A stretch of DNA of 64,000 nucleotides, taken from assembly GCA_050250895.1 (NCBI GenBank), contig JBFWNU010000003.1, positions 224,001 through 288,000 on the forward strand. Direction: 5' to 3'. Numbering within the stretch: the stretch's first letter is position 1; every line of letters begins with the position of its first letter. The translations under genes and the position numbers were made by a program. Source of the stretch: Vulcanimicrobiota bacterium. Lineage in GTDB: Bacteria; Vulcanimicrobiota; Xenobia; Xenobiales; JADMJV01. Positions 1-64,000 of this stretch are shown in pieces. The notes under the pieces are model-generated. The model saw nothing but the letters and a program-made list of their open reading frames with translations. It did not search any database and had not been told where the DNA came from.

Positions 1-1
1 G

Positions 2-157
2 TCCGGTCTCACCGAAGTCGAGCAGGGCGTCAACAACGCCCGCTCCGGCGACGAGAAAGAGAACGCCGGTCAGGTCATCGAGAACAAAGGCGACCGCTAC
101 CAGGAGCTGGCCGAGCAGGCCGCTCAGATCCCCTTCCACGTGGCCGGCCAGAAGTAA
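2..157 (+). CDS. 3' end of a hypothetical Gln/Ala/Glu-rich protein (partial)
   Basis: Open frame from the window edge, SGLTEVEQG...AGQVIENKGDRYQELAEQAAQIPFHVAGQK, stop TAA at 155-157, followed by a terminator. Confidence 0.7.
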   Translation, partial: SGLTEVEQGVNNARSGDEKENAGQVIENKGDRYQELAEQAAQIPFHVAGQK

Positions 158-177
158 CTCCGAGCCCGCAATCGAAG

Positions 178-206
178 AAGCCGCCGAGTCACTCGGCGGC
201 TTTTTT
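178..206 (+). terminator. Rho-independent terminator
   Basis: AAGCCGCCGAGT-C-ACTCGGCGGCTT stem followed by TTTT. Confidence 0.85.
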
Positions 207-280
207 CATTCCCTGGCGATGACGTGCGTCAATGCCCGGGTGCTCTCTCGCGGCTAGGATCGACTCAGGAGGCGACCAAC

Positions 281-538
281 ATGGCGACCAAACAGATGAA
301 GTTTGAACTCGATCAATGGCTGGACCAGGCCTTTCGCGGGCAGGTGCCCGATCATCTGGCCCTGCTGGCCCACCGTCGGCAGACCGACGCCACCGTCTTT
401 CGGGAACTCGTGACTCAGGTGCCCGAGGACCATCGTGACGTGCTCGAGCATGTCTTCGAGCTGCAGCGAGCTGATACCGAAATGGTGTTGACGGTGGTGG
501 AGGAACTCTTCCGTCGGCATCTCGAGCACCACCCCTAG
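281..538 (+). CDS. small hypothetical helical protein (85 aa)
   Basis: AGGAGG RBS before ATG 281; MATKQMKFELDQWLDQAF... Confidence 0.7.
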   Translation: MATKQMKFELDQWLDQAFRGQVPDHLALLAHRRQTDATVFRELVTQVPEDHRDVLEHVFELQRADTEMVLTVVEELFRRHLEHHP

Positions 539-3454
539 CTAGCGGCCCCTGGTGACGACGAAGGGGCCGGCCAGGGCGGCCGCGATCGAGGGTCCGTGCT
601 CTTGGCGCAATCTGGTGAGCCACTGGCGTTGGACTTGATTGAGCGCCTCGGTCGGGTCTTTGTCGTTCATGCCGCGATAGAAATCGAGCATGAAATCGGC
701 CGTCTCCTGGTCGGCCACCGGCCACAGGGTGAAAACCAGATTATCGCAGCCCGACTGCAGAAAGCCCCGGCGAAGGCCCAGTACTCCTTCGCCCTTGCGG
801 GCTTCGCCCAGGCCGGTATCGCAGGCCGAGAGCACCACCACCCTGGTGCCCTCGAGATCGAGAGCCGAGACCTCCTGGGCTGTTAGCACGCCGTCTGTCT
901 CGGGGGCCGGAAAGACCCCGTTCTGCCAGTCGTCGAGGGTCGATTCGGCCCCGGCCAGGGCCAGGCCGCTGCGGGTCATGGGGTTCTCGCCATAGCGACT
1001 GGATAAGAAGAATCCGTGGGTAGCCAGATGGAGAATTCCAGGAGAGTGAAGGCCGGCCACGGTCTTCTCTTGAGCCTTTTCGTCTAGCACCAGGCGAGCC
1101 TGGGGGAGCACTTTCTGCAGGGCCTGGCACTCGGCTCCACTGCCGGGTAGGGGCGCCAGCGAGATAGCGTGGCTGCCAGTCGAACGGGTCGCTCCAGGCC
1201 GGCGATAATCGGGGGCTCCAAGCAAGAACGGCGTTTCGCCGGGCCGGGTCTCGGCGCTCTCGACCAGGTCGCGGCCGCTGGAGAGGTAGGTCAGGTCGTA
1301 TCGCTCCGAGAGAAACTGCGCGTCGGGGCTGACCAGGGTGGCGAACGAGACGAAGTTGAGTTCGCCGTCAGGGCTGAGGTAGAGGTGCTTGACCTCGGTC
1401 GGCAAGACTTCTTGCACCGGAGCCCAGACGGTGTCGTAGGCCGTACGCAGTTCACCCGCTTCCGGGGCTTGAGCCAGACTGGGCCGGGTGGCCCGGCTCG
1501 AGCGACCGCCCATGCGCATTCGCTGACGGTAGCCGCGAATCACGCTCTCCACCTCGCGCGCCTCGCCCAGTTCGACCCAGCGGGTCGACTCGCGCGTCAC
1601 TACCAGCGCGCCGTAGCGCTTCTCGCTGCGATTGTTGCCGAAGTAGTAACCGTGATAAAGAAACTCCACTAGAGCTGTGTCGGGCGGCAGAGCCTGGCGC
1701 ACCTGGTCGGGAGTCACGGTGAAGGCCGCCCGGCTTCGGGGCGCCCCCACCAGCCGGGCCAGTTGCGCTTGGGCCTGGTCGAACTGCTCTTGCAGTTGCT
1801 GCCTTTCCTCGTCGCTTCGCTTGCCCAGCATTTCTTGCTTGAGCCGCTTGAGCATGGTCAGCAGGGCCTGGGCCTCGGGAGCGCTTGCGGCCTGGGCCAG
1901 CCGATAGTCCTCGGCAATCGAGTCGAGCACGACCCCTTTGAAACGCAGGGCCGTCTGTAGCAACTCCTCCGGCTGCTCGAGCGAAGCCAAGAGACCGTAG
2001 GGCACCAGCTTCTCGCGAAAGGCCAGGCGTTGGCGCTCTGAGGTAAAGCTAAACACCTCTTGGAGACGCTCGAAGAGTGCCCTGTCGGCTTTCAAGGCAT
2101 ACTCCTTCGCATTTTCGCGATCACCCTGGTCAATGGCCAGATAAGCCAGGTTATTGTAGGTGATAGAGCGCGTCTCGCTGTCGCCTTCGGCCAGCGCCTG
2201 CTCGAAGTGGCGCTGAGCTTTGTCATACTCGCCGATCTGCTGGTAGGCCGAAGCCAGGTTGCCCTCGGCCGTGGCCCGCGCCTTCTCGGCTTTGAACAGA
2301 GGTAGGGCCTCCTCTAGCCAGGCGACAGCCTCCTTTCCCTTGTTGTTCTCGAGCAGTTCGACCGACAGGTTGCTCAGGGCCTCGGCCGTTTCAACCGGGT
2401 CCAGCCCGGCCGTCGCGCGGGTGCGCTTGAGGGCCTCCCGCAGCAGCTTCTCGGCCTCGTCATGCCGGCCCAGGCTGCTGTAGGCCTGGGCCAGATTGGT
2501 GAGGCTGGTGCAGGTCAGAGGATGGTTGGGGCCCAGCGTCTTTTCGTGAATAGCGTTGGCCTGGCGAAAATAGGTCACCGCCTGCTCGGCGTCGCCGATC
2601 TGGCGATAGAGCAATCCCATGTCGTTGAGGGGATTGGCCAGGTCTGGGTGATCGGGAGCCGCTTCGCGGAACAGGTCCAGCGCTTTGCGGTAGATGGCCT
2701 CGGCTCTGGCGAATTCCATGCGGTTGAGGTACAACCCGGCCTGCATTCGCATGGCCCGCGACAAGAGCCTGAGATCCGGCTCGGGATCGGTCTCGTAAAA
2801 GCGCACCGCCTCGCCAAAGAGTTCCTCGGCCCGGTCGGTCTCGCCCACCGCCTCTAGAAGCTGGGCCAACGATTGCTGGGCCCGCACCCGGGCGTTGGAG
2901 CCAAAGCCTAGCTTGTGGATGGCTTCTTCTAGCATGGGTCGGGCCTCGGCGTGGCGCCCCTGTCGAGTCAAAACATTGGCCAGACCCACCATGATGTCGA
3001 TGGTCTCGGGCTGGTAATGATCCGGGTCAAGACCCTCATAGACCTCGAAGGCCTTGCGAAAAGCTTGTTCGGCTTCGGGATAGAGGGCTCGGTGATTGAG
3101 ACACAGGGCCAGGTTCTTGCGCACGTTGGCGGTATACTGGTGGTCCGGACCCAGGCGCGGCGCCTCGATATAGATCTTGAGGGCCTTGCGAAAGCCCAGT
3201 TCGGCTCGAAAGTCGTCGCCCAGGTCCATCTGCAGCAGAGCCTGGTTGTTGGTGGTCACGCCCACGGCCATGATGTCTCCGCTGGCTTCGGCCGCTTTGA
3301 CCGCCTGGTCGGCGACCGCGAGGGCCTCTCGATAAAGCCCATCCTGGCGCAAGGTGGCCACCTGTTTGGACAACTCGCGCCAATCGGTCTGGGCCCAGAC
3401 AGGCAGGGTTAGCAGGCAGAACAGAAGCAGTCTTTTCACCCATCGCCATTCCAC
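539..3454 (-). CDS. secreted TPR-repeat CHAT-domain (caspase-like) protein
   Basis: Signal peptide, kinesin-light-chain-like TPRs (HPDLANPLNDMG), CHAT motifs LHLATHGF and VVLSACDTGLG. Confidence 0.9.
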   Translation of the reverse strand: MEWRWVKRLLLFCLLTLPVWAQTDWRELSKQVATLRQDGLYREALAVADQAVKAAEASGDIMAVGVTTNNQALLQMDLGDDFRAELGFRKALKIYIEAPRLGPDHQYTANVRKNLALCLNHRALYPEAEQAFRKAFEVYEGLDPDHYQPETIDIMVGLANVLTRQGRHAEARPMLEEAIHKLGFGSNARVRAQQSLAQLLEAVGETDRAEELFGEAVRFYETDPEPDLRLLSRAMRMQAGLYLNRMEFARAEAIYRKALDLFREAAPDHPDLANPLNDMGLLYRQIGDAEQAVTYFRQANAIHEKTLGPNHPLTCTSLTNLAQAYSSLGRHDEAEKLLREALKRTRATAGLDPVETAEALSNLSVELLENNKGKEAVAWLEEALPLFKAEKARATAEGNLASAYQQIGEYDKAQRHFEQALAEGDSETRSITYNNLAYLAIDQGDRENAKEYALKADRALFERLQEVFSFTSERQRLAFREKLVPYGLLASLEQPEELLQTALRFKGVVLDSIAEDYRLAQAASAPEAQALLTMLKRLKQEMLGKRSDEERQQLQEQFDQAQAQLARLVGAPRSRAAFTVTPDQVRQALPPDTALVEFLYHGYYFGNNRSEKRYGALVVTRESTRWVELGEAREVESVIRGYRQRMRMGGRSSRATRPSLAQAPEAGELRTAYDTVWAPVQEVLPTEVKHLYLSPDGELNFVSFATLVSPDAQFLSERYDLTYLSSGRDLVESAETRPGETPFLLGAPDYRRPGATRSTGSHAISLAPLPGSGAECQALQKVLPQARLVLDEKAQEKTVAGLHSPGILHLATHGFFLSSRYGENPMTRSGLALAGAESTLDDWQNGVFPAPETDGVLTAQEVSALDLEGTRVVVLSACDTGLGEARKGEGVLGLRRGFLQSGCDNLVFTLWPVADQETADFMLDFYRGMNDKDPTEALNQVQRQWLTRLRQEHGPSIAAALAGPFVVTRGR

Positions 3455-3573
3455 GTTGGGTCAGCCCGGGCCTCGGCCAGACGACAACCGGTCGACGCAA
3501 TGTTCTTGCCGGCGGGGTCGGTTCCCCGTCAACGCCAATACCAGGGTTTTGGGCCGGCTCGGTAAAACCTGAT

Positions 3574-4083
3574 GTGGTCGTGCGCGTAACCCTCGTCGAA
3601 ATCATCTCGGCCCTGTCGTTGCTGGCGGTAGGGGCTGCCATGCTGGCCCCTCGCCCCGGTCCGGCCGATGCTCACCAGCGCGAAGCGGCCGAGTGTCGTC
3701 GCCACATCAGCCAGCTGGACTCGGCCCTGTCCCAGTATGCCAGCGACCACGACGGCGACTATCCGGGCAAGCTCGATGGGTTGACCCCCGAGTATCTCAA
3801 GACTCTGCCCACCTGCCCCCAGACCCTCAAAGGCTATGACTACGAGGTGACCGCCTCGCCCGGGGCGGCCGGCCGGGTCATGCCCCACTACCACGAGCCT
3901 CCGACGGTCGATCTGTCCCCGGCCTTGAAGGCCTACGTCGACCGCGAAGGCCACTATCCCGCCAGCCTCGGTGAGATTCCCGACCTGCCCACTTGCCCGC
4001 TGGGCTCGCCCTTCTACTACGAGGTCTATAACGGCACCTACACCCTCAAATGCAAAGGCAAACACCCGGACCCGACCCTGTAG
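3574..4083 (+). CDS. pilin/pseudopilin (GspG-like) protein
   Basis: N-terminal TLVE plus hydrophobic helix; two GxYP..L....LPTCP repeats. Confidence 0.65.
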   Translation: MVVRVTLVEIISALSLLAVGAAMLAPRPGPADAHQREAAECRRHISQLDSALSQYASDHDGDYPGKLDGLTPEYLKTLPTCPQTLKGYDYEVTASPGAAGRVMPHYHEPPTVDLSPALKAYVDREGHYPASLGEIPDLPTCPLGSPFYYEVYNGTYTLKCKGKHPDPTL

Positions 4084-6955
4084 TAGGCCGACTTCGGCGC
4101 GAGCCGCCAAGCTTAGACTGACTTCCAGGCTGGAAGTACTCGCTCGCCGCGGCGGACCGAAGGCTCAGCAGGTGTCGCCCAGCGCCGCGAGGGCTGGCAA
4201 AGCAGGCTGCAGTCGGCCGATGCCTCCGTTGCGTGCCGAGACTCCAGGCGGCGCCCCGCTTGGACTGACTTCCAGCTGGAAGTAGCCGCTCGCTCGCCGC
4301 GGCGGACCGAGGCTCGGCAGGTGTCGCCCAACGCCGTGAGGCTGTCTGGCAGAGCAGGCTGCATCCCGACTTCGGCGCGAGCCGCCAAGCTTAGACTGAC
4401 TTCCAGCTGGAAGTAGCCGTCGCCGCCGGCGGACCGAGGCTCAGCAGGTGTCGCCCAGCGCCGTGCGGGCTGGCAAAGCAGGCTGCATCCCGACTTCGGC
4501 GCGAGCCGCCAAGCTTAGATTGACTTCCAGCTGGAAGTACTCGCTCGCCGCGGCGGACCGAGGCTCGGCAGGTGTCGCCCAGCGCCGTGAGGGCTGGCAA
4601 AGCTGGCTGCAGTCGGCCGATGCTTCCGTCGCGAGCCGCCAGCCGCTCGCCGCCGCGGCGGACCGAGGCTCGGCAGGTGTCGCCCAACGCCGTGAGGCTG
4701 TCTCGCAAAGCTGGCTGCAGTCGGCCGATGCCTCCGTTGCGTGCCGAGACTCCAGGCGGCGCCAAGCTTAGATTGACTTCCAGCTGGAAGTAGCCGCTCG
4801 CCGCCGGCGGACCAGGGCTCGGCAGGTGTCGCCCCGCGCCGTGACGGATGGCATCTCGACTTCGGCGCGAGCCGCCAAGCTTAGACTGACTTCCAGCTGG
4901 AAGTAGCCGCTCGCTCGCCGCGGCGGACCGAGGCTCGGCAGGTGTCGCCCAACGCCGTGAGGCTGTCTGGCAGAGCAGGCTGCATCCCGACTTCGGCGCG
5001 AGCCGCCAGCTTAGACTGATTTCCAGCTGGAAGTACTCGCTCGCCGCGGCAGACCAAGGCTCAGCAGGTGTCGCTCTGCGCCGTGCGGGCTGGCAGAGCA
5101 GTTCTGCATCCCGACTTCGGCGCGAGCCGCCAAGCTTAGATTGACTTCCAGCTGGAAGTAGCCGCTCGCCGCTGGCGGACCAGGGCTCAGCAGGTGTCGC
5201 TCAGCGCCGTCTGTCTGGCAAAGCTGGCTGCAGTCGGCCGATGCTTCCGTCGCGAGCCGCCAAGCTTAGACTGACTTCCAGCTGGAAGTAGCCGCTCGCC
5301 GCCGCGGCGGACCAGGGCTCAGCAGGTGTCGCCCAGCGCCGTGAGGGCTGGCAAAGCTGGTTGCAGTCGGCCGATGCTTCCGTCGCGAGCCGCCAGCCGC
5401 TCGCCGCCGCGGCGGACCGAGGCTCGGCAGGTGTCGCCCAACGCCGTGAGGCTGTCTCGCAAAGCTGGCTGCAGTCGGCCGATGCCTCCGTTGCGTGCCG
5501 AGACTCCAGGCGGCGCCAAGCTTAGATTGACTTCCAGCTGGAAGTAGCCGCTCGCCGCCGGCGGACCAGGGCTCGGCAGGTGTCGCCCCGCGCCGTGACG
5601 GATGGCATCTCGACTTCGGCGCGAGCCGCCAAGCTTAGATTGACTTCCAGCTGGAAGTACTCGCTCGCCGCGGCGGACCGAGGCTCGGCAGGTGTCGCCC
5701 AACGCCGTGAGGGCTGGCAAAGCTGGCTGCAGTCGGCCGATGCTTCCGTCGCGAGCCGCGAGATGCCAAGCCCCGCCCGCTTAGACTGACTTCCAGCTGG
5801 AAGTAGCCGCTCGCCGCCGGCGGACCAGGGCTCAGCAGGTGTCGCCCAGCGCCGTGAGGGCTGGCATCCCGACTTCGGCGCGAGCCGCCAAGCTTAGACT
5901 GACTTCCAGGCTGGAAGTACTCGCTCGCCGCGGCGGACCGAAGGCTCAGCAGGTGTCGCCCAGCGCCGCGAGGGCTGGCAAAGCAGGCTGCAGTCGGCCG
6001 ATGCCTCCGTTGCGTGCCGAGACTCCAGGCGGCGCCCCGCTTGGACTGACTTCCAGCTGGAAGTAGCCGCTCGCTCGCCGCGGCGGACCGAGGCTCGGCA
6101 GGTGTCGCCCAACGCCGTGAGGCTGTCTGGCAGAGCAGGCTGCATCCCGACTTCGGCGCGAGCCGCCAAGCTTAGACTGACTTCCAGCTGGAAGTAGCCG
6201 TCGCCGCCGGCGGACCGAGGCTCAGCAGGTGTCGCCCAGCGCCGTGCGGGCTGGCAAAGCAGGCTGCAGTCGGCCGATGCCTCCGTTGCGTGCCGCGAGA
6301 TGCCAAGCCCCGCCCGCTTAGATTGACTTCCAGCTGGAAATACTCGCTCGCCGCGGCGGTCCGAGGCTCAGCAGGTGTCGCCCAGCGCCGTGCGGGCTGG
6401 CAAAGCTGGCTGCAGTCGGCCGATGCTTCCGTCGCGAGCCGCGAAATGCCAAGCCCCGCCCGCTTAGACTGACTTCCAGCTGGAAGTAGCCGCTCGCCGC
6501 CGGCGGACCAGCGCTCGGCAGGTGTCGCCCAGCGCCGTGAGGGCTGGCAGAGCAGGCTGCATCCCGACTTCGGCGCGAGCCGCCAAGCTTAGACTGACTT
6601 CCAGCTGGAAGTAGCCGTCGCCGCCGGCGGACCGAGGCTCAGCAGGTGTCGCCCAGCGCCGTGCGGGCTGGCAAAGCAGGCTGCATCCCGACTTCGGCGC
6701 GAGCCGCCAAGCTTAGATTGACTTCCAGCTGGAAGTACTCGCTCGCCGCGGCGGACCGAGGCTCGGCAGGTGTCGCCCAGCGCCGTGAGGGCTGGCAAAG
6801 CTGGCTGCAGTCGGCCGATGCTTCCGTCGCGAGCCGCCAGCCGCTCGCCGCCGCGGCGGACCGAGGCTCGGCAGGTGTCGCCCAACGCCGTGAGGCTGTC
6901 TGGCAAAGCAGGCTGCAGTCGGCCGATGCTTCCGTTGCGGGCCGCGAGATGCCGG
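4084..6955. repeat. modular tandem repeat array, ~110-150 bp units with palindrome ACTTCCAGCTGGAAGT
   Basis: About 22 units share GCAGGTGTCGC...CGCCG. 19 carry TAGAYTGACTTCCAGCTGGAAGTA or a near-identical variant (near 4120, 4268, 4399, 4523, 4776, 4889, 5019, 5144, 5274, 5530, 5643, 5789, 5902, 6049, 6180, 6326, 6472, 6597, 6721). No unique spacers. Confidence 0.95.
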
Positions 6956-7164
6956 TTCAAATGTTTTGGTATCCTAACATTTGCAAGGTGGAGGCGTTGA
7001 CTTCGAAGACCCGCCTGCCTGAACCAGGGCCCCCGGTCCTCAATAAGCGCTCTCTGGCATCCCCGCGCCAAATAGACTTGGAGAGTCATTTTCTACCCGA
7101 AACCCCTCCTCGTAGCCGTCTGTGAGTTGCGCCTCAAAGCCTGTAACCAAGCTGTTTTTCTGCG

Positions 7165-7193
7165 TTGATCCGGGTGGTCTTCTTGAGTAAAAT
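7165..7193 (+). promoter_or_regulatory. putative sigma70 promoter of the HNH gene
   Basis: TTGATC-17 nt-TAAAAT; GGAGGT RBS at 7223-7228. Confidence 0.55.
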
Positions 7194-7232
7194 AGGATCA
7201 TCCCTTGATTCTTCTTCTACTCGGAGGTCGGC

Positions 7233-8444
7233 ATGTCTTCAACTTTATCGGCACTTTCCCAGTCATTGCAACAACTTACTCACCAGGAACTACACCAGAG
7301 AAACTGCCAGACCAGCAAACGCTCCTTTGGCTGCGAATGGGACCTGGCCGCTCACCTGTTGGCCACCGAACGCAACGGGCTCTATCGACACATGGGCAGC
7401 GGCAGTGTGGTCGGCTACGCTGTGACCCACCTGAAGTTGCATCCTCAAAAGGCCGGCGAACTTCTGAGTTTAGCCAGGGTCTTCGAGCAACTCCCATTGA
7501 TCTCGGAAGCCTTTCGCGAGGGGAAGCTCTGCTGGAGCAAGGCCCGTGCTCTTAAGCGGATCACCACCCCCGAGAACGAGGCCGAGATGCTCGAGTTTGC
7601 CTTGAACAACAAGGCCCAGGCAGTCGAGCGCGCCGTGGCTCTGACTCCCACCCAGCATAAGCGTGGCCAGGCTTTGAAAGCGTCGCTCGAGGCTCGCCAG
7701 AGTCAGCCCGAACTCACCCAGGTCGAGCAACCCACAAAATCCGAGTCGGTGGCTTTACCGACCCCGGTTCCCGCGGTGCCCAAGTTGAGACAGGTCGTCT
7801 TGCTGATGACCCCCGAGCAGTATGCCGTCTACGAGCAAGCAAAGAGAATGGTCGAGGCCCGCCAGGGTAAGCGCGTCAGTAGAGAGACGGCGGTGACCGA
7901 GATGAGCAGGGCTTTACTCGGGTCGGCAGACAACCGCAGCAAAGTGCGACATCAGGTCATCGTGCACGTGAACGGTGAGACGGGCGAAGGCTTCTATGAT
8001 ACCGACCGGGGACTGTTGCCGGCCGAGGCCGAGGCCGTTGACGAGGCAATGAAGCAAACCGGCATCGTGGTGGCTTGTTCCCACAACACACTTCCAGCTG
8101 GAAGTAGCCGGTCGAAACTTCCGGCTGAAACTAGCCAGGCCGAACAGCTACCGCTACTGCCGAGTCAGCCCAAGGCCAGACCGGGTCTGCCGGTGGGGTT
8201 GGTGCGAGCGGTTTACGCCCGCGCTTTCGGTTGCTGTGAGCGATGCTCGTGCAGAGGCGGGAATTTGGTGATACACCACGTTCGTGCCTGGTCCGAAACC
8301 AGGCGACATCGGCTGGAAGACTTAGAGCTGCTATGTCCAAGTTGTCACGCCAGCGAGCACGAAGAAGACTTTGCGACTCGCACCGAGTGGAAAGCCGCCC
8401 GAGACGCCTCCGTTCGCCAACGCACCAGGTCACGCTCGCGGTGA
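7233..8444 (+). CDS. DUF222/13E12-like domain plus C-terminal HNH endonuclease
   Basis: LPLISEAFREGKLCWSKARALKRITTPENE resembles the DUF222 core; C-terminal CERC...IHHV...LEDLELLCPSCH zinc-binding HNH. Confidence 0.85.
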   Translation: MSSTLSALSQSLQQLTHQELHQRNCQTSKRSFGCEWDLAAHLLATERNGLYRHMGSGSVVGYAVTHLKLHPQKAGELLSLARVFEQLPLISEAFREGKLCWSKARALKRITTPENEAEMLEFALNNKAQAVERAVALTPTQHKRGQALKASLEARQSQPELTQVEQPTKSESVALPTPVPAVPKLRQVVLLMTPEQYAVYEQAKRMVEARQGKRVSRETAVTEMSRALLGSADNRSKVRHQVIVHVNGETGEGFYDTDRGLLPAEAEAVDEAMKQTGIVVACSHNTLPAGSSRSKLPAETSQAEQLPLLPSQPKARPGLPVGLVRAVYARAFGCCERCSCRGGNLVIHHVRAWSETRRHRLEDLELLCPSCHASEHEEDFATRTEWKAARDASVRQRTRSRSR

Positions 8445-8481
8445 GCGAAGGACCTCGCACCGGCGCTTCGAAATCAGCAGG

Positions 8482-8898
8482 ATGCGACTTCAGGGGATAC
8501 TGCTGATAGTGCTTGTGGCTGTGGGTTGCATGGGGAAGTCGCCGCCTCAGTTCTCGCACCAGCAGGTACGCGAGAATCTGGTAACGCGGATAGCCCAGGT
8601 AAAGGGCCTGATGGACGAGACCCCCGCGCTTGAGGCGCGCTTAGAGGCTCTGAAGAAAGAGGTTCCAGCCGAGCGCCGACCGACCCCCGAGCAAGTCCAG
8701 GCTCAGGAGCCGGACGACTACGAGCGCCGCTTTGGCCTGGGATATCCCTACGAACTCGACTGGCATCTCTATTCGCCCGCAGAGCAGAAAGAGCTAAGGC
8801 AGCTGCAAACCGACCTCGACCGACTGGGTCAGGAGTCCGAGCGCTTTTTCCAACTCGAGGCCGAACTCAAAGTGTGGGAGCAGGCGAAGCAGCCGTGA
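8482..8898 (+). CDS. putative coiled-coil lipoprotein
   Basis: MRLQGILLIVLVAVGC lipobox-like signal, then coiled coil. Confidence 0.6.
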   Translation: MRLQGILLIVLVAVGCMGKSPPQFSHQQVRENLVTRIAQVKGLMDETPALEARLEALKKEVPAERRPTPEQVQAQEPDDYERRFGLGYPYELDWHLYSPAEQKELRQLQTDLDRLGQESERFFQLEAELKVWEQAKQP

Positions 8899-9371
8899 GA
8901 AAGCTGGTCGAGCTGCTGGCAGTCTTGTTAGTGGTCGCGGTCGTGGTGTCGAGCGGTCGACCAGAGCGAGAAGAAGAGTATGTCATCCACTCGACCCCGT
9001 CGGTCAAAGTGATCGAGTTTCTGTCGGCCACTTATCCCGAGGTTCATTTCGCGCGGCACCCGAGCCGCCGGGGTCTGGTCGCCGTGGGTAGCCGTGAAGA
9101 GATCGCCAGGGTCCGCAGCACGCTTCACCAACTCGAGGTCCCCGAACCCCCGCCTCCCCCCGCCCGCGAGTTTCTGAGGGTGAAGCCCGGCGAGCTCGAG
9201 ACGACGAGGGAGCGCCTCCAGGCCGCCGTTCCCACCCTGAAAGTGAGGGTCGAGCCCCGCCTGAATTGTCTACTCCTGGAGGGGGAACCGGCGGATGTCA
9301 GGCGGGCCAGAGAGCTGGTGGACCTGTCCGGCCGGCCTGTGGAGCCTTCGCGCAGCAGCGCCGCTGACTGA
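8895..9371 (+). CDS. secretin N-domain (NolW-like) repeat protein
   Basis: GTGA overlap with the upstream stop; TM/signal segment, then two N-domain-like units (GLVAVGSREEIARVR; EPRLNCLLLEGEPADVRRA). Confidence 0.6.
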   Translation: MRKLVELLAVLLVVAVVVSSGRPEREEEYVIHSTPSVKVIEFLSATYPEVHFARHPSRRGLVAVGSREEIARVRSTLHQLEVPEPPPPPAREFLRVKPGELETTRERLQAAVPTLKVRVEPRLNCLLLEGEPADVRRARELVDLSGRPVEPSRSSAAD

Positions 9372-9391
9372 GTGGCTGGCCGTGGAGGCGC

Positions 9392-12289
9392 ATGAAACGA
9401 GGAAGGCGAAGTGAAATCGGCGTGCCTGATTCACCGCCTCTGAGAATACTGGTAGTAGAAGACCACGAGCCTTCTCTCAAGGCTCTCCGGCTTTCGCTTG
9501 AAGACTGGGGACACACTGTGCTGGCCATGGCCGACGGTAGCGCGGCCCTGGCGGCCCTCGAGCAAGACGCGAGATTTCAGTTGATGATCACCGATTGGCG
9601 ACTGCCGGGCCTCGACGGGCTGACCCTGTGCCGTCGAGTTCGGCAGATTTCGGGCCACTATATCCACGTGATCGTGATGACCGCGCGCAATGAGCGCTCG
9701 GACCGGGTCACGGCTCTGCAGGCCGGCGCCGACGCTTTTCTGGATAAGCCCCTCGACATGCAAGAGCTGCGCTCGCAGTTATTGGTGGCCAGCCGGATCA
9801 TCGACCTCGAGAACCGGCTCGGCCGCCAGGTGGAGGAATTACAGAAAGCCCACCGGGGGCTGACCGAGCAGAGCCAGATTAGCGAGACCCTGCGCAGCCT
9901 GGGCATCGAATTGGCCGCCGAGCTCGATCCAGACCGCCTGCTGCGCTCGGTGGTCGAGGCCGGACGTCGACTGACGAAAGCCGAACTGGTGGCCTTTGCC
10001 TACAGCGACCCAGATGACCCGCGCATCGTGGTGACGGCTCGGCCGCGGCCGTGCGAGCCGGAAGAGCTGCTGACCTATTCGCCCCCCGGGGCTGAGGTGA
10101 GCTTGCGGGTGGAAGACTTGTGGTCCAAAGATGAGAAGGCCCCGCTGCGGTCGTTTCTCAGCATGCCGGTGATGGCGGGGGCGGGCGATAGTCTGGGCAG
10201 CCTCTATTTCGGCCACCGTGAGCCGGGCGGTTTTTCCAACCGCGAAGTGCAACTGGCTCAGGGATTGGCGGCCCAGGCGGCGGTGGCCCTGGACAACGCC
10301 CGTTTGCATCTGCGTTCCCAGGTGAACCAGCGTCGCCTGGAAGAGAAGAACCAGGAACTCTCCAGCCGTTACGAGCAGCTGAACCTGTTGCGCCGCGAGG
10401 CTCAGGCCATCCAGCGAAAGCTCGAGAAGGTGCTCTCGGGCATTCAAGAAGCCTTTGTATTGCTGGATTCGAACTGCCGCTACGTCTATTTCAACCAGCC
10501 AGCCGCCGAAATGGCCGGGGCCACCGACGAGGATTTGGTGGGGCGCAGCTTCTGGGAGATGTTTCCCGACCTGGTGGGCACCCAGCTCGACAAGGCTCTC
10601 ACCACCGCCCGCGGGGATAGCGTGGTGCGCTTGGATGAGTATTATGCCAGTCGTGGACGCTGGTACGAGCATCGCGTGCATTCTTCTCGAGAGGGCTTGC
10701 TGTCAGTGTTTACCGCCGATATCACGGAAACGCGCAGGGCCGAATTGGCGGCTCGCAAGGCCGAACTCTGGCTGCAAGCGATCTTCGACCAATCGTCGGG
10801 CTTTTTCGCGATTCTTAGTCCCGACGGCCGGGTGCTGGTGGTCAATCAGGCTTCGCTGGATGTGGCCGGACTCGAGCGCGAAGAGGTGGTCGATCGGCCG
10901 GCCTGGGAGACCTGCTGGTGGGATGACCCCGCAGATCGCCAGGAGCTGCGCCGAGAGATCGCCGAGGCCGCCCAGGGCCAGGGGGTGGTCCGCGAGTGTA
11001 GTTATCAGGGCGCCGGCCAGGAGCGCCGTTTTCTCAACCGCTCCTTGACCCCCATTCGAGACGAGACCGGGCAAGTGATCTATGTCTTGCTCGAGGGTGT
11101 CGATATCACCGAGCAAAAGTCGGCTCAATCCGAGCTCGAGCGAGCTCGCGATCAGGCCCTGCTGGCCAATCGCATGAAGTCCGAATTTCTGGCCAATATG
11201 AGCCATGAGATTCGCACCCCGCTCAGCGGCATTCGCGGCATGACCGACTTTTTGCTCGACACCGAATTAGACCCCGAGCAGCGAGAATTTGCCGAGACCA
11301 TCTCGCAATGTGCCGAGGGCCTCTTAGCTGTGGTCAGCGATGTGCTCGACCTTTCGCGGATCGAGGCAGGCCAGCTCGAGCTTCGCGAGACCGCCTTCGC
11401 TTTGCGCGAGGTGGTCTCGAATGCGACTGGCATCTTCCGGTATCGGGCCGAAGAGAAGGGCGTCGAGCTGCATTGGCAGGTGGCCGAAGACCTCCCCGAG
11501 TTGCTCCACGGCGACCCGGACCGCTTGCGCCAGATCCTGGTGAACTTCATCAGCAACGCCACCAAGTTCACCGACGAAGGTGAGATTAGCGTGAGGGCCC
11601 TGGCTAGCCAGGACGGCCGGTTGCGGCTCGAGGTACAGGACACCGGTATCGGCATCTCCCAAGAGGCGGGGCGCCGGCTATTTCAGCCCTTCTCGCAGGT
11701 GGACAGTTCACCCAGTCGTCGTTACGGGGGAACGGGCCTGGGTCTATCGATCGTGCGCCGACTGGCTGTCTTGATGGGCGGCGAGGCCCACTTCGCCAGC
11801 GAGGTCGGAGCCGGCTCGACCTTTTGGTGTGACCTGCCTCTGCAGCCGGCCGAGGCACTGGCCGTTGGAGAGACGCCGCCATCCTGCAATGCCCTGGGCG
11901 AGCACGCCGCCGGTCTGCGGGTGCTGGTGGCCGAAGACAACCCCATCAACCGCAGGGTCGTCCTGCTACAGTTGCAGAAGATGGGAGTCGCCGCCGAAGC
12001 GGTCGCCAACGGCCGAGAGGCGATCGAGGCGGCTAAGCGCGAGCCGTTCGACCTGATCTTGATGGACTGCCAGATGCCCGAACTCGATGGCTACGAGGCC
12101 ACCCGTCGTCTAAGAGCCGCAGGCCATGACACGGTGGTGGTGGCCCTGACCGCCCATGCCCTCAAAGGGGAGCGTCAGAAGTGCCTGGCTGCGGGTATGA
12201 ACGATTTTCTAGCCAAGCCCACCTCGGCCATCGACCTCGAAGCCGCTCTCTATCGCTGGTGTGTCGAGCGGGTCACTGGCTGTCATTGA
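9392..12289 (+). CDS. hybrid sensor histidine kinase (REC-GAF-PAS-PAS-HisKA-HATPase-REC)
   Basis: [36 protein letters not shown]. Confidence 0.95.
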   Translation: MKRGRRSEIGVPDSPPLRILVVEDHEPSLKALRLSLEDWGHTVLAMADGSAALAALEQDARFQLMITDWRLPGLDGLTLCRRVRQISGHYIHVIVMTARNERSDRVTALQAGADAFLDKPLDMQELRSQLLVASRIIDLENRLGRQVEELQKAHRGLTEQSQISETLRSLGIELAAELDPDRLLRSVVEAGRRLTKAELVAFAYSDPDDPRIVVTARPRPCEPEELLTYSPPGAEVSLRVEDLWSKDEKAPLRSFLSMPVMAGAGDSLGSLYFGHREPGGFSNREVQLAQGLAAQAAVALDNARLHLRSQVNQRRLEEKNQELSSRYEQLNLLRREAQAIQRKLEKVLSGIQEAFVLLDSNCRYVYFNQPAAEMAGATDEDLVGRSFWEMFPDLVGTQLDKALTTARGDSVVRLDEYYASRGRWYEHRVHSSREGLLSVFTADITETRRAELAARKAELWLQAIFDQSSGFFAILSPDGRVLVVNQASLDVAGLEREEVVDRPAWETCWWDDPADRQELRREIAEAAQGQGVVRECSYQGAGQERRFLNRSLTPIRDETGQVIYVLLEGVDITEQKSAQSELERARDQALLANRMKSEFLANMSHEIRTPLSGIRGMTDFLLDTELDPEQREFAETISQCAEGLLAVVSDVLDLSRIEAGQLELRETAFALREVVSNATGIFRYRAEEKGVELHWQVAEDLPELLHGDPDRLRQILVNFISNATKFTDEGEISVRALASQDGRLRLEVQDTGIGISQEAGRRLFQPFSQVDSSPSRRYGGTGLGLSIVRRLAVLMGGEAHFASEVGAGSTFWCDLPLQPAEALAVGETPPSCNALGEHAAGLRVLVAEDNPINRRVVLLQLQKMGVAAEAVANGREAIEAAKREPFDLILMDCQMPELDGYEATRRLRAAGHDTVVVALTAHALKGERQKCLAAGMNDFLAKPTSAIDLEAALYRWCVERVTGCH

Positions 12290-12647
12290 GCAGCTTGGCC
12301 ACGTGACGCATGACGTCACCAGTGGCGTAGGGCTTGACGAAGTAGCCCGCAAAGTTGGGGAACTGGCGAGCGCGATCGAAGTCCTCGCGCGAACTCTTGG
12401 CCGTGAAGATGACCACGGGAACGTCACCGAGTTCGGGTGACTCGGCCATCAAACCGCAGATCTCCCAACCGTTCTTGCCAGGTAGCATGATATCGAGCAA
12501 AACCAGGTCGGGGGTCACCGCCTCGAGTTCCTCCACGGCTCGAAGGCCGTCAAAGACCGGCACCACTTCGTAGCCGGCTCGGTTGAGATTGTACTGGAGA
12601 ACTTCGTTGAGGGCCTCGTCATCTTCGACCACCATAATACGAGCCAT
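12273..12647 (-). CDS. single-domain response regulator
   Basis: IMVVEDD, LLDIMLP, FTAK, KPY. Confidence 0.9.
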   Translation of the reverse strand: MARIMVVEDDEALNEVLQYNLNRAGYEVVPVFDGLRAVEELEAVTPDLVLLDIMLPGKNGWEICGLMAESPELGDVPVVIFTAKSSREDFDRARQFPNFAGYFVKPYATGDVMRHVAKLLNDSQ

Positions 12648-12657
12648 AGGACTGACT

Positions 12658-14202
12658 TCAGGAGGCTGGGCCCGATTCCCTTCGCGCTCCCGGTCCCTCT
12701 ACTGGCAGTAGAATCCGAAAGGTCGTTCCCTCACCCAGGTTACTCTCCACTGCGATCTTGCCTCCGTGGACGCGCACGATCTGATGGACGATCGACAGCC
12801 CCAGGCCGGCCCCTCCGACCTTGACGTTGCGGGCGGCGTCAACTCGGTAGAAACGCTCGAAGAGATGGGGAAGATGTTCGGGGGCAATGCCCGGACCCTC
12901 GTCGGCCACCACGATCTCGACCCGGCTGCCTTGCTGGCTGATCATGACTCTCACGCATTTGTCGTCGGGAGTGTGGCGCAGGGCGTTGTCGACCAGATTG
13001 AGCAGCATCTGCACCAGGCGGTCACGGTCGGCGCGCAGGTTGGGCAAGCCCGGTTCGAGCCCGACCTCGACGGCCTTTTCGGGCCCCCGTCCTTGCCGCG
13101 CCGTCGAAACGGCCTCATCCACCACCTCGTGCAGGTCCACGTCGGACAGAGTCGAGGCCAGGTTTCCGCTCTCGATCTGGGCCAGGTCGAGCAACTGCGT
13201 GGCCAGGCGGGCCAGGCGATCAGTCTGAGTGATGATTCGGGGTAGGAAGCGCTGGTTCAGAGCGGGGTCCTCTTCGCCGTGGGTCACCATGGTTTCGGCC
13301 ATGCCTCGGATGGCAGCTAGCGGTGCCCGTAGCTCGTGAGAGACGTCTGAAACGTAGCGCCGGCGCAATCCTTCCAGCCCCTGCAGGCGCTCGGCCATGG
13401 CGTTGAGGGTGCGGGCCAGTTCTTCGACCTCGACCGTGCCCTCGACGGGGACGCGTTCTTCCAGGTCCCCTCGGGCCAGTTTCTGAGCCCCGCGATTGAG
13501 GGCTTCAACCGGTCTAGCCAGGTTGGTCGCCAGCCAAAAGGTCAGAGCCACGATCAACACCGCATAGGCGGTCACCCCGGCTATTAGCGAGCGCCGGATG
13601 CGGCGCACCTTTTCGAGCACCTGGCGCAAGGAATAGGACACGCGCACGGCCCCCACGATCTGGTCTCCGGAATGGACGGGAACGTTGACATACATCGTTT
13701 CTTCATAGTCGCGTTGAGGACTCTTCCAGGTGGTGGAATTGTCGTGGCCGTGGACGGCGTCCGCTAGACCGGGGGCCAGATCCTCGGTGACCGGGTGGCC
13801 GATGGCCAGGCTGGCAAAGCCCGCCGTGCCCGCCCGCACGATCCCCTTCTGGTCCGCGATGATGAGGCGAATGCCGGTGTGACGGTCCCAGCGGTCGACC
13901 ACCGTCTCGAGTTGCATGACGTCGGCACCGCCGGCGAGTAGGGGAACCACGTCTTCGGCGATCAAGAAGGCGTCAGAACGTAGCCGACCTTCGAGTTCCT
14001 GCAAGAAGAAGCCCCACAAGAGGGTGGCCAGCAGGGTCGAGAAGATCAGCAAGGGAATGCCGATGGCTAACAGACTGCTGCCGATCAGCTGCCAGCGTAT
14101 GGTTCGGAACGGGTTGCGCAACGGCCCTCCTGGCTCGGGTGGCAGGACATGTTCGCGCGGATGGTCGAAACTGAACTGTCCTTTAGATCTGAGCTTTCCC
14201 AC
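12658..14202 (-). CDS. membrane HAMP sensor histidine kinase
   Basis: Two TM helices, HAMP, VSHELRAPL, NALRH, GAGLGL; start codon uncertain. Confidence 0.92.
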   Translation of the reverse strand: MGKLRSKGQFSFDHPREHVLPPEPGGPLRNPFRTIRWQLIGSSLLAIGIPLLIFSTLLATLLWGFFLQELEGRLRSDAFLIAEDVVPLLAGGADVMQLETVVDRWDRHTGIRLIIADQKGIVRAGTAGFASLAIGHPVTEDLAPGLADAVHGHDNSTTWKSPQRDYEETMYVNVPVHSGDQIVGAVRVSYSLRQVLEKVRRIRRSLIAGVTAYAVLIVALTFWLATNLARPVEALNRGAQKLARGDLEERVPVEGTVEVEELARTLNAMAERLQGLEGLRRRYVSDVSHELRAPLAAIRGMAETMVTHGEEDPALNQRFLPRIITQTDRLARLATQLLDLAQIESGNLASTLSDVDLHEVVDEAVSTARQGRGPEKAVEVGLEPGLPNLRADRDRLVQMLLNLVDNALRHTPDDKCVRVMISQQGSRVEIVVADEGPGIAPEHLPHLFERFYRVDAARNVKVGGAGLGLSIVHQIVRVHGGKIAVESNLGEGTTFRILLPVEGPGARRESGPAS

Positions 14203-14252
14203 CGTTCTGCTAGGAACGGTCAGCTCCTTTTTACCTACTAGGAGGATGCTAA

Positions 14253-20579
<6,327 letters not shown>

Positions 20580-20650
20580 CGCCGGGTGGGTGGGTTCGCC
20601 GAGAAGCAAGGATTAGAGGGGCGATTTCTGACAATAGGGAATCTCCTTTC

Positions 20651-22135
20651 ATGTTGCGTTCCAAATTGTTCCTGCTGATCGCTGTCTTGCTAGTCGGTAT
20701 GGCCGATGCCTACGAGACTGTAAGCGTTACTCCGGGGAGTGTAGAGGCCGAGAACATTCAGATGGCTATCGACTTCTTGCTCAGCGAACCCCAACTCGCC
20801 CCTTACGGCAAGCTTGCCCAAGCCCACCTGGCGGCGGGCAAGTATTACGTCAAGCGCAAAGAGCGCGGCGAAAGTGTGGATACCGAGACCAACAATTCGA
20901 GCAACGACACTTACGTGGATGGCGACTTGATTCCTCAGAAGAAGTTTGATCCAAGCAGCTGCTTTGATGACTACAATATCATCCGGCTGGCGGTGACCTT
21001 GATGCACGAGGCGATCCATACTCAGCAAGGCAAGTGGCAGAGGACTTTCTCGTGCATTTACAACGGGCTCTACATGGGACACGGCGCCGAGAGGATCTGC
21101 TGGGGCGAGACGCTTTTTCTTCTGGACCAGGTGATCAACGAGCACATGCTGCGGCGCAAGAAGCACGGCGCGACCCTTAAGGCGATGCGTAAGGAAATGG
21201 CCATGATCGACGTCAAGTTGTTTTTGCTGAGTTCTTACGAGAGTGAACACAAGAAGAACTATGGCAACCTCGGTCTGAGTTACATCTCCCTACCCTACGA
21301 CGACAAGCCTCCCGTGGATCCTTCGCCGGAAGACCCTATTCCACCGCTGGTTGACTATCTCGAGAAGGAGCGCAAAAAGCTCTACGAGCAGATCGTGGAC
21401 CTCAAAGAGAGGCAGTTGCAAGAAGAGAACCCTGGTCTCGAGTCCGGTCAGACCGAGAAATCGGACGACCCGCCAGCGCCGCCGAAAGAGTATGTGTTTG
21501 TTCCTCCAGGTCTGCAAGAGAAGGACTGTGAAATCGCGTGGACAGCCACCGGGGAACAAGCCGGCCACGTGCTGGATGTCACCCTCGAGAATAAGACCTC
21601 TCAGGAGTTTGACTTCCCGTTCATTCCCGGCATCGTGCTGGTGTGCGACGGTGCGTCACGGGTGGTAGTCTTGCGCAGTGAGCCCGTGACGCTGATTCCT
21701 GGCGCGACTGTCACTGCTTCCGTCGAAGGATTCTTGCTCGACGCGAATCCCGCCCCGTCGGGCTCCTCGGTCGACTACCGGGTCGGGAGCCTGTCCAGCT
21801 ATGGCGAACTTGGGCAAGTGGTGGCCCGCGGCCACGTCTTGATACCGGCCGATCGTTTGCCGGTGTCGGCTTATCGTCAAAGGGTACTGCGCGCGGCCGT
21901 GTTGACCTCGCTGGGTCGGTATAGCCGCGAGCAGGCCGAAAAGGAACTGGCGGTGGAACTCGGTCCGGAGTCTGCGGCCCGGGCGGTGGAGACCATGTGG
22001 AGCGACATCCATCGCGTCCTTGGCTTGCGCCCCGGCCAGGGACCGCGCCCCATAGAGAAAGGGACAGCCGGGATGGACCGGGAGGGAGACGACGGTGAAT
22101 TTCTCAAACCGCTTTGCCCGCCTGGTTCGCAATAG
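20651..22135 (+). CDS. secreted hypothetical protein with HExxH motif (putative zincin metalloprotease)
   Basis: Signal peptide; LAVTLMHEAIH with a downstream E (GAERIC). Confidence 0.65.
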   Translation: MLRSKLFLLIAVLLVGMADAYETVSVTPGSVEAENIQMAIDFLLSEPQLAPYGKLAQAHLAAGKYYVKRKERGESVDTETNNSSNDTYVDGDLIPQKKFDPSSCFDDYNIIRLAVTLMHEAIHTQQGKWQRTFSCIYNGLYMGHGAERICWGETLFLLDQVINEHMLRRKKHGATLKAMRKEMAMIDVKLFLLSSYESEHKKNYGNLGLSYISLPYDDKPPVDPSPEDPIPPLVDYLEKERKKLYEQIVDLKERQLQEENPGLESGQTEKSDDPPAPPKEYVFVPPGLQEKDCEIAWTATGEQAGHVLDVTLENKTSQEFDFPFIPGIVLVCDGASRVVVLRSEPVTLIPGATVTASVEGFLLDANPAPSGSSVDYRVGSLSSYGELGQVVARGHVLIPADRLPVSAYRQRVLRAAVLTSLGRYSREQAEKELAVELGPESAARAVETMWSDIHRVLGLRPGQGPRPIEKGTAGMDREGDDGEFLKPLCPPGSQ

Positions 22136-22427
22136 CCTGTTCGTTCTTTTGTTGCTGACTCTCGGGGCAGCCGCAGATCAGGCCACCGCCAAACTCAAGG
22201 TTGCTGGTATGAGCTGCGAGACGGGTTGCGTGCCCCACGTGAGAGAACTCCTCGGTCGATTGCCCGGAGTTGTTGAAGTGGTCGAGGTGAAGCTCGCCGG
22301 TCTCACTGCCACGGTGCGTTTTGACGATCGGATCACCTCCCCCGACCAGATTGCCAGAGGTCTTGAAGAAGCCAGCGCTCGGCGCTATCTAGCCAGGCCG
22401 CTGCCTCCAGGCGACCCGCCTGGCTAG
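22095..22427 (+). CDS. exported heavy-metal-associated (HMA, MerP/CopZ-like) protein
   Basis: Signal peptide; KLKVAGMSCETGC; ATVRFD. Confidence 0.8.
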   Translation: MNFSNRFARLVRNSLFVLLLLTLGAAADQATAKLKVAGMSCETGCVPHVRELLGRLPGVVEVVEVKLAGLTATVRFDDRITSPDQIARGLEEASARRYLARPLPPGDPPG

Positions 22428-23810
22428 CTACGCCTGAGCCGAGACGGCGTCGAACTGCTGGCCGTTTTTCTCGGCCGTCTGGCGGATGAAGCTGGTAATG
22501 TGGGGGGCCACCTCCCGGCGCCACTTGCTGCCCGAGAAGATGCCGTAGTGGCCGGCCCCCTCCTGCAAATAGTGCTGATGCTGGTCGGGGGCCAGACCGC
22601 TGCAGAGCTGGTGGGCGGCGGTGGTCTGGCCGGGAGGCGAGATGTCGTCGCGCTCGCCTTCGACGGTGAGCAGGGCCGTCTTTCTGATGGCCGCGGGGTC
22701 GACCGGGGCGCCGAAGTGGGTCATCTGGCCTTTGGCTAGATCCTGGTCCTGAAAGACCTCTTGCACGGTCTCGAGATAGAAGCGGGCCGGCAGGTCGAGG
22801 ACGGCCAGGTATTCGTCGTAGAACTCTTCGGTCTTCTGGGCTCGGGCTTCGTTGCCGGTGGCCAGGTCTTTCCACAACTCGGCGTGCGAGCTGAGGTGGC
22901 GCGACGGGTTCATGCTCATGAACGCCGCTAGTTGCATAAAGCCCGGGTAGACTTTGCGGCCGGCCCCGGCATAGCCGCCGGGGACGACTCCGATCAGGTT
23001 CTGCTCGAAGAACTCGATGGGCTTGGATTGGGCGAATTCGGTCACTTCGCTGGCGGCGGCGCGGCTGTCGACGGGGCCCCCCATCAAGGTCAGGCTGGCC
23101 GGCTGGTGGGGAGAGTTCTCCTGGGCCAGGCGGGCCACCGCCGCCAGGGTGGGCACGGTGGGCTGGCAAACGGCCAGGACGTTGGCTCCCGGGCCCAGGT
23201 CGCCGATAAACTCCTTGACATAACTGATATAGTCGTCGACTCCGAAGTCGCCTTCGGCCAGGGGAACGTCCCGGGCATTCTTCCAGTCGGTGATGTAGAC
23301 ATCGTGATTGGGAAGCAGCTCTTCGACGGTCGAACGCAAGAGAGTTGCGTAGTGACCGGAGAGAGGAGCCACCAACAGCAGCTTGGGGTCGTTTCGCTGG
23401 GTGTCACGCTGGAAATGGAGCAAGCGTCCGAAGGCTTTGTCAGTAACGACCTCTTCGCGCACGGCCACGGTCTCGCCCCCGATGGTGGTCTGCTCGAGGC
23501 CGAAGCTCGGCTTGTCGTAGTCTTTGGCGACGCGATCGCAGAGCTGGCGCGAGGCGTCGAGCATGGCCGTGCCGGGAAAGCCCCAGAAGGAGGCCACGGC
23601 CGATTGCATCGAGAGGCCGGCCGCCAGGCTCGAGAACCACATTTTCTGGCCCAGTCGTCCGGCTTCGTGAGCTTGATAAAGCCAGGGATTGCAGCCGCTG
23701 TTGGCCTGGCTGAAGCGGTCGGATTCGGGCGCGGCCTGAGCCGGACCCTGCGAGGCACGGGCTATCCGGGGCGGCGTATAGGTTTTGCTCACGAGTGGAC
23801 GGATCATCAT
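22428..23810 (-). CDS. phaZ: polyhydroxyalkanoate depolymerase (intracellular PhaZ type)
   Basis: LLVAPLSGHYATLLR, YITDW, AVCQP catalytic box, VYPGFMQL, EGERDDI, GHYGIFSG; RBS GAGGAG before ATG 23810. Confidence 0.9.
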   Translation of the reverse strand: MMIRPLVSKTYTPPRIARASQGPAQAAPESDRFSQANSGCNPWLYQAHEAGRLGQKMWFSSLAAGLSMQSAVASFWGFPGTAMLDASRQLCDRVAKDYDKPSFGLEQTTIGGETVAVREEVVTDKAFGRLLHFQRDTQRNDPKLLLVAPLSGHYATLLRSTVEELLPNHDVYITDWKNARDVPLAEGDFGVDDYISYVKEFIGDLGPGANVLAVCQPTVPTLAAVARLAQENSPHQPASLTLMGGPVDSRAAASEVTEFAQSKPIEFFEQNLIGVVPGGYAGAGRKVYPGFMQLAAFMSMNPSRHLSSHAELWKDLATGNEARAQKTEEFYDEYLAVLDLPARFYLETVQEVFQDQDLAKGQMTHFGAPVDPAAIRKTALLTVEGERDDISPPGQTTAAHQLCSGLAPDQHQHYLQEGAGHYGIFSGSKWRREVAPHITSFIRQTAEKNGQQFDAVSAQA

Positions 23811-23900
23811 TCTCTCCTCGTGAGGTGAGCGTTGGAACCTCTCCCAGTGTGTCAGAACGGCCTGAAAGGAAGCTGAAGGCGCCGGTCGAACGCCGCTCGG

Positions 23901-25301
23901 ATGCACGAAGCGGTGGAAGGACTGTTCGTCCAGGGCGCCCTGGCCGAGGTGTGGGACCACTGCCGGCAGGAGAACATCGAACTGGCTTTGGTGGGGGGGG
24001 CGGTGCGAGACCGCCTGTTGGGCACCCCTACCAAGGATCTCGACCTGGTAGTCGAGCGCGATGCGTTTGCTCTGGCTAAACGCTTTGCCGATCAGCTTGG
24101 GGCGACCTTCGTACCGCTCGATCCCGAGCGCGAAATCGCCAGGCTGGCCCTAAAGGATGGCACCTGGCTTGACTTTGCCCTGCTGGTGGGCGACCGGCTC
24201 GAAGACGACCTGGCTAATCGCGATTTCACCATCAACGCCATGGCCATCCACCCGGACCGGGGCCTGGTCGACCCTCTAGGCGGGGCCGCCGATTTGGAGG
24301 AGGGGAGGCTGCGCTTGTGCGGCCCTGACACCCTGGTCAACGATCCGCTGCGCTGTTTGCGGGCGATTCGCATGCTGGCCCGCTATCCGTTCGAGCCGGC
24401 CGAAGGGCTGCTCGACGAGGTGCGGCGCGCCGTTCCCTGGCTTTCGCGGGTGAGCAGGGAGCGGGTGCGAGACGAGCTGTTCTTCATTCTCGAGGCCGGC
24501 GTCTCGCGGGTGCTCGACGCGATGGAGTATACGAATCTGTTGCTCTGGCTGTTCCCCGAGCTGGAAGACTGCCAGGGTTGCGAGCAGAACCACTTTCACC
24601 ATCTCGACGTTTTGGACCATACCCTGCTGGTGGTGCGTCATCTCGAGGCTCTCTCGAGCGAGGGTCTCGAGCTGCGGGTGGGTGAGCATCTAGCCAGGAG
24701 ACTGGTGCCTAACCGCTCGCGCTTCGCTTTGCTGAAGTTCTGTGCGTTCTTGCATGACCTGGGCAAACCGGCCACCCGATCGGTGGGCCACTCGGGGCGC
24801 ATCCATTTTCGCGGCCACGACCTGGTGGGAGCCGAGATGGCTGCGCAAGTGGCCGAGCGCTTCATGCTCAGTCGCCAGGAGATCCGCTACGTCGAGAAGC
24901 TGGTGCGCTTGCATCTCAAGCCGGTGGTCATGCCGGCTCGCGGGGCTGACGACCGCCAGTTGCACCGCTTCTTCCGCGAGGCCGGGGAAATGGCTCCCGA
25001 CCTGCTGGTGCATTCGCGCGCCGACGTGCTGGCCACCCGCGGGCCGGCCCAGTCCGACTGGCTGCTCGAGAGCCATCGCCTGTTCATGGAGTTGATGCTC
25101 GACGATTTCTTCGCGCAGGGTCCGTTGAGCGCTCCTCCGATGCCCTTGACCGGTGACGACCTGCTGGGACTGGGCTTAAAGCCTGGCTCCTGGATCGGCG
25201 CCCTGCTGGCGCAACTGCGAGAAGACGCGGTCGAGCACGATCTGTCTGACCGCGAGACCGCTTTGGCCTGGGCTCGACGGCTGGCTGAAAAGCTGTTGTG
25301 A
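23901..25301 (+). CDS. CCA tRNA nucleotidyltransferase / poly(A) polymerase family protein with HD domain
   Basis: VGGAVRD, DLD, RDFTINAMA, DPLRCLR, LHDLGK. Confidence 0.9.
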   Translation: MHEAVEGLFVQGALAEVWDHCRQENIELALVGGAVRDRLLGTPTKDLDLVVERDAFALAKRFADQLGATFVPLDPEREIARLALKDGTWLDFALLVGDRLEDDLANRDFTINAMAIHPDRGLVDPLGGAADLEEGRLRLCGPDTLVNDPLRCLRAIRMLARYPFEPAEGLLDEVRRAVPWLSRVSRERVRDELFFILEAGVSRVLDAMEYTNLLLWLFPELEDCQGCEQNHFHHLDVLDHTLLVVRHLEALSSEGLELRVGEHLARRLVPNRSRFALLKFCAFLHDLGKPATRSVGHSGRIHFRGHDLVGAEMAAQVAERFMLSRQEIRYVEKLVRLHLKPVVMPARGADDRQLHRFFREAGEMAPDLLVHSRADVLATRGPAQSDWLLESHRLFMELMLDDFFAQGPLSAPPMPLTGDDLLGLGLKPGSWIGALLAQLREDAVEHDLSDRETALAWARRLAEKLL

Positions 25302-25348
25302 CGGTCGGCATCGTCGCCAGGGCCGCCGCGAGTCGACACTGGGAGTGC

Positions 25349-27253
25349 CTAGCTGCGGTCGGCTAGCTCGAGATAGCCCTCGCCTTTGCCCTGCAGGGCT
25401 TGACCGGCTTCGATCATCTCCTGGCCCCCGCGGATGAGGCGATTGGCCTCTTGCTCGAGGAATTGAGCCTGCTGCTTGGCCTGATCGGCGGCGGCGCCCT
25501 GGTTGGCCGCTTCTTCGATGGCGGTGCGGGCCCGCAGCAGCATCTTCTGGCCGCGGTTCTGCTGGCGCAGGCCTTCCATCTCCATTTGACGGCCCCGGTT
25601 GAAGTCGACCAGTCCCTGGCCCACCCTGGCCACGCCCTGGCCGGCCACCTGAAAGCCGTTCTCGAGCCATTCGATGCCTTTGGCTTCTTGCTGATGGGCG
25701 CGGTGCTCGCGCTCCCGGGCCTGATCGAACTTGGCCAGGTTCTCGCGTTGGCCCTGGTGGATGGCGTCTTCGGCCAGAAAAGCTTCTTGCAGCTGGTCCA
25801 GGCTGCCCTGCTGGTGGCGGCCGGCCCGGTCTTCGCGCCCGCGGGCCCGGTCGAACGCGCCCAGGGCCCCGGTCTCGAGCTCGCGGCCTTCGGCCTCTTG
25901 GCTAAATCCCGACCCGATGGTGGTCTGGCCCGCTTGAATCAGCTGGGTGCCCGAGGCCACTAGCGGCAGGCCGGTCTGCTGGTGCTGCTGAGCCTGGGCC
26001 TGGGCGCGGGCGGCCAACTGGCCGTTGTGCTCGGCTTGTTCGCCGTGTTGGGCCGAGCGCGTGCGCTCGGAGCGGGCTAGCTCGGATTGGCGCGAGGCCT
26101 CGCCCGAAAGCTCGGCGGCCCGGGCCCGCAGCTGCTCGGCTTGAGCCCGCTTGGACTCGGCTTCGTCGCGCACGCGGAGGTGTTCGGCGAAGGTCTCTTT
26201 CGATTGCTCGCGTAACCCGTTGCCGTAGGCGACTTCACGGTGGCCCATCTGCTCGAGCTGTTGGCCCGTGCAGAAGTGGAAGGGGCAGGTCTGCATGTGG
26301 CGGCCCCAGCAGATGTCGGTGTGGCCCTTTTGAATCCAGTAGTTGCCCTGGCGGTCCTGCTGCTGCGAGTCGGCCAGGAGCTGGGCGGCCTGCTGGGTGA
26401 GCGGACCCACCTGGCCGTCGAGTTCGCGAGCTGCCTGTTCGAGCATCGAAGCCCGGGCGCGAGCGGCCATCGCCTGCAGGTCGCGCACGCCGGCCGAGGC
26501 CGACAGACGCACCGAGTTCAGCTGATGGCGGGTGGCCAATTGCGAGAACTCCTGGGCCGAAGCGGCCGAGAGGGCGGCCTGGTCGAGGTGCTGGGTGCCT
26601 TCGCCCACCTGGACCTGCCCCTGACCTAGTTGCTGGCGTCCCTGGTCTTTAAGGCTCGAGGCTTCGCTTTCGAGGGCGCGCCCGCGACCATAGTCGGCCA
26701 TGGCCTGGTGCTGAGCCTGCTCTGCTCGGCCTTCGATATTGAGGGCGCGCTCGAGATTCTGGCGAGCCCGGTCTTTGTTGGCCTCGATGGAGCCTTCTTG
26801 TTGGCTGGCCTGCTGATAGCGCTCGAGCTGCTTTTGCTGGCGCGCTTCGGCAGCTTGGCCCTGGGCCAGGCCGCGCGCCACCTGACGAGCGCCTTTGCCT
26901 TTGAGGTCGAGTCCCAGGCGCTGCTGGTCATAGCCGGCCTTGATGGTGTCGAGGCCGTCGCCGGCCTGGCCGAAGCCGCGCTCGAAAAGCTCGCGACCTT
27001 CGCGCAGGTGGCTGCTGCCACGGCGCTCTTTGGCCCTGGCTTTCGAGAGGTCTTGTTGGGCCTGGGCTTTGTCGGCGTCGGCCTGATGGCTTTGCTCGGC
27101 CGCTTGCTCGGCCTTTTCTGAACCGGTGGCCTGTTGCTGGCGCCCCTGCTCTTGCAGAGCCTGGCCGCGCTCGAGTTCGCGCTGGCCTTGCTCACGCAGA
27201 CGGCTGCGCAGACGCTCGACGGGACCCATATTTGTTTGACCCAGTGTGACCAT
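25349..27253 (-). CDS. Gln/Ala-rich coiled-coil hypothetical protein
   Basis: 634-aa ORF with genome-typical codons and a central Cys/His segment. Confidence 0.75.
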   Translation of the reverse strand: MVTLGQTNMGPVERLRSRLREQGQRELERGQALQEQGRQQQATGSEKAEQAAEQSHQADADKAQAQQDLSKARAKERRGSSHLREGRELFERGFGQAGDGLDTIKAGYDQQRLGLDLKGKGARQVARGLAQGQAAEARQQKQLERYQQASQQEGSIEANKDRARQNLERALNIEGRAEQAQHQAMADYGRGRALESEASSLKDQGRQQLGQGQVQVGEGTQHLDQAALSAASAQEFSQLATRHQLNSVRLSASAGVRDLQAMAARARASMLEQAARELDGQVGPLTQQAAQLLADSQQQDRQGNYWIQKGHTDICWGRHMQTCPFHFCTGQQLEQMGHREVAYGNGLREQSKETFAEHLRVRDEAESKRAQAEQLRARAAELSGEASRQSELARSERTRSAQHGEQAEHNGQLAARAQAQAQQHQQTGLPLVASGTQLIQAGQTTIGSGFSQEAEGRELETGALGAFDRARGREDRAGRHQQGSLDQLQEAFLAEDAIHQGQRENLAKFDQAREREHRAHQQEAKGIEWLENGFQVAGQGVARVGQGLVDFNRGRQMEMEGLRQQNRGQKMLLRARTAIEEAANQGAAADQAKQQAQFLEQEANRLIRGGQEMIEAGQALQGKGEGYLELADRS

Positions 27254-27376
27254 GACAGATCGTATCAGGCTTAGATTAGCATCCCCGGCCGGCCAGGACT
27301 TTGCGTTTTTGTTACAAGGGCGAGCGAGAACGAACTTCCGCTAGGAGCGCCCGCGGGCGGGGCGAAAGAGGGGGCC

Positions 27377-28501
27377 ATGTGTCGATTGGTGCTGCTATTG
27401 CTGCTGTTGAGCCAGATAGTGCTGGCCGACGAGGCCGACAACCCCGACATTCGCGTGGCTCTGCTAGCCGAGGTGCCCCAGGCCACTCTCATCGGTCGGG
27501 GCGGGCTGACGGTCAAGTCGACCAGCGCCCAGGTGCTGGCCAAACTGCCCGAGCGCGTGCAATTGAGCGCCAATTCCGGTCAGGTGAGCCTGGCCGGCAA
27601 GAAGGTTGGCCCCGAGGTGCTGGTGGTCCCGCGCCAGGGGGTGGTGGTGGTCGCCGACAAGCCTTACCGCGGCTACCTCAGGGTGGTGGCCAGTGGGGGT
27701 GGGCTGACGGTCATCAACGTGTTGCCCCTCGAGACCTACCTCAACAGCGTGCTGGGGGGCGAGGTCAACGCCAGCTGGCCAGCCGAGACGCTCAAGGCCT
27801 GTGCCGTGGCCTCACGGACTTATGCCTACTTCATGATGAGCCGCTCGCGCGACCGGGCCTTTGACGTGGTGGCCAGCGTCATGGACCAGGTCTATCCCGG
27901 GGTGGGGGGCGAGGCACCCTCCATCAGCGTCGCCGTGGCCGCCACCCGGGGACGCATTCTGGCCAACGGCAGGGGCCAGGTGTTGAAATCCTACTTCAGC
28001 TCTTGTTGCGGAGGACACACGGCCGATTCGGCCACCGTTTTCGGCGAGAAGGTACCCCATCTCAAGGGAGTCGAGGATCCGTTCTGCCTGGGCGCCCCCA
28101 ACTCGACCTGGACCGAAATCTTCTCGGTGGAGGACATCCGCCAGGCGCTGGCGCGAGTGGGTAAGAAACTCGACCGCATCACCAGCCTCAAGGTCGAGGC
28201 CTACGACGAATCGGGTCGTATCAAGACGCTGGTGGCCCAGGATGCCAGGGGTGGCAAGGGCGTGCTCAAAGGCAGCGAGTTGCGCAAGCTGCTGGGCTTT
28301 ACCCGCCTCAAAGGCACCCGCTGCCAGGTCGAAGCCGTGGGCGATCCGCCCCAGAGCGTGCGCTTTCAAGGGGGCGGCTTTGGCCACGGAGTCGGCATGT
28401 GCCAGTGGGGAGCCCACGAGATGGGAGTCCAGGGTTTTAGCTATAAAGAGATTCTGGGCCACTACTACGTCGGGGCCTACCTCAAGAAGCTGGGGACTTA
28501 G
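27377..28501 (+). CDS. SpoIID/LytB domain protein (lytic transglycosylase)
   Basis: YRG..., LETYLNSVLGGE, LKACAVASRTYA, GGGFGHGVGMCQWGA, ILGHYY. Confidence 0.92.
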   Translation: MCRLVLLLLLLSQIVLADEADNPDIRVALLAEVPQATLIGRGGLTVKSTSAQVLAKLPERVQLSANSGQVSLAGKKVGPEVLVVPRQGVVVVADKPYRGYLRVVASGGGLTVINVLPLETYLNSVLGGEVNASWPAETLKACAVASRTYAYFMMSRSRDRAFDVVASVMDQVYPGVGGEAPSISVAVAATRGRILANGRGQVLKSYFSSCCGGHTADSATVFGEKVPHLKGVEDPFCLGAPNSTWTEIFSVEDIRQALARVGKKLDRITSLKVEAYDESGRIKTLVAQDARGGKGVLKGSELRKLLGFTRLKGTRCQVEAVGDPPQSVRFQGGGFGHGVGMCQWGAHEMGVQGFSYKEILGHYYVGAYLKKLGT

Positions 28502-29577
28502 AACGATTCGGCCATGGCCGGTAGGGTCGAGGCCCAGAGTGCTTCTCCGAGACCGAGTCGGCGCGGGGTGAGGTAGCCTGAATAGAGGGCCGCCAGTTGA
28601 CCGATAGAAAGCGGGTGTTGGCCACTGCCGCCGGGCTCGAGCCGGCCCACTCCGTCTTCGATACTCAGCCGGTAAGGTCCGGCGTTCTCTTCGAAGATCG
28701 AATCGCTCAGCCGCAGCTCGGCCTCGAGCCTGGCCTGGACGGGGAAGGGGCGGGCGGCGAAGGCGGCCACCGGGTCGACCAGGCGCAACATCCAGGTGTG
28801 GGGGATCGAGATGGCGCAAGATTGCTCGGGCAGAGCGTCGACGATAGGGTCGGGCAGACCGCCCCACCAGCGCAGGTTGCGCCCCAGCGAGCGATGGTTG
28901 CCGAGAAAGGCGATGAGGGCGTCGCGGGCGGTGTCGGTGTGAACGGCGTAATCGTGCAGGGTGAGATCGTGGTAGCCCTCGCTGAGAGCGGTCTGGCTGA
29001 CCAGGAAATAGCCGGTGGGCTGGTCTTCCACGATGAGATAGGCCCGCGGTCGAGGGCCTCGGTGGGGCTCGAGCAACCGGCTCCACATTTGCTGGCCGCG
29101 CACCAGGTAGCCGTCGCGCTGGCTAGCCCAGCGGTCATACAGCGGCGCCAGTGCGGCGGGTCCGGCCAGCTCGAGGCTGGCTTTAGCTCGCGGGGTCGGA
29201 AGGCTGGCCAGGGGCAGCTCGAACTGATAGCGCACTCCGGCCCGCTCGTAGCCGGCTTTGCGATAGACCGGCTCGGTGGCGGGATAAAGGGTCGACAGGC
29301 TCAGGCCGCGGTCGCGTTCCTTGCGCAACATCTGGGCCAGCAGCCGGGAGGCCAGGCCCCGGCCCCGATGTTGGGGGGCGATAGCCACCCCGGCCACTCC
29401 CCCGCCGGCTACGGCCCCCCCGCGCCACCAGTGGCCTGTCTCGAACACTCCCAGCAAGCCCTGGTCGTCGACATAGTGAAGCCCGTCGGGCCCGAGCAGG
29501 GCCAACCACTCGAGGGCCCCCTCGACCGGCATGGCAAAGGCAAGAGAGAGAATTTCGGCGGCCTGGGCGCGGTGCAT
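28498..29577 (-). CDS. Eis-family GNAT acetyltransferase
   Basis: VAIAPQHRGRGLA, LYPATEPVYRKAGYE, C-terminal SCP2-like region. Confidence 0.88.
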   Translation of the reverse strand: MHRAQAAEILSLAFAMPVEGALEWLALLGPDGLHYVDDQGLLGVFETGHWWRGGAVAGGGVAGVAIAPQHRGRGLASRLLAQMLRKERDRGLSLSTLYPATEPVYRKAGYERAGVRYQFELPLASLPTPRAKASLELAGPAALAPLYDRWASQRDGYLVRGQQMWSRLLEPHRGPRPRAYLIVEDQPTGYFLVSQTALSEGYHDLTLHDYAVHTDTARDALIAFLGNHRSLGRNLRWWGGLPDPIVDALPEQSCAISIPHTWMLRLVDPVAAFAARPFPVQARLEAELRLSDSIFEENAGPYRLSIEDGVGRLEPGGSGQHPLSIGQLAALYSGYLTPRRLGLGEALWASTLPAMAESF

Positions 29578-29638
29578 GGGCGCAGCTTTCCTCCTCGGGC
29601 CGGAAGGCCCCTACCTCAGGGCATGCGAAGAGGCGCCC

Positions 29639-29842
29639 ATGGAAGTCAAGTGGGATGTCCACAACGGACGTACGATTCTCAACGGACAGTCGGGCAACTA
29701 TGTGTGCCCGCACGAGGTGCCCATCGGCAACGACATGGGCATCATCTATCGCATCTATGTTCAGGGCCAGTCGCGCGAGACGCGCAAGACCGAAGAGGTG
29801 GCCAAGAAGCGCCTAGTCGAGCTGGTAGAGCGACTGGGCTAG
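29639..29842 (+). CDS. small hypothetical protein (67 aa)
   Basis: GAGG RBS; MEVKWDVHNGRTILNG...; overlaps the tkt 3' end convergently. Confidence 0.55.
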   Translation: MEVKWDVHNGRTILNGQSGNYVCPHEVPIGNDMGIIYRIYVQGQSRETRKTEEVAKKRLVELVERLG

Positions 29843-31705
29843 GGCCACCACCGCTTCGGCCGTAAAGCCGTAGTCGCGCATCAACTCTTCGCCCCGCCCC
29901 GAGGCGCCGAAGCGCTCGAGCGAGAGCACGGCCCCGCGGCCGCCGACTAACTCATGCCAGCCCAGGCGCGAGGCCGCCTCGACGGCTATCCGCAGGGGCG
30001 GTCCCAGCACCTGGTCGCGATAGCTCTGGGGCTGGGCGAAGAAGAGCTCCCAACAGGGCAGGCTGACCACCTGAGTGGGTACACCCGCTTGTTCGAGGGC
30101 CTGGCGGGCCTCGAGACACAGGTGAACCTCGGAGCCGCTGGCCAACAGGCACACCGCCGGCTGGCTAGAGGCCTCGCTGACCACATAACCACCCCGAGCA
30201 AGTTGCGGCGCGACGCCGAGGCCGGGAAGGGTCTGGCGACTGAGCACCAGCACGCTGGGGCCGGTCTGGTGCGCCAGAGCCTGAGACCACGCCTGCGTTG
30301 TCTCGTTGCCATCGGCGGGGCGGATCACCTGGCAATTTGGCAAGGCCCGCAGGGCGGCCAATTGCTCTACCGGCTGGTGAGTGGGTCCGTCCTCACCCAG
30401 GGCCAGGCTGTCGTGACTGAATACGAAGAGGCTGGGCAGCCCGGCCAGGGCGGCCAGGCGAATGGCCGGCTTCATGTAGTCGGAGAAGGCGAAATAGGTC
30501 GAGCAAAAGGCGCGCAGCCCCCCGTGGGCCACCAGACCGTTGGTGATGGCCGCCATGGCCTGCTCGCGCACTCCAAAGCGCAGATTGCGGCCGCTGCGGT
30601 TGGTGCGGCTAAAGTCGCCGTGACCGGTCAGATAAGTGTTGGTCGAGCCGGCCAGGTCGGCTGAGCCTCCCACCAGGTTGGGACAGACCTCGGCCAACCA
30701 CTGCAAGACCTGGCCCGAGGCCACCCGGGTGGCGATGGGCTGCTCGAAGTGGGGGCCGGCCTCGGGTAGTCGATCGTAGGATGCCCAGGGCTGCCAGTGG
30801 CGATAAAGATCCTGGCCCACCCGCCTTTGCTCGACGGCCAGTTCGGCTAGAGCCGCCGCGATCTCGAAGCTCTGATCGGGGTCCAGGCCCAGCACTTCTT
30901 TGGTGGCCCGGATCTCGGCCGAGCTAAAGGGCGGGCTGTGAGCTTCGGGCCGCCCCTGCATGCCCGGCGACGGAAAGCCGATGGTGGTGCGGACCCGGAT
31001 CAGGCTGGGACGGCGATCGCGTTGGGCCAGACCGACCGCCTTCTCGAGCCCGGCCAGGTCTTCGCCGTCGGCCTCGAGCACGTGCCAGCCGTAGGCCTGA
31101 TAGCGCAGAGTCACGTCTTCGGAAAAGCACAGTTCGAGCGGACCGTCGATGGTGACCTGGTTCGAGTCGTAAAAGACGATGAGTTTGCCCAGACCGAGAT
31201 GACCGGCCAGCGAACTGGCTTCGGAGGTGATCCCCTCCATCAGGTCCCCGTCTGAGGCCAGCACATAAGTGTAGTGATCGACCCGCCGGCCGAAGCGAGC
31301 CGCCAGCATACATTCGGCGATGGCCATCCCCACGGCCGCAGCCAGACCCTGGCCCAGCGGCCCGGTCGAGAAGTCGACCCCGGGGGTGACCCAGCTCTCG
31401 GGATGACCGGGAGTCTTGCTGCCGGGCTGCCGAAATTGCTTGAGGTCCTCGAGGCTCAAGGCGTAGCCGGTCAGATGCAGCAGGCCATAGAGCAGCACAC
31501 AGGCGTGCCCGTTGGAGAGGACGAAACGGTCGCGGTCGGGCCAGTCGGGATGTTCGGGCGAATGCTTGAGCAAGCGCGAATAGAGCAGCCACCCCAACGG
31601 CGCGCAGGCCAGGGCCGTGCCCGAGTGCCCACTGTCGGCGCTGCGAGGCATATCCAGCGCCAGACCCCGCAGGGTGGCGATAGCCAGACGATCGAGTTCG
31701 GTCAT
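29813..31705 (-). CDS. tkt: transketolase
   Basis: SGHSG, DRDRFVLSNGH, TPGHPE, GDLMEG, FGVRE, EDGPTHQP; true start MTELDR at 31705. Confidence 0.95.
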   Translation of the reverse strand: MTELDRLAIATLRGLALDMPRSADSGHSGTALACAPLGWLLYSRLLKHSPEHPDWPDRDRFVLSNGHACVLLYGLLHLTGYALSLEDLKQFRQPGSKTPGHPESWVTPGVDFSTGPLGQGLAAAVGMAIAECMLAARFGRRVDHYTYVLASDGDLMEGITSEASSLAGHLGLGKLIVFYDSNQVTIDGPLELCFSEDVTLRYQAYGWHVLEADGEDLAGLEKAVGLAQRDRRPSLIRVRTTIGFPSPGMQGRPEAHSPPFSSAEIRATKEVLGLDPDQSFEIAAALAELAVEQRRVGQDLYRHWQPWASYDRLPEAGPHFEQPIATRVASGQVLQWLAEVCPNLVGGSADLAGSTNTYLTGHGDFSRTNRSGRNLRFGVREQAMAAITNGLVAHGGLRAFCSTYFAFSDYMKPAIRLAALAGLPSLFVFSHDSLALGEDGPTHQPVEQLAALRALPNCQVIRPADGNETTQAWSQALAHQTGPSVLVLSRQTLPGLGVAPQLARGGYVVSEASSQPAVCLLASGSEVHLCLEARQALEQAGVPTQVVSLPCWELFFAQPQSYRDQVLGPPLRIAVEAASRLGWHELVGGRGAVLSLERFGASGRGEELMRDYGFTAEAVVALAQSLYQLD

Positions 31706-32238
31706 GCCAGCCTGGCTCGCACTTCCATCAAGGCAAAGCCCAACAGATTTTGGCCCCGCCAGCGAGCCGGCTCGGCTGCGTCGGGATGATCGGCCGGAAG
31801 ACCAATGCCCCAGATCCGATCGCGGGGGCTGGCCTCGACCAGGATGCGCTGGCCAGTGGCCATCAGAAATTGGGTCAGGTCGGGCTGACTCGAAAACTTG
31901 GCCAGATTGCCGCGCACCACGATGTCGAAACGGTGGGCCTGCCAGGTGGCCTCGTCGAATTCGGCCACCTGGGCTCCCAGGCTCTTGGCCCGATGAGGAT
32001 GAGGACTGGCCAGGATCTCGGCCAGTTTCTGGTGGTCGCCGAAGAGCCGGGCCTTCTCGGCCATCATATAGTGCTCGGCCGTCGAGTAGGTCACTCCGTC
32101 GAGCCGGAACTCGGACGGCCACCACTGACTCAGGCAACCCGGGCCCAGGCCGCCGCCGGGCCGGGGCTGGTGACCCCAGAAGAACAGGAATTTGGGCAGC
32201 GGCCCGGGATGGGCCAGCAACTCTGCCAGGTTGCGCAT
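31702..32238 (-). CDS. NADAR (YbiA/RibX-like) family protein
   Basis: FLFFWGH, CLSQWW, AEHYMM, LVEASPRDRIWGIG, GQNLLG. Confidence 0.92.
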   Translation of the reverse strand: MRNLAELLAHPGPLPKFLFFWGHQPRPGGGLGPGCLSQWWPSEFRLDGVTYSTAEHYMMAEKARLFGDHQKLAEILASPHPHRAKSLGAQVAEFDEATWQAHRFDIVVRGNLAKFSSQPDLTQFLMATGQRILVEASPRDRIWGIGLPADHPDAAEPARWRGQNLLGFALMEVRARLA

Positions 32239-32318
32239 GCACGCTCATACGACGGTCCTGGTTTCGACCCTCCGTCAGAAGCCACAGGAGCTTATCGCAA
32301 AAGGGCGAAACCGGCTTC

Positions 32319-32732
32319 ATGGGCAAGGTCAAAATCCTCTTGATCGAAGACAGCGCCGAGGATATCGAGCTCACCCGCGAAGCCTTTCTTGAGCTCTGTC
32401 CCTCGGTCGAGCTCCTGACGGCTCGCGACGGTGCCACGGCCATGGAGATTTTGCGGGCTGGCGATACGCCCAGTCTGGTTTTGCTCGATCTCAACCTGCC
32501 CCGCATGAATGGTCGCGAGGTCTTGCGCGAGATCAAATCCGACCCCCAGCTGGCCACGATTCCCGTCATCATTTTGACCACCTCGAGCGCCAACGACGAT
32601 GTGCTCGAGGCTTACCGCAACCACGCCAACTGCTATCTGACCAAACCGCTCCATTTCGAACAGTTTCTCGAGCAGATGCGTGGGCTTCACCGTTTCTGGG
32701 GCGAGCTGGCCAAGCTGCCGCCGGCCAGCTGA
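32319..32732 (+). CDS. response regulator (Rcp1-like)
   Basis: LLIEDSAED, LLDLNLPRMNG, ILTTS, ANCYLTKP. Confidence 0.92.
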   Translation: MGKVKILLIEDSAEDIELTREAFLELCPSVELLTARDGATAMEILRAGDTPSLVLLDLNLPRMNGREVLREIKSDPQLATIPVIILTTSSANDDVLEAYRNHANCYLTKPLHFEQFLEQMRGLHRFWGELAKLPPAS

Positions 32733-32780
32733 CTCATAGATTCTAGGATTTGGCTGACCCGAGCTTGAATTGCTCGACCC

Positions 32781-35700
32781 ATGAACGCCAGGAGAACCAG
32801 TTGGGGGGCGGCACTACTCGTGCTGTCTCTTGTTTTATTAGCATCCACCCGGCCGAGTTTGGCCCAGAGCCGGCTGCTCGCCCTCTACAAGAGCAGCGAG
32901 GGGGTCAACGCCGAGAATTGTGAGATCCGCACCTATCTCGCTCCCATTCTCGAGCGCTTAGGCTGGCAGATCGACTATCACGACGTCATCAGCGGACTAC
33001 CTCCCGAATCGACCATGAAGAACTACGGGGCGGTGGTGGCCTGGTATCGCGGGCCGGTGATGCCCAACGCCCTCAACTATGTGACCTGGCTGCGCGACCA
33101 GGTGACGGCCGGGCGCCGCGTCGTTCTGTTCGGCAACTTCGGAGCTCATAACGACGGAGCCAACTGGCTCTCTCCTGAGCAACTCAACGTCTTCTTCCAG
33201 CCCTTCGGCCTGGACTACCAGGCCCAATACTCCAACGATCCCTCGCAGATCAAGGTGGCCAGCAAGGACCCCAAAATGGTCGAGGCCGAGCTGCCCATCC
33301 CTTCGCCGCCGCCTCTGTTCGTGCTCTTCAAGAGCCCGGCGTCCACCAACCACAACTACCTGGTGCTCGAGCGCAAGGACCTGCCCGATAGCCAGAGCGC
33401 CATGGTGGTCACCACCCCCAGGGGTGGCATGGCCCAGGAACTCTACTTGCTCGAAGCGACCAATAGCGGTATCCAATGGCACCTCGACCGGGAAGACTTT
33501 CTGATGTCGGCTCTCGGCCACAAGATGGTCGACCGACCGACGGCCGTGGCTCCCGCTCCCGCCCCGGTGGCCGCCCCGGCCCCCCCGAGTCCGAAGTTGC
33601 CGGGCGGCGCCCCGCGTATTCTGGGCCTGTTTCGCTCGAGCGAGGGAGCCAGCCTCGAGAACAACGAGATGCGCCTGTTCGCCGAGCGGCCGCTGGCCGA
33701 ACTCGGCTACGCCCTCGACTACTACGACATCGACCAGGGCCTGCCCACGGCCGACCGGATGGCTGGCTACAAGGGGGTCATGACCTGGTATCGCAGCCCC
33801 ACCATCCGCGGCGCCAAAGCGTATATCGAGTGGCTGCTCAACCAGATTCTGGCCGGCCGCAAGGTCATCATCATGGGCAACATGGGCGTCTTTCAAGAGA
33901 TGGTCCAGTCCGACAAGGGCGAAATCGGTCGTTTCTTGCTGGGCCAGGAGTACAATCGCTTTCTCTATCCCTTCGGCCTCGAATTTCGGGCCGACTGGAC
34001 CAACGACAAGAAGACCGTCCAGGTGGTTCATCGGGACCAGCAGATGGTGCCTTTCTTGCCCCCTGAAACGGTCGGCCATTTCCACCTTTTCCGCTCGGTC
34101 GACCCCCGCAACCAGGCCTATTTGACCCTGCGGCGCACCGACCAGCAAGAGAGCGAGAGCGCCGTCATCGTGCGCACGCCCTACGGCGGCATGGCGCTCG
34201 AGAGTTACATCTTCTACCAGGAGCCGTCCACCTATAAGGTCACCATGCACCTGGATATGAAGCAGTTCCTCAACGATTGTCTGAGTTTCCAGGCCGGGGC
34301 GCCACCTCAGAAGATTCAGCTGACCGTCACTCCCAGCCAACGGCCGGGGGCACGCCACCTGGACCCTCCGGCCTATCCCGCTGACGTGAAGCCGATCCAG
34401 CGGCGGGTGCTGGCCTTTTATCAGCGGGACAAGAAGGAGGTGCCGCGTTTCAATTCGGCCCATACCCGCTGCCAGACCGTGCTCGATTATCTGGGCGTGG
34501 CGGTGGATTATCGGCCCGTCGAGGACCCTCTGCCCACCGAGGCCGAAATGGAGAAATATCGGGGCGTCCTGTGCTGGTTCACCGAGGACAATATGGTCGG
34601 CGCCCACAGGTTCAACACCTGGCTCGCGGCTCAGATGAAAGCCGGGCGCAAGGTCATCCTGCTGGGTACTTATGCGGCCGCCTCCGAAACCTCGGATCGT
34701 AGCCTGACCGATCCCCGTCCCGTGTTCTCCGAGTTGGGCATCGCCTACAGCACCGTCGGCAGCACCCCCACCCTGCCCGGCAGTGACGCCTTCAACAAGG
34801 TCGAGTTGCGAGGGCAGAAGATCGTCAGCCTCGACGAGTCGATGATGAACTGGGAGGAGAAGGTCGACCTGTCGGCTCCTGACCTGGCCAAGGCCTTCTG
34901 GCCATCCATCCGCTCGGTCGATCCCAAGAACAAGGTCTATTTGACGGTGGCCGACTCGCGGGGCGAGGCCGATGTGGTGGTGATCTCGCCCAAGGGGGCC
35001 ATCGCCATGGGCAACTTTCCCGGCACCCAACCTCGCGGAGACACTCTCACCGACCGGGTCTCGGGTTTTCGAGGCGACCACGGCCAGGACCGCAAGATCG
35101 CCGAAGACGAAGAGACCATCCCGGCCGCCTGGCGTCTGGACCCGTTCAAGTTCTTTACCGAGGCGCTCGAACTCGAGGAGCTGCCTCGCCCCGACATGAG
35201 CACCCTCAACGGCCACCGCATCTTCTACAGCCACATCGACGGCGACGCCTTTCGCGGAATCTCGCTGACCGACCGGGTCAGTTTCAACGGAGAGGTGATG
35301 TATCGCGAGGTCCTTTCGAAGTATCCCCTGCCGGTCACGGTCAGCTACGTGACCTCTGACATCGAGAAATACCTGGGCGATTACTACTGCCGCGAGTTGA
35401 GTTCGGCGCGCGAGATCATGGAACTCGACAACGTCGAGCCGGCCACGCACACTCACACCCACCCCTTCGACTGGCAACACGGCGACATGGAGGTGGTCAG
35501 CAAGAATCCGGTCCGTCTCGAACTTCGGCCTATCGACCTCGAGCGCGAGATCCATCACTCCATCGATTTCCTCAACCAGGCGCTGCTGCCGCCCGATAAG
35601 CACTGCCGCATCCTGCTCTGGTCGGGACGCTGCAACCCCACCCCAGAAGCCCTCAAGCTGGTGCGCGAGATGGGCATTCCCAACCTCAACGGCGGCGACC

Positions 35701-36482
35701 CGCTCTATGACAGCAAACAGCCCTACATGATGGGAGTCTATCCTCTCTACACTCCCATCGGCGACGGCCTGCAAGTGCATACCGCGGGAGCCGGCGATTT
35801 CATCTATACCGGCTCGTTCACCCGCAACTACGACGGGCTCAAGAAAGTCGTCGAGACCTACGAGAAGACCGAGAAACCTCGCCGCTTGCGCCCGATGAAC
35901 GCTTACTACCACTTCTATCTGGCCGAACGCGAGCCGGCCATCGAGAGCATCACCTTTGTCTATGACTACGTGTTGGCTCACGACCCGGCCCCGATGTTCG
36001 CCTCGGACCAGGTGGACATCGTCAACGATTTCTATCACCTGCGCATGGGGCGCACCGCCGACGGGGGCTACTGGATCGGGAATCTGTCGAATCTGCGCGA
36101 GCTGCGTTTCGAGAACCGAGGCCAGGTCCCCGACCTGGCTCGCTCTCAGGGCGTGCTCGGCTATCTGGTCGAAGGCGACACCCTCTGGGTTCACCTCGAC
36201 GAGACCGAGCAGCATCGCCTCTACCTGCGCGCCCCGGGAGCCCAGGGTCCCTACCTGCGTTCGGCCACCCATTACGTCTCGAAGTGGAAGAGCCAGGGGG
36301 AGAACGTGTCGCTGGTGATGACCGGAGTCGGTCAAGCGAAGCTCCAGCTGGCTGGCTTGACTCCGGGTAAGAGTTACAAACTCAACGGGTCATCCGTCAC
36401 GGCCGACGCCCAGGGCACGGTGGTCTGGACCGGCCGCCTGCGCGGTTATCGGGCTGACCACTCTTTCAAGCTGACGCCTTAG
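32781..36482 (+). CDS. PelA-like exported polysaccharide deacetylase with triplicated N-terminal domain
   Basis: Signal peptide; RPDMSTLNGHRIFYSHIDGD, THTHTHPFDW, LWSGRC, NLNGG, RRLRPMNAYYHFY match the PelA deacetylase region. Confidence 0.8.
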   Translation: MNARRTSWGAALLVLSLVLLASTRPSLAQSRLLALYKSSEGVNAENCEIRTYLAPILERLGWQIDYHDVISGLPPESTMKNYGAVVAWYRGPVMPNALNYVTWLRDQVTAGRRVVLFGNFGAHNDGANWLSPEQLNVFFQPFGLDYQAQYSNDPSQIKVASKDPKMVEAELPIPSPPPLFVLFKSPASTNHNYLVLERKDLPDSQSAMVVTTPRGGMAQELYLLEATNSGIQWHLDREDFLMSALGHKMVDRPTAVAPAPAPVAAPAPPSPKLPGGAPRILGLFRSSEGASLENNEMRLFAERPLAELGYALDYYDIDQGLPTADRMAGYKGVMTWYRSPTIRGAKAYIEWLLNQILAGRKVIIMGNMGVFQEMVQSDKGEIGRFLLGQEYNRFLYPFGLEFRADWTNDKKTVQVVHRDQQMVPFLPPETVGHFHLFRSVDPRNQAYLTLRRTDQQESESAVIVRTPYGGMALESYIFYQEPSTYKVTMHLDMKQFLNDCLSFQAGAPPQKIQLTVTPSQRPGARHLDPPAYPADVKPIQRRVLAFYQRDKKEVPRFNSAHTRCQTVLDYLGVAVDYRPVEDPLPTEAEMEKYRGVLCWFTEDNMVGAHRFNTWLAAQMKAGRKVILLGTYAAASETSDRSLTDPRPVFSELGIAYSTVGSTPTLPGSDAFNKVELRGQKIVSLDESMMNWEEKVDLSAPDLAKAFWPSIRSVDPKNKVYLTVADSRGEADVVVISPKGAIAMGNFPGTQPRGDTLTDRVSGFRGDHGQDRKIAEDEETIPAAWRLDPFKFFTEALELEELPRPDMSTLNGHRIFYSHIDGDAFRGISLTDRVSFNGEVMYREVLSKYPLPVTVSYVTSDIEKYLGDYYCRELSSAREIMELDNVEPATHTHTHPFDWQHGDMEVVSKNPVRLELRPIDLEREIHHSIDFLNQALLPPDKHCRILLWSGRCNPTPEALKLVREMGIPNLNGGDPLYDSKQPYMMGVYPLYTPIGDGLQVHTAGAGDFIYTGSFTRNYDGLKKVVETYEKTEKPRRLRPMNAYYHFYLAEREPAIESITFVYDYVLAHDPAPMFASDQVDIVNDFYHLRMGRTADGGYWIGNLSNLRELRFENRGQVPDLARSQGVLGYLVEGDTLWVHLDETEQHRLYLRAPGAQGPYLRSATHYVSKWKSQGENVSLVMTGVGQAKLQLAGLTPGKSYKLNGSSVTADAQGTVVWTGRLRGYRADHSFKLTP

Positions 36483-36596
36483 GCCTCACCCTCACGCGGC
36501 TGGGGCTGATCCGCAGGAAACCCAGCAGGAACTGAGAAGGCTCCTTTGGATGGGGTGGGAATGTATGTTCGATTTTCCGCCGCGGAAGGATTTATC

Positions 36597-38492
36597 ATGA
36601 AAACTCTCTCGAGAGTCTTTTTGTTCGCGTCGGTCTGGCTGGTGGCGTTCACCCTGCTGGGTGCGCCGGTGCTGGCTCAGACCGAGACGGCAGACAATCA
36701 GGCCAAAGCCCAACAGGAGTTGGATAAAGCTCGCGAGCTGCTCAAGCAGGGATATACCGACTCTGCCATCGTCAGCTATCAGAGCGCCATTAAACTAGAC
36801 CCCGAGCTGGTGCCCGCCTACAAAGAACTGGGTGAGCTGATGCTCGAACAAAAGAACCACGCGTACGCGATCAAGATGTATCGTGAACTCGAGCGCCTGC
36901 AACCCAACGAGGTGCAGTGGAAGAGCGTGCTGCTGTCGCTCTATGAAACTTACGAGATGCCGCGCGACGCCATCGACACCGGCCAGGCCTGGCTCGAACT
37001 CGAGCCCAACAACGCCGATGTCATGCGACGCCTCATCAAGGTCTACGACAACATGAACTTTCGGGCCGACCAGACCGACATGATGGAGCGTTTGGCCACG
37101 GTCAGCGAGGTGGACGCCCAGTTCTATGTCGAGCTCGGCAAGCTCTATCTCGAGCAGCAGCAGAGCCGCAAGGCCATCGGCGCTTATCAGAAGGCCGTCG
37201 ACAAAGACCCCAGCATCGGCAACCAGGTGCTGCTCAGCCAGGCCTACATGGCCGATGGCAACTACGAGAAGGCCGAGTCCATCCTTCAGGAACTGGCCGA
37301 CAAAAACCCTAACGACCCGGGTGTCAAAGAGCACCTGGCCCGCATTTATCTCGAGGACGGAGACCGTTACTTCGCGACCCGTCGCTACGCCACCGCCAAG
37401 CGGCTTTATCAGAAGGCTCAGGACCTGACCGGCAACAGCGGCGAGGGCGCCGATTCGACCACGGTCAGCGACACCTCGGGCGATGGCGTCGAGTTGACTC
37501 CTGACCGCAGCCGGCGGCTGCGCGGCACCGGCGTGGTGGACTCGGGCGACCCGTTCAACGGCAACTGGTCGCCCAGTCTGCCCGACGCCGGTGACGACCT
37601 GGGCAGCGCCCTGCGCGACCGGGTGGCCCGCGCCAATCGCGGTATGCGTCCCTACGTGGGAGTGCAGGCCGATTTCGGCCACGCCGGATTTGTCGACTAT
37701 ACCCGCACCGAATCGCGGGCCGGCTCGATCATCCCCGACACCGAGTTGACGGTGGAAGCCATCCATCGTTACGCCGATGTCAGCGACCCGTCGGGAACGG
37801 CCTGGGTCGGTCTGGGATTCGGGCGCCTCAATTACAACTTCGACCGTCACTGGAGCGCCCACGCCGAGGCCGGCTCGGAGGGACTCTATCGCGTGGGTAT
37901 GCTGACCGAGGCCGAGCACTTCGCGGCTGGAGCCGATGTCTTTCAGGACCGCTACTACCTGAGCGCCCTGGCCATCGCCAGCGACCTGAAATACACCGGC
38001 ACGAACCTGTTTGCAGACTGGTCCGTTACCCCCTGGCTGAGCCTGGCCGGCAACGTCACCTGGGCCAATTATAACGACGGCACCGACCAGGTGCTTTACA
38101 ACATCGGGCCTTTCTTCACTCTTTACGAAGAGCCCGGCGACAAGAAGTTCGGCGTCTACTACAACCATTCGGCCGACATCAACGACCAGGTGGTCAACCC
38201 GCTACTGCGGTTTGCCCCGCCGAATCTGCAGTTCGACACGGTGGGCTGGGAGTTCCGCCACGCTGTAAACGACTGGTTCCGCTATCGTTTGGGCTACAAC
38301 CATACCTGGCTCAACAACGGCGGCAGCGGCGATAGCTTCCTGATCGGCGGCGACGTTCGCCTCGGCCAGGACGCCTTCGTCGGCCTCGACTACGAGCGCG
38401 GTTTCGTGCCCGGCGGTCTGGTTCCGGTGGGTCAGCAGTTGCTGCGCAACGACAACGACAACCTGCAGTTGAACGTCCGCGTCAACTTCTAA
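36597..38492 (+). CDS. TPR plus outer-membrane beta-barrel protein (PelB/PgaA-like)
   Basis: Signal peptide, TPRs, beta-rich C-terminus ending ...LNVRVNF (terminal Phe). Confidence 0.7.
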   Translation: MKTLSRVFLFASVWLVAFTLLGAPVLAQTETADNQAKAQQELDKARELLKQGYTDSAIVSYQSAIKLDPELVPAYKELGELMLEQKNHAYAIKMYRELERLQPNEVQWKSVLLSLYETYEMPRDAIDTGQAWLELEPNNADVMRRLIKVYDNMNFRADQTDMMERLATVSEVDAQFYVELGKLYLEQQQSRKAIGAYQKAVDKDPSIGNQVLLSQAYMADGNYEKAESILQELADKNPNDPGVKEHLARIYLEDGDRYFATRRYATAKRLYQKAQDLTGNSGEGADSTTVSDTSGDGVELTPDRSRRLRGTGVVDSGDPFNGNWSPSLPDAGDDLGSALRDRVARANRGMRPYVGVQADFGHAGFVDYTRTESRAGSIIPDTELTVEAIHRYADVSDPSGTAWVGLGFGRLNYNFDRHWSAHAEAGSEGLYRVGMLTEAEHFAAGADVFQDRYYLSALAIASDLKYTGTNLFADWSVTPWLSLAGNVTWANYNDGTDQVLYNIGPFFTLYEEPGDKKFGVYYNHSADINDQVVNPLLRFAPPNLQFDTVGWEFRHAVNDWFRYRLGYNHTWLNNGGSGDSFLIGGDVRLGQDAFVGLDYERGFVPGGLVPVGQQLLRNDNDNLQLNVRVNF

Positions 38493-38506
38493 TCGGTCGT
38501 CGGCTT

Positions 38507-38534
38507 AAGACCCCCGCTTCGGCGGGGGTTTTTT
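38507..38534 (+). terminator. Rho-independent terminator
   Basis: ACCCCCGC-TTCG-GCGGGGGT followed by TTTTT. Confidence 0.9.
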
Positions 38535-38605
38535 CATTTGGCCTGGGTTGGTGTGGCGGGTTTCGACTGGCGGCGACGGCGCGGCGCGTGGTCGTAGCAC
38601 AGGTC

Positions 38606-40380
38606 GGTGTGGCTCGCCAGTGGGGCGCCCGAAAAATAAACCGCGGAGATCAGGAGGGCACGGAGAGGGTTGTGGGGGCGTGGGGTGAGCGTCCTGGCGA
38701 AATTATGGGTTGGGGTTTTGCCCCATCGAACGGGGTGCTCAAAACGGCGGTGGCTCGGTGGCTGCGGATCCCGGCGCACGACCCTCGACCGGCCGGGGCA
38801 ACCCGCGGCTCGGGCAGGGCGGGTGAAGCCCGGCCGGGCTTCCTTGCGGAAGTGGCCGGGCGGGGGTGCCGAATCGCCGCCAGGGCTAGCCACGACTTCC
38901 ACGTGGAAGTGTGCCCGGGGCTGGCGGATGCGGCCGCAGCCGGACTTCCGTCCGGAAGTGGCCTGGCTTGATTCGCTCGCGGCGGGGGCGGCTGGTGTGG
39001 CTCGCCAGTGGGGCGTCCGAAAAATAAACCGCGGAGATCAGGAGGGCCCGGAGAGGGTTGTGGGGGGCGTGGGGTGAGCGTCCTGGCGAAATTGTGGGTT
39101 GGGGTTTTGCCCCATCGAACGGGGTGCTCAAAACGGCGGTGGCTCGGTGGCTGCGGATCCCGGCGCACGACCCTCGACCGGCCGGGGCAACCCGCGGCTC
39201 GGGCAGGGCGGGTGAAGCCCGGCCGGGCTTCTTTGCGGAAGTGGCCGGGCGGGGGTGCCGAATCGCCGCCAGGGCTAGCCACGACTTCCACGTGGAAGTG
39301 TGCCCGGGGCTGGCGGATGCAGCCCGGCCGGACTTCCGTCCGGAAGTGGCTGGGCGGGTTGGCCCGCTTGGCCGCCCGGGTCGGCCGCGACTTCCAGGTG
39401 GAAGTGATGCCTTCGGGCAGGGCGGATGCAGCCCGGCCGGACAGTGGCCTGGCCGATTCGCTCGCGGCGGGGGCGGCTGGTGTGTCTCGCCAGTTGGGTG
39501 CCTGAGAAATCAACCGCGGAGATCAGGAGGGCCCGGAGAGGGGTTGTGGGGGGCGTGGGGTGAGCGTCCTGGCGAAATTATGGGTTAGGGTTTTGCCGCA
39601 TCGAACGGGGTGCTCAAAACGGCGGTGGCTCGGTGGCTGCGGATCCCGGCGCACGACCCTCGACCGGCCGGGGCAACCCGCGGCTCGGGCAGGGCGGGTG
39701 AAGCCCGGCCGGGCTTCCTTGCGGAAGTGGCCGGGCGGGGGTGCCGAATCGCCGCCAGGGCTAGCCACGACTTCCACGTGGAAGTGTGCCCGGGGCTGGC
39801 GGATGCAGCCGCAGCCGGACTTCCTTGCGGAAGTGGCCTGGCGAATCGCTCGCGGCGGGGACGGCCTGGGGCGGCGAGTTGGCTGGCCGCCGCGGGTTTT
39901 GGCTGGCCAGGCGGGCTGCGGTGTGGCCTGGGCCGAACGCTTGCTCGCTAGCAGCCGGCGGTTGTGCGCCGCACAATCAGCTCTGGGCAGTGTGCGGCGC
40001 AAGTGTGCGCCGTACAACGCGATTTGGCTGGTGTGCGGCGCACGATCCTCGACCGGCGCCGGGAAACCCGCGGCTCGGGCAGGGCGGGTGCAGCCCGGCC
40101 GGACTTCCGTCCGGAAGTGGCCGGGCGCTTCGCTCGCGGCGGGGCGGCTGGGCGCGGCGGCTTTGGCCGGCTTGGCCGCCAGGGTCGGCCGCGATTTCCA
40201 CGTGGAAGTGTGCCCTGGGGTTGGCGGGTGCAGCCCGGCCGGACTTCCGTTCGGAAGTGGCCTGGCGACTCGCTCGCGGCGGGGGCGGCTGGGCGCGGCG
40301 AGTAGGCTCGCCGCCGCGGTTTGGCTGGCTTGGCGCCCGGGTCAGCCGCGACTTCCACGTGGAAGTAATGCCTTCGGGCC
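38606..40380. repeat. intergenic composite repeat array with ACTTCC-N4-GGAAGT dyads
   Basis: Three near-identical long blocks starting near 38607, 38995 and 39480, then degenerate sub-blocks; 14 dyads with cores ACGT, GTCC, TTGC, AGGT, GTTC. Confidence 0.92.
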
Positions 40381-40416
40381 TGGCAGCCGCAGCCAGACTC
40401 CCCATGCGCAAGCGGC

Positions 40417-40827
40417 CTATTCGTCGAGCCAGCCTTCACCAGCGAGCAGGGTTCGGCAGGCCTCACAGAATTCGTGAGCGCGCGAAAAGATGTCCTTGAT
40501 GTCGTTCTCGGCGTAGATCGTCGAGGCATCATCGTCGGCTGCTTCTCGTTCGCCCTGGAGCTGGGTCAAAGCCCGGGGCGCTGAGCTGGGTAGTCTGCCA
40601 GGTCGGACGAAATGCAGGTTGAGAAGGGTGGCGATTCCAGTATGGGTTCGAGCCTCGAGACCTTCGGTCAAAAGAACGGCCCGAGCCGAATGAACCATGG
40701 CGTAGTAGGCCCGCGAGACCGCGTCGGCGTTGAGGCCTGCCTGGCGCAGATTGGCAGCCGCCAGCCAGCTTTCTTGCCCGCGCTTGAGTTCGAGTTTCAG
40801 GTTGCGGCGTCGATTGTCTTCGGTCAT
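40417..40827 (-). CDS. HEPN domain protein (MNT-HEPN module)
   Basis: AVSRAYYAM, ARTHTG, ...REAADD. Confidence 0.85.
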   Translation of the reverse strand: MTEDNRRRNLKLELKRGQESWLAAANLRQAGLNADAVSRAYYAMVHSARAVLLTEGLEARTHTGIATLLNLHFVRPGRLPSSAPRALTQLQGEREAADDDASTIYAENDIKDIFSRAHEFCEACRTLLAGEGWLDE

Positions 40828-41132
40828 ACCTGAATGCCTTCTTCCAGAATGTCTCGGGCCAGCCGGCGCTCGTGGTCGAGTAGGCCCTGGAAATGAGACT
40901 CGCTCATGACGTGGGGGCTTGGGGCATATGGCAGCGAAAGCTCGTCAGCCACATCCCAGGCCAGCCCCATCAGCTCCATTCTCAGGGCTCGGTCCTCCTC
41001 TCGTTGCATTACGAACAGGTCAAGGTCCGAGTCGAGCTGGGCGTCACCCCGCGCCCGCGAGCCGAAGATGCGAACTTGCTGAACAGCCTCACCGTATAAC
41101 TCTCTAGCCCGCTCACGGTAGCGTGCGTGCAT
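40824..41132 (-). CDS. minimal nucleotidyltransferase (MNT) antitoxin
   Basis: IFGSRARGD..DSDLDL; C-terminal EEGI; 4-bp overlap with HEPN; start uncertain, possibly frameshifted. Confidence 0.85.
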   Translation of the reverse strand: MHARYRERARELYGEAVQQVRIFGSRARGDAQLDSDLDLFVMQREEDRALRMELMGLAWDVADELSLPYAPSPHVMSESHFQGLLDHERRLARDILEEGIQV

Positions 41133-41319
41133 AGTCCAGGTCAAGCTGGGTGGGCATGGAGAAAGCTTCAGGACCAACAACAGCTCTCCCTGTCGGGCAA
41201 ATTATGGGGAAACCGTAACAATGTGTTCATCTGGTGTCAATATTTAGGGGCCGGGGTCGAAACTTGTCGCGCCAACCGGGATCTAGAATGGTCGAAACAG
41301 ACACCCTCAGGAGGCCCCA

Positions 41320-42015
41320 GTGAACGTAGTCAGTCCGACGACCTTTCCGACCGCACCAGCATTTAATCCCCTCGCGCTCGCGTTCGGGAGCCGGCTGGCG
41401 GCGCCGGTGGCCCCTTCGTTCTTTGCTCCGGGAGAGTTTCTAGGCTCGCTGTCGACCCTCAGTCAGGGTTGGGCCGGTTTTGCGGGCTTTCCGCCGGCCC
41501 TGGCTCTGGCCAATCCAGCCTTCGGCCCCTTCGAGACCATCGCTGTTCCCTCGGTGGGCGACGACTTCCTCAAGTCGCTCACCAGCGGCAAGGTCAGTCT
41601 GCCCAGCGGTGGCGACGGCGCGTTCGCCGGTTTCCCGCCGGCCCTGGGTCTTCCCAATCCGGCCTTTGGTCCGTTTCCCGGCATCGATGTGCCCGCCGTG
41701 GGCGACGATTTCCTCAAAGAGCTGCTGAGCGGTAAAGCCAAGTTGCCCACGGGCTCGGCTGGCGGCGCGCTGCCGGGCTTCCCTCCAGCCCTCGGCCTGG
41801 CCCACCCGGCTTTCGGTCCCTTTGCCAACATCGGCGTCCCGGCGGTGGGGGACGACTTCCTCAAGACCGCCCTGGGTGGCAAAGGCAAGAGCAACGTGCT
41901 GATGGGTGGCTTTCCGGCTCTCGACATGGGCCCCTTCGCCAACCTGGGCATCAACTTCGACATCAGCGCCTCGACCCCTGACCAGGCCGCCAGGCGAGGC
42001 CGCAAAGGCCGCTAG
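41320..42015 (+). CDS. Pro/Gly/Phe-rich repeat protein of unknown function
   Basis: AGGAGG RBS; three repeats GFPPAL.L.(N/H)PAFGPF..I.VP.VGDDFLK. Confidence 0.75.
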   Translation: MNVVSPTTFPTAPAFNPLALAFGSRLAAPVAPSFFAPGEFLGSLSTLSQGWAGFAGFPPALALANPAFGPFETIAVPSVGDDFLKSLTSGKVSLPSGGDGAFAGFPPALGLPNPAFGPFPGIDVPAVGDDFLKELLSGKAKLPTGSAGGALPGFPPALGLAHPAFGPFANIGVPAVGDDFLKTALGGKGKSNVLMGGFPALDMGPFANLGINFDISASTPDQAARRGRKGR

Positions 42016-43103
42016 TCGGTTTCGGCCGGCATCCGTCCGCCCTCGCCTCGCTCGGGCGGGACATCGGCACATTCCTCGGCTCGGCAGTCGTTGAGAAAAT
42101 CGATCATCTGGCGGAGCCGTCCATAGTTGCCGTTGGTAAATCGGAATCGAAGCGAAGGCAGGTTTTCGAGGGTCGGGTCGTAAGCCTCGCCCGAGGGAGC
42201 CGAGCAAGCTTCGATCGGGCCCTCGGCCAGATCGGCAAAGTCGGTGTTGAGCACCTCGAGTTCCTGGGGGTCGACCGAGCGGGTCAGGCGCACGAATAGC
42301 TCTTGCCCGCGGAAGCGAAGCGAATGGTAGCGACGATAGAAACGGCAGATTTCGTCGCAGGCCTCTTCGATACTATGGGTCACTTTGTAGAGGCTCAGAT
42401 CCTCGTCAGAGATCATTCCCTGGGCGAGCAGCGTCTCGCAATTGTAGTGGTGCCAGTCTTGCCAGATGGTGTTGCCTTCGGGAGCCAGGCAGACCACCGG
42501 CAAAAGCTGGGCTTTGCCGGTTTGAATCAGGGTCAGCGTTTCGAACCCCTCGTCGTGGGTTCCGAAGCCGCCGGGGCAGAGCACGACCCCGTGGCAGTCT
42601 TTGAGAAAGGCCAGCTTGCGCGTGAAGAAATACTTGAACGAGATGTCTTTGAGGTCGCCGCGGATGTGGGGGTTCGAGGCTCCTTCGCGGGGCAACAAGA
42701 TTCCCATGCCGAAGCTGTGCTCGCGCCCGGCCCCTTCGTTGCCGGCCGCCATGACGCCCGGCCCGGCCCCGGTGATGACCATGTAGCCGCGCTCGACGAT
42801 GGCCTCGGCGAAGTCTTTAGCCTGCTCATAGACAGGGCTTGAGGGGGCCGAGCGGGCCGAGCCGAAGATGCTGACTTTGCGGCGCTGATAGAACATCTCG
42901 AGCACATCAAAGGAATGCTCCATCTCTTCGAGAGCGGCCGCCGTGATTTTGAGGTCGGCCCGGCGATCGTCGCCCGACATGCGTAAGACCGAGGCGAGCA
43001 TGCGCTCGATCAAGTCGCGATGGGGAACGCTACCGTCCAGGCGGGTCATGAATTCGGAGGCGAGGCCGTCGAAGTGGGCCTTCTGTTGGTGGTTAGGACG
43101 CAT
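42012..43103 (-). CDS. LOG family protein (TIGR00730-like)
   Basis: SIFGSAR, ITGAGPGVM, FKYFFTRK, PGGFGTHDE. Confidence 0.92.
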   Translation of the reverse strand: MRPNHQQKAHFDGLASEFMTRLDGSVPHRDLIERMLASVLRMSGDDRRADLKITAAALEEMEHSFDVLEMFYQRRKVSIFGSARSAPSSPVYEQAKDFAEAIVERGYMVITGAGPGVMAAGNEGAGREHSFGMGILLPREGASNPHIRGDLKDISFKYFFTRKLAFLKDCHGVVLCPGGFGTHDEGFETLTLIQTGKAQLLPVVCLAPEGNTIWQDWHHYNCETLLAQGMISDEDLSLYKVTHSIEEACDEICRFYRRYHSLRFRGQELFVRLTRSVDPQELEVLNTDFADLAEGPIEACSAPSGEAYDPTLENLPSLRFRFTNGNYGRLRQMIDFLNDCRAEECADVPPERGEGGRMPAETD

Positions 43104-43119
43104 CTCCGCCGTTTCGACC

Positions 43120-44244
43120 TCAGGTCGCGGCCTTCTTCTTTTCGGCCAGGCACTCGTTGATGATGGCCCAGACGGCTCCGGCGTCGGTGGTGATGTCCTC
43201 GGGACGGCCGTTGAACCGCCCGCAGAACGAGGATTTGAGCACTTCCGGCAGCACCCGCTTCTGCTCGTTGGCAAAGAGCGGATGCTTGAGATAGAGGCAG
43301 GCTTCTTCGGTGGCTCGGACCGACAGACCAGTGCCTAGCTCGGCGCTGCGGCGGATGGCATCGGCCACCGAGACCAGCTTGGTGATGACGGCCTTAGAAA
43401 CCTCGGGATGGCGGGCCTGCAGCAGTTTGACTTCTTCGGGGGGAGGCAGATAATCCATCTGGAGGGGGGCGAATCGGTCCAACTGGGCGGCGTCAATGCC
43501 GAAGGTCCCCGAGAATTCGTTGCCCCGGTTGACGGCGGCGATGAACTGGACATTGTCGGGCACGGGCAAGAAGTTGTTGTCGACCGGATTGAAGATGCGA
43601 CGGGTGGTGTCGAGGGCCGGCATGAGGGCGTTACGAGCGCTCTCCTGGCAGCGGTTGAACTCGTCGAGAAAGATCAGGGTGCGGCGCGAGCGCTGCTGAT
43701 TGGCGGCTTCTAAGGCCAGCAAGACCTCGGTCTGGAGAAAGTCCATCACCGGTTGACCGGTGTCCGAGGCCCGCACCTGGACGGTGGCCAGAAAATCGCT
43801 GGCCTCGACCACGGCTCCGCAGTTGAAGAAGACGAACTGCATTCCGAGGGCTTCGGCGATAGTGCGGGCTAGCACCGTCTTGCCGCAGCCCTGCGGTCCG
43901 TCGAGCAAGATGTTGAGGCCGCTCTCGAGCAATACCTGCAACTTGCGTGACACGATAGGATCGAGATAGACCCCTTCGAGTCGCATCGGCTGGGACTGGA
44001 CGAACTCGACCAGAATGGCCCCCCGGTCCCTGCGATCGGGCTTTTGCACCTCGACAATCTTGACCAGGCAGGGCATTCCCGGCACGATGCGGGGGTCATC
44101 GCAGAGCACCACCTTGGGGGCTCGACGGCCGTCGAGATGGGTGGCCCGAAAACGAAAGCTCGACTCGTCGACAGGATTGACCCAGAAGGTTGCCTCATGC
44201 ACATTGCCGGGCGCGAGTTCGGAGACGGTCCACTTTTTTTCCAT
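43120..44244 (-). CDS. MoxR/AAA_5 family ATPase
   Basis: GPQGCGKT Walker A, IFLDEFNR Walker B, LDRF. Confidence 0.92.
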   Translation of the reverse strand: MEKKWTVSELAPGNVHEATFWVNPVDESSFRFRATHLDGRRAPKVVLCDDPRIVPGMPCLVKIVEVQKPDRRDRGAILVEFVQSQPMRLEGVYLDPIVSRKLQVLLESGLNILLDGPQGCGKTVLARTIAEALGMQFVFFNCGAVVEASDFLATVQVRASDTGQPVMDFLQTEVLLALEAANQQRSRRTLIFLDEFNRCQESARNALMPALDTTRRIFNPVDNNFLPVPDNVQFIAAVNRGNEFSGTFGIDAAQLDRFAPLQMDYLPPPEEVKLLQARHPEVSKAVITKLVSVADAIRRSAELGTGLSVRATEEACLYLKHPLFANEQKRVLPEVLKSSFCGRFNGRPEDITTDAGAVWAIINECLAEKKKAAT

Positions 44245-44286
44245 CGGGGCCGATTCGCAGCCGGCCCGAAGGTGTCCTACGAAATG

Positions 44287-44322
44287 AAAAACGGCCCGGC
44301 CAGGGAGACTGGCCGGGCCGTT
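44287..44322 (-). terminator. Rho-independent terminator after the FG-GAP gene
   Basis: AACGGCCCGGCCAG/CTGGCCGGGCCGTT stem with a T-tract on the minus strand. Confidence 0.8.
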
Positions 44323-44328
44323 CGAGGG

Positions 44329-45561
44329 TTAGTTGGAGGTGTTGAGCAGCAGGTGGGCGGCGCCACCGGCGGCGGTGATGATGTCGGGCTTGTTGTCACC
44401 ATTGAAGTCACCCACCGCGATGGAACGAACGACCTGATTGGCGATTACCGAAAAGACCTGTTGGGCGGCTACGGTTCCGTCGCCGTTGCCCAGGAAGATG
44501 GCCGCCTCGCCGGTGCCGTTGAGGTTGAGGCCAAAAGCGCTACCGGCCACGGGGTCGACCCGACCGTCGAGATTGAAGTCGCCCATGGCGGCTCCGAAGG
44601 GGTCCTGAGAGACGGGGGTGGTGGTGCCAATGGCGAACACGCCGGCTCCGTTGTTGACGAAGGTGCGCAGGACCGAGTTGTTGCCGTCGATGGATGGGAT
44701 GGCGATGTCGTCGATTCCGTCGCCATCGAGGTCACCGGCGGCGATCATCTGGGCCGTGGCGCCGGCCGGCATGGGCAGGCCGTTACTGGCGTTGGCAGCC
44801 GGAAACAGGTTGGCCGCGTTGCCGCTCGATAGCCAGAAGGCGCCGAAGGGGTCGCCGAAGTTGGCGATGGCGAGATCCGGGAAGTTGTCGCCATTGAGGT
44901 TGGCCACCACCAGCCCGCGGATGTTGCTGAGGTTGCCGGCCGAGGTGAAGTTGAAGGCGTTGAAGCCGTTGGCTCCGTCGTTGAGCAAGACGTTGACGCT
45001 GTCGTTGCCCGCATCGGCAATGGCCACATCGAGGCCGTTGACGCCGTCGAAGTCGGCCACGCCGATGCCGCGATTGCTGGTGCCGACGTTGAAGTCGTTG
45101 CGGTTGGGGAAGGCGCCGGTCCCGTCGTTGAGCAGGATGCTCAGCTGGCTGGCCGTGGCCACGGCCAGGTCCAGGTCGTTGTCTCCGTCAAAGTCGCCGA
45201 CCGCGATGGCGGTGGGACCACTGGCGGCGGTGGCAAACAGTTGCTCGGCCCCAAAGCCGCCCGCCCCGTCACCCAGAAAGACGCTGACGTCATTGGTGCC
45301 GTTGTTGGCCACCGCGAAGTCGAGGTTGGCGTCGTTGTTGAACCGGCCCACGGCCACGATTTGAGGGTTGGCCGAGCCGCCGTTACCGGCGTTGAGCACA
45401 ATGGTGGGCTGGGCGGCAAATCCTAGCGTAAGGCCGTTGGCCCCCCCTCCGCCGTCGGTGAAGAAGCCGAGATTGTTCGAGTTGGTGGTGTCACAGGCCG
45501 TGAAGGTCAAAGCTGCGGCCAGCACCAGTGCCGAAGCAAATCGGCGCCATGATATGGACAT
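44329..45561 (-). CDS. FG-GAP/VCBS repeat lipoprotein
   Basis: LTFTAC lipobox; repeated GDFxGDxxxD(L/I)A motifs; start MSISWRR. Confidence 0.9.
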   Translation of the reverse strand: MSISWRRFASALVLAAALTFTACDTTNSNNLGFFTDGGGGANGLTLGFAAQPTIVLNAGNGGSANPQIVAVGRFNNDANLDFAVANNGTNDVSVFLGDGAGGFGAEQLFATAASGPTAIAVGDFDGDNDLDLAVATASQLSILLNDGTGAFPNRNDFNVGTSNRGIGVADFDGVNGLDVAIADAGNDSVNVLLNDGANGFNAFNFTSAGNLSNIRGLVVANLNGDNFPDLAIANFGDPFGAFWLSSGNAANLFPAANASNGLPMPAGATAQMIAAGDLDGDGIDDIAIPSIDGNNSVLRTFVNNGAGVFAIGTTTPVSQDPFGAAMGDFNLDGRVDPVAGSAFGLNLNGTGEAAIFLGNGDGTVAAQQVFSVIANQVVRSIAVGDFNGDNKPDIITAAGGAAHLLLNTSN

Positions 45562-45661
45562 TAGTCCCCCTTGGAATGAGTTTGATCGCCAGGGGTTCGC
45601 CGGGCCGACCACGGTCCCATCGTGCTCTGCTCAAGAAGTGTCAGAGGGCTTCGTGGTACTT

Positions 45662-48600
45662 CTAGGGTCGAACGGCTCGACTGACCAGCCTGGAGAGAAT
45701 GCGTCCGAAAGCGATGACCGAAGCATCGAGGTCGTTCTCGAGCAGCTCGATGTAGTGGGGGAAGCAGACTTCTTGCAGCTTTCGCACGGCCACCTGAGCG
45801 CACAGTAGACCGCGCCGGCGGGTGAGGTGCCTGACCAGCGCTCGCAGGGCGCTGACCGTGCACTGGGTGGGTAAGCCGTCCGAGATCATCACCAACAGTC
45901 TGGTCTTGCGCGGGCTTGCCAGGGCCAACCCCGCCAGATAGTCGAGCGCACCGGCGTCGTTGTTGCCCCCGCTGCATTCCAGATTGTGGGCGGCGCAGCG
46001 ATTGGCGTCACCGGCATCGTAGAGGGTGGTGTCGGTGAACCCGACCACGCGCACGTCGATCCCGCCTAGTCCGCGGCCGGCCTCCGCCAGCAGGGTGGCG
46101 AACAGGCGCGCTTTGTGCAGCGACTCGCCCTGCATCGAGCCCGAGCAATCGACGGCCAGACCGAGGAAGAGGTCGGTTTCGACCTCGAGGCGTCGGGCCT
46201 CGAGCACCCGCACGTCCCCTCGCAAGACGACCGCCGGTAGTTGGGCGCGGTCCAGGCGACGGCCGCTGGTGCGCCGCTTGTGGGGTCGATAGCGCAGACC
46301 CAAACGCTCGAAAACGGCCCGCAAACGGCGGGCATAGCGCGCCACCGCGCGGACGTGCTCGCGATGGGCTACCGGGTCGAAGGCTACCGGCACCACTGCT
46401 GTCAAGGGGGGAAAGTCGACTTGAGGCCCGTCGTTGAGGACCAGAGCCCGAGCTCCTCCTTTGCGAAGGCGCTCGACTTCGCGACGCAATTCGTCGGGGG
46501 TCAGGCCCTCGGTGCGCACGATGACCTCGGCGTCGTCCCACTCCGGGGTGTCGGGACCGAGGCTTTCGAGCAGCACGGTCTGGGTGCCAAAGAGCCGTTG
46601 CAACTCCAGCGTGATTTCGTAGAGCCTTTCCATGTCTGCATGCCGAAAGTCAGGGCCGAAGAGGGCCAGGGCCTGGCCGACCAGCGGGTCGTGATGACGA
46701 TTGCCCAAACCCATGCGCAGGGCTCGCACGAAGCGCCCAAAGGGAAGCGAACTCTTCTCGAGGGCGCGAAAGACATCGCGACCGCGGACTCGCAGGCAGC
46801 CCCGGCGGCGGGCCAGTTGCAGGCGGGTGGCGGTCAAGACCTCAAAAAGCCCGCGGCCCAGGCTGACCACCAGGCTCTCGAGTTCGACCTCCCGGTCGCG
46901 ATGGCCGAAGGCATAAGCCGTCAGTCGCTTGAGCTTCTGGTCGTTGTCGGCGTGGTTGGCGCGCAGGTTTCGCTCGAGATGCTCATCCGAGACCAGATTG
47001 AGCAGCGAGTGCAAGCCGGCCTTTTCGGCTCGCGTCCAAACAGCTTTGGAGGCCGCGTCGGCGTGGTAGATGTGGTGGCCGAATTCATGCAGCATCAGCC
47101 CTTTGACGATGTCTTCGGCGTGGCGTTCGCCGGTGAAGATGGGCATCACGTTGACGAAGATGCGAGCCTCATGCAGGTAGGTGTAGCCCAGCTTCTCGCC
47201 GGTGAGCATTTCCAGGGCAAAGAGCTTGCCGGTCAGTTCGCGTCCGCGGCTGAGTCCCCAGTGAAAAGCCTCGGCCACCCGGCGCACGCGGGCGGCCCGC
47301 TCCGGGCTGCGACGCAGCTGCTGGACCAGGGGGCCGCAGGTGGCCGGCTTGCGGCTGTCTTTTAACACTTCCAGGGCCAGCGGCTCGAAGTGTTTGGAGG
47401 GCATGGTGACCAGCCATTTGAGCAGCTCGGTTTCCGCCAAACCGCTAGCCAGCAGCCCCACCACCGCGTCTCTCAGGTGCTCGGTGTCGGCGGCGGCCAG
47501 CGCCAGGCGGTGGCGAGTGCCGAAGATCCGTTCCCAGAACAGCAGCGGCAAGCCCGTGGGATCGCCTGCCTCGAAAAGGGCGGTGGCCACCTTGAGACGC
47601 AGCCCGGCCAGACGTTGGGGCCCCGCTAGCAGAAAGTCGCGAAGCCGCCGACGAGCAGTGGGGGAGGGGTGGCTCAGGAGCTGCTCCACGGCCGGATGGT
47701 AGGCGTGAGGGTGGGGGCTGGTGGCCAGTTTTTCAGGCAAATCGGCCAGGCCGAGCCGCTCGAGACGTTCCCAGTGGCCGGCCCCAAGCCAGGTGGTCTG
47801 GGTGGGAGCCAGGGCTGCCTCGAGCAGCACCTCCTCCCATTCTTCGCCCGATTCGGCCAGCGATAGAGCGGCCACGAACCTTACCTCGGCGGGGTAGTGT
47901 CCCGCCCGCAGTCGCTCGCGCACCTGCTCGAGGCTGACAGGATCTGGCCAGAGCCCGACCGACTCGGCCAAAACTCCCAGTTGGGGCAGGTCTTCCTCCA
48001 GCAGTTGCAGCAGTCGCTGGCAACCGCTGGGGCGAAAATCGAGCAGGCGCAGAGCCGCTTCGGCCACGATCTCGGCTTGCGGGCCCCGAGCCCACTCGAC
48101 CAACTGCTCGAGGTCCTGGCAGCGCCCGATGAGACGCTTTTGATCGTCGGTCAACTTGACCCGGCGTCCGCGCGCGGCCTGGCCGAGACCGCGGCTGTCG
48201 AACCAGCGAGCGAGCATGCTGCGGGCCTGGGGGTCGAGATCAGGCAGTAGAGCGGTGACTTCAGCCCGGACCAGACCGGTCGGCCCGCCATGATAGTCCC
48301 AACAGCGATCCAGGCACACGGCCGCGCCGACTCCGCCCGGGCCGGCCAGCGCTGCTACGGCCAGCTCCTCCAGGCTAGAAGTGGCGCAGCTGGCGAAAAG
48401 CGAACGTTCGCGCCATCGCCACATGCCCAGCAAGCGACCGGTGGCCCCCCAGCCTTCTTCGCACAAGCGCGGGTTGCCCTGCGCGATGAAGGCCAACCAA
48501 CTGGTCAGGTTGGCCGGACTCTGGTCGAGGCTCGACCAGAGAAAACCCAGATGCCTTTCCCAGCGCGACAGCCAGGCATGGCCATGGACGGGAAGACCTT

Positions 48601-50524
48601 CATTCATTAGCCAGAGACGACAGGCCCGCTCGTCGAGCGAGGTGAGAAAATCGCTCCCGGTCGAGCTATAGTTCTGAAACTCCGCGTCCACTTCGTGGTA
48701 AGGATCGTGGCACCCCAGCAAGGCCAGGCACACCTCCAGGCAGGGGGTCTCGGGACAGGGGCGTTGGCTCAGGGCGGCGGTCAGGCCTCGGCAGGGGCTG
48801 CGCAGGCAGGGCTCCACCGCGTGGGGCAGGGCGGCGGCAGCGCAGGTCGCGATTTGGCGGGCCTCGGCCCTGGTCAGGCTGCGCACATGGGGGGAAGCTT
48901 TCGTCGCCGGCAGGCTGATTTGAGGCCGACGGGCTCGAGCCCAATCCGCGATCCGCCGGTCAGCGTGCCGTTCTAGCTGGCTGGCCAGACAGACTTCACA
49001 GGCGAAAGGAAAGGCCGAGCAGTGATCGACGCGCCCGAGCAGGGTGAGCAGTCTCGCTTGGGTCAGACGAGTAGCCAGTTCATAGAATTCCTGGGCCCCC
49101 AGTCGTTCGGCCAGCATTTGCAGCAGAATTGGGGTGAGCGGGTTGTCACGGTGGTCTAGTACTCGCTCGAGCACCCCGGCGGGTGGGGCTGCTTCGCTCA
49201 ACTGGCGGGCCAGCAAGCGCAGGCGATTGGGCGAAAAGCCGGGGTTGGGCGGGGCGGCCAGTTCGAGGGCCAGATCCACCGCCTGAAGTTTCTCGGCCGG
49301 CGTCAGGCCGTCTAACGCGGCGCGACCCGCCTCATATTCATCCCCTTCGACCAGATCCGTCAGCGCCGCCGCCGCCATCCAACCGGACGCTCTTCCCAGG
49401 CGCTCAAAGAAGGTTCGGCTGGTCTTGGGGTGGCGACCCGGCGCGGCCAGATGGGCCAGTCCTGCCGGGTGGTGTCGCACGGCCAGCATCAAGGCGTCGA
49501 AGTCGACCCGGCGGATCAGGACTCGCATGGGATCTTCGGCCAATCGCAGCAGGGCCCCAAGCATCAGGAGATCAAGGCGGCCCTGGAAGTCGACCAGGGG
49601 AGGGGCTTGCAGGATGAGCGCGATCTCCTCGTCGTCAAGGCGGTCGGAGCGGTGGCCAAGGCGATACAGGCGAGCCAGACCTCTGCGCCTGGCCCCCTCG
49701 GGAAACCAGGCGAACCTGAGGCTGCGGGGATGAAAGCCCACGATCAGGCCAACGACCCAGTCCGGCCAGTTGCCCTGGCTCAGACCGACTCGGCACAGCG
49801 ACGCGATGGGCCTGGCCCGGTGATCGTGGCTGGACAACCATTGGCCGACCTCGCTCCAGAAAGCACCTTCGACGTCCCAGAAAAGACCAAAGAGAGCGTC
49901 CAGGGGGTCGGGCTCCATGGGCGGAGGGCGGGTGCCCCGGGCCCAATCCTCGCTGCGAGTGGGCACCGCCACCCCGAGCAGCTTAGCGGCCGCCCCTCGG
50001 CGGAGCAGATGGCGCGCTCGGGCGGGCGAGAGCGTCCCTAGCTCGGTCCATTCGAGGATGGGACCGACCAGGCTGGGCGCGAGGTCGGGTAGCTGCTCTC
50101 TCGCCGCTGCCGCCAGCCAGGGGTCTTCCAGCAGAAAGAGGTTCAGCCATTGGGCCGTCGACGGGCTATGATCGAGGGCTAGACGTCTCACCTCGACCCG
50201 CGGGTGAAATACTAAGTGAGCCCAACGGGCCGGGTCGTGGTGGACCGACTCGGTCATGGCCTGGGCGGCCGCTTTCACCACGTCAGGGGCCGGGTCGCCC
50301 AGAAGTTCTAACAACCAGCTCAGGGCCCGCGGACCTTCGGCGCCAGCCAGAGCGCGGGCCGCGGCCGCACGCACTCTGGCCTTGGAGTGGGCCAGGGCCC
50401 GGGGAAGACGTCCCAGGAAAGGGACTCTCTCTTTGAGCTTGAGGGCGGCCAGAAGCTCGAGCTGCTCCACCAGCAAGTCGGCGGGGGCGCCGGGATCGTC
50501 GAGGGCTTCCCACAAGGCCAGCAT
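45662..50524 (-). CDS. large HEAT-repeat / HExxH metallopeptidase-like / vWA domain protein
   Basis: N-terminal HEAT-like repeats, LMLHEFGHH, C-terminal MIDAS DCSGS...ISDG; start uncertain (50524 or upstream). Confidence 0.8.
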   Translation of the reverse strand: MLALWEALDDPGAPADLLVEQLELLAALKLKERVPFLGRLPRALAHSKARVRAAAARALAGAEGPRALSWLLELLGDPAPDVVKAAAQAMTESVHHDPARWAHLVFHPRVEVRRLALDHSPSTAQWLNLFLLEDPWLAAAAREQLPDLAPSLVGPILEWTELGTLSPARARHLLRRGAAAKLLGVAVPTRSEDWARGTRPPPMEPDPLDALFGLFWDVEGAFWSEVGQWLSSHDHRARPIASLCRVGLSQGNWPDWVVGLIVGFHPRSLRFAWFPEGARRRGLARLYRLGHRSDRLDDEEIALILQAPPLVDFQGRLDLLMLGALLRLAEDPMRVLIRRVDFDALMLAVRHHPAGLAHLAAPGRHPKTSRTFFERLGRASGWMAAAALTDLVEGDEYEAGRAALDGLTPAEKLQAVDLALELAAPPNPGFSPNRLRLLARQLSEAAPPAGVLERVLDHRDNPLTPILLQMLAERLGAQEFYELATRLTQARLLTLLGRVDHCSAFPFACEVCLASQLERHADRRIADWARARRPQISLPATKASPHVRSLTRAEARQIATCAAAALPHAVEPCLRSPCRGLTAALSQRPCPETPCLEVCLALLGCHDPYHEVDAEFQNYSSTGSDFLTSLDERACRLWLMNEGLPVHGHAWLSRWERHLGFLWSSLDQSPANLTSWLAFIAQGNPRLCEEGWGATGRLLGMWRWRERSLFASCATSSLEELAVAALAGPGGVGAAVCLDRCWDYHGGPTGLVRAEVTALLPDLDPQARSMLARWFDSRGLGQAARGRRVKLTDDQKRLIGRCQDLEQLVEWARGPQAEIVAEAALRLLDFRPSGCQRLLQLLEEDLPQLGVLAESVGLWPDPVSLEQVRERLRAGHYPAEVRFVAALSLAESGEEWEEVLLEAALAPTQTTWLGAGHWERLERLGLADLPEKLATSPHPHAYHPAVEQLLSHPSPTARRRLRDFLLAGPQRLAGLRLKVATALFEAGDPTGLPLLFWERIFGTRHRLALAAADTEHLRDAVVGLLASGLAETELLKWLVTMPSKHFEPLALEVLKDSRKPATCGPLVQQLRRSPERAARVRRVAEAFHWGLSRGRELTGKLFALEMLTGEKLGYTYLHEARIFVNVMPIFTGERHAEDIVKGLMLHEFGHHIYHADAASKAVWTRAEKAGLHSLLNLVSDEHLERNLRANHADNDQKLKRLTAYAFGHRDREVELESLVVSLGRGLFEVLTATRLQLARRRGCLRVRGRDVFRALEKSSLPFGRFVRALRMGLGNRHHDPLVGQALALFGPDFRHADMERLYEITLELQRLFGTQTVLLESLGPDTPEWDDAEVIVRTEGLTPDELRREVERLRKGGARALVLNDGPQVDFPPLTAVVPVAFDPVAHREHVRAVARYARRLRAVFERLGLRYRPHKRRTSGRRLDRAQLPAVVLRGDVRVLEARRLEVETDLFLGLAVDCSGSMQGESLHKARLFATLLAEAGRGLGGIDVRVVGFTDTTLYDAGDANRCAAHNLECSGGNNDAGALDYLAGLALASPRKTRLLVMISDGLPTQCTVSALRALVRHLTRRRGLLCAQVAVRKLQEVCFPHYIELLENDLDASVIAFGRILSRLVSRAVRP

Positions 50525-51296
50525 AGCTGTGCGTTCTGGCGAGGCTGAGCATGTCCCTGTTGACAATCTCTGGCCAAACAAGTAATATTGGATGGCCGAA
50601 GGAGGTGAGATTACGTCCAATCCAGCTGAACATTTGACCCGTGTCCGCTCGAGCGCGACGCGCTTGTCGACATCAACCAGACGCGGTGAGTTGCCGGCGC
50701 GGGCGACTCACCTTCGAGTTGCGCCCCCGGCCAGTCACCAATAGGCAAGACTCGAAACGGTTCGCGTGAGGACGGCAGCCTCTCAGGTGGGAGCGGCCGC
50801 ACGCGAGGCCCGAAGCCCCATGGACCACCGCGGAGCTTCTTCTGGTCCCTGGCCGTTTTTCCGTCCCGTCGATCGATGTCGAGTATCGCGAGAAGCTGTG
50901 TCCACAATTCGCTTTTGTCCCCGAGGGCGGCTTTGGTCCGACGGTGACGCGGCGAGGCGTGGGACTGTTCTCGGGCCGGGGAGCGGTGGGTTGAAGAACT
51001 AGTGCGGCTGGTGGTTTGGAGTGGGGGTACTCCGATGACCACCAGCCGCTAGATCTTCGCGTCGAGGCCAGGCCTGTAAAGGGGCAAGGCCTTCTTGCTG
51101 TTTTACCAGCTAGCGAAGCTTTGATATTTCCAGTCTAGCTGGTCTGGGGGAGTAGCAACACATCCATGCTGCTCTTCCCGGAGCATCCCAGCAGGGGGGG
51201 ATTGTTCGGATAGGGGGGGGCTATCCGGACGAGGCTTCCTCGAATCGGACCACCGGCATACAGTCGTAGAATCAAACACCTGAAGGGGACAGCAAC

Positions 51297-51536
51297 GTGA
51301 TTTCGATCGCCATTTTTCCGGTCGCCGGAGGCCGAACAGCTTCAGTGGAGGGAATTCTCGACGAAACCACCTTCATCACCCTCAAGGATTGGCTCAGTGT
51401 GGTCCTCAGTGGGCCCTCGGGCCGAGTCACTCTAGAGATTTCGGGCCTCTACTCGCCTTGCACCGCCCTCAGACGGCGGCTGCAGCAGCTCGCCACGCGC
51501 TACGACTTCGACCTGGTCGACCAGCCCGTCGAATAA
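51297..51536 (+). CDS. small hypothetical protein, possibly STAS-like
   Basis: GAAGGGG RBS, own terminator; beta-alpha-beta pattern VEGILD...VTLEISGL. Confidence 0.55.
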   Translation: MISIAIFPVAGGRTASVEGILDETTFITLKDWLSVVLSGPSGRVTLEISGLYSPCTALRRRLQQLATRYDFDLVDQPVE

Positions 51537-51540
51537 CCAG

Positions 51541-51574
51541 AAAGACCCCTCGGACGAGCCGAGGGGTTGTGTTT
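51541..51574 (+). terminator. probable (bidirectional) terminator
   Basis: ACCCCTCGG/CCGAGGGGT stem followed by TGTGTTTT, between convergent genes. Confidence 0.7.
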
Positions 51575-51601
51575 TCCGGGGGGAGGGAGGGTCTGGGGTA
51601 T

Positions 51602-51985
51602 CTATGTGATCTGTAGCCTCGACTGCCGGGGCGTTTGCAGGCGAGGCCGGGTGGGCTCGAGGCCCATATCGTGACCGGATGCATTCAGTAGTTGGCCTAT
51701 CCAGCCCCGTTCTCCAAAGAACTGAATGCCGGCTTCGCGCCGACCGGTCATAGGCTCCTCAATTTGCCACACTACGGTACCCCGGCAGGAAGGGAGGCCG
51801 GAATAGGCGCCTGATAGTGGAGCGAGGTCAACAGTGGTGTCGAGATCGAGCGGAGGCTGGCAGAGCAGTCGGAGTCCGTGGGCGCTAACGTCGGTAACGA
51901 TACCTACCGAGCCTTGTTCACCGGTGCGGTAGGCCACCAGAGCGTTGCAACGCAGTCTTGGAGATTGGCGGTTATCAAGAGTCAT
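51602..51985 (-). CDS. PilZ domain protein
   Basis: RQSPR (RxxxR) and DVSAHG (DxSxxG). Confidence 0.85.
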   Translation of the reverse strand: MTLDNRQSPRLRCNALVAYRTGEQGSVGIVTDVSAHGLRLLCQPPLDLDTTVDLAPLSGAYSGLPSCRGTVVWQIEEPMTGRREAGIQFFGERGWIGQLLNASGHDMGLEPTRPRLQTPRQSRLQIT

Positions 51986-51987
51986 GG

Positions 51988-52188
51988 CTATTTCCTTGGC
52001 TGCTCGGGGGTGAGTTCTTCATACCCGAGACGGGTCAGATCCTCGTGGAAGGGAGCAATATCGCGAGCCCGATAGAGCGGTCCCTTGCGTCCGGTGCTGG
52101 TGCAGTTCCAGCTGCCGGTTCGGTAGTCCCATTCGCAGATGACGGCGTGCTTGCGTTCCGGATCTAGGAAGTGGCGAGTGGAGGGCAT
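51988..52188 (-). CDS. small hypothetical protein (66 aa)
   Basis: AAGGA RBS; MPSTRHFLDPERKHAVICEW... Confidence 0.6.
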   Translation of the reverse strand: MPSTRHFLDPERKHAVICEWDYRTGSWNCTSTGRKGPLYRARDIAPFHEDLTRLGYEELTPEQPRK

Positions 52189-52198
52189 GCGGTTCCTT

Positions 52199-52294
52199 TC
52201 AATCAACCTGAGCTTCGTAGCACAGATCCTGCAGCAACAGGCTCCAAGGCAGGTCGTAGGTGGTCTGGGTGGTGAGGAGATCGGATTTTACCAT
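52199..52294 (-). CDS. putative 31-aa microprotein
   Basis: GGAGG RBS; MVKSDLLTTQTTYDLPWSLLLQDLCYEAQVD*; overlaps the upstream stop. Confidence 0.45.
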   Translation of the reverse strand: MVKSDLLTTQTTYDLPWSLLLQDLCYEAQVD

Positions 52295-52518
52295 CGGATC
52301 GCCTCCGCTTCAGAAGAGTCCACGGCCGTCCCGGCCCCGATGAAGACCAGGCTATCGGAGTTATAGAAACGACGCTGACTCCTTTCCCAGGCGCGATCCA
52401 TTCGTAACAGACTGCGCTGCAGACGCAGAGCGCGACGGTGAGCACGGTCGGGATCCAGGCCGGGTTCGTCACAAAGACAGGCAGCCACCAATCGTTCGAG
52501 CGGAACTTTCTTTACCAT
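52288..52518 (-). CDS. small hypothetical protein (76 aa)
   Basis: GGAGGTG RBS; MVKKVPLERLVAACLC... Confidence 0.6.
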   Translation of the reverse strand: MVKKVPLERLVAACLCDEPGLDPDRAHRRALRLQRSLLRMDRAWERSQRRFYNSDSLVFIGAGTAVDSSEAEAIRW

Positions 52519-52813
52519 ATTTTCACCTCCGGATGAGGGCTCGATGGAAAGGCTTGCATAATCCGCTCGTTCGTGCTATGCTGCGGATGCATTATGCGGT
52601 AGCCCAGCTACCCGTCAGCCCTGCGCCAACTTCCCGGACGGAGCAGGGCTACGTGCTTTTCCACCGTTATTTAGTTTACCCTGATGTCGAGCCTTCAAAC
52701 ACCCATTTAAGGCGATTTTCTGGCGAGGGATCGCCTGGCTGCTCTCGAAGTTCACGGGCCGTGCCGGCCGTTACTCTCAGTCTATCCCCTGGCGAGGTCC
52801 TCTGTCTGTCGCG

Positions 52814-55597
52814 GTGACGGTGGTCCGAGTCCAGGCCACCTGGAAGGAGGACCGTTTTTGGTTGTGGCTCCGCGACGCTCCCTCCGGCTATTCTCTGGAA
52901 CAGCTGGTCCCCGGTCTTCCGAATAGTGACGCCCAACCGCTCGAGCTTCGTCTGCCCAACGGGCCGGTGACGGTGAGCGGTTGGCCGTTCGAGGTGGGAC
53001 CAATGGTGGCTCCCCTGGCTCGCCTGCCGGTCGACTGCCCCGCCGGTAGTGACCTGAGAGTGTTCAGCCTGGCCGCGCGCTGGTTGTTGGCCTTGCTGGT
53101 GCGTCAACGCTGGCTGCCGTCGGTGCAAGACGGTCAGACCTTCTTTCGCCCCTCCTTTGACGACATGAAAGACCAGGCTCGCCTGCAACAACTCGAGCAA
53201 CTGTTGCCCCCGTCGGCCCGAGCGGCCCAACCCGAACTCTCGCCGCGACAGGTGCTCGAGCGCTTTGCCGAGGTGGGCGTCCACCAGTTGCTGAGCGATT
53301 GGCTGGGCGAAGGCCGGGTCCGGCTGCCGGCCAACCGGCTCAAGTCGCTGCCGGAGGACTACGCTAGCTGGTTGACGGATCTGGCCCAGGGCCACATCCA
53401 GGAGCTGGCACCAACCCTCGAGCGAGAGCTGGCCCGTTGGCAGATGCCTCTGGCTCCTGAACTGGCCACCACTCGTCTGGCCTTTGCCCTGGTACCGCCA
53501 GACCAGGGCGGCTGGCGCTTGGAAATCAGGTTGGAGAGCCGGCTCGGACCCGGTCTATCAGCCGGAGTGGAGGATATCTGGGACAGGCCTCACGAGTTGC
53601 CTCAAGAGTTACGCCTCGACCCACGAGGACCCATGGTGGCTCTGCTGGTGGATCTGGGTCGGGCCATTCGCGTCTTTCCCGAGCTGGGACCGGCTATGGC
53701 CGGTCCTCGTCCCGAGGCGCTCGAGCTTGACCACCAGGAGGTCTACCAGTTCTTGCGCTCGACCGCCTGGCTGTTAGAAGAGATGGGCTTCGGGGTGGGG
53801 ATGCCCTCGAGTCTGCGCCAATTTCAGCCCCTGTCGATGCACTTGAGCGTGAAGGAATCCGCCCAGGGCGGCAAAGGTCTCGACATTCTGGTTGATTACG
53901 ACTGGCAGGTTCGCCTGGGGGAACAGCCGCTCAACGAGGCCGAGCTGCGTCAGCTGGCCGGAGCCACTTTGCCCCTGGTGTGCCTGCGCGGGCAATGGTA
54001 CCTGCTCGAACCCGATAGTCTGCGCCGGGCCCTGGAGCTATGGAATCGGGGCGGGGCCAGAGGGGCGACTCTGGGTGAGGCCCTGGCCGCCTCGCGCGTA
54101 GGGTTGGCGGTCGACTTTACCTTTGAAGGCGGTCTGGCCGGGCTGTCGGGACGTTTCGCGCTGGAACCCCCGCCCTCGACCCTGCGCGCCCAACTGCGGC
54201 CCTATCAAGAACGAGGTTACTCCTGGCTGGTGTTCCTACGCGAGCGCGGGCTGGGGGCCTGCCTGGCCGACGATATGGGCCTGGGTAAGACAGTGCAGTT
54301 GATCGCGTTGCTCTTGCGCGAGCGTGAGCAACATCCCGGATTGGGACCCACCCTGCTGGTATGTCCCACTTCGATCGTGGGCAACTGGTGTAAGGAACTC
54401 GAGCGCTTTGGTCCAGAGCTGCAGGTGATGGTCCACCACGGGCCGGGGCGGCCGAAGAGTCTCGAGCCAGCCGGAGTGGACCTGGTGGTGACGACCTATG
54501 GTTTGGTTCACCGTGATCGCCAGGTGCTGGCCCGGGTCAAGTGGCGGGGCCTGGTGCTTGACGAAGCCCAGAATGTCAAGAATCCGGCCTCTCTGCAAGC
54601 GAAAGCAGTGCGCGCCATGACGGCTGGGTTTCGAGTCGCCATGACAGGCACGCCGGTGGAGAACCGGTTGGCCGACCTGTGGGCCCTGATGGACTTTCTT
54701 CAGCCTCGCTTGCTGGGCACCCGGCGGGGCTTTCAGAAACAGTTCGCCGTGCCGATCGAACGCTACGGCGATGAAGCCTGCCGCGAGGGGCTCAAGAATC
54801 TGGTTGGACCGTTCTTGCTGCGCCGCAAGAAGACCGATCCCGATATCGCGCCCGACCTGCCCGACAAGGTGGAGTACAACCTCTACTGCCGGCTCACCGG
54901 CGAACAGTCGACCCTTTACGAGCAAGCCGCCGAGCAGTTGCTCGAAGAGGTCAGCCTGGCCGAAGGCATCACCCGCAAGGGTCTGGTGCTCAAGCTTTTG
55001 ACCCGGCTCAAGCAACTCTGCAACCATCCCGGCCTCTATCTGGGCGGACTCGACCCCATGGCAGGCCGCTCAGGCAAACTCGAGCGGCTCGAGGAGATGC
55101 TCGAGGAGGTGGTGGCCTGCGGCGACGCGGCCCTGGTGTTCACCCAGTTTGCCGGTTTCGCGCAACGGCTGGCCGGGCATCTGAGTGGCCGTCTCGACCG
55201 CGAAGTGCTCTGTCTGCACGGCGGCCTCTCGCGAGTTGCCCGCGACCGGGTGGTGCATCGCTTTAGCCTGAGCTACGGACCGCCGGTGATGGTCATCTCG
55301 GTGCGAGCCGGTGGCGTGGGCCTCAACCTCACCCGGGCAAGTCGCGTGTTTCACTTTGACCGCTGGTGGAACCCGGCCGTCGAAGCTCAGGCCACCGATC
55401 GCGCGTTTCGTATCGGCCAGACCCGCAAGGTCGAGGTCTATAAGTTCATCTGTAGCGGCACTCTCGAAGAGCGCATCGACCTGATGCTGGCCCACAAAGC
55501 CCGACTGGCCGAGACGGTGGTGGGCAGCGGTGAGGACTGGCTGACCAGCCTGGACGACGAAAGTCTGGGAGCACTGCTCCGGTTGGAGCGGCGATGA
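52814..55597 (+). CDS. SNF2-family helicase/ATPase
   Basis: LRPYQ, LADDMGLGKT, DEAQ, TGTPVEN, GGVGLNL, QATDRAFRIGQ. Confidence 0.95.
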   Translation: MTVVRVQATWKEDRFWLWLRDAPSGYSLEQLVPGLPNSDAQPLELRLPNGPVTVSGWPFEVGPMVAPLARLPVDCPAGSDLRVFSLAARWLLALLVRQRWLPSVQDGQTFFRPSFDDMKDQARLQQLEQLLPPSARAAQPELSPRQVLERFAEVGVHQLLSDWLGEGRVRLPANRLKSLPEDYASWLTDLAQGHIQELAPTLERELARWQMPLAPELATTRLAFALVPPDQGGWRLEIRLESRLGPGLSAGVEDIWDRPHELPQELRLDPRGPMVALLVDLGRAIRVFPELGPAMAGPRPEALELDHQEVYQFLRSTAWLLEEMGFGVGMPSSLRQFQPLSMHLSVKESAQGGKGLDILVDYDWQVRLGEQPLNEAELRQLAGATLPLVCLRGQWYLLEPDSLRRALELWNRGGARGATLGEALAASRVGLAVDFTFEGGLAGLSGRFALEPPPSTLRAQLRPYQERGYSWLVFLRERGLGACLADDMGLGKTVQLIALLLREREQHPGLGPTLLVCPTSIVGNWCKELERFGPELQVMVHHGPGRPKSLEPAGVDLVVTTYGLVHRDRQVLARVKWRGLVLDEAQNVKNPASLQAKAVRAMTAGFRVAMTGTPVENRLADLWALMDFLQPRLLGTRRGFQKQFAVPIERYGDEACREGLKNLVGPFLLRRKKTDPDIAPDLPDKVEYNLYCRLTGEQSTLYEQAAEQLLEEVSLAEGITRKGLVLKLLTRLKQLCNHPGLYLGGLDPMAGRSGKLERLEEMLEEVVACGDAALVFTQFAGFAQRLAGHLSGRLDREVLCLHGGLSRVARDRVVHRFSLSYGPPVMVISVRAGGVGLNLTRASRVFHFDRWWNPAVEAQATDRAFRIGQTRKVEVYKFICSGTLEERIDLMLAHKARLAETVVGSGEDWLTSLDDESLGALLRLERR

Positions 55598-56343
55598 GGT
55601 TCGGCTCGACCTGGTGGTCGCGACGCTGGCTGCGCTCTCTAGAGGGCAGCGTATGGTCCACCCGTCTGCCCGCCGACTCGGGACAGGTGGTTGCCATCGA
55701 GATTCACCAGGGAGTGGTCCAGGCCGAAGTGCTCGACGGCGAGCAATATCATGTTCGCTTCGAACTCGAGCCGCTCGGGCAGGCCGATTGGCAAGAGGTC
55801 CTCGATGTCATTGCTGGTCGCGTCTCGATGGCGGCGAGTTTGCTGAACCGGCGCATGCCGGCCGATGTCGAAGAGGCCTTCTCGGTGTGTGGACGCTCGC
55901 TTCTGCCGACTTCAGCCCACGATCTCGAAGCGCGTTGCAGCTGCGAAGACACCAGGACTCCCTGCCGCCACGCGGCGGCCGTAGCCTACGTCCTGGCCGA
56001 AGCGCTTGACCACACTCCGCTCTTGATGTTTAGTTTGCGGGGCCTCGAGCCGGAGCGGGTGATCGAAGCGCTGGTCCGGCGCTGGGGGGGCCAACCCGTG
56101 AGTCTGGAGCCGCCGGTTGCGCCGGCCGCCCCCCCTTTGCCCGAAGACCCCGACGAGTTCTGGGGCGAGGGTCGGCCGGTCGAACTGGAGGTCGGCCTCA
56201 AGGCCCCCCGGCTGGCGTTGGCACTGGTGCGGCGCCTGGGCGTTCCCTATCGACGTATCGATGAGCAAGACTGGGAGGCTTTGCTGGGCAAGATCTATGA
56301 CGAAGTGGCCCGAGTGGCCCGCAAGACCGCCCTCGAGCCCTAG
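55594..56343 (+). CDS. SWIM zinc-finger protein (SNF2 partner)
   Basis: CSC...PCRH; ATGA overlap with SNF2. Confidence 0.9.
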   Translation: MRFGSTWWSRRWLRSLEGSVWSTRLPADSGQVVAIEIHQGVVQAEVLDGEQYHVRFELEPLGQADWQEVLDVIAGRVSMAASLLNRRMPADVEEAFSVCGRSLLPTSAHDLEARCSCEDTRTPCRHAAAVAYVLAEALDHTPLLMFSLRGLEPERVIEALVRRWGGQPVSLEPPVAPAAPPLPEDPDEFWGEGRPVELEVGLKAPRLALALVRRLGVPYRRIDEQDWEALLGKIYDEVARVARKTALEP

Positions 56344-56354
56344 CCGCGCCGCGC

Positions 56355-56663
56355 CGTCGCTCCCTTCGGCGCTTCGCGCCGCGCCGCTGGGCCGACTTTA
56401 GATGAGCGTCGGCCCGGGCGCGGCTTGACGGGATCGACGAGAACGCAAGATCAGAGGGCGGGGCTGGAGTGGGAGGCGACGTTCTCGTCGCTCCCTTCGG
56501 CGCTTCGCGCCGCGCCGCTGGGCCGACTTTAGATGAGCGTCGGCCCGGGCGCGGCTTGACGGGATCGACGAGAACGCAAGATCAGAGGGCGGGGCTGGAG
56601 TGGGAGGCGACGTTCTCGTCGCTCCCTTCGGCGCTTCGCGCCGCGCCGCTGGGCCGACTTTAG
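56355..56663. repeat. 131-bp direct tandem repeat (~2.4 copies) with internal hairpins
   Basis: CGTCGCTCCCTTCGGCGCTTCGCGCC... starts at 56355, 56486 and 56617. Confidence 0.9.
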
Positions 56664-56718
56664 CAAATCTTAAGAAAGGGTCGAGGCAAACTTCAGCTTG
56701 GTGACTTAGTCTGGTTGC

Positions 56719-57651
56719 ATGAAGAAGGCGTCGATCTCGAAAGTCCTGCTTCTGCAGGCCTCGCTGATGTGCTCGATCCTGGCCATCCTTCTGGTGGCCG
56801 CCCTATCTCACCTGGACCTGGGCCCGGGGCCGCTCTTGTTGTCGGCCCTGGTTTGCATTACCGCGATCTTGATGCTCGAACCGGCCCGAGAGCGGCGGCG
56901 GGTGGCCAGCGGCGGCCTTCCTCGCGCTCTCGAGCACGGCTGGCTGCCGCCTGAGGAAGTCAACCGCTTGCGTTACTCCGGCGACGGCTTCGAAGTCTAC
57001 GGCCAGATCATGAGTGGTGGGCGCCAACCGTCGGACTTTTGCGAAGTGTTCGACCAGGACCGAAGTCACCTGGGTCTGGCCCTGGGCAAGGTCGGTGGCC
57101 AGGGCCTGCCGGCCGCTCTCTTTCGTTCCCGCTGTCGCACGCTCTTGGCCGGCACCCTGGGCTGCGGAGATTCGCCCGCCAGCACCGTGGCGGCGCTCAA
57201 TCAGGAGCTGTTTCGTCAGGACGGCCAGAACTTTGCCTCACTCGAATGCGCCAGCTTCGAGCCTTGCACCGGCACCCTCGAGGTTGTCAGTGCCGCTCAT
57301 CCGGCGGCTTTGCTGCTGCGCGACGGGCGGTTGACCGGCCTGGCCACCGGTAACAGCTTGCCGGTCGGCCTGACCGACGATGGAAGATGGCGCAGCCACC
57401 GCTACCAGCTACGCCCCGGGGACCAGGTTATCTTTTTCAGCGACGGCGCCCTCGAGGCCCAGAACTCGAACCGCGAAAGCTTCGGCCTGCGCCGGCTGAG
57501 CAGGGTGCTCGCCCAGGGACTACGCCCGCGCGAATTGCCCGCGCGCGTGCGACGGGCCGTGCTCGATTTCGCCCACGGCCAGACCGACGATATCACGGTC
57601 CTCATTCTGAAGGTGACCCAGACCTCTCAAAGAATGCAGAAGACGGCTTGA
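56719..57651 (+). CDS. membrane SpoIIE/RsbU-like PP2C phosphatase domain protein
   Basis: Two TM helices; SAAHP, LRPGDQVIFFSDG, DDIT. Confidence 0.85.
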   Translation: MKKASISKVLLLQASLMCSILAILLVAALSHLDLGPGPLLLSALVCITAILMLEPARERRRVASGGLPRALEHGWLPPEEVNRLRYSGDGFEVYGQIMSGGRQPSDFCEVFDQDRSHLGLALGKVGGQGLPAALFRSRCRTLLAGTLGCGDSPASTVAALNQELFRQDGQNFASLECASFEPCTGTLEVVSAAHPAALLLRDGRLTGLATGNSLPVGLTDDGRWRSHRYQLRPGDQVIFFSDGALEAQNSNRESFGLRRLSRVLAQGLRPRELPARVRRAVLDFAHGQTDDITVLILKVTQTSQRMQKTA

Positions 57652-58331
57652 GCACCGACAGCAAGACAAAGATCCTGGTGGTCGACGACGAGACGTCGAT
57701 CATCGATTATTTACGGCTGGGCTTCAAGTATGAGGGCTATGACGTTGCCAGCGCTCTCAATGGCCAGGACGCTCTTGAATTGGTGCGCTCGGACGCGCCC
57801 GATCTGGTCGTACTGGATCGCATGTTGCCTGATCTCGACGGACTGACCGTGTGCCAGCGCATCCGCACTTTTACGGATATTCCCATCTTGATGCTCTCTG
57901 CCCGGGGCGAGGTAGAAGACCGGGTCGAAGGCCTGCAGAAGGGGGCCGACGACTACCTTCCCAAGCCGTTCGAGTTCGAAGAACTGCTGGCCCGCGTCCA
58001 GGCCCTTTTGCGGCGCAGCGGGCGGGTTTCCGACTCCAGGCAACTGACCTATGGCTCCCTCGAGCTCGATCCACGAGCCCGGCGTTTGCGAAGCCAGGGT
58101 GAGACGATCGAACTGACGGCGCGCGAGTTCGAGATCCTCGAGTTGCTGATGAGCCACCAGGGCCAGGTGATGACCCGCGAGCAGCTGATCACCCGCTTGT
58201 GGGGCTTTGACTTCGAAGGCAACACCAGTGTGGTCGAGGTTCACATTAGCGCCCTGCGCTCCAAGCTCGGCGACGACCACAAAGAGATCATTCGCACGGT
58301 GCGAGGAGTGGGCTATGTACTCGGCGGGTAG
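57648..58331 (+). CDS. OmpR-family response regulator
   Basis: ILVVDDE, LDRMLP, GADDYLPKPF, TVRGVGY; TTG start overlapping the upstream stop. Confidence 0.95.
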   Translation: MSTDSKTKILVVDDETSIIDYLRLGFKYEGYDVASALNGQDALELVRSDAPDLVVLDRMLPDLDGLTVCQRIRTFTDIPILMLSARGEVEDRVEGLQKGADDYLPKPFEFEELLARVQALLRRSGRVSDSRQLTYGSLELDPRARRLRSQGETIELTAREFEILELLMSHQGQVMTREQLITRLWGFDFEGNTSVVEVHISALRSKLGDDHKEIIRTVRGVGYVLGG

Positions 58332-59760
58332 GCCCCCTCTGCGCAAGATTCTGTCTTTAAGCCACAGTCTGATGCTATTTTTGTGTTTGGTGATGGTCAG
58401 TTGCGGGGTCTATTTCATGGTCACCGCCTATCTGTTTCGGGCCGGCGAGTTTCGCTTGATTAGTTCGGTGGTGGAAGGACTTCATGAGCTATTCCCCGAG
58501 CATCGCAGCCACCGTCGCTTCTTCACTCCCGATCACAACAGTAGCCCGCGCGAAGAGAAGAAGCCCCGCCGCTTCGAACGCCCCACCACGCTCATCTATC
58601 CCGAGGGTCTTGAAGGACGAGGCCAGCAACTAGTGGATCGCATTTCCACTCCGGGCACCTGGGCCATGCTGTACTCTAGCCGGGGGGAGCTTTTGGCCAA
58701 GCACGTGAGCCGTCGCTTCGGCCCGCGCTTTGAAAAATTGCCCGACGAACCGGCCTTCGAGAGTTTCCTCGTCAGCGAGGGAGACCGCGAGTGGCAGGCG
58801 GTGTTGATTCCCCTAGAGAGCGATGCCGGTCGGGCTACCCTGGTCGTTGGCGCGGTCTGGAATCCGTCTCGCGACCTGTTGCGGGCCCTGGCCACCTACC
58901 AGGCCCTGGTGGGGGTCTTCATCCTGATCGTGGTGCTGATTTTTAGTCGCGTTCTGGCGGCTCGCCTGGCTCGGCCGGTGGAAGAACTCTCGAATTTCGC
59001 CAATCGGGTGGCGGCCGGCGACTTTACGGTCCGGGCCCCGGCTGGATGTGGTGACTCCGAGCTGGATCGATTGGCCCGTACCTTCAACAGCATGGTGCGT
59101 CGCCTCGACGAGTCTTTCTCGGCCCAGCAGCGGTTTGTGGCCGACGCCTCTCACGAGTTGAAAACGCCGCTGACCTCGATTCGCGGGATGGCCGAGATGT
59201 TGCGGCGAGGTGCCGCCGATGATCCCACCGATCGCGAATTGGCCCTGGCTACCATCGAGCGCGAGGTCGTCCGCATGAGTTTGTTGGTCAGCGACCTGTT
59301 GGCTCTGTCCAAGGCCGAGCACCTGCCCATGCAGGACGCTCAACCCGTCGACCTGGCGGCTCTGCTGCAAGAATTCGCCGGCGAGGCTCGGCTGGATTGC
59401 CCGGCCGGCCTGATGGCCCGGGCGCACCCCGAGCCGCTGCGGCGAGTGGTCCGCAATCTGGTGGACAACGCTCACAAGTATTCGCCTGAAGAGGGCAGTG
59501 TGAGCATTCAGGTCCGCAATGTGCCGGAGGGAGTCGAGATTCGGGTCGAGGACACCGGCATCGGTATCGAGCCTGACGATCTCGAGCGTGTCTTCGACCG
59601 TTTCTATCGAACTGACCCGGCCCGGGCCCGCGATACCGGCGGCACTGGCCTGGGGTTGTCGATCGTGGCCGCTCTGGTCGAGCGGATGGGCGGCCGGGTC
59701 TGGCTCGAGAGCGAGAGAGGTGTGGGCACTCGGGCCATGGTGGTTCTGCCAGGCCCCTAG
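58315..59760 (+). CDS. HAMP sensor histidine kinase
   Basis: Two TMs, ASHELKTPL, NLVDNAHKY, GGTGLGL. Confidence 0.93.
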   Translation: MYSAGRPPLRKILSLSHSLMLFLCLVMVSCGVYFMVTAYLFRAGEFRLISSVVEGLHELFPEHRSHRRFFTPDHNSSPREEKKPRRFERPTTLIYPEGLEGRGQQLVDRISTPGTWAMLYSSRGELLAKHVSRRFGPRFEKLPDEPAFESFLVSEGDREWQAVLIPLESDAGRATLVVGAVWNPSRDLLRALATYQALVGVFILIVVLIFSRVLAARLARPVEELSNFANRVAAGDFTVRAPAGCGDSELDRLARTFNSMVRRLDESFSAQQRFVADASHELKTPLTSIRGMAEMLRRGAADDPTDRELALATIEREVVRMSLLVSDLLALSKAEHLPMQDAQPVDLAALLQEFAGEARLDCPAGLMARAHPEPLRRVVRNLVDNAHKYSPEEGSVSIQVRNVPEGVEIRVEDTGIGIEPDDLERVFDRFYRTDPARARDTGGTGLGLSIVAALVERMGGRVWLESERGVGTRAMVVLPGP

Positions 59761-59867
59761 GGTCCTATCCGTTGGGACCCCCCAGCCGGGGTCCCACGGA
59801 TGTCGGATGGTCGGTGGCGGGCCGTTACTCTAAGAGCAGCAATCTTTCTCTAAGGAGTTCATCCGCC

Positions 59868-60632
59868 ATGACGGAACAACATCACCACTACCACGAGCGT
59901 CCCACCCGAGCCGAGGTGGAACTCAAACCGACTCCTCCCCGCGGGGACTCGACCCCCTGGATTATCGGCCTCACCTTGTTCGCCCTGTTGATTTTCGGCG
60001 GGCTGATCTGGGCCACCAGCAGCGACCACGACCGAGACACCCATGTGGCGGTGACCTCGGAACAGCCGGTCGCTGACCAGGACCCCGAGACCTTCGTGCG
60101 CGAGTCGTCGCTGGTCATCACCGACCTTCGCTCGGACGTGGACACTCTGGCCCGCTCGACTTCGGCTGAGAATCAGGCCGCCATCGCGGCTTATCGCCAG
60201 CGTCTCGACCAGCTCGAAGCCGAGCTGCAACAGGCCCGTCAAGAATCGCCGGAAGCTCGCGCCGAGCTGCAGGCTCAGGTCGACAGCCTGAAAGCTGATT
60301 ATGGCCAGCTAGAAGAGAAGGTGGGCGAGTCTGAAGCCACCGCCCAGCAGGCCGAACAGACCAGTGAGCTGACCGCTTACGCCGAGCAAGCTGAAGAGCG
60401 CGTCGAAGACCTCGAGCGTCGCCTCGACGAACTAGAGGATCGCGCCCCGGCCGATAGCGTTGCCACCGAGCTTGAGCTGATGAGCCAGCGCATCGACGAG
60501 GTCTCTGACAAGGTGGACGAGATGCAGGCCGCCGACGATTCACAGGCGCGTCAGCAACTCAAGTCCGAGATCGACCTTGCTCTCAACAATCTTGAACGAG
60601 AGCTGACCGATTTGGCCACTCAGGTCGGCTAA
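59868..60632 (+). CDS. single-TM acidic coiled-coil protein
   Basis: AAGGAG RBS; TM WIIGLTLFALLIFGGLIW; coiled coil. Confidence 0.75.
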   Translation: MTEQHHHYHERPTRAEVELKPTPPRGDSTPWIIGLTLFALLIFGGLIWATSSDHDRDTHVAVTSEQPVADQDPETFVRESSLVITDLRSDVDTLARSTSAENQAAIAAYRQRLDQLEAELQQARQESPEARAELQAQVDSLKADYGQLEEKVGESEATAQQAEQTSELTAYAEQAEERVEDLERRLDELEDRAPADSVATELELMSQRIDEVSDKVDEMQAADDSQARQQLKSEIDLALNNLERELTDLATQVG

Positions 60633-60669
60633 CCGGCCGCTTGCAGCCAGACGAGATCATCGACTCCAG

Positions 60670-60699
60670 CACCCCCGCTCCGGCGGGGGTGTCTTGCTT
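60670..60699 (+). terminator. possible terminator hairpin
   Basis: CACCCCCGC-TCCG-GCGGGGGTG with a weak U-tract. Confidence 0.5.
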
Positions 60700-60807
60700 G
60701 GCGGGCCGGGCCGATCGGATAGGGGGACTGGATGCCGGGGCATCTATCTGGCCCTCACCACGCCGGGCTACCATCGTTTCATAACCTTTAAGAAAAGAGG
60801 GATCTTT

Positions 60808-62220
60808 ATGCTTGCCAAGCTGAAAAAGAACATCCGAAAAAATATGAAGCGGGCCGCCGTGGTCGGCACGGCTCTGGCCGTCACGGCCACTGCCGGCCTG
60901 GCTCAGTCTCGCATCGAGACCGAACTCAATGGGCGCACCCTCCACTTTGACCAGTCGCCCATCATGCAAGACGGCCGCGTGATGGTTCCCCTGCGCGGTA
61001 TCTTCGAAAGCCTGGGTGCCGATGTGCTCTATCAGCCGGCCCAGCGGACCATCAAAGCCACCGGCAACGGCAACACCGTCGAGTTGACGCTGGGCAGCCA
61101 ACGAGCCTCAATCAACGGCCGTTCGGTTTATCTCGACGTTCCCGCCGATACCATCTCGGGACGCACCATGGTGCCGTTGCGTTTCGTCTCGGAAGCCATG
61201 GGAGCCGACGTTCGCTGGCTGCCGGCCACTCGCACCGTGGCCATCGAGCAGTCCGAGGCTCCGGTCGCCAACGAGCCCCAGCCTCAACAGCCACCGGCTC
61301 AGGCCGACCTCGACATCGACAGCCTGATTCACAACGCCCGCGGGACCCTGCGCCAGGGTGACCGGCTGACCGTGACCATGACCGGTGATTCCGGCGGTCA
61401 GGCCAGCTTCGACATTCTGGGAGTGCTCAACAACGTGCCTATGCGCGAGGTCAGCTCGGGTCGCTATCAGGGTGAAGTGACCATCGGGCCCGGTATGGTG
61501 GTCGAGCGGGGAACACTGGTGGCCCACTTGACTCGCAACGGTCAGCAGGCCGTGATGGAGGCCGACCGGGCCGTCACCATCGCCTCGACCGGAACGCTCA
61601 ATCCACCCACCCAGGGCAACGTGACCATGACGCCGTCCTACGGCTCGACCATTAGCGTGGCTCGTCCGACCATCCGGGCTCAGTTCGATCGTCAGGTTCG
61701 CCCCGAGACGATCCAGATGACCGTTGATGGCCGGGACGTCACCAATCTGGCCTCCAAGACCTCGAACTGGATCAACTTCGTGCCCGGCTACGACCTGCAG
61801 GTAGGCAGCCATCAGGTCGAGGTTCAGGCTACCGACCAGTATGGTCAGTATGTCCATCAGCAGTGGAACTTCTACACCGACAACTACGCCTATAACAACA
61901 CCGGTGTGCCCTCCCTGTCGGTTTCGAACCTCTCCGACGGAACGACCGTGCCCGCCGTGTTCAACATTCAGGGGCAGACATCTCCCTATACCACCGTCAA
62001 GGTGCAGGCCACTTCTCAGCGTGACCTGGTGCCGGGTGTGATCGGCATTCGAGGACGGACCTTCACGGCCAGCACCGTGGCCGACGCTCAGGGTCGCTTC
62101 GACATTCAGCTCGACACCTCGAGCCTGCCCACCAATACCCAGCTTGACCTGACCATCTCGCCGGTTAACAACGCCGGCGTGACCGGTAATCCGGTCGAAC
62201 TGGAACTGACCCGTCGATAG
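60808..62220 (+). CDS. copper amine oxidase N-terminal (stalk) domain secreted protein with Ig-like domains
   Basis: Signal peptide; GRVMVPLRGIFESLGA and GRTMVPLRFVSEAMGA. Confidence 0.88.
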   Translation: MLAKLKKNIRKNMKRAAVVGTALAVTATAGLAQSRIETELNGRTLHFDQSPIMQDGRVMVPLRGIFESLGADVLYQPAQRTIKATGNGNTVELTLGSQRASINGRSVYLDVPADTISGRTMVPLRFVSEAMGADVRWLPATRTVAIEQSEAPVANEPQPQQPPAQADLDIDSLIHNARGTLRQGDRLTVTMTGDSGGQASFDILGVLNNVPMREVSSGRYQGEVTIGPGMVVERGTLVAHLTRNGQQAVMEADRAVTIASTGTLNPPTQGNVTMTPSYGSTISVARPTIRAQFDRQVRPETIQMTVDGRDVTNLASKTSNWINFVPGYDLQVGSHQVEVQATDQYGQYVHQQWNFYTDNYAYNNTGVPSLSVSNLSDGTTVPAVFNIQGQTSPYTTVKVQATSQRDLVPGVIGIRGRTFTASTVADAQGRFDIQLDTSSLPTNTQLDLTISPVNNAGVTGNPVELELTRR

Positions 62221-62230
62221 TTGTCCTCAC

Positions 62231-62266
62231 GGTAGGATGCGGCCTCTCGAGAGGCCGCGTCCTACC
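62231..62266. terminator. long near-perfect hairpin after the gene
   Basis: GGTAGGATGCGGCCTCTC/GAGAGGCCGCGTCCTACC. Confidence 0.55.
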
Positions 62267-62290
62267 CATTCTTTGTGACCGGAGCAAGTC

Positions 62291-63187
62291 ATGAACAAGT
62301 CGACTCTGAACCTTTGGCCCTTTGGACTCATCGCTTGCCTCGCGCTGGGTTTTCTCGACCGAGCCGGGGCGCTCAATCTGACCGAGGCTCAGACCTGTCT
62401 GACCATCGGCCTCATCGCGGTCTTGCCGCTGTGCGGGGACTTCTTCTTGGGTGAACGCGGACAGTCGGCCGGCCGGGCCATCACCCTCGTGATGGCGGCC
62501 GCGCTCCTGGACGTGCTCACCGGTTGGCGCTGGCCCCTGTGGCTGCTGATGGCGGCCCTGTTAATGACCGCCTGGCTGGTAGCCTCGCCCCAGCAAACAG
62601 AGTTGTCCAATCGGCTGGCCGGCCTGCATCTGGCCGTGGTGGCCACCATGCTGCCGCTGCGCGAAGACCCTGTCTGGCTCAGCCAGAGCCTGCTCCACTT
62701 GCTGTTTGGCGTCGGCCTGATGAGCACCGTGGGTTACTGGCGCCAGAGCGTTGTCAGCACTCGCCTGCGCGATTGGACCCTCAGCGGAATGGCCGTTCTC
62801 TCTCTCGGCTTGTGGCTGACCACAGCGGGTGAACTGGCAAGGCAACCGCAGCTCTCAGTGCTAGGCAGCTACGTGGTCGGAATCTATCTCATCTGCTCGC
62901 CTGTGGTCGGATGGGCCATCTCGCGCCAGTCGTCGGGCGTCCTGGCCTTGCCGTTGCTGGCCGCAGCCACGCTCTCCTCGGCCTTTTTCGGAGTGCTCAT
63001 CGTGTTGGCTCTGATGCATCACGATGCGCCCGTGCTGCAGTGCCTCGAAGCGTGGCTACCCTTCTTTGTGCCCGGTCTGCTGGCCGGCTTGAGCAGCGAG
63101 TTCGAGCGCAATCCTCTGGTCTTCGACGACGATTTCGGCGGCTCAGGAGTCAGCTTTCAAGAGGGTCTGCACCCGGTCGGCCAGTAG
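62291..63187 (+). CDS. polytopic membrane protein of unknown function
   Basis: GGAG RBS; many hydrophobic helices. Confidence 0.7.
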   Translation: MNKSTLNLWPFGLIACLALGFLDRAGALNLTEAQTCLTIGLIAVLPLCGDFFLGERGQSAGRAITLVMAAALLDVLTGWRWPLWLLMAALLMTAWLVASPQQTELSNRLAGLHLAVVATMLPLREDPVWLSQSLLHLLFGVGLMSTVGYWRQSVVSTRLRDWTLSGMAVLSLGLWLTTAGELARQPQLSVLGSYVVGIYLICSPVVGWAISRQSSGVLALPLLAAATLSSAFFGVLIVLALMHHDAPVLQCLEAWLPFFVPGLLAGLSSEFERNPLVFDDDFGGSGVSFQEGLHPVGQ

Positions 63188-64000
63188 CCTGATCGGCAAG
63201 GCTTCGTGGGCCGCTCCAAGCGCCAGGGCGGCCGAGGGCATCCCGGTCACGGCCGCCGTGGTGGGGTCCTCCACCAGGGCCAGCCCCCCCGCCTGACGCA
63301 ACTCCAGCAGGCCCAGAGCTCCGTCCGAGCCCATCCCGGAGAGGATGACTCCGATAGTGTGACTGGCCGGACCCCGGGCCAACGAGCGAAAGAGAGCGCT
63401 GATCGACGGGCAGTGTCCATCTACCGAGGCTCCGGTCTCGACCTTGAGGCCGTCCTTGCTCCAGCGCAGATGATAGCCCCGTTCTACCAGGTAGACCACC
63501 CCCTCTCTGGGTGTTTCGAGATGTTCGGTCAGGCGACAGTCCCAACCGCTCGCTCGGGATAGCCAGCGGGCGAAGCTTTCGACCGCTCCGGTCGGCAGGT
63601 GTTGCACCAGCATCACCGATAGACCGCAGTCCGGTCCTAGCTTGCTCAGCAAGTGCTCGACCGATTGAGGTCCCCCCGAGGACGAACCGATGGCCAGGTT
63701 GCGAAAGGAACGTAATTGCAGCCGTCGGGGCGGAAATTGGCGAATCACTTTCACCTGATTCATGAGCAATACCATCCGCCGCAATTCCGTCAGCGAAGCT
63801 TCTCCGTCTTCCCCTTTGGCCACGGTGGCGACCGCGCCTCCGGCCTCGGCTTCGGACTGCCAGCGCTCGGGACTCGCTGAGTAGAGAATCACCGGGACCG
63901 GATGGACCTGGAGGATGCGGGCCAGAGTTTCGGGACCGCTCAGTCCCGGCAGCCCTCCGTCGAGGACGATCACGTCGGGTCGGGTCAAAACCAGCATCTC
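63143..64000 (-). CDS. cheB: chemotaxis response regulator protein-glutamate methylesterase (5' end outside the window)
   Basis: REC (IVLD), then IGSSSGG, VQHLP, GMGSDGA catalytic Ser-His-Asp. Confidence 0.9.
   Translation of the reverse strand, partial: EMLVLTRPDVIVLDGGLPGLSGPETLARILQVHPVPVILYSASPERWQSEAEAGGAVATVAKGEDGEASLTELRRMVLLMNQVKVIRQFPPRRLQLRSFRNLAIGSSSGGPQSVEHLLSKLGPDCGLSVMLVQHLPTGAVESFARWLSRASGWDCRLTEHLETPREGVVYLVERGYHLRWSKDGLKVETGASVDGHCPSISALFRSLARGPASHTIGVILSGMGSDGALGLLELRQAGGLALVEDPTTAAVTGMPSAALALGAAHEALPIRLLADRVQTLLKADS

Follow-up and report, generated by a model that had tools for sequence, protein, structure and literature searches.

Why a tandem array of a short palindrome should lie directly before a gene for an HNH nuclease, and whether the two belong together, is the question raised by this locus of a Vulcanimicrobiota genome. 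The stretch analysed (64 kb, hereafter the window) carries both, and an earlier note had proposed that they form an HNH-based analogue of the REP/RAYT system. The reading favoured here, at a probability of about 50%, is that the 16-bp palindrome is a cis-site of the neighbouring DUF222-like/HNH cassette, and that the array arose by tandem amplification, with recombination still going on, of the site normally found at the 5′ edge of such cassettes.

Array 1 (nt 4084–6953, + strand; total about 2.9 kb, GC 0.67–0.70) begins directly after a stop codon (nt 4081–4083) and consists of a leading partial unit followed by 22 mosaic tandem units of 105–149 bp, the final one truncated. Its right end, at about nt 6953, is 280 bp before the ATG of the HNH gene at nt 7233, and is marked on the + strand (nt 6939–6983) by a terminator-like stem (nt 6939–6958) and then an inverted repeat, CAAATGTT-N10-AACATTTG (nt 6958–6983), both recognised from sequence only. 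A core, CAGGTGTCGC, recurs 22 times from nt 4169 to 6872 at spacings of 105–149 bp, and TRF returned periods of 124 and 366. The palindrome ACTTCCAGCTGGAAGT or a 1-nt variant of it is present in 19 of the 22 units (nt 4121–6736; no strand assigned), a count made up of 15 exact copies, two with one mismatch (nt 5019 and 6326) and two with a 1-nt insertion (ACTTCCAGGCTGGAAGT, at about nt 4121 and 5901). Each copy is contained in a 28-bp module, AAGCTTAGACTG plus the palindrome, which units u04, u10 and u21 (all 105 bp) lack through a clean indel. The recount bears out the layout first described, of some 22 units, 19 with the palindrome, in a 2.9-kb array about 280 bp 5′ of the HNH gene. Across the whole window, ACTTCCAGCTGGAAGT with up to one mismatch gave 19 matches against 0.00 expected (100 shuffles): 17 in array 1, one exact copy within the HNH gene (nt 8090–8105) and one copy with a single mismatch at nt 39390.

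Recent segmental duplications within array 1 are evident from 300-nt blocks of 100% identity (nt 4088–4387 = 5869–6168, and nt 4346–4645 = 6544–6843). Perfect duplications of this length, and the origin of all the closest relatives from MAGs, would fit a mis-assembly of repeats in this metagenome-assembled genome, by which part of the length or order of array 1 would be artefactual. This is very improbable, as the array contains at least 10 distinct unit variants in non-periodic order and is surrounded by unique sequence on a contig whose reported length is 861 kb, and the in-gene copy and the second array described below are independent of its length.

The HNH gene (nt 7233–8444, + strand) encodes a protein of 403 aa, the only HNH homologue in the window. 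The promoter and ribosome-binding site of its own that had been ascribed to it are present on the + strand (nt 7165–7227), judged by sequence, as a promoter-like TTGATC-17-TAAAAT (nt 7165–7193; one site against 0.3 expected) and a GGAGG (nt 7223–7227). Profile searches confirmed one of the two domains named earlier: Pfam HNH (PF01844) scored 34.6 bits against a cut-off of 21.4, and profile and alignment place this zinc-finger nuclease domain at residues 335–377 (nt 8235–8363, + strand). DUF222 (PF02720) fell short, with 21.0–22.3 bits against a cut-off of 24.4 and coverage of profile positions 5–136 of 306; precomputed PF02720 assignments exist for five of 27 homologues (P0009, P0011, P0012, P0021 and P0024), and DUF222 is found on 21% of the members of the nearest Atlas cluster. 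Two CxxC pairs (C335/C338 and C368/C371), H348-H349, H372 and H376 show no variation across 20 homologues. The nuclease activity of the HNH domain is uncertain because the position of the canonical Asn is occupied by Asp363 (Glu in the group of homologues with 42–49% identity).

The N-terminal helical domain (residues 1–156; nt 7233–7700, + strand) is predicted to have a ParB/Noc-like DNA-binding fold. A structure model of residues 1–160 (pLDDT 86.7, pTM 0.77) was used in a Foldseek search, in which all 16 rows listed among ranks 1–20 were ParB/Spo0J/Noc proteins (probability 0.72–1.00; E-values about 0.4). TM values reached 0.58 (query) and 0.73 (target 6y93_B, in which the DNA-binding domain of Noc is bound to its site), the rmsd was 2.5–3.1 Å for the best ParB-type rows, and the first non-ParB row had a probability of 0.11. 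The predicted likeness to ParB is structural only: for residues 1–166 no Pfam ParB family was returned at E values up to 10, nor did a profile search of PDB sequences return any ParB chain at E up to 10. The protein is also predicted to form a symmetric homodimer, with the N-terminal domain contributing to the interface. The dimer score was 0.77, against 0.00 for the best of three controls, a mark reached in a benchmark by 20 of 30 proteins solved as one-chain pairs and by one of 23 solved as single chains; the prediction runs share at least 92% of contacts, with a partner pLDDT of at least 63.

An RNA role, raised in the earlier note, would be an alternative: transcripts of the array could be processed into structured RNAs that the nuclease is loaded with or guided by. 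The units are direct repeats on one strand, each able to form a 6-bp hairpin, and the HNH domain bears a distant resemblance to its counterpart in IscB, but this too has a very low probability. The sole Rfam match was sub-threshold (15.9 bits against 53.5), leaving no Rfam family at threshold, the folding z-scores of the two strands were −0.25 and −0.20, and there are no unique spacers. The IscB model (NF040563) scored 26.9 bits against a cut-off of 175, over the HNH part only (profile positions 187–247), and the palindrome arms are conserved in sequence, with uncompensated mutations (ATTTCC, GGAAAT).

The link between gene and palindrome goes beyond adjacency. The copy within the gene, together with a 27-bp tandem duplication, occupies nt 8090–8144 (+ strand) and encodes LPAGS (residues 287–291) in a linker that is predicted to be disordered (pLDDT below 50 for residues 276–316). 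Array 1 and the gene have in common the stretch ACTTCCAGCTGGAAGTAGCCG[G/C]TCG, consisting of the palindrome and nine flanking nt, which agrees at 24 of 25 nt, is in the same orientation and lies in frame; it is the sole significant match to array 1 across the other 61 kb of the window. Among close homologues, L[PS]AG[STR] is kept in 14 of 14, and is exactly LPAGS in 11. Because the motif is kept inside an otherwise variable, predicted disordered linker, the in-gene site looks constrained as DNA.

The copy at nt 8090 and a second array (nt 38580–40400, + strand) are both additional to the earlier note. Array 2 lies 31 kb from array 1 and is a mosaic of repeats with sub-units of about 105–157 bp and a higher order of 389/486 bp. 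It bears 12 CTTCC-N4-GGAAG motifs (centres ACGT, GTCC, TTGC, AGGT and GTTC) and has the same arms as array 1, ACTTCC-N4-GGAAGT. In the 64 kb the CTTCC-N4-GGAAG motif occurs 28 times against 0.14 expected, and is confined to the two arrays and the HNH gene. The flanks of the two arrays are not significantly alike, the observed flank score being reached by 12 and 53 of 100 shuffles, and the arrays thus converge on the motif, with common arms and differing flanks. Array 2 is bordered by a TPR gene on one side and a HEPN/nucleotidyltransferase pair on the other, and no HNH gene adjoins it. A spread of the palindrome independent of HNH genes had been named beforehand as evidence against the proposal, and it is found in part, since array 2 has the arms of array 1 but no neighbouring HNH gene.

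A Pfam scan of 37 ORFs of the window (7 + 26 + 4; for ParA, 7 + 26), which away from the scanned loci took in ORFs of at least 200 aa, returned no cas, transposase, RAYT (Y1/HUH) or ParA family, in agreement with the earlier statement that cas, tnpA and RAYT genes are absent. Two assignments were rejected: an IscB or other RNA-guided HNH nuclease, on the NF040563 and Rfam results, and a CRISPR array, since no part of any unit is unique to it and the ORFs scanned (7 + 26) include no cas family.

For comparison, 49 distant homologue loci from four other phyla were collected, which are not independent (19 are from Palauibacter or other Gemmatimonadota, several of these being syntenic orthologues). 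At the gene (ORF−350 to ORF+150, 90 kb in all), 23 of the 49 loci have a pair of identical, perfect palindromes 14 bp or more in length, against two of 49 in the flanks (the other 722 kb), and palindrome density was 0.87 per kb at the gene against 0.22 per kb in the flanks. These palindromes are lineage-specific and of the type TTCC..GGAA or CCAC..GTGG. They occur at the 5′ edge of a repeated cassette of about 1.5 kb, in the linker (in the same reading frame, translated as HVPAGTS, FPAGN or VFPAGN, that is VPAGT/FPAGN) and often 13–26 nt past the stop codon; the upstream copy lies 16–270 bp before the start in most loci. Distant homologues therefore bear palindromes of their own at the cassette edge and in the linker. 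The similarity between paralogues begins at the palindrome in L011/L016 (nt 9657/9656), 4 nt before it in L006/L049 and 5 nt before it in L043/L047; the L016 unit is bracketed by a 22-nt inverted pair, and in L003 and L005 the flanks are long and inverted. Members of the family occur in multiple copies per genome, with several homologues of about 80% identity and, in Palauibacter, paralogous units of about 1.5 kb. Vertical inheritance is suggested by the synteny of several cassette copies between species.

Other expectations derived from the earlier note held in part. Kilobase-scale arrays were absent beside all 49 distant homologues, most of which have one to three sites, and what was found instead were the palindromes at the gene and, in L046 only, about 2.3 tandem upstream units of about 310 bp, with the palindrome at −987, −675 and −369 and an internal copy. 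The palindrome was also expected to co-vary with the protein phylogeny; in a quick tree (window on a 2.69 branch) its type tracks host phylum as much as protein clade, and such a palindrome is missing from 10 of the tree's 43 locus rows. At two positions (L018:755 and L022:19650) a solo palindrome occurs with no HNH gene.

These observations bear on a competing explanation, in which both arrays would be plain intergenic tandem repeats, of REP/BIME type or minisatellites, growing and shrinking by slippage and unequal crossing-over. Array 1 would then have been seeded from the neighbouring cassette, or have exchanged a short patch with it, the HNH protein would be uninvolved and the arrays would be functionless. 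The 300-nt identical blocks and shuffled sub-modules fit plain homologous recombination, and the unremarkable RNA folding of the array, the position of array 2 away from any HNH gene and the absence of kilobase-scale arrays at the 49 loci agree with it. It is nevertheless considered rather unlikely, given that the two arrays keep the same 6+6 arms despite their unlike flanks, that the palindrome occupies fixed cassette positions in four other phyla, and that L046 independently shows tandem upstream units bearing its own palindrome.

The upstream position in most loci would also suit an operator, with the palindromes bound by a regulator of the host, either LexA-like or a nucleoid protein, by which a DNA-damage-inducible HNH gene would be controlled. 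Two reports place the M. tuberculosis 13E12 HNH genes under LexA control, with TCGAAC-N4-GTTCGA as the SOS box, and describe their induction by DNA damage (PMC4181829, PMC13157036). Such control is improbable as an explanation here, as GAAC-N4-GTTC is upstream of none of the 49 genes; in the span scanned (start −500 bp to stop +300 bp) its only two matches, in L011 and L029, lie some 1.8–2 kb 3′ of the start. In L050, a Rhodococcus plasmid locus, both an SOS-box-like TCGAACGTACATTCGA (nt 2885–2900) and a separate palindrome, CGTCCCCGCGGGGACG (nt 2823–2838), are found 5′ of the gene. In-frame internal copies, 3′ copies and arrays of 12–19 copies are not needed by an operator, and the palindromes of Actinomycetota, Gemmatimonadota and the window are alike, whereas LexA boxes differ between phyla.

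Under the cis-site reading, for which we infer binding, cleavage and a part for the protein in amplification, each N-terminal domain of the dimer would read one half-site, ACTTCC, and the HNH domain would nick or cut at or near the bound sites. Recombinational repair could then copy or homogenise cassettes, and unequal exchange in this genome may have expanded the 5′ site into arrays, which might also soak up the protein. The weakest step of this proposal is that from binding to amplification. More broadly, and more tentatively, DUF222-HNH cassettes, REP13E12 included, might be phylum-spanning self-propagating or recombination-triggering elements, an HNH counterpart of REP/RAYT in which the ParB/Noc-like domain would read a 14–26-bp palindrome at the cassette ends and in its own linker, and the HNH domain would break the DNA there; in this Vulcanimicrobiota genome the site would have escaped into tandem arrays. 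Site-specific breakage of this kind would explain 13E12 genes as inversion breakpoints and gene-conversion hotspots.

A widespread and poorly understood family thereby gains a likely DNA target. Its function becomes directly testable through a candidate site that keeps its position in five phyla, combined with the predicted dimer and the predicted DNA-binding fold. Should the protein indeed act at these palindromes, the arrays would represent the first population of REP-like repeats linked to an enzyme of the HNH type, and the in-frame copy would be a DNA element dictating a conserved peptide motif. DUF222-HNH genes are abundant and multi-copy and, in the accessible parts of the literature, are described without a defined function yet as recombination hotspots in an important pathogen; for the mycobacterial DUF222/13E12 genes, those of M. 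tuberculosis among them, the sections available report hotspots of gene conversion and inversion breakpoints (PMC13061034, PMC13157036). The REP13E12/DUF222-HNH family of mycobacteria and other Actinomycetota (PF02720 + PF01844) has the same domain order as the window protein, a DUF222-like N-terminus and then a zinc HNH, and is likewise multi-copy per genome with no function defined; the window protein differs in falling below the DUF222 gathering cut-off. In the portions of the literature covered by a full-text search, motif strings included, neither cognate palindromes nor a ParB-like fold nor arrays of sites are mentioned for DUF222/REP13E12.

As compact one-gene units with identical or inverted sites at both ends (in L016, and compare the long inverted flanks of L003 and L005), present in multiple copies that end at the sites, DUF222-HNH cassettes are comparable to HNH homing endonucleases of the free-standing kind and to small insertion sequences bearing terminal inverted repeats. 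They differ in that no intron or intein context, transposase or target-site duplication was identified, and in the synteny of several copies across species. With ParB-parS, Noc-NBS and sopC/SopB the window shares the predicted fold of the DNA-binding domain, 16-bp palindromes and a probable reading by a dimer. One parS site lies inside spo0J of Bacillus subtilis, just as the HNH gene here contains one of the palindromes, and sopC, the centromere of the F plasmid, resembles array 1 in consisting of tandem repeats with one palindrome each. The window protein differs from the ParB family in lacking a ParB/Srx CTP-binding N-terminal domain and sequence-level similarity, and the system differs in its attached nuclease domain, units of 105–149 bp and the absence of ParA among the scanned ORFs.

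A further comparison is with REP/RAYT and BIME clusters. A RAYT gene encodes a Y1/HUH transposase and has its own palindromic repeats, dispersed genome-wide in intergenic regions. Both systems have a nuclease gene flanked by a short palindrome that is also multiplied elsewhere, partly in mosaic tandem clusters; the HNH gene is accompanied by array 1 on its 5′ side and one copy inside, and its relatives by copies at the 5′ edge, within the linker and past the stop codon. The in-gene copy, the palindromes of the homologues, the predicted ParB/Noc-like domain and the predicted dimer are the reasons why an HNH-based analogue of REP/RAYT may still be a fair description of the mode of action. What stands of that proposal is the link between gene and palindrome; kilobase-scale arrays as a companion of the gene (0 of 49 distant loci) and an HNH neighbour for array 2 do not, and binding, nicking and amplification would be as outlined above. 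The window system differs from REP/RAYT in its enzyme, an HNH nuclease with a helix-turn-helix-type domain and not an HUH (Y1) transposase, and in its sites, which are perfect 16-bp palindromes, one of them inside coding sequence, gathered within 64 kb into two tandem arrays and the gene instead of being scattered singly.

The 2.9 kb array 5′ of the HNH gene (array 1, nt 4084–6953) abuts the stop codon of a pseudopilin-like gene (nt 3574–4083; GspG model E = 2.7e-4, under the cut-off of that model) and contains 22 copies of the core CAGGTGTCGC over nt 4169–6872, spaced 105–149 bp apart, with TRF periods of 124 and 366. Allowing at most one mismatch, the 16-bp palindrome has 19 matches in the window against 0.00 expected. 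Inside array 1 there are 17 of these, 15 of them exact, and the other two are an exact copy within the HNH gene (nt 8090–8105) and a 1-mismatch copy in a second array (nt 39390). Two additional units of array 1 carry the palindrome in a form with a 1-nt insertion and, with the 17 array matches, account for the 19 palindrome-bearing units described in the earlier note. In a multiple alignment, the units turn out to be mosaics of alternative sub-modules, and the palindrome belongs to a 28-bp module that three 105-bp units lack as a clean indel. Distant parts of the array share 300-nt blocks at 100% identity, so it has been rearranging recently. The array DNA had no match among plasmids and phages (blastn, distant mode). 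Two spurious ORFs were used to look for the array elsewhere, in sets that do not contain even the window's own ORFs and so do not bear on its absence: the ORF at nt 5319–5720 (− strand) gave 0 matches at E ≤0.001 among 555 candidates, and the one at nt 6646–7125 (+ strand) gave 0 among 1.84 billion representatives.

The distance of 280 bp from the end of the array to the ATG at nt 7233 was confirmed, and a promoter-like site and GGAGG lie 5′ of the HNH gene (nt 7233–8444, + strand, 403 aa), in agreement with the claim that it has its own promoter and ribosome-binding site. In Pfam, the HNH model scores over its cut-off and DUF222 just under. The nearest proteins are 13 from Vulcanimicrobiota MAGs (73–84% identity), annotated as 'HNH endonuclease signature motif containing protein', and several of them suggest two or three gene copies per genome in these relatives; the window has no further homologue. 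A sequence profile search of PDB chains returned the HNH domain only (IscB 6.8e-5, McrA 9e-5), in which the window protein has Asp at the canonical Asn position. PADLOC gave no match for the protein, and an Atlas search with it returned DUF222-type and unnamed clusters only. Array and gene lie between the pseudopilin-like gene and a lipoprotein-like ORF followed by a Secretin_N ORF (nt 8482–9371 for the two), and together resemble an insertion of 4.4 kb in a gene cluster for secretion or pili. The wider neighbourhood consists of unremarkable chromosomal genes, among them those for a CHAT-TPR protein, histidine kinases and a transketolase, with no integrase or transposase among the ORFs scanned in the window.

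The palindrome inside the gene is embedded in a longer match (nt 8090–8114), comprising the palindrome and 9 nt of its 3′ flank, that is identical to array units at 24/25 positions and in the array orientation. This is the sole significant match to array 1 in the other 61 kb of the window. It encodes LPAGS (residues 287–291), in a linker predicted to be disordered. The motif L[PS]AG[STR] is kept in 14/14 close homologues while the adjoining residues vary, and it is absent from six homologues at 42–49% identity.

A genome scan gave 49 further loci, all of them distant (best-segment identity ≤57%). None has a kb-scale non-coding array beside the gene (0/49, TRF), and small 34- and 39-bp repeats were seen 3′ of the gene in two (L003 and L005). 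When perfect palindromes of ≥14 bp were scanned, an identical pair was found in the span from 350 nt before to 150 nt after the ORF at 23/49 loci, compared with 2/49 in eight-fold larger flanks. Of the 49 loci, 19 are from Gemmatimonadota, and these include some syntenic orthologues. Palindrome density was 0.87 per kb in this span and 0.22 per kb in the flanks. The palindrome types are lineage-specific (ACGTTCCCGCGGGAACGT in Gemmatimonadota, TTTCCCGCGGGAAA or TTCTCCGCGGAGAA in Actinomycetota, TACTCCGCGGAGTA in Granulosicoccaceae and ..CCCACGTGGG.. in Myxococcota) and the architecture is conserved. One copy lies 16–270 bp 5′ of the start and another 650–1160 nt inside the ORF when this is taken to open at its first possible start codon; a third is often present 13–26 nt past the stop codon. 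The internal copy is read in the frame used in the window in three phyla (HVPAGTS, FPAGN, LPAGS). A quick tree of 44 rows, from which six ORFs of <330 aa among the 49 loci were dropped, does not separate protein clade from host phylum, and such a palindrome is missing from 10 of its 43 locus rows. Two solo palindromes have no HNH gene nearby.

Comparison of paralogous or related copies places the palindrome at the 5′ edge of a repeated cassette of about 1.5 kb. Similarity begins at the upstream palindrome in the pair L011/L016 (nt 9657/9656), 4 nt before it in L006/L049 and 5 nt before it in L043/L047, and ends near the stop codon. A 22-nt inverted pair, one at each end, is present in L016, and long inverted flanks in L003 and L005. 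In these two loci, from one Myxococcota MAG (L003:9160–11811 and L005:9329–11774), the DUF222-HNH gene sits within inverted repeats of 100–400 bp that are 77–96% complementary, with two long palindromes (20–40 bp) at its 3′ end and the 34-/39-bp tandem repeats beyond. The two related Actinomycetota loci L043 (8732–9658) and L047 (1059–1076) differ by a 927-bp indel that stops 5 nt short of the cassette palindrome, which is another rearrangement breakpoint at the palindrome site. An independent counterpart of array 1 on a small scale is found at L046, a member of the clade closest to the window protein: about 2.3 tandem units of 310 bp lie upstream, each with the near-palindrome of this locus, and a further copy lies inside the gene, with a 41-nt flank that is 71% unit-like. 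In the window itself, a short palindrome, GACTTCGAAGAC (nt 6999–7010, 223 bp 5′ of the HNH start codon), and CTTCGAA (nt 8466–8472, 22 nt past the stop codon) were noticed by eye and may be degenerate cassette edge sites.

Modelling of residues 1–160 (pLDDT 86.7, pTM 0.77) returned ParB/Spo0J/Noc DNA-binding domains as all 16 matches listed for ranks 1–20, with probabilities of 0.72–1.00 and weak E-values (about 0.4). The best TM-score (0.73) was to a Noc domain on its bound site, and the full-length model led to the same families; profile searches of Pfam and PDB chains gave no ParB link at the sequence level. Two copies are predicted to pair symmetrically via residues 4–102 and 183–265, with a score of 0.77 against 0.00 for the best control, a mark that 20/30 true homodimers and 1/23 monomers reached in calibration; the runs had at least 92% of contacts in common and pLDDT of at least 63. 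From these models, a ParB/Noc-like dimer would be the expected reader of a 16-bp palindrome.

The alternative raised in the earlier note, that the array is transcribed into structured RNA for the nuclease, was not upheld. Rfam (nt 3500–9000, E ≤1) returned a single sub-threshold match, folding of 265 nt gave no excess energy (z = −0.25 and −0.20 for the two strands), variants in the palindrome arms are uncompensated, and there is no tRNA or tmRNA. The palindrome could also be read as an SOS box, since mycobacterial 13E12 genes are reported to be LexA-controlled through the sequence TCGAAC-N4-GTTCGA (PMC4181829). GAAC-N4-GTTC is found upstream of 0/49 genes, and its two matches in the scanned span (L011 and L029) lie about 1.8–2 kb past the start. 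A plasmid search (tblastn) with the window protein gave HNH-domain matches only, in 2 records, and one with a Modestobacter homologue gave 1 record, taken as L050, a Rhodococcus erythropolis plasmid locus. There the palindrome CGTCCCCGCGGGGACG, the sole one of at least 14 bp in 6.5 kb, is followed by a separate SOS-box-like TCGAACGTACATTCGA, both upstream of the annotated HNH gene (nt 2823–2900). Judged by sequence, the palindrome is probably distinct from the SOS box.

Matches to the arms CTTCC-N4-GGAAG number 28 in the window, where 0.14 would be expected. Array 1 has 15 of them, the HNH gene one and array 2 (nt 38580–40400) 12. Array 2 is a mosaic repeat with a TPR gene on one side and a HEPN/nucleotidyltransferase pair on the other. 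This setting shows that an adjacent HNH gene is not required for such arrays. Array 2 also has three copies (nt 38825, 39214 and 39700) of an 18-bp palindrome, GAAGCCCGGCCGGGCTTC. Homology between the arrays beyond the arms was not significant, and a match picked out by eye, ACTCGCTCGC(C)GCGGCGG, was equalled in 12/100 shuffles. Two otherwise dissimilar repeat families of similar unit size thus keep identical arms, which favours a functional role for these arms. The neighbouring pair (nt 40417–41180, − strand), whose nucleotidyltransferase matches the PADLOC candidate system PDC-S09, looks like a toxin–antitoxin pair. Further repeats in the window include a 131-bp tandem repeat (nt 56355–56663, 2.4 copies, 100% perfect) without a TTCC..GGAA palindrome, flanked by ORFs of the SWIM zinc-finger and SpoIIE-type phosphatase kinds. 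A 276-bp coding repeat (nt 14687–17666) is explained by the 11 HAMP repeats of a hybrid histidine kinase (2108 aa, nt 14253–20579), and an ORF with no Pfam family (nt 41320–42015) has a 144-bp coding repeat (nt 41483–41864) with units containing GFPPAL...NPAFGPF...VGDDFLK.

The palindrome is most economically explained as a site belonging to the cassette itself, which the predicted ParB/Noc-like domain would bind, and array 1 as the product of expansion of the 5′ site. Cutting at the palindrome by the HNH domain is a candidate for the step that drives this expansion. Searches of openly accessible full texts on DUF222 and REP13E12 turned up neither these palindromes nor a ParB-like fold, and an earlier mention elsewhere is possible. 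Two papers describe the DUF222/13E12 genes of M. tuberculosis as DNA-damage-induced and without defined function, and as hotspots of gene conversion and inversion breakpoints (PMC13061034, PMC13157036). Site-specific breakage within the gene would be consistent with these reports.

Follow-up and report, generated by a model that had tools for sequence, protein, structure and literature searches.

A perfect palindrome common to a DUF222-HNH gene and its upstream tandem array, a candidate recognition site of a '13E12 repeat' element

The window, that is, the whole stretch of 64 000 nucleotides from a Vulcanimicrobiota bacterium that was analysed, contains a gene for a DUF222-HNH protein, a non-coding tandem array upstream of it, and a copy of the array's palindrome within the coding sequence itself. 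The features are collated here by position:

4084-6950, + strand: non-coding tandem array with 19 palindrome copies, in mosaic units of 113-147 nt, including three double units of about 254 nt
6951-7232, + strand: leader between array and gene, with consensus matches only
7233-8444, + strand: DUF222-HNH gene, 403 aa, with an N-terminal helical domain (residues 1-156), a middle domain, a disordered linker (276-316) and an HNH domain (335-377)
8090-8105, no strand: intragenic 16-nt perfect palindrome ACTTCCAG-CTGGAAGT, read on the + strand as codons CTT CCA GCT GGA AGT = LPAGS (residues 287-291)
8106-8114, + strand: non-palindromic 3' flank AGCCG-G-TCG (array counterpart AGCCG-C-TCG; AGCCG in 12 of the 19 array copies)
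8117-8136, + strand: degenerate second copy ACTTCCGGCTGAAACTAGCC (LPAETS), part of a 27-nt tandem duplication
38800-40370, + strand: second non-coding repeat array of 12-13 hairpins with the stem (G)ACTTCC...GGAAGT

The upstream array begins immediately 3' of the stop codon of the preceding ORF and ends 283 nt 5' of the gene's ATG. Its units are direct repeats of about 124 nt, the stretches between the palindromes are themselves repeated mosaic modules, and in two of the 19 palindromes one extra nucleotide is inserted centrally. A coding array was rejected on the basis of a GC content that was flat over the codon positions in all frames, and an array unit acting as structured RNA on the basis of z-scores of 0.22 and 0.69 against shuffles. 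CRISPR was also rejected, the inter-palindrome stretches being repeated and not unique spacers, with no cas domains among the 36 ORFs of the window. Searches of both arrays against Rfam gave no match at gathering scores and chance-level matches only at E values up to 1. The spurious ORF at 6646-7122 (+ strand) gave no match as a protein query. With a 269-residue read-through of the - strand, a 62-aa protein was matched at 93% identity, perhaps the one encoded in the window itself, along with a single repeat protein that is unrelated. The array DNA gave no match in the plasmid collection. A sigma-70-like promoter in the leader (7165-7193) and a terminator-like hairpin at the end of the array (6939-6958) are consensus matches only.

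The second array is situated 31 kb away from the first, between a TPR gene and a HEPN/nucleotidyltransferase pair, and no DUF222 or HNH gene adjoins it. Its flanks are unrelated to the first array, and its loops (ACGT, GTCC, TTGC, AGGT and GTTC) are asymmetric and compatible with a hairpin as well as with spaced half-sites. The window holds 30 hairpins of the form CTTCC-N2-8-GGAAG, every one of which lies in the two non-coding arrays or in the gene.

The 21-mer ACTTCCAGCTGGAAGTAGCCG was located at 8090-8110 within the gene, with the letters and the frame that an earlier note had given for it when describing it as the array core with its 3' flank. Of the 19 palindromes in the upstream array, 12 carry it in full; in the remaining seven the core is followed by GTACTCG. 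Identity between gene and array extends to 24 of 25 nt (8090-8114), and a profile of the 19 array units gave a single match in the gene, at 8090-8115 (model positions 38-63, E 2.3e-4), so that no more of the approximately 124-nt unit is present there. When 6950-8500 was compared with the rest of the window, no other common stretch of at least 16 nt was found. The 16-nt core (window form of the LPAGS-encoding palindrome: CTTCCAGCTGGAAGT) occurs 23 times in the window with two mismatches or fewer, namely 17 times in the array at 4268-6736, once in the gene and five times in the second array, against 0.00 occurrences expected from 100 shuffles. The reading frame through the site is ACA CTT CCA GCT GGA AGT AGC CGG TCG AAA CTT CCG GCT GAA ACT AGC, translated as TLPAGSSRSKLPAETS. 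With 13,887 codons from 23 window genes as the usage reference, all five LPAGS codons are minor (CTT 5.2%, CCA 6.9%, GCT 13.6%, GGA 14.5% and AGT 8.6% of their own families), and their joint probability given the peptide is 6e-6. The match between the gene and the array palindromes is not due to chance. The earlier note was right on this point and also in taking the match as a direct link between gene and array, since it goes far beyond chance, is written in five minor codons and is located where the close homologues keep LPAGS.

The asymmetric flank AGCCG, which gene and array have in common, fixes the orientation of the palindrome and points to copying at the DNA level; it is unnecessary for protein binding, and DNA copying alone could keep gene and array alike. 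The duplication at 8090-8144 (period 27, 2.0 copies, 82% matches) contains the degenerate second copy that the earlier note had announced; the copy is present, but it occupies 8117-8136 and does not end at 8133. The suggestion that the intragenic palindrome was the seed from which the array grew found no support, with only 25 nt in common and with a second array that has no such gene beside it. The mRNA of 8050-8170 was predicted to fold with -47.4 kcal/mol (z -3.75, equalled by 0 of 200 shuffles), with an 11-bp stem formed between the two tandem copies (8090-8144); in part this stability follows trivially from the duplication of a palindrome.

The HNH domain of the encoded protein (PF01844, residues 335-377) scored 34.6 bits (cut-off 21.4, E 2.1e-8) and was found in 19 of the 20 aligned sequences; a profile search of the PDB also gave McrA and IscB, matched over their HNH parts. 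The window's clade has Asp (EDLELLC) at the position of the middle Asn in the protein of the distant locus L010 (DNLILLC). DUF222 (PF02720) scored 21-22 bits in the window protein, under the cut-off of 24.4; it was matched in 13 of the 20 aligned relatives at E values up to 10 (best 1.7e-6), and 21% of the members of the nearest ESM Atlas cluster carry it. BLASTP aligned the window protein with the L010 ORF over residues 88-380 (E 1e-13, 27% identity). The L010 protein passes both cut-offs (DUF222 84.9 bits, HNH 34.1 bits). Against the plasmid collection, the window protein matched only two HNH domains, in Bradyrhizobium plasmids, and the L010 protein matched two records. An IscB/HEARO assignment was rejected: NCBIfam IscB reached 26.9 bits against a cut-off of 175, over the HNH part only, and no Rfam match was obtained.

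The palindrome-encoded peptide lies, as the earlier note had placed it, in the linker before the HNH domain, for which disorder is predicted (pLDDT <50 for residues 276-316). The N-terminal domain was modelled with a pLDDT of 86.7 and a pTM of 0.76, and when this model was compared with the PDB by Foldseek, the eleven best listed matches were all ParB/Spo0J/Noc chains. The best ten of them reached TM values of up to 0.74 at probabilities of 0.92-1.00 and weak E values of 0.3-0.8, with an rmsd of 2.3-5.2 Å (2.3-4.1 Å over the best nine); for the ParB/Noc matches as a whole the E values were 0.2-0.8. The model of the full-length protein pointed to the same fold. As modelled, the fold of the domain resembles that of the ParB/Noc DNA-binding domain. 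Profile and Pfam searches found no sequence-level similarity of the window protein to ParB, and a ParB/Srx-type N-terminal (CTP-binding) domain had no Pfam match at E values up to 0.1 for the window protein and up to 10 for 20 relatives. No ParA partner was detected among the window ORFs.

Close homologues were compared as proteins. Of 19 such proteins, which come from several assemblies, 16 keep LPAGS amid variable neighbours, four partial proteins among them; the palindrome peptide is therefore not a one-off insertion. In the alignment of 15 close homologues, 72 of the 75 LPAGS cells are unchanged, whereas the preceding five residues have a mean conservation of 0.52. A nine-residue insert matching the tandem duplication is present in four of these 15 and in the partial protein P0025, and 11 of the 15 are without it. 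The region between the motif and the HNH domain is shortened in the window's clade, and the clade of relatives at about 45% identity is without the motif. Homologues occur in pairs or triplets on contigs of identical length (for example P0002/P0003, P0012/P0013/P0017 and P0001/P0020), which would mean several copies per genome if contigs of equal length are the same contig; decayed copies of the family are represented by P0025, L022 and L025.

The distant set comprised 49 DUF222-HNH loci (23-57% identity over the best segment, no Vulcanimicrobiota among them). These were scored, over 156 kb lying up to 1.7 kb from the genes, for repeated perfect palindromes with arms of at least 8, and in 21 of the 49 at least two copies of one such palindrome, specific to the lineage, lie inside the gene or next to it. 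In the outer flanks (657 kb) only four such palindrome families were found, all on very G+C-rich arms (7 or 8 of 8 positions G or C). Looser rules add nine loci, giving 30 of 49 with a repeated palindrome; the other 19 show none even under the loose rules. Four loosely scored ORFs had no Pfam match at 1e-3. Upstream copies in relatives lie 34-224 nt 5' of the start codon, and some copies lie 3' of the stop codon or are solo. The intragenic copy is found at the LPAGS-equivalent codons in the Gemmatimonadota lineage only, at other codons in L006, L049, L044, L046 and L005, and is absent from L002, L038 and a Rhodococcus plasmid gene; the last of these has one perfect 16-nt palindrome 109 nt 5' of its start. 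Locus L046 has, in addition to its intragenic copy, three upstream tandem units of about 310 nt with a palindrome in each. Beside the DUF222-HNH genes of L002 and L038, an IS30-like transposase gene and a GIY-YIG-like gene, respectively, are bracketed by palindromes. Solo Gemmatimonadota palindromes were seen in ordinary intergenic gaps (L018:754 and L022:19649).

In the BLASTP alignment, NTLPAGSSRS of the window protein is paired with SHVPAGTSRR of L010, the VPAGT of which is encoded by the perfect palindrome ACGTTCCCGCGGGAACGT. An intragenic palindrome at the codons aligning with LPAGS is present in 18 Gemmatimonadota loci, which are related, non-independent loci of one distant lineage (nucleotide identity of the genes 0.63-0.99, median 0.76). 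The earlier note had named homologues without a palindrome at this position as its refuting condition, and this condition did not hold in the material compared: proteins of the close clade keep the peptide, and the aligned Gemmatimonadota codons form a perfect palindrome with a matching copy outside the gene. The synonymous-site check suggested in the same place gave zero synonymous change at the five palindrome codons of the 18 genes; so low a value is reached in no more than 5 of 276 windows of five codons, and the equally conserved neighbours S-R-R-L show synonymous variation of 0.11-0.50. Every one of the 18 loci also has a matching palindrome 148-224 nt 5' of the start codon, at which column conservation is 0.99, against 0.37 and 0.41 alongside, and three of the 18 upstream copies have the flank TC[C/G]CG in common with the intragenic copy.

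Similarity between Gemmatimonadota copies of the same genome begins at the upstream palindrome and stops at the stop codon: L011 and L016 are 99% identical from positions 9657 and 9656, and L010 and L036 are alike from 9536 and 9520. Several DUF222-HNH loci per MAG occur in this set, and palindromes differ between elements inside the one phylum. In L020, CGTTTCCG-CGGAAACG is found at both the intragenic and the upstream site, and in L028, from the same genome, both sites have CGTTCCCG-CGGGAACG. Where the window site departs from the Gemmatimonadota sites, the changes come in mirrored pairs, among them pairs at third codon positions (CCA/GCT versus CCC/GCG). A reading of the upstream palindrome as an SOS (LexA) box was set aside in view of two solo copies that are not beside SOS genes, the two variants in one genome, and the differences between elements of one phylum.

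Among known systems, the 13E12 repeat family (REP13E12; DUF222-HNH) of M. tuberculosis and other Actinomycetota is alike in its domain make-up, with DUF222 just under the cut-off in the window protein and over it in aligned relatives, and in having several copies per genome and decayed copies. The available parts of the published reports describe the M. tuberculosis family as a hot spot of gene conversion and inversion breakpoints, as SOS-induced and as being without a defined function (PMC13061034, PMC13157036, PMC10589994). In the portions accessible of the DUF222-HNH/REP13E12 literature, no paper was found that ties the family to cognate palindromes. The window's clade, compared here with the mycobacterial family by published description, differs in coming from Vulcanimicrobiota, in its shortened region between motif and HNH domain and in having a 19-copy array. 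ParB and Noc proteins bind 16-bp palindromes, as given in the available text of PMC7383237 (parS TGTTTCAC-GTGAAACA, NBS TATTTCCC-GGGAAATA); excerpts of two further papers place one B. subtilis parS site (parS-359) within the parB gene itself (PMC4442127) and describe sopC of plasmid F as a run of 12 direct repeats, in each of which SopB binds a 16-bp inverted repeat (PMC3177203). The locus resembles ParB-parS and Noc-NBS in the format of its site, a 16-bp perfect palindrome, and in having a site inside its own gene; it resembles SopB-sopC in the tandem array of site-bearing repeats adjoining the gene. It differs from the ParB family in the C-terminal HNH domain of its protein, in multi-copy genes that are bounded by the site, and in that neither a CTP-binding domain nor ParA was detected in the searches described above. 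The likeness to ParB may tell how the system works, by analogy, and is not one of family membership.

REP/BIME sequences show likeness in their short constant-stem palindromes, in clustered non-coding arrays with solo intergenic copies, and in the tie of the site to a nuclease-type gene. They consist of alternating inverted REPs, are extragenic and go with Y1 HUH (RAYT) transposases, whereas direct repeats are found here and the associated enzyme is DUF222-HNH. A REP/RAYT reading was rejected: no Y1 (IS200/IS605-like) transposase was found by Pfam among the 36 ORFs of the 64-kb window, and the palindromes are not confined to extragenic DNA, being intragenic at 8090-8105 and in relatives. Unlike what would be expected of REPs, the intragenic palindrome is under synonymous constraint in the Gemmatimonadota relatives. 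Free-standing HNH homing endonucleases are similar in being selfish multi-copy HNH genes with a long specific site and in copy similarity that ends sharply. They are usually without an intact target in their own locus, whereas intact copies of the site are present here at the edge of the element and inside the gene; no empty/filled allele pair was seen.

That the palindrome is the own recognition site of a DUF222-HNH '13E12 repeat' element, the outer copies of which mark the element's 5' edge, is a reading that we hold about as readily as we doubt it. The palindrome at 8090-8105 (P) would then be the intragenic copy of the element's cis-acting site, which is symmetric over 16 bp with a TTCC..GGAA core. 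P would be read by a dimer of the element's own protein through the ParB/Noc-like helix-turn-helix domain at its N-terminus, and the HNH domain would be placed so that it could nick or cut close by. Extragenic copies of P would mark the 5' edge of the element, the outer P would have been amplified to the 19-copy tandem array in this genome, and the intragenic P would be maintained at the DNA level, beyond mere peptide. Likely consequences would be repression of the element's own expression, gene conversion and spread among copies driven by breaks at P, or both. The roles in protein binding, cleavage, regulation and mobility are steps that we infer. HNH nucleases are not known to act as recombinases, which counts against this explanation. 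Two readings put forward in the earlier note, a self-recognition site and an end of a mobile unit, have both gained in support, from paralogue similarity that starts exactly at the upstream palindrome and from the modelled ParB/Noc-like fold.

A wider reading, which is tentative and on balance doubtful, is that DUF222-HNH genes encode the enzymes of mobile or cassette-forming elements that are bounded by palindromes and form a class not described before, in which a ParB-like reader fused to an HNH cutter would break P. Copies of P would serve as points of entry or exchange, and the gene itself would be bracketed by P. Foreign genes would become P-bracketed beside the element, as might be the case for the IS30-like gene of L002 and the GIY-YIG-like gene of L038; short non-coding units would pile up as arrays, as in the window and in L046; and the intragenic P would make each copy a substrate for break-induced gene conversion, by which the conversion and inversion hot spots at mycobacterial 13E12 loci would be explained.

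Three rival explanations were weighed. P could be a REP-like hairpin of the host, acted on by one of the host's own factors or by a transposase whose gene lies elsewhere. One copy of P would then have entered a tolerant linker, and the proximity of the array would be incidental. The confinement of all 30 hairpins to two non-coding arrays and one gene, the second array without an adjoining DUF222-HNH gene, the solo Gemmatimonadota palindromes in intergenic gaps, and the combination of a constant stem with variable loops would all fit such a hairpin. The retention of LPAGS in most close homologues across several assemblies speaks against it, as does the finding that the homologous codons in another phylum form a different perfect palindrome with no synonymous change. 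L020 and L028, from one genome, have different variants, each of them the same at both sites of its element, and this makes a single host factor less likely. Neither a Y1 (RAYT-type) transposase gene nor one for any other transposase was found in the 64-kb window. We consider the host hairpin quite improbable. Also unlikely is a constraint at the RNA level, in which an mRNA hairpin, or pairing with the upstream copy in the leader, would control translation, processing or decay of the message for a potentially toxic nuclease. The folding of 8050-8170, which far exceeds that of shuffles, and the 11-bp stem of the tandem copies are in its favour, together with second-array loops that are asymmetric, as those of hairpins would be, and upstream copies close enough to the start (34-224 nt) that they could be in the leader. 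The fold, however, is partly trivial for a duplicated palindrome, and most of the aligned close homologues (11 of 15) are without the duplication. An RNA constraint also leaves unexplained why upstream copies stand at the left edge of the repeated unit and others 3' of the stop codon or solo; the array unit folds no better than shuffles and has no Rfam family.

The peptide alone could also have been selected, with xPAGx/xSAEx as part of an old DUF222 motif (VPAGTSRRL) whose codons CCN GCN GGN are prone to palindromes, and with the outside copies as functionless leftovers of gene fragments or conversion. In bona fide members the motif does fall inside the region matched by Pfam DUF222 (residues 38-332 in L010). 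DNA copying is suggested by the asymmetric flank that 12 of the 19 array palindromes have in common with the gene, and by the flank TC[C/G]CG at three of the 18 Gemmatimonadota loci, alike in the upstream and the intragenic copy; in the parts of PMC13061034 available, M. tuberculosis 13E12 genes are reported as gene-conversion hot spots. Selection on the peptide would leave unexplained the five minor codons and the paired symmetric third-position changes; it also faces the lack of synonymous change beside equally conserved neighbours whose synonymous sites vary freely. Palindromes occur, moreover, where there is no intragenic copy (L002, L038 and the Rhodococcus plasmid), the upstream site is a sharp island of conservation, and only 25 nt of the gene are present in the array unit. 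We regard this explanation as very unlikely.

DUF222-HNH ('13E12 repeat') genes are widespread and multi-copy, and the accessible parts of the literature count them among the most recombined loci of M. tuberculosis, with no defined function. As a reading of its own-site role would have it, the palindrome makes a clear case of a protein-coding stretch with codons dictated by a DNA signal. The candidate site is symmetric, lineage-specific, matched between the gene interior and the edge, and held against synonymous drift. Binding and cleavage could be assayed on it, the elements could be delimited by it in genomes, and it is a candidate cause of their recombination behaviour. With such a cis-site defined, a repeat family so far anonymous would become a system of protein and site that is open to testing.

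The 21 nt at 8090–8110 (ACTTCCAGCTGGAAGTAGCCG) lie within the gene for a DUF222–HNH protein, and their first 16 nt form a perfect palindrome. The features concerned are as follows:

4084 to about 6950: upstream array, a mosaic of repeated modules with 19 palindromes, starting at the base after the stop codon of the upstream ORF
6997–7012: TTGACTTCGAAGACCC, 225 nt 5′ of the ATG, resembling a collapsed palindrome without the central CAGCTG
7233–8444 (+): DUF222–HNH gene, 403 aa
8090–8105: intragenic palindrome
8117–8136: degenerate second copy
about 38.8–40.4 kb (38560–40400): second non-coding array, 12–13 hairpins with the stem (G)ACTTCC...GGAAGT

A search for the 16-mer with up to two mismatches returned 23 matches in the window (0.00 expected from 100 shuffles), of which the upstream array accounts for 17, the second array for five and the gene for one; two further copies with one extra central base bring the upstream array to 19. 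The earlier note had described the 21 nt as matching the array core plus its 3′ flank, and this was confirmed: the 21-mer is common to the gene and 12 of the 19 array palindromes (the other seven run on as GTACTCG), and the identity extends to 24 of 25 nt. A profile built from the 19 array units matches the gene solely at 8090–8115 (E=2.3e-4), and k-mer comparison gave no further stretches of at least 16 nt common to 6950–8500 and the rest of the window. The degenerate copy noted after 8110 is present, its end coordinate being slightly shifted (8117–8136), and the two copies together constitute a 27-nt tandem duplication. The sequence at 6997–7012 has TTGACTTC in common with the left flank of the array and may be either a twentieth copy that has decayed or a chance resemblance.

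Palindromes in the upstream array are spaced by 113–147 nt, or by about 254 nt at doubled modules. Codon-position GC bias is absent from the array in all frames (real window genes: GC3 0.78), no Rfam match was obtained, and folding of the unit was no better than that of shuffled sequence (z 0.22 and 0.69). A CRISPR array was rejected because the stretches between the palindromes are repeats themselves. Hairpins of the second array have the same stem as the upstream array, different loops and unrelated flanks; its units (about 390–480 nt) each hold 2–3 ACTTCC/GGAAGT hairpins with differing loops. This array is preceded by a strong terminator-like hairpin (38508–38545); its flanking genes are a TPR gene and a HEPN/nucleotidyltransferase pair (40417–41180, −), the array ending at the latter. 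No additional DUF222/HNH fragments were found in the 64 kb. Other repeats of the window are a 131-nt unit (56355–56663, 2.4 copies, 100 % identity) flanked by genes for a SWIM-domain protein and a SpoIIE-type phosphatase, and a 276-nt coding repeat (14687–17666, 10.8 copies, 82 % matches) that corresponds to 11 HAMP domains of a 2,108-aa sensor kinase.

The encoded protein matches Pfam HNH at residues 335–377 (34.6 bits, cut-off 21.4) and DUF222 at residues 23–154 (21 bits, slightly below the cut-off of 24.4). Its 27 database relatives include close ones (73–85 % identity) named as Vulcanimicrobiota (Eremiobacterota) MAG proteins, and several relatives, encoded on contigs of identical length, appear to occur as two or three paralogues per genome. 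AlphaFold2, run with the relatives' alignment, gave a confident helical N-terminal domain (1–156, pLDDT about 90), a middle domain, a linker (276–316) with pLDDT below 50, and the HNH domain. The palindrome encodes LPAGS (residues 287–291), which therefore lies inside the predicted disordered linker, so that its earlier placement in the linker before HNH was borne out. At 8320–8345 (residues 363–370) the clade has Asp (EDLELLC) where the protein of L010, a Gemmatimonadota locus, has the middle Asn of H-N-H (DNLILLC). P0025, a partial protein of 90 % identity encoded by a different Eremiobacterota MAG, retains the linker with LPAGSSRPRLPAET, has the HNH domain deleted, and passes directly from the linker into a sequence homologous to the lipoprotein ORF that lies downstream in the window (8482–8898); the two genomes are therefore syntenic at this locus, with one copy decayed. 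In a close homologue on a 1,367-nt contig (P0015), the first third is swapped for an N-terminal ribosome-recycling-factor segment (Pfam PF01765), either through chimeric assembly or through rearrangement at the gene.

Within the window's own clade, LPAGS is retained in 72 of 75 cells of the alignment of 15 close homologues, the preceding five residues averaging 0.52. The exact motif occurs in 16 of 19 close homologues when four partial proteins that carry it are counted, and the three exceptions (LPAGR, LSAGS, LPAGT) are each one base off the palindrome codons. This conservation, seen in the protein sequences of close homologues, rules out a recent one-off insertion, the case that the earlier note had set against its own reading. 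The 9-residue insert bearing the degenerate copy is found in four of the 15 and in P0025; relatives at about 45 % identity lack the motif. The codons CTT CCA GCT GGA AGT make up 5.2, 6.9, 13.6, 14.5 and 8.6 % of their respective synonymous families (13,887 codons, 23 window genes), which corresponds to a joint probability of 6e-6 given the peptide.

The earlier note had proposed looking in homologous DNA for a palindrome at the same linker position and for synonymous-site conservation; both were found in distant relatives. Eighteen Gemmatimonadota loci (several per MAG) carry an intragenic perfect palindrome, ACGTTCCCGCGGGAACGT, whose codons specify V-P-A-G-T of VPAGTSRRL, a stretch that BLASTP aligns with NTLPAGSSRS of the window protein. 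The protein of L010 is a bona fide member of the family (DUF222 84.9 bits, HNH 34.1 bits). Across these genes, which form a single lineage and not 18 independent trials (nucleotide identity 0.63–0.99, median 0.76), the five palindrome codons show zero synonymous change, equally low values being reached in only 5 of 276 five-codon windows; the next residues S, R, R and L, equally conserved, show synonymous variation of 0.11–0.50. The window and Gemmatimonadota sites have a common core (TTCC..GGAA). Their differences fall at mirrored pairs, among them the third codon positions of Pro and Ala (CCA/GCT and CCC/GCG, respectively); these changes keep the symmetry and are silent for the protein.

An identical palindrome lies 148–224 nt 5′ of the start codon at each Gemmatimonadota locus (column conservation 0.99 vs 0.37 upstream and 0.41 in the leader). 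Similarity between same-genome copies starts at this palindrome and stops at the stop codon (L011/L016: 99 % identity over 9657/9656 to 11090/11089; L010/L036: starting at 9536/9520). A third copy 3′ of the stop was found at seven loci, namely L015, L021, L026, L031 and L032 (pattern scan), L016 (one-mismatch match) and the Modestobacter locus L044. At L020 the variant CGTTTCCG·CGGAAACG occupies both sites, the peptide becoming VSAET, and L028 of the same genome has the standard palindrome at both; L014 has the L020 variant upstream and a half-changed copy inside the gene. At L010, L036, L037 and L022 a second conserved leader block with repeated GTTGAGAC-like words, about 100 nt past the upstream palindrome, may represent a promoter or an additional binding motif.

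Among the 49 distant loci, scanned over 156 kb (up to 1.7 kb from the match) for palindromes with a minimum arm of 8 nt and a maximum loop of 6, 21 had two or more copies of one palindrome; the outer flanks (657 kb) gave four such families, all on very G+C-rich arms (7 or 8 of 8 bases G or C). Under looser rules (minimum arm 7, one mismatch allowed) nine loci were added, and a repeated palindrome was absent in 19 of the 49. Granulosicoccus loci have no intragenic copy; they carry AAACTCCGCGGAGTTT or TTACTCCGCGGAGTAA about 150–170 nt 5′ of the start, and again farther upstream. Just upstream of the DUF222–HNH gene, two such 16-nt palindromes bracket an IS30-like transposase ORF in L002 (8471–9637) and a frameshifted GIY-YIG-like gene in L038 (2486–3335). 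Two Myxococcota loci have TCGTACCCACGTGGGTACGA twice at the 3′ end, and L006 and L049 have TTTCCCGCGGGAAA upstream, recurring near the C-terminus as FPAGN. L046, found under the looser rules, has an upstream tandem array of three units (about 310 nt each, all containing GACCCACGTGGGGC) in addition to GACCCACGTGGGTC inside the gene at codon 241; it is an independent example of an array combined with an intragenic copy. At the end of its HNH protein (9848–11062) lies a RuvA C-terminal domain (Pfam PF07499, 25.8 bits, cut-off 24), a module that contacts RuvB in RuvA, and DUF222 was undetected in the protein at 1e-3. Four loosely scored ORFs had no Pfam match at 1e-3, and L007, with a masked N run (1669–1770) inside the homologous ORF, was left unscored. 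Among the distant loci, an intragenic copy at the LPAGS-equivalent codons was found in the Gemmatimonadota lineage only. This restriction counts against generality, as do the 19 loci without a repeated palindrome, the four ORFs without a Pfam match and the single-lineage origin of the 18 Gemmatimonadota loci. A complete Rhodococcus erythropolis plasmid has a perfect 16-nt palindrome (CGTCCCCGCGGGGACG) 109 nt 5′ of an annotated DUF222-type HNH gene, and 7.2 kb contained no further copy.

The N-terminal domain was also modelled on its own from its alignment (pLDDT 86.7, pTM 0.76). In a Foldseek comparison of this model with the PDB, the eleven best of the listed matches were all ParB/Spo0J/Noc chains. 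The best ten had target-normalised TM up to 0.74, probability 0.92–1.00, weak E values (0.3–0.8) and rmsd 2.3–5.2 Å (best nine: 2.3–4.1 Å); the full-length model gave the same outcome. No sequence-level match to ParB was obtained. According to the cited papers, ParB and Noc read 16-bp palindromes (PMC7383237), one B. subtilis parS is located within parB (PMC4442127), and sopC, the centromere of plasmid F, comprises 12 tandem repeats, each containing a 16-bp inverted repeat to which SopB binds (PMC3177203). The window resembles these systems in having a 16-nt palindrome both in the gene and in an array. Given the ParB-like predicted fold and these site formats, the palindrome is read as the putative binding site of the element's own protein.

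Stray insertion of a REP-like host element into the gene would agree with the second array and the solo copies, but leaves unexplained the conserved LPAGS peptide, the homologous palindrome in another phylum and the matched variants within one genome. That each of those two variants is matched within its own element favours a reader encoded by the element over a host factor such as LexA, and so do sites that differ between elements of one phylum; SOS genes are not adjacent to the two solo copies. An RNA hairpin would suit the strong local mRNA fold (z −3.75) and the non-symmetric loops of the second array, yet the boundary, downstream and solo copies are not accounted for. A constraint purely on the peptide, with decayed gene fragments as the outside copies, would agree with the non-palindromic flank common to gene and array; this explanation fails, however, on codon usage, on synonymous constraint and on the lineages without an intragenic copy.

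On the preferred reading, a site bound by the element's own protein, external copies would mark the edge of the element and would have been amplified in the window genome, the internal copy being kept by selection on the DNA. Binding could result in repression, in nicks that trigger gene conversion between copies, or in entry into new palindromic sites. No paper tying DUF222/13E12 genes to cognate palindromes was found in the literature searched, which left most subscription journals outside. By analogy, the window element may be classed as a site-specific selfish nuclease with a cognate site, its reading part resembling ParB–parS. The 13E12 (DUF222) genes of M. tuberculosis are described in two papers as SOS-induced hot spots of gene conversion and inversion breakpoints (PMC13061034, PMC13157036), and such hot spots would fit breaks at an intragenic site.
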